From the NCBI GenBank assembly GCA_964016885.1, contig CAXHJY010000632.1, positions 1 through 19,366 on the forward strand: a DNA stretch of 19,366 bases. Direction: 5' to 3'. Under the pieces are notes generated by a model. The model worked only from the letters and a program-made list of their open reading frames with translations, did not search any database and was not told where the DNA came from. The first letter of the stretch is position 1; every line of letters starts with the position of its first letter. Both the position numbers and the translations under genes were made by a program. The stretch comes from Eledone cirrhosa. Lineage: Eukaryota. Below, in pieces: positions 1 through 19,366 of the stretch.

Positions 1-1
1 A

Positions 2-181
2 AATAACGATATTGTTTTGTCCATCGCCAGAGAACGTCTTCATGAACTAAAGTATCATCTTCCTGTTTTGCTTCGGTTGCAACGTTTCTCAGAAACATTT
101 ACTTCTGCGGCCACAGATTTTTTTTCAATTTCAGAAGATTCCATTAAGGGTGAAAGCAGGGCTTCGTTGCTTAAACTTTAA
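2..181 (+). CDS. Possible coding exon fragment truncated by the window edge (product unknown, strand uncertain)
   Basis: Complex sequence with 59 open codons (NNDIVLSIARERLHELKYHLPVLLRLQRFSETFTSAATDFFSISEDSIKGESRASLLKL*), TAA at 179-181. An alternative minus-strand frame starts at ATG 98-96 and runs off the edge (MFLRNVATEAKQEDDTLVHEDVLWRWTKQYRY...). No recognisable motif in either. Confidence 0.2.
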   Translation, partial: NNDIVLSIARERLHELKYHLPVLLRLQRFSETFTSAATDFFSISEDSIKGESRASLLKL

Positions 182-197
182 TCTGTTCTTATAATAC

Positions 198-237
<40 letters not shown>
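198..237. repeat. (AT)n(GT)n compound microsatellite
   Basis: Read directly from the sequence. Confidence 0.95.
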
Positions 238-665
238 TCTTCTGGCTTTATAATTAACAAATGTTTGCCAATAGAGAGAGAGTCGGTTTCTAACATAGAC
301 ACTAGACTCTCTCATTGGAATTTACATCAACTAGGTAGATATGTATGCATGTGTGTGCAGGTATGGATGTTATTGTATATGTGGATGTGTATTTTTTGAG
401 TTGTTTGTGTGCATGTGCAAATGTTTTGTATCTATACAAGTGTATATGTTATTAGAAGCAGAATTTTTGGAATGTTTTACATATTTTTATTGTTCCATTA
501 ATGGATTGTACTTGTATTTTCCTAACTATGTATGTATAAATATATGTATGTATGTATGTATGTAAATAACAGACTATATACACTCGTACCCCACCCCTCA
601 ATATTGTTTTCAGTTCTTTACATTTTTTACTCTATTTTTCTATATCAAGTTTTTTACACATTCTA

Positions 666-701
666 CCTTCTGATGAATGTCTTGTGGCCGAAATGTTATG
701 G
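666..701 (+). ncRNA. Degenerate minimal hammerhead ribozyme motif (PLE-type relic)
   Basis: CCTT-CTGATGA(670-676)-at-GTC ttgt GGC-c-GAAA(690-693)-tg-TT-ATGG. The core boxes are exact. Stem II is 3 bp, and stem I CCTT/ATGG has one mismatch. GAAATGTT is one CpG transition away from the palindromic GAAACGTT. Confidence 0.45.
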
Positions 702-802
702 CTCTTTTCCTACTATATCAAGCGTTAAGCTGATATATTTCTTCATTGTACTGAGACGTATGCTTTATTATTGGTGTTTATATTGTTTATATTTGTAAGA
801 AT

Positions 803-1134
803 GTATGTATGCATTTGTGTATGAGAGTATGCATGTATATACCCCCCCACATATATATACATATATTAATATATGTATATATCTATACGTATGTATGTAC
901 AAATGTATGTATGCATGCATTTATTATGTATATATGATATATATATATATATATGTATGCATGTATTTATGTATGTATGTATTTATGTATGTATATATTT
1001 ATATATGTATTTATTTATGTATGTATATATATATATATATGTATGTGTATATATATATGCGTGTAATTATGTATATATATATAAAGTATGTATACGTATA
1101 TTTATGTATATATATATATGTGTATGCGTATATT

Positions 1135-1179
<45 letters not shown>

Positions 1180-1226
1180 ATGCGTGTTTATATGTACATA
1201 TATATAAGTATGTATGCGTGCATTTA

Positions 1227-1311
<85 letters not shown>

Positions 1312-1331
1312 ACTCACACACACACACACAA
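803..1331. repeat. Degenerate (TA)n/(TATG)n/(CA)n microsatellite array
   Basis: Read directly. Includes a pure (TA)n run at about 1239-1308. Confidence 0.95.
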
Positions 1332-1554
1332 ATGCATGTCTTTATGTGTCTATATAATACTTATCGCTAAATATTTGATGAATATTTGTTGTTTAACTTA
1401 TTACTCCTTACTGATTTGCAATATCCGGTTATGGCGGCATTGTCGTATTTCCTTTATATTTATGTATGTTTTCATGCGGCGCCCAGTACTTACTTCTATA
1501 GTTGGAGATGCGGCTGTTTACATAGTACTTACTGTACTCGGTGTTATCCTTATT

Positions 1555-1630
1555 GGTGATAGTGGTGGTTGTGGTGTTGGCGATGGTGGTTGTGGTGGTG
1601 GTGGTGGTGGTGCTGATGATGGTCGTGGTG
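1555..1630. repeat. Degenerate (GGT)n trinucleotide repeat
   Basis: ggtgatagtggtggttgtggtgttggcgatggtggttgtggtggtggtggtggtgctgatgatggtcgtggtg. Confidence 0.9.
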
Positions 1631-1644
1631 TCTTAAAGCATGCT

Positions 1645-1665
1645 TACACACACACACACACAAAT

Positions 1666-1713
<48 letters not shown>

Positions 1714-2127
1714 GTATATATATATATATATATAAGTATACATATATATTTATATATATGTATATATATATATATATATATGAGTATACATATATATATA
1801 TATATGTATATAAACACGTATATATATATATGTATGTATATAAACACACACATATATATATATATTGTATATAAACACACACACATATAGATATATGTAT
1901 ATACATACATATATATATACGTATATATACATATAAATATATGCATACATACACACATGTATATTTATATACACATATATATATACGTATATATATATAC
2001 GTATATATACATATAAATATATGCATACATACAAACATATGTTTGTATACATACACATATATATATACCTATATATATAGATGCATACATACACACATGT
2101 GTATATATATGCATGCGTTTGTGTGTG
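1645..2127. repeat. (TA)n/(CATA)n/(CA)n array with an internal 42-bp duplication (1911-1952 = 1991-2032)
   Basis: Read directly from the sequence. Confidence 0.9.
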
Positions 2128-2246
2128 AGGTGCTTTCTCGTGTAGAAAATTACGGATGATCGATAACCCAATAATTAATCAAATTGGAAGAGATATATAG
2201 ATAGATACGTACATTGATTGATGGATATATAAATAATTGAATAGAT

Positions 2247-2982
<736 letters not shown>

Positions 2983-3198
2983 ATGTGAGAAAAACCACAG
3001 ACCCTCCATCTCAACTCACCTTTTGAAAAGCAGAAGAACTGCGAAACCGGTAAAGGAACCAAATAAATATATATATTTAAAAAAAAAAATAAGACTCCAG
3101 TTGCATTTTCGATTTCATCTCTTTTTCTTTATACTTTCACTCGTGTAGGACACCTCGGTTATTTTTCATTTTGTATAAAAAACCTCACTTTCTAATAT
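2983..3198 (+). mobile_element. ~215-bp non-autonomous hammerhead-bearing element, copy A (PLE pLTR/retrozyme-like)
   Basis: Near-identical to the reverse complement of 17239-17452, with essentially the same ends (atgtgagaaaaacc ... actttctaatat). Flanked by (TA)n on both sides. Contains a hammerhead motif followed by AATAAA. Confidence 0.8.
3019..3056 (+). ncRNA. Minimal type I hammerhead ribozyme (U3-A8 core variant)
   Basis: Stem I CCTT(3019-22)/AAGG(3053-56); core TTGAAAA (3023-29); stem II GCAG-aagaa-CTGC; GAAA (3043-46); palindromic ACCGGT stem/loop III; predicted cleavage after GUA (3052). Confidence 0.7.
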
Positions 3199-3200
3199 GT

Positions 3201-3252
<52 letters not shown>

Positions 3253-3254
3253 GT

Positions 3255-3302
<48 letters not shown>

Positions 3303-3306
3303 ACAC

Positions 3307-3350
<44 letters not shown>

Positions 3351-3390
3351 GTATACATGTATATATATATGTATATATATATATATATGT

Positions 3391-3466
<76 letters not shown>

Positions 3467-3793
3467 ATATATATATATATATGTATACATGTATATGTAT
3501 ACATATATATGTATATACATATATATATGTATGTATACATTTATATACATATATGTATGTATACATTTATATATATTTATATATATATATATATATACAG
3601 ATATATGTATACATGTATATATATATATATATACATGTATATATATATATATATTCATATATATATATTCATATATATATATATATATTCATATTCATAT
3701 ATATTCTCTTTTACCTGTTTCAGCCATTTTATCTCCAGCCTGTATAGGTTGGCCACTGGTGTAAGAGGGAGTTTGTTGCTGCTGCCCTTAGGT

Positions 3794-3832
<39 letters not shown>

Positions 3833-3872
3833 TATGCATACATGTATACATATATATGTATTCATATATATG

Positions 3873-3905
<33 letters not shown>

Positions 3906-3998
3906 GTATACATATATATGTATATATGTATATATATATATATATGTATACATATATATGTATATATGTATATATATATATATGTATACATATATATG

Positions 3999-4063
<65 letters not shown>

Positions 4064-4253
4064 GTATATATATATATGTATATATATATATATTTGTATA
4101 CATATATATATGTATATTATATATTTGTATACATATATATATATGTATATTATATATTTGTATACATATATATATATGTATATTATATATTTGTATACAT
4201 ATATATATATATGTATACATATAAATGTACATATATATATATATGTATACATA

Positions 4254-4290
<37 letters not shown>

Positions 4291-4381
4291 ACATATATAT
4301 GTATATATATATTTATGTATACATATATATGTACATATATATATGTATATATATATATATATATATGTACACATATATATG

Positions 4382-4413
<32 letters not shown>

Positions 4414-4665
4414 TGTATACATACATATGTATATATATATATGTATACATACATGTATATATATATGTATATATATATATACATATACTTGTATTCATAT
4501 ATATGTGTATATATATGTATATATATATATGTATATATATATATATACATATATATGTATATATATATGTATATATATATATATATATGTATACATATAT
4601 ATGTATACATATATATGTATACATATATATGTATATATATATATGTATACATATATATGTATATG

Positions 4666-4696
<31 letters not shown>

Positions 4697-4851
4697 GTAT
4701 ACATATATATGTATACATATATATGTATACATATATATGTATACATATATATGTATATATATATATGTATATATGTATATATATATATGTGTATATATAT
4801 ATATATGTATACATATATATTTATATATGTATACATATATATGTATATAAG

Positions 4852-4886
<35 letters not shown>

Positions 4887-5117
4887 GTATACATATATAT
4901 GTATATAAGTATATATATATATATATGTATATATATATGTATACATATATATTTATATATGTATAGATATATATGTATAGATATATATTTATACATATAT
5001 ATGTATACATATATATATTTATATATGTATACATACATATATATGTATACATATATATATACATAAATATATATATATATATATGTACATATATATATAC
5101 ATACAAATATATGTATG

Positions 5118-5168
<51 letters not shown>

Positions 5169-5209
5169 GTATATATATATGTGTATATATATATGTGTAT
5201 ATATATGTA

Positions 5210-5250
<41 letters not shown>

Positions 5251-5333
5251 GTATATATATGTTTATGTATGTATATATGTATATATATATATGTATATAT
5301 TTATGTATATATATATATGTGTGTGTGTGTGTA
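3199..5333. repeat. Long (TA)n/(TATG)n/GTATACAT array interrupted by an island at 3704-3791
   Basis: Read directly. Includes four ~31-33 bp higher-order units containing TTTGTATACAT at about 4090-4205. Confidence 0.95.
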
Positions 5334-5473
5334 CTTGTCTTTTTATAAACCATAATTCCTGCTCATTTTCATTCCTGTATTACATTATTCACCTGTATTT
5401 TCTTCTCTGTCACCTTTCCTCACTACTCCCTCTCTTCCCTCCTTTTTCTCTATAACTCCACCTCCTCCCTCTC

Positions 5474-5477
<4 letters not shown>

Positions 5478-5513
<36 letters not shown>
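5478..5513. repeat. (CT)n microsatellite inside a polypyrimidine tract (~5395-5612)
   Basis: Read directly from the sequence. Confidence 0.95.
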
Positions 5514-5516
<3 letters not shown>

Positions 5517-5530
5517 GCTCTTTCTCGCTC

Positions 5531-5590
5531 TCTCTCCCTAACTTTCCCTCTCCTTCCCTAACTTTTCTTCTCCTTCCCTAACTTTTCATC
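5531..5590. repeat. 20-bp minisatellite x3 (tccttccctaacttttcNtc)
   Basis: CCCTAACTTT recurs at 5536, 5556 and 5576. Confidence 0.85.
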
Positions 5591-6280
5591 TCTCTCCCCC
5601 TCTCTCTCTCTTGTAATACACGCTCTATATTTCCATTTTGCCATGATCCCTTCTTAATCAATTATACATATATCAGGAGGGCTTTATTTCGTAGGTAAAC
5701 ATGTATTTCTTTGACATTTAATGAAACCCGAACTGGTTATTTGTTGCAGGTCTCTATATCTCATGATGTTTCGTTGATTACAAATATTGGCATAACGTCG
5801 CTGACTTATTACCAAAGGGATATACTCAAATCTGTGTCTACTTACTGTCTTTTATTTATCAACTCCCTAATGATAAATTCGAAAGATGACCAAGTTTGGC
5901 ATTTTATTTCAGGACCCAAATGGAGTTAAATAATCTATTTACAAGACGTTTATTTATATTGCTTCATCATTCCCTTCTTTCCTTGTCTGAATTAATACAT
6001 CAAGGATCTGGTATCGTCTTAAATTATTACATTACTGCATCATTCACTCATCTCACTGTCTATTTTGATACGTCAATGATGTGATATTGGTTTCAACGAC
6101 GTGTGATTAGTTCTTCTATCAAATTATTAAATTATTTATGTAAATTTTCACGAAAGAATTCAAAGAATTTTGTCGAGAAATATACACCATTACTGTCAAT
6201 CAAAATTCCAGTCCGGTATAACAATTATTTTCCTCACAGAAGAACCACATCATGAGACTATGACTGGCAATCGTCTCAGC

Positions 6281-6569
6281 GACCATATCTGTATCAGTGA
6301 GCTGCTCAACATTACCAACCTTAGACCAATTACATTAATTGTCAAGTCAAGAGTACTCAAACTATACGGTCATATAAAAGATCAACTCGTAGTGTGAGCA
6401 GATTATGGCTGGTAAGAGAAGCAGAGGACGGCAGCCAGAACGATGGCTTGACAATATCAATTTACGGACTGGACTTGATCTTTGCTCTTTGAATTCTGTT
6501 GCTGGTGATCGAACTTTGTGGAGAGAGATATCACATGTTGATGCGCAGTCTGCAAGTCGCGGAGTTTAG
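6281..6569 (+). mobile_element. 5'-truncated RTE-clade LINE, C-terminal ORF relic (frameshifted)
   Basis: DHICISELLNITNLRPITLIVKSRVLKLYGHIK, then a frameshift, then MAGKRSRGRQPERWLDNINLRTGLDLCSLNSVAGDRTLWREISHV...* (TAG 6567-69). This matches the RTE C-terminal pattern R.L..xGH / GKRxRGR...RWxDxI / AxDRxxWR. Confidence 0.85.
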
Positions 6570-6769
6570 CATCACAAAAACAAGCCCATTTGATTGGTTA
6601 CAGTGTTGTCGACCTCTTAACTATATTAAGGATGATTTAGGTAGAATTTGATCCCAGCATGAAGTGACTCATTTATAAAGAACCTCAATATATATCGTCC
6701 TAATCCTCATCGACCGTGCCATCAACCAGTATCATCTTCCCGGCAATTGTCAGACACAGAACGTGGGAG

Positions 6770-6852
6770 AACGTTCTTTGCGTTATTTGATCAAATTGTA
6801 CACACGAGGTCGATGATAATAAAGTACCAGTAACACACCGTGGTTGATATCA
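6770..6852 (+). mobile_element. Degraded SINE fragment
   Basis: gaggtcgat...aataaagtaccagtaacacaccgtggttgat is similar to the cores of the adjacent SINE copies. Confidence 0.55.
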
Positions 6853-6869
6853 TTAATTTTGCTCAATGG

Positions 6870-7054
6870 CGCTTCGTGGCATAGAGTTACGACCCTTTAC
6901 GTTCTGAGCTCAAATCCTGTCGAGGTTAGCTTTAACTTTCATCTTTACGGACAAAATAAAGTACCAGTAACGCACGGGGTCGATTTAGTCATCGACTTTC
7001 CCCCTACCCCTTCAAATTATTGGCCTTGTGCTTAAAGTAGAAACAATTATTATT
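6870..7054 (+). mobile_element. tRNA-derived SINE, 5'-truncated, with (ATT)n tail
   Basis: Box B-like gctcaaatcc, core ctttcatc...aaaataaagtaccagt...ggggtcgat, and 3' end ggccttgtgc..agtagaaacaattattatt. Aligns with the copies at 7245, 7467 and 17018. Confidence 0.85.
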
Positions 7055-7055
7055 G

Positions 7056-7235
7056 TTTTTGTTTCTTTTTTTTTTGCTCGGCTTCTAACGCTGGAGATGT
7101 ATTACAGTGTTAGGTGTTTACCACCAGTGAACTAAGGTAACTCCTTATTTTTCGAGTCCCCTCCAGAGTATTCGAGCTGTTCCAAGCAATGATGTTTTTT
7201 ATAAGTGTTCCATCCGTATTGCAATCCATATTTGT
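7056..7235 (-). mobile_element. R4/Dong-like non-LTR retrotransposon 3' end (ORF C-terminus, 3'UTR, A-rich tail)
   Basis: The minus strand reads QIWIAIRMEHL*KTSLLGTARILWRGLEK* (final stop 7147-7145), matching the R4/Dong C-terminal pattern LQKxxLLGTARILRRVL. A-rich tail at 7056-7075. Flanked by the direct repeat TTATTATTG (7047-7055, 7236-7244). Confidence 0.75.
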
Positions 7236-7244
7236 TTATTATTG

Positions 7245-7466
7245 GATTGGAAGTATCGGTAGAGCGTCGGACGCGATACTTTCAAGCATAGAGTTACGAA
7301 CCTTTATGATCTGCGTTCAAATCCCACCGAGGTTAACTTTGCCTTTCATCCATTCGGGGTCGATAAAATAAAGCACCAGTAACGTACTGGGGTCGATTTA
7401 ATCGACTTTCCCTTCCCCCAAATGACTGGCCTTGTGCCTATATGAGAAACCATTATTATTATTATT
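7245..7466 (+). mobile_element. Near full-length tRNA-derived SINE (octopus-type; central domain resembles the Meta/MESC SINE domain)
   Basis: Box A-like tggaagtatcgg, box B gttcaaatccc, core gcctttcatccattcggggtcgataaaataaagcaccagt, and an (ATT)5 tail. The family label is from recall, not a search. Confidence 0.9.
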
Positions 7467-7861
7467 GTAGAATCGGTAGAGCGTCGGACACCATGGTGTG
7501 CAGCATAGTTACAGCCCTTTATGATCTGAGTTCAAATCCAACCGAGGTTAATTTTGCCTGTCATCCTTACGGAGTCGATAAAATAAAGTACCAGTAATGT
7601 TCTGGGGAGTAATTGCTGGCCTTGTGCCAAACGTAGAAACAATTAATATTAAAGTTAACTTTGCCTTTCATCCTTACGGGATCGATAAAATAAAGTACCA
7701 GTAATGTTCTGGGGAATAATTGCTATCCTTGTGCCAAACGTAAAACAATTAATATTAAAGTTAACTTTGCCTTTCATCCTTACGGGATCGATAACAAAGT
7801 ACCAGTAATGTTCTGGGGAGTAATTGCTAGCCTTGTGCCAAACGTAGAAACAATTAATATT
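7467..7861 (+). mobile_element. SINE with its 3' half tandemly triplicated (~106-bp units: 7544-7650, 7651-7756, 7757-7861)
   Basis: Head gtagaatcggtagagcgtcggac...gttcaaatcc, then three units gttaactttgcctttcatccttacgg...gtaccagtaatgttctgggga...aaacaattaatatt. Confidence 0.9.
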
Positions 7862-8225
7862 TGGTGAGTGCCAAAGAAATCACCTAGGTGGGGATAAATG
7901 TGTTACCCTGATGTTGTTGACAAAACAAACAATTTCATGCAATACAACGTTAGGGTCCTCATAACCCCTCCACACCCTTCCACTTACTTCTCCTCAAAAC
8001 AAGGACCTGGTAAATATCAATAAGTCTACTCCTTCTACCTTTCCAATACAAAATCGATACAAAATCAATAAAGAATCATATAAATCATGGACGCTTAAGA
8101 GTTTATGCGATTCGTAAATAAAAGATGAAAGAGAAGGACAGCAGTGTCAACACAGACGACTGTGGTGCCAAAGTAGATTAGAACTATAGATATATAGACA
8201 GTTTATATACACCCACCCGATGTCT

Positions 8226-8300
8226 TATATATACATACAAACACAAACACACGCATATATATATATACACATTCATACCCACACACGCACATATATATAT

Positions 8301-8344
<44 letters not shown>

Positions 8345-8670
8345 CTACACATACATACACACAAACATACATATGTGTGTTGTGGGCGGAGGTATGAATG
8401 TGTGTGTGTGTGTATATATGTATAATGTGTGTGTGGGGGTATGAATGTATGTGTGTATATATATATATGTGTGTATTCATACATACACACACACACACAC
8501 ACACATATAACTACACATACATACACACAAACATACATATATATATATGTGTGGTGTGGGCGGAGGTATGAATGTGTGTGTGTATATATATATATATAAT
8601 GTGCGTGTGTGTGTGGGGGTGGGGGGGTATGAATGTGTGTGTGTGTGTATATATATATGTGTGTGTGCGC
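8226..8670. repeat. Compound (CA)/(TA)/(TG) array with a ~175-190 bp tandem duplication (about 8301-8474 and 8475-8666)
   Basis: The anchors ctacacatacatacacacaaacatacatat and gtgggcggaggtatgaatgtgtg each occur twice in the same order. Confidence 0.8.
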
Positions 8671-8902
8671 GTTTGATTTCAGCCATTTAACCAGAAATTG
8701 CCTTTTTCCCTGACTTTCCATCAGAAGTGAATGTAACATATCTCATTGGTCATGCATAAAACCGGATTCAAACAAAAACATAAACAAATATGGAAGACTA
8801 ACATATAAAAGGTTTTCATACATATACACTCCACCCACACAACTGCACACACATGCATATATATGTATATACACGTACATATATGAGTATGTATATAAAT
8901 GC

Positions 8903-8934
<32 letters not shown>

Positions 8935-9183
8935 AGATCAAAAGATGGTTAAAAGAGTTTCATACTCCAGTCCTACAAACTGTAGAGTGCTTCTTATCCG
9001 ATATCTGCATTGCTTTATTGTACTACAATAAAACTCACCTCCTACACTATATATATATATATATATATTTATTAAAATAACAGATTAAAGTTAATAAACA
9101 TTTGCTCTACGGTTCTTATATATTTGATATATATTTATCCTTATCGAGCCCTCTTTGGATTTTAGTCTTCAAACTTATTATTA

Positions 9184-9184
<1 letters not shown>

Positions 9185-9245
<61 letters not shown>

Positions 9246-9246
9246 A
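9185..9246. repeat. Pure (TA)n plus (TG)n microsatellite
   Basis: Read directly from the sequence. Confidence 0.95.
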
Positions 9247-9480
9247 GATAAATCTACCAAGAGTTTACGGTAGTGTCCAATCCGTATGAAGAACTCAATG
9301 TAATATGTATGTATATTAGATTTGATAGTTTGTATAATTTTGTATAATTTTGTACATAGATCTGTTGAATATACATGCCAATTCTAACACATATATGTCC
9401 TAGAAACGATCGTTAAATAATGAACTTTTTTTGTTTAATATAAGGAACTGTTTCATTGTTTTATTCATTATTTTTTCAAT

Positions 9481-9484
<4 letters not shown>

Positions 9485-9519
<35 letters not shown>

Positions 9520-9524
9520 ATATA

Positions 9525-9571
<47 letters not shown>

Positions 9572-9708
9572 ATATATATGTGTGTGTGTGTATATATATA
9601 TATGTGTGTGTGTGTATATATATGTGTGTGTGTGTATATATATGTATATATGTGTATATATATATGTATATATGTGTGTATATATGTATATATGTGTATA
9701 AATGTGTA

Positions 9709-9754
<46 letters not shown>

Positions 9755-9764
9755 CATACATACA
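9485..9764. repeat. Alternating (TA)n/(TG)n block array
   Basis: Read directly from the sequence. Confidence 0.95.
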
Positions 9765-10007
9765 GGTGTAGTATTTTCAATATTATAATCCCCATTATTA
9801 CAAGAAAAGAAATGTCAAATTACATTTTTGTTATATTGAAATATTAATTAGGTATAAAGGAAAGTATTACGTGTTTATTATAGAGTCTTTGGAATTCCAA
9901 ATAATAATCCCAAAATAGATTCATAGTATATGGAGAAATATAAAGACGTCATGAAAAGAATATTTAATTATCTTGGTAAATTGAGATTTTAATATTCAAA
10001 CCCTACA

Positions 10008-10018
10008 AATATATACGC

Positions 10019-10058
<40 letters not shown>

Positions 10059-10239
10059 GTGTGTGTGTGTGTGTATGTATATGTATGTGTGTACGTGTAT
10101 GTGTATGTGAATATGAATATGTACGTATATAAACGTGTGTGTGTGTGAACATGTACATGCTTATGTGTATATGTAAATAAGTATTTGAATATATATATAT
10201 ATATGTATACATATGCACATATATATATATGTATATATA

Positions 10240-10284
<45 letters not shown>

Positions 10285-10636
10285 GCATATATATATACTT
10301 GTATGCATATATATGTATATATACTTGTACGCATAGGAGGAGACTGAGGTTAGCTGGACATGCTCACCGACATTCAGAGTTGAAATTGCATTCAGTGCTC
10401 CTGTGAGAGCCCCTACATGGACACACTGAAAGAGGAAGACCAAGGTTAAAGTATGTTGATGCCCTAAGGATAGACACTGGTCAGTTGGAGACACAGGATG
10501 ATGGCAGCGATGATGAGGGATAGAGACCGCTGGAGAAAACTCGTCCATGGATCTCGCGAATTTTACCTGCCCTAGATAGATATTTGTACGCATATATGTA
10601 TAAATATTTATATATATACTTGTACGTATATATATA

Positions 10637-10686
<50 letters not shown>

Positions 10687-10801
10687 ATTTACGCACACAT
10701 ACATATGTATGTATATATACTTGTACGTATATATATATATATATATGTCTGCGTGTATGAGTGTGTGTGTATATACACACACACGCACACACATATATAT
10801 A
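10008..10801. repeat. (TA)n/(TG)n array hosting a LINE insertion
   Basis: Read directly. Interrupted at 10336-10583. Confidence 0.9.
10336..10583 (+). mobile_element. 5'-truncated RTE/RTE-X-type LINE 3' end with target-site duplication
   Basis: [47 protein letters not shown], then a frameshift, then [24 protein letters not shown] (TAG 10573-75). Short (TAGA)n tail. Flanked by TTGTACGCATA at 10325-10335 and 10584-10594. Confidence 0.85.
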
Positions 10802-10979
10802 ATAACCTTCTGACAATATATTGGAAAATTAAAATGGTTATATGTAGTTATATGTAACATATATCAGGAATTAGAATCACGTATTTATGCAATTAGCAAA
10901 GATTGCATATATAAGTCTGAGAATATTAAAACATGTTGATATTTGCGGAAACAAACAAGCACATATATAGACACTCAAC

Positions 10980-13110
<2,131 letters not shown>

Positions 13111-13320
13111 AGGGTTGCACACTTTTTTCGGGGGTGTGTGCGACCCCCCCAAGGCGCCTCCTCTCTATTGAGGATTTTGTTAAAAATTTTATTTTTGTTA
13201 TATCTTATTTTATTTTTATATTTTGTTATTGCCTCCTCCTTATTGAGGACGCCTTTTTGTGTAAACTCCCCCCTTTGTACTTGTCCCACTTTTGATGCCC
13301 TAGTGGCAAATAAAAGAAAT
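13111..13320 (+). mobile_element. Structured 210-bp island, probable 3'UTR end of a non-LTR retrotransposon
   Basis: Complex T-rich island ending AATAAA (13309-14) + agaaat + (AT)n, with sharp boundaries inside the array. Contains hairpins and a 19-bp direct repeat. The family is not identifiable. Confidence 0.4.
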
Positions 13321-13487
13321 ATATATATATATATGTATATGTATATATATGTATATATATATATACGTATATATATATATATATATATACGTATATATAT
13401 ATATGTATATATATACGTATATATATATATATGTATATATATATGTATATATATATGTGTATATATATGTATATGTATATATATATG

Positions 13488-13518
<31 letters not shown>

Positions 13519-13605
13519 GTATATATATGTACATATATATATATATGTACATATATATATGTACATATATATATATGTATATATATATATGTATATATAT
13601 ATATG

Positions 13606-13662
<57 letters not shown>

Positions 13663-13896
13663 GTATATATATATATATGTATATATATATGTATATATAT
13701 ATATATGTATATATATATGTATATATATATGTATATATATATATTTGTATATATATATGTATATATATATGTATATATATATATGTATATATATATATTA
13801 TATGTGTATATATATATATGTATATATATGTATGTATATATATATATATATGTATATATATATGTATATATATATATATGTATATATATATATGTG

Positions 13897-13929
<33 letters not shown>

Positions 13930-13942
13930 GTATATATATATG

Positions 13943-13974
<32 letters not shown>

Positions 13975-14045
13975 GTGTATATATGTATATATATATGTAT
14001 ATATATATATATGTATATATGTATATATATATGTATATATATATG

Positions 14046-14083
<38 letters not shown>

Positions 14084-14343
14084 TGTATATATATGTATAT
14101 ATATATGTATATATATATATGTATATATATGTATATGTATATATATGTATATATATATATGTATATATATATGTATATATATATATGTATATGTATATAT
14201 GTATATGTATATATGTATATATATATGTATGTATATATGTATATATATGTATATATATATGTATATATATGTATATATATATATATGTATATATATGTAT
14301 ATATATATATATGTATATATATGTATATATATATATATGTATA

Positions 14344-14382
<39 letters not shown>

Positions 14383-14665
14383 TTATATATATATATATAT
14401 GTATGTATGTATATATATGTATATATATATATATGTATGTATATATATGTATATATATATGTATGTATATATATGTATATATATATGTATGTATATATAT
14501 GTATATATATATATATATGTATGTATATATATGTATATATATATATATATGTATGTATATATATGTATATATATATATATGTATGTATATATATGTATAT
14601 ATATATATATGTATGTATATATATGTATATAAATATATATGTATATATATATATATGTATGTATA

Positions 14666-14744
<79 letters not shown>

Positions 14745-14916
14745 GTATGTATATATATGTATATATATGTATATATATATATATGTATGTATATATATGT
14801 ATATATATATATATGTATGTATATATATGTATATATATATATATGTATGTATATATATGTATATATATATATATGTATATATATATGTATATATATATAT
14901 ATGTATATATATATGT

Positions 14917-14948
<32 letters not shown>

Positions 14949-14972
14949 ATATATATATATGTATATATATGT

Positions 14973-15004
<32 letters not shown>

Positions 15005-15170
15005 ATATATATATATGTATATATATGTACATATATATATATGTATATATATATGTACATATATATATGTGTATGTATATATATGTACATATATATATAT
15101 GTATATATATGTACATATATATATATGTATATATATATGTACATATATATATATATGTATATATATATGT

Positions 15171-15202
<32 letters not shown>

Positions 15203-15341
15203 ATATATATATATGTATATATATATGTACATATATATATATGTATATATATATATATGTATATATATATGTACATATATATATATGTACATATATATAT
15301 ATGTACATATATATATATGTACATATATATATATATGTATG

Positions 15342-15374
<33 letters not shown>

Positions 15375-15597
15375 GTATATATATGTATATATATATATAT
15401 GTATATATATATGTATATATATATATATGTATATATATATGTACATATATATATATGTATATATATGTATATATATATATATGTATATATATATGTACAT
15501 ATATATATATGTATATATATGTATATATATATATATATGTATACATATATGTATATATATATATATATGTTTATATATGTATATATGTATATATATG

Positions 15598-15628
<31 letters not shown>

Positions 15629-15641
15629 GTATATATATATG

Positions 15642-15720
<79 letters not shown>

Positions 15721-15876
15721 TATGTATATATATATATATATGTATATATATGTATATATATATATATGTATATATATATGTATATATATATATATGTATA
15801 TATATATGTATATATATATGTACATATATATATATGTATATATATATGTACATATATATATATGTATATATATATG

Positions 15877-15927
<51 letters not shown>

Positions 15928-15946
15928 GTGTGTGTGTGTATATATA
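13320..15946. repeat. ~2.6-kb (TA)nTG array with GTATGTA and GTACA sub-domains
   Basis: Read directly from the sequence. Confidence 0.97.
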
Positions 15947-16275
15947 CAGATACAAAGAGGTATTCATGAATATATAATATAATATTTGATTTAAGTAAAA
16001 TATTAAAAATTACGAAAGATACGAATGGTTGAATAAAACCAATTAAGAACCACAGTAAATATTTTATCCACAATTTATAAGGATCATGATAATTATTAAT
16101 TACTAAGCACGACTCGGTTAATTAAGAAAAAAATATTATCATGTCTTAAGATCATGCCTTTCGTACGATGGTAATATTGTTTTGTAATTATTTTCGTTTC
16201 AGTACAAATGTCCGCCTTTATTGTTCTATAAAAACTTCATATCACGATATGTTTAGCAAAAGCATTAATGTCAAA

Positions 16276-16276
16276 C

Positions 16277-16307
<31 letters not shown>

Positions 16308-16495
16308 TACCTACACTCGCATATACGCATATACATACACATAAACACATATATACATATTTATATACACACAAAAATCTACTATTCGGTTGTTTGGGTT
16401 TTTGTCGGGTTTTTTTTTTCATTTATTGTTGTTCTTTTTCATTTTTTTTCCATAATCCTTTCCCATATATAATAATAATATACATTTCCGTATAT

Positions 16496-16537
<42 letters not shown>

Positions 16538-16582
16538 CATAAATTAAAATATATATATATATGTATCTATATATTCATATAA

Positions 16583-16636
<54 letters not shown>

Positions 16637-16659
16637 GTGAATATATACATATATATATT

Positions 16660-16696
<37 letters not shown>

Positions 16697-16712
16697 TGTA
16701 TATATATGAATA
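16276..16712. repeat. Interrupted (TA)n/(CA)n microsatellites
   Basis: Read directly from the sequence. Confidence 0.85.
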
Positions 16713-16965
16713 TGAATTGTTTGTTGACATCATTTAAAAATGTGTCTCCTTGCCTACTAATACTCTACAAGAGTAATATGAATATGCATGCGTGCATTTA
16801 TTAAATGTTTTCCATAATAGACACACCCTTGATGTGAAGTTTCTCATCAATGACACACCCTATAAGTAAACATTCACAACACAGACAAAAGAAACACATA
16901 TTACATGCTCCCTTTATAATTAATTTCTTAAACAATGAATACAAATTATTTCCTATTATTATCCA

Positions 16966-17136
16966 TTATCGACCCCCTAAGGATGAAAGCAAAGTTAACC
17001 TCGGCGCGATTTCAACTTTATGATGTGAGTTCAAATCCCGCCGAGGTTAACTTTGCCTTTCATCCTTACGGGGTCGATAAAAGGAAGTACCAGTAATGCA
17101 CTGAGTAATTGCTGGCCTTGTGCCAACAGTAGAAAC

Positions 17137-17140
<4 letters not shown>
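16966..17140 (+). mobile_element. 5'-truncated SINE with an inverted 5' duplication (arms 16966-17017 and 17028-17080)
   Basis: ttatcgaccccctaaggatgaaagcaaagttaacctcggcgcgatttcaact is the near-perfect reverse complement of agttcaaatcccgccgaggttaactttgcctttcatccttacggggtcgataa. The plus copy continues to the normal SINE end agtagaaacaatt. Confidence 0.85.
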
Positions 17141-17178
<38 letters not shown>

Positions 17179-17238
17179 TTTAATATAGAAATGACCTCTA
17201 CAGGACTGGAACTGTTTCAATTTATATTCAATATATAT

Positions 17239-17454
17239 ATATTAGAAAGTGAAGTTTTTTTTACAAAATGAAAAATAACCGAGGTGTCCTACACGAGTGA
17301 AAGTATAAAGAAAAAAAGATGAAATCGAAAATGCAACTGGAGTCTTATTTAAAAAAAAATATATATATTTATTTGGTTCCTTTACTGGTTTCGCAGTTCT
17401 TCTGCTTTTCAAAAGTAGAGTTGAGATGGAGGGTCTGTGGTTTTTCTCACATCT
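17239..17454 (-). mobile_element. ~215-bp hammerhead-bearing element, copy B
   Basis: Reverse complement of 2983-3198 with a few substitutions. Confidence 0.8.
17379..17416 (-). ncRNA. Minimal hammerhead motif, copy B (slightly mutated)
   Basis: Minus strand aCTT-TTGAAAA-GCAG aagaa CTGC-GAAA-CcaG-TA-AAGg. Loop III palindrome is lost (CCAG instead of CCGG) and stem I is 3 bp. Confidence 0.6.
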
Positions 17455-17457
17455 GTG

Positions 17458-17575
17458 AGATGGGAGAAAAGCCGCAGAAGAACTGCGAAACCGGTAAAGG
17501 AACCAAATAAATATATATATATTTTTTTAAATAAGACTCCAGTTGCATTTTCGTTTTCATCTTTTTTTATTTATA
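17458..17575 (+). mobile_element. Copy C of the same element, head-to-head with copy B, with a 33-bp internal deletion and 3' truncation
   Basis: agatgggagaaaagccgcag|aagaactgcgaaaccggtaaaggaacc... lacks the segment equivalent to 3001-3033. Separated from copy B by a 3-nt spacer (gtg, 17455-57). Confidence 0.8.
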
Positions 17576-17624
17576 TATATATATATACGATATTAAATAA
17601 ATGGAAACTATATTTATAAAACCA

Positions 17625-17699
17625 TATTTATTTCATTATATATATTTCAGGGATATCATATTAACAATATGTTATGCCTTCCTCAGACAAAATACAATA
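17625..17699 (-). ncRNA. Type I hammerhead ribozyme motif (left arm of the palindrome)
   Basis: Mirror copy of 17843-17917. Here the base of stem II is AGG/CCT, fully Watson-Crick. Predicted cleavage after 17637 on the minus strand. Confidence 0.65.
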
Positions 17700-17842
17700 T
17701 AGACAGTTTTATAGATAAATAGATTTGACATACCGTTCAACATCGACTTGTATTTGAAAAAGTTGATTTGCCAAATCAACTTTTTCAAATACAAGTCGAT
17801 GTTGAACGGTATGTCAAATCTATTTATCTATAAAACTGTCTA

Positions 17843-17917
17843 TATTGTATTTTGTCTGAGGAAGGCATAACATATTGTTAATATGATATCTCTGAAATAT
17901 ATATAATGAAATAAATA
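17843..17917 (+). ncRNA. Type I hammerhead ribozyme motif (right arm of the palindrome)
   Basis: Stem I TATTgTATTTTGT/ATGAAATA-AATA; CTGAGGA (17856-62); long stem II AGGcATAaCATATT-gtt-AATATGaTATcTCT; GAAA (17894-97); palindromic ATATATAT stem/loop III; predicted cleavage after AUA (17905); overlapping AATAAA. Confidence 0.65.
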
Positions 17918-18069
17918 TGGTTTTATAAATATAGTTTCCATTTATTTAATATCGTAAATATACTCCAAATACTTGTTGAGTGCTTTTATATCAGTTATAA
18001 ATATTTACTAGTTGTAACCCAACAATTTAAATATAACTTTCCATATATATATATATATATATATATTTT

Positions 18070-18196
18070 ATATAGAAATGGCTTCTACAGGACTAGAACT
18101 GTTTCATTCGAAGAGGAAATTATCAGGAAAGCCTTGATTTCTTGATGATTTCCTTCGAATGAAATATTTCTAGTCCTGTAGAAGCCATTTCTATAT
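18070..18196. repeat. ~127-bp imperfect fold-back (arms ~60 bp, ~7-nt loop)
   Basis: atatagaaatggcttctacaggactagaa...ttctagtcctgtagaagccatttctatat. The outer 29 bp pair perfectly, and the inner part has mismatches and a 2-nt indel. Confidence 0.92.
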
Positions 18197-18510
18197 TAAA
18201 TATTTATACTCTGCTATGTATTGAGTACATTACCCCTGATTGCAACTGTGATACACATACACACACACATGTATATATATATGCTTAGATACACATACAG
18301 ACAAAGAAACAGACACAACAGAGAAATAAAATTAAGTATACAATTGCGAAAATTCATATCATAGAAACAACGAATACGAGAAGGAAGGGATTTGATCGAT
18401 GTAGAAATTTTTAAATTCTTTAACTGATTTAGAGGCAACATTTTAGAATAATGCATCAGTTGTAGTTATATAGAATGGTATATAAACCTGCTGTGGAAGA
18501 TATAGATTGG

Positions 18511-19366
<856 letters not shown>

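Follow-up and report, generated by a model that had tools for sequence, protein, structure and literature searches.

The repeat of about 215 bp that recurs in the window (the whole stretch of 19,366 nt analysed here) is most probably, with a likelihood that we put at roughly 80%, the pLTR, or 3' end, of an endonuclease-positive Penelope-like element (PLE), present as a solo copy (A) and as an inverted insertion (B plus C). The sequence offers the repeat itself, a hammerhead of recognisable anatomy, a head-to-head layout with a palindrome at the junction, a tail on one side only and a deletion in one of the arms. As in a pLTR, the terminal unit is about 200 bp long (216 bp) and bears its hammerhead on the sense strand, B and C form an inverted head-to-head copy that has a palindrome where its arms meet and a tail on only one of them, and the 3' ends are joined to an AT-rich or (TA)n target. 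The link to PLEs had been put forward in an earlier, sequence-only reading and is supported by the type I hammerhead with a palindromic stem III and by the pLTR-like layout. This layout is the one published for PLEs, whose insertions are truncated at the 5' end, have an inverted copy there and carry a tail at one of their two ends. Seen in these terms, the repeat is an ordinary leftover PLE end, solo or 5'-truncated, and its hammerhead variant has already been described in other animals.

Exactly three related segments, at the positions given by the earlier reading, were recovered from the window by self-BLAST and nhmmer, the latter finding no copy beyond A, B and C. Copy A (2983-3198, plus strand, 216 bp, 32% GC) is a solo, pLTR-like PLE 3' terminus lying within a compound TA microsatellite. 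Copy B (17239-17453, minus strand) is the long arm of a head-to-head inverted pair and has its 3' end joined to (TA)n, and copy C (17458-17570, plus strand) is the short inverted arm, which has no hammerhead core and breaks off prematurely where an internal T/TA-rich site meets (TA)n. The alignment of A with B over about 215 bp contains 202 matching columns and 6 substitutions, plus an inverted T/A tract, and both ends are common to the two copies, bearing out the proposal that they share a 3' end. The inverted tract (about 3074-3091 in A) is the reverse complement of 17345-17360 in B, a micro-inversion between short inverted repeats. The 33 nt missing from C correspond to 2997-3029 of A and are bounded by CAGA microhomology; this deletion takes out the 5' arm of stem I and the entire U3-A9 strand. 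Copy C also stops about 66 nt before the 3' end, and the 3' extension, or tail, of about 66 nt (17239-17303, minus strand, with an approximate boundary) is found in A and B and is absent from arm C. The 5' ends of B and C meet in a palindrome of 16 bp at 17445-17460 (7-bp arms around a 2-nt centre), and the two copies constitute one head-to-head inverted insertion, so that the independent events number two, not three. Accordingly, the 5' end that had been described as shared by the three copies stands for A and B, which have the same start, whereas its independence does not, since B and C are one insertion and the first four bases of A, being also the unit of the surrounding array, leave its 5' boundary uncertain by that much. 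A transcript across B and C folds into a single long hairpin (-155 kcal/mol, z -24), which would be predicted to sequester the hammerhead motif. A reading frame on the minus strand (17245-17454, 70 codons) is open across the whole of copy B; a protein search returned no homologue for it (0 hits among 13 candidates), and its openness is likely due to chance.

At the level of the target, the surroundings have to be read with caution, because 54% of the window, which is non-coding, masks as purine-pyrimidine-alternating microsatellite and a TA context is by itself weak evidence. The distance to a pure (TA)4 run is 0 nt for B, 2 nt for C and 10 nt for A, a proximity of 10 nt or less being found for 8% of the non-microsatellite positions versus 54% of all positions. 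The claim that all copies abut (TA)n therefore stands for the 3' ends of B and C and not for their 5' ends, which abut one another, nor strictly for A, whose ends are separated by 10 nt from pure (TA)4 within the compound array. An identical 11-mer flanks both ends of A; as a target-site duplication this 11-bp direct repeat was rejected, because it is simply the unit of the array, of which 2250-3700 contains 19 occurrences. The AATAAA that had been noted after the motif is indeed present in A, at 3062, although it is uninformative given the 40 occurrences in the window on both strands. A single-copy island of 206 bp (13112-13317), ending in AATAAA, lies within pure TA microsatellite; scans detected no hammerhead in it, and it is possibly another TA-targeting element. 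The window also contains a SINE-like family of at least 5 related pieces (6879-7861 and 16966-17137) with an internal inverted repeat and, at 7547-7861, a 107-bp unit repeated three times in tandem; the family may resemble octopus SINEs and, together with the microsatellite load, hints at an octopus genome.

A short, AT-rich unit with fixed ends in a TA context might equally suggest a MITE or a fragment of a Helitron, the alternatives that the sequence-only reading had itself named, and a CTAA near the 3' end does resemble the CTRR end of the latter. Helitrons are characterised by a 5' TC, a 3' CTRR and a subterminal hairpin. The ends of the unit fail on both accounts: there is no terminal inverted repeat, the best word being 6 nt long and out of register, a 5' TC is lacking, and the final 29 nt of the unit stay unpaired when folded and thus provide no subterminal hairpin. 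An origin of this kind is extremely improbable, and the unit is better accounted for as the terminal repeat of a PLE.

The only intact hammerhead of the A/B/C family is that of copy A (3019-3056, plus strand, nt 37-74 of the 216-bp unit, in sense orientation), a minimal type I motif with a U3-A8 core and a predicted cut after A3052. Its stem I comprises 4 bp (3019-3022/3053-3056) and is followed by the core U3-U4-G5-A6-A7-A8-A9 at 3023-3029, a stem II of 4 bp with G10.1-C11.1 (3030-3033/3039-3042), GAAA at 3043-3046 and the palindromic stem III ACCGGT at 3046-3051. The earlier interpretation of the UUGAAAA core as a compensatory U3-A8 change is supported, and so are the hammerhead parse of A, which is complete, and the comparison of the ACCGGT palindrome with that of PLE hammerheads; the U3-A8 variant is known in PLEs. 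In B (17379-17416, minus strand) the motif is decayed: the U3-A8 core is kept and stem II still has 4 bp, one pair of stem I is lost, leaving 3 contiguous pairs, and the palindrome is broken to ACCAGT. Copy C retains stem II and the palindrome only, and the presence of the palindrome there indicates that its loss is B's own. The core boxes, with a 3-8 pair (C-G or U-A), GAAA and UH, are thus present in A and B and absent from C, and a palindromic stem III permitting a dimer is found in A and C and is broken in B. Of a stem I that could have had 5 bp, A lacks one pair and B another, so the stem of the family may be longer than in either copy. The extra nucleotide after A9 that is typical of minimal PLE hammerheads is absent from A; it is also missing in some published PLE motifs, such as Chlamys-2_cBra, which has the same stem III palindrome (PMC8557442). 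Covariation of the stems was found in none of 12 pairs, in a comparison of 3 copies, and both stem changes in B break pairs. Judged from these structures, B and C would be unable to form the ribozyme, while A could. The number of three copies given by the sequence-only reading consequently holds for the related segments and not for the hammerheads, C being without a core and B decayed.

The question arises of how often such a pattern would appear by chance. With positions 3 and 8 left free in the descriptor, a scan of the window gave 4 matches, namely A, B and both arms of an unrelated inverted pair, F3. When the non-microsatellite sequence was shuffled, this descriptor with stems of at least 3 bp was matched 0.38 times per window, a value that fell to 0.12 with a Watson-Crick 3-8 pair and to 0.013 (300 shuffles) when both stem I and stem II also had to reach 4 bp. 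With a palindromic stem III required as well, 1 match was obtained in 2000 shuffled windows (0.0005), and only A passes in the real window; shuffles of A alone matched this strictest descriptor 2 times in 20000. The strict descriptors were fixed after the motif had been seen, their features coming from the published consensus. Under a loose descriptor with stem mismatches allowed the motif is not rare (0.36 per window, 25 shuffles): the loose scan gave 15 matches at a score of at least 6 versus 10.6 expected, and on score alone only the two F3 motifs stand out, those of a further inverted pair, F2, not being individually significant. A possible decayed minimal hammerhead of canonical appearance (CUGAUGA ... 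GAAA) was noticed by eye at 664-705 (plus strand) and was missed by the scans. Local Rfam scans with a limit of E<=10 returned 10 and 38 matches, none of them to a hammerhead family, a test that must be considered insensitive given that the canonical-core motifs of F3 were also missed; a MALAT1-domain match (E 5.8) was rejected as chance. The whole-window Rfam search yielded 582 matches, and the 150 listed were all of miRNA families, below gathering scores, at microsatellites and hairpins.

Two further families in the immediate vicinity of B and C share their architecture. F3 (17590-18042) is an unrelated, near-perfect head-to-head pair with about 180 bp per arm, its centre near 17770 and a tail of about 85 nt on the plus arm only. 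It is the strongest hammerhead match in the window, with a canonical C3-G8 type I motif in both arms (nucleotide 3 at 17686 on the minus and at 17856 on the plus strand) and a (TA)-palindrome as stem III, and it is probably the youngest PLE insertion of the window. F2 (18067-18250), also unrelated and head-to-head, has decayed hammerheads and a tail on its plus arm only, and a 5'-truncated fragment of it, containing the 3' half of its hammerhead, lies on the minus strand at 17178-17220, just beyond the 3' end of B. Each F2 arm has one core change, C3 with A8 in one and U3 with G8 in the other; these are the two single-step intermediates between C3-G8 and U3-A8, and they probably reflect neutral decay. 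In all three hammerhead-bearing inverted pairs of 17239-18250 the hammerheads face away from the centre and the tail (about 50-85 nt) is confined to one arm. The outer ends of the three meet TA or TA/CA repeats, the tailed end of F2 lying 22 nt from a pure TA run, and in F2 and F3 the 5' breakpoint is common to both arms. A fourth fold-back, with about 130 bp per arm and centred on (TA)n, extends over about 18510-18795, its left arm reaching about 18290, and descriptor scans found no hammerhead in it; fold-backs can thus arise here without a hammerhead. This last structure favours the notion that an unrelated AT-rich element bears the motif by chance and that B/C is a repair fold-back at (TA)n cruciforms, as do the lack of an Rfam match, the lack of covariation and the poor folding of the motif in its context. 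The centre of B/C is not (TA)n, however, its orientation and tail match those of two other hammerhead families, and the strict descriptor is rarely satisfied by shuffled windows or by shuffles of A, all of which makes a chance origin very unlikely and argues for the PLE terminal repeat.

A refinement of the PLE explanation, which does not exclude it, is that the unit is a dedicated non-autonomous family, SINE-like and consisting of the pLTR only, whose short RNA with a fixed 5' end would be self-transcribed and mobilised in trans by the PLE protein. The identical bases at which A and B start and end, 14 kb apart and in different flanks, are in agreement with this idea, as is the report that pLTRs alone suffice in cis for mobilisation (PMC3846280) and the proposal of pLTR-derived non-autonomous elements in vertebrates (bioRxiv 10.64898/2026.07.22.740005). 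The independent events are nevertheless only two, the coincidence of B and C adds nothing, as the arms of F2 and F3 also share their 5' breakpoint, and the 5' boundary of A is blurred by microhomology with the array. In addition, A might derive locally from an insertion of the B type, a longer element might have a hairpin hot spot at the shared breakpoint, and ordinary PLEs are known to have solo pLTRs of 193-218 bp with palindromes at the 5' end (PMC3846280). The non-autonomous PLE-derived family with fixed boundaries that had been suggested is upheld as regards the common ends of A and B and is weakened by the two insertions on which it is founded; we regard it as a tentative possibility. 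Its fullest form, a high-copy, fixed-length, pLTR-only retroelement with its own 215-nt RNA that hijacks the PLE protein into (TA)n and has a family-wide U3-A8 hammerhead, appears rather doubtful. If it were true, such an element would be a dispersed, non-tandem parasite of PLEs, a PLE-dependent SINE distinct from the retrozymes, and junctions of the B/C type would testify to cDNA folding back where the RNA has a defined 5' end, providing a natural dataset on how PLEs make inverted repeats.

With respect to activity, folding predicts that stems I and II form in a 50-nt monomer of A (0.65-0.91) and that stem III does not. Two such 50-nt motifs co-fold as a double hammerhead at -21.1 kcal/mol versus an optimum of -22.5 and -15.0 for two monomers, that is within 1.4 kcal/mol of the optimum and 6 kcal/mol below two monomers, whereas the active fold of a B dimer (-5.4 versus an optimum of -18.2) falls short by 12.8 kcal/mol. 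Within the complete 216 nt the pairing probability of stem I is only 0.03 and the dimeric active fold is up to about 20 kcal/mol behind, an overestimate, as the flanks were folded separately. A competing hairpin over the core (3020-3030) was dismissed at a probability of 0.00-0.01. On these models, any activity of A should be weak and require a partner, which fits the published behaviour of a schistosome motif (no cleavage as a monomer and low cleavage as a dimer) and of the anole PLE hammerhead, the cleavage of which is protein-assisted. Hammerhead cleavage is reported to be dispensable for PLE insertion in vitro.

These observations are compatible with a mechanism in which a PLE protein with RT and GIY-YIG activities would have made a nick in (TA)n DNA and primed reverse transcription close to the RNA's 3' end, giving rise to arm B and its tail. 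On reaching the 5' end, the new strand would have folded back or switched template and then been recopied; during recopying it may have slipped once and jumped 33 nt across a 4-nt microhomology to produce arm C, which would then have been joined to (TA)n at an internal TA-rich site. Alternatively, inverted pairs might result from priming on both strands by a dimeric protein. The PLE protein is reported to nick both strands of AT-rich DNA, and two internal RNA start sites, which make the tail, have been described, while the palindromes have been read as signs of self-priming, placed on an antisense template (Arkhipova 2013, PMC3846280). The sequence of the window does not separate the fold-back, antisense self-priming and two-strand priming models. 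The hammerhead of the family, in which the 3-8 pair would be kept as U-A, is expected to cut weakly after A3052, only when dimerised by way of the palindrome and probably with help from protein.

No remnant of an RT or endonuclease adjoins any of the copies, and no frame combining RT and GIY-YIG was found in the window. Pfam searches with 9 short-frame peptides returned nothing relevant (1 weak, irrelevant match), and neither Pfam nor the protein search supports a resemblance of the first codons to the C-terminus of the endonuclease. Decayed C-terminal ends of LINE RTs lie at about 6130-6550 and 10320-10580 (plus strand), the second judged by eye; the frame 6411-6551 corresponds to residues 606-652 in a protein of 660 aa that contains an RVT_1 domain. 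A protein search with a LINE-like frame gave 0 hits among 25 candidates. Beyond the window, an exact 26-nt scan of prokaryotic genomes gave 0 matches, and blastn of A against phages gave none. No tRNA gene was found. Diagnostic 13-mers had 0 matches in the available part of the Craig 2021 supplement (PMC8557442), where line breaks could hide matches, and the sequence has no record in the portions available of the Craig 2021 and Bonar 2026 supplements. A Naiad 3' end with an overlooked U3-A8 motif was set aside, inspection by eye having matched it to none of the three octopus Naiad consensus ends and the 13-mers having given 0 matches in the material available. A literature search on U3-A8 hammerheads led only to Cervera and de la Pena (2014, PMC4209133), and this family is absent from the titles and abstracts of the papers listed on octopus Penelope hammerheads.

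The finding of a U3-A8 PLE family in what is apparently another animal lineage would constitute an independent covariation supporting selection on PLE hammerheads. As U3-A8 motifs escape both Rfam and searches restricted to CUGANGA, statements that some PLE groups have no hammerhead may deserve a recheck. Besides, three unrelated families within about 1 kb, all with the same outward-facing inverted layout and one-sided tail, offer a test bed for the fold-back and two-start-site models.

Regarding the known systems, the unit resembles the metazoan non-LTR retrozymes (PMC7229834; Li et al. 2026) in being short, non-coding, low in GC, equipped with a type I hammerhead and related to PLEs, and differs from them in that it is not tandem, has a minimal instead of a canonical hammerhead and adopts an inverted layout. 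Its size and composition are within their ranges (150-400 nt, GC below 45%) and monomeric derivatives of retrozymes exist, so it might be taken for a monomer of a tandem, circular-RNA-forming element processed by its own hammerhead. Retrozymes are nonetheless defined by tandem units, and those that cleave well carry canonical hammerheads, minimal ones being assigned to PLEs. Here there are no head-to-tail copies in the window, the ends of the unit do not coincide with the cut site, and the longest word common to both 40-nt ends is 7 nt and not terminal. The retrozyme-like character that had been proposed is therefore not supported, for want of tandem units, terminal redundancy and a canonical motif, and an origin of this sort is very unlikely next to a PLE end. 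Among PLEs, the Hydra clade (Craig 2021, PMC8557442) has small type I hammerheads, commonly with 4-bp stems, inverted 5'-truncated copies and (TA)n targets, into which nearly all of its members insert. In 23 of the 25 families listed with a motif the published row starts 87-210 nt from the 3' end, as computed here from those rows, and the hammerhead of the present unit, at about 200 nt, is within that range. In contrast, all 25 listed families are C3-G8, and none of them matches the sequence, Hydra-1_Obim included.

A close parallel in architecture is provided by the pLTRs of Pen2, Pen2a and Pen3a in the rotifer Adineta vaga (Arkhipova 2013, PMC3846280), which measure 193-218 bp, have 5' palindromes and a shorter, inverted head-to-head copy, and also include solo copies, deletions at microhomologies and, as an option, a tail on one of the arms; each of these features has its counterpart here. 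Unlike in A. vaga, no ORF follows the unit and there is no informative target-site duplication; the rotifer pLTRs include the first codons, whereas this unit has no usable start codon, and its tails are longer than the 30-40 nt published for PLEs. The hammerhead itself is closest in kind to those described for PLEs by Cervera and de la Pena (2014, PMC4209133), who reported U3-A8 minimal motifs, about 1,300 of them in S. mansoni, mostly solo or as opposite-strand pairs 100-700 bp apart. The S. mansoni Cercyon motifs are likewise of type I, with U3-A8, a short stem I, G10.1-C11.1 and a palindromic stem III region, occur mostly solo or in opposite-strand pairs, and include a PLE-associated example with the same UUGAAAA core start. 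They differ in stem II, which has 4 bp here versus 6 bp in their PLE-linked U3-A8 example and 7-8 bp in the main families, in that the present motif has no extra nucleotide after A9 and a palindrome of 6 nt, and in their unrelated sequence. Natural U3-A8 cores had already been interpreted as covariation and found active in vitro (Perreault 2011, PMC3088659), and their publication in PLE hammerheads makes the core change no surprise. PLEs are reported to account for 6.83% of the O. vulgaris assembly and to comprise 190 families there, a load from which remnants such as this one are to be expected if the host is an octopus.
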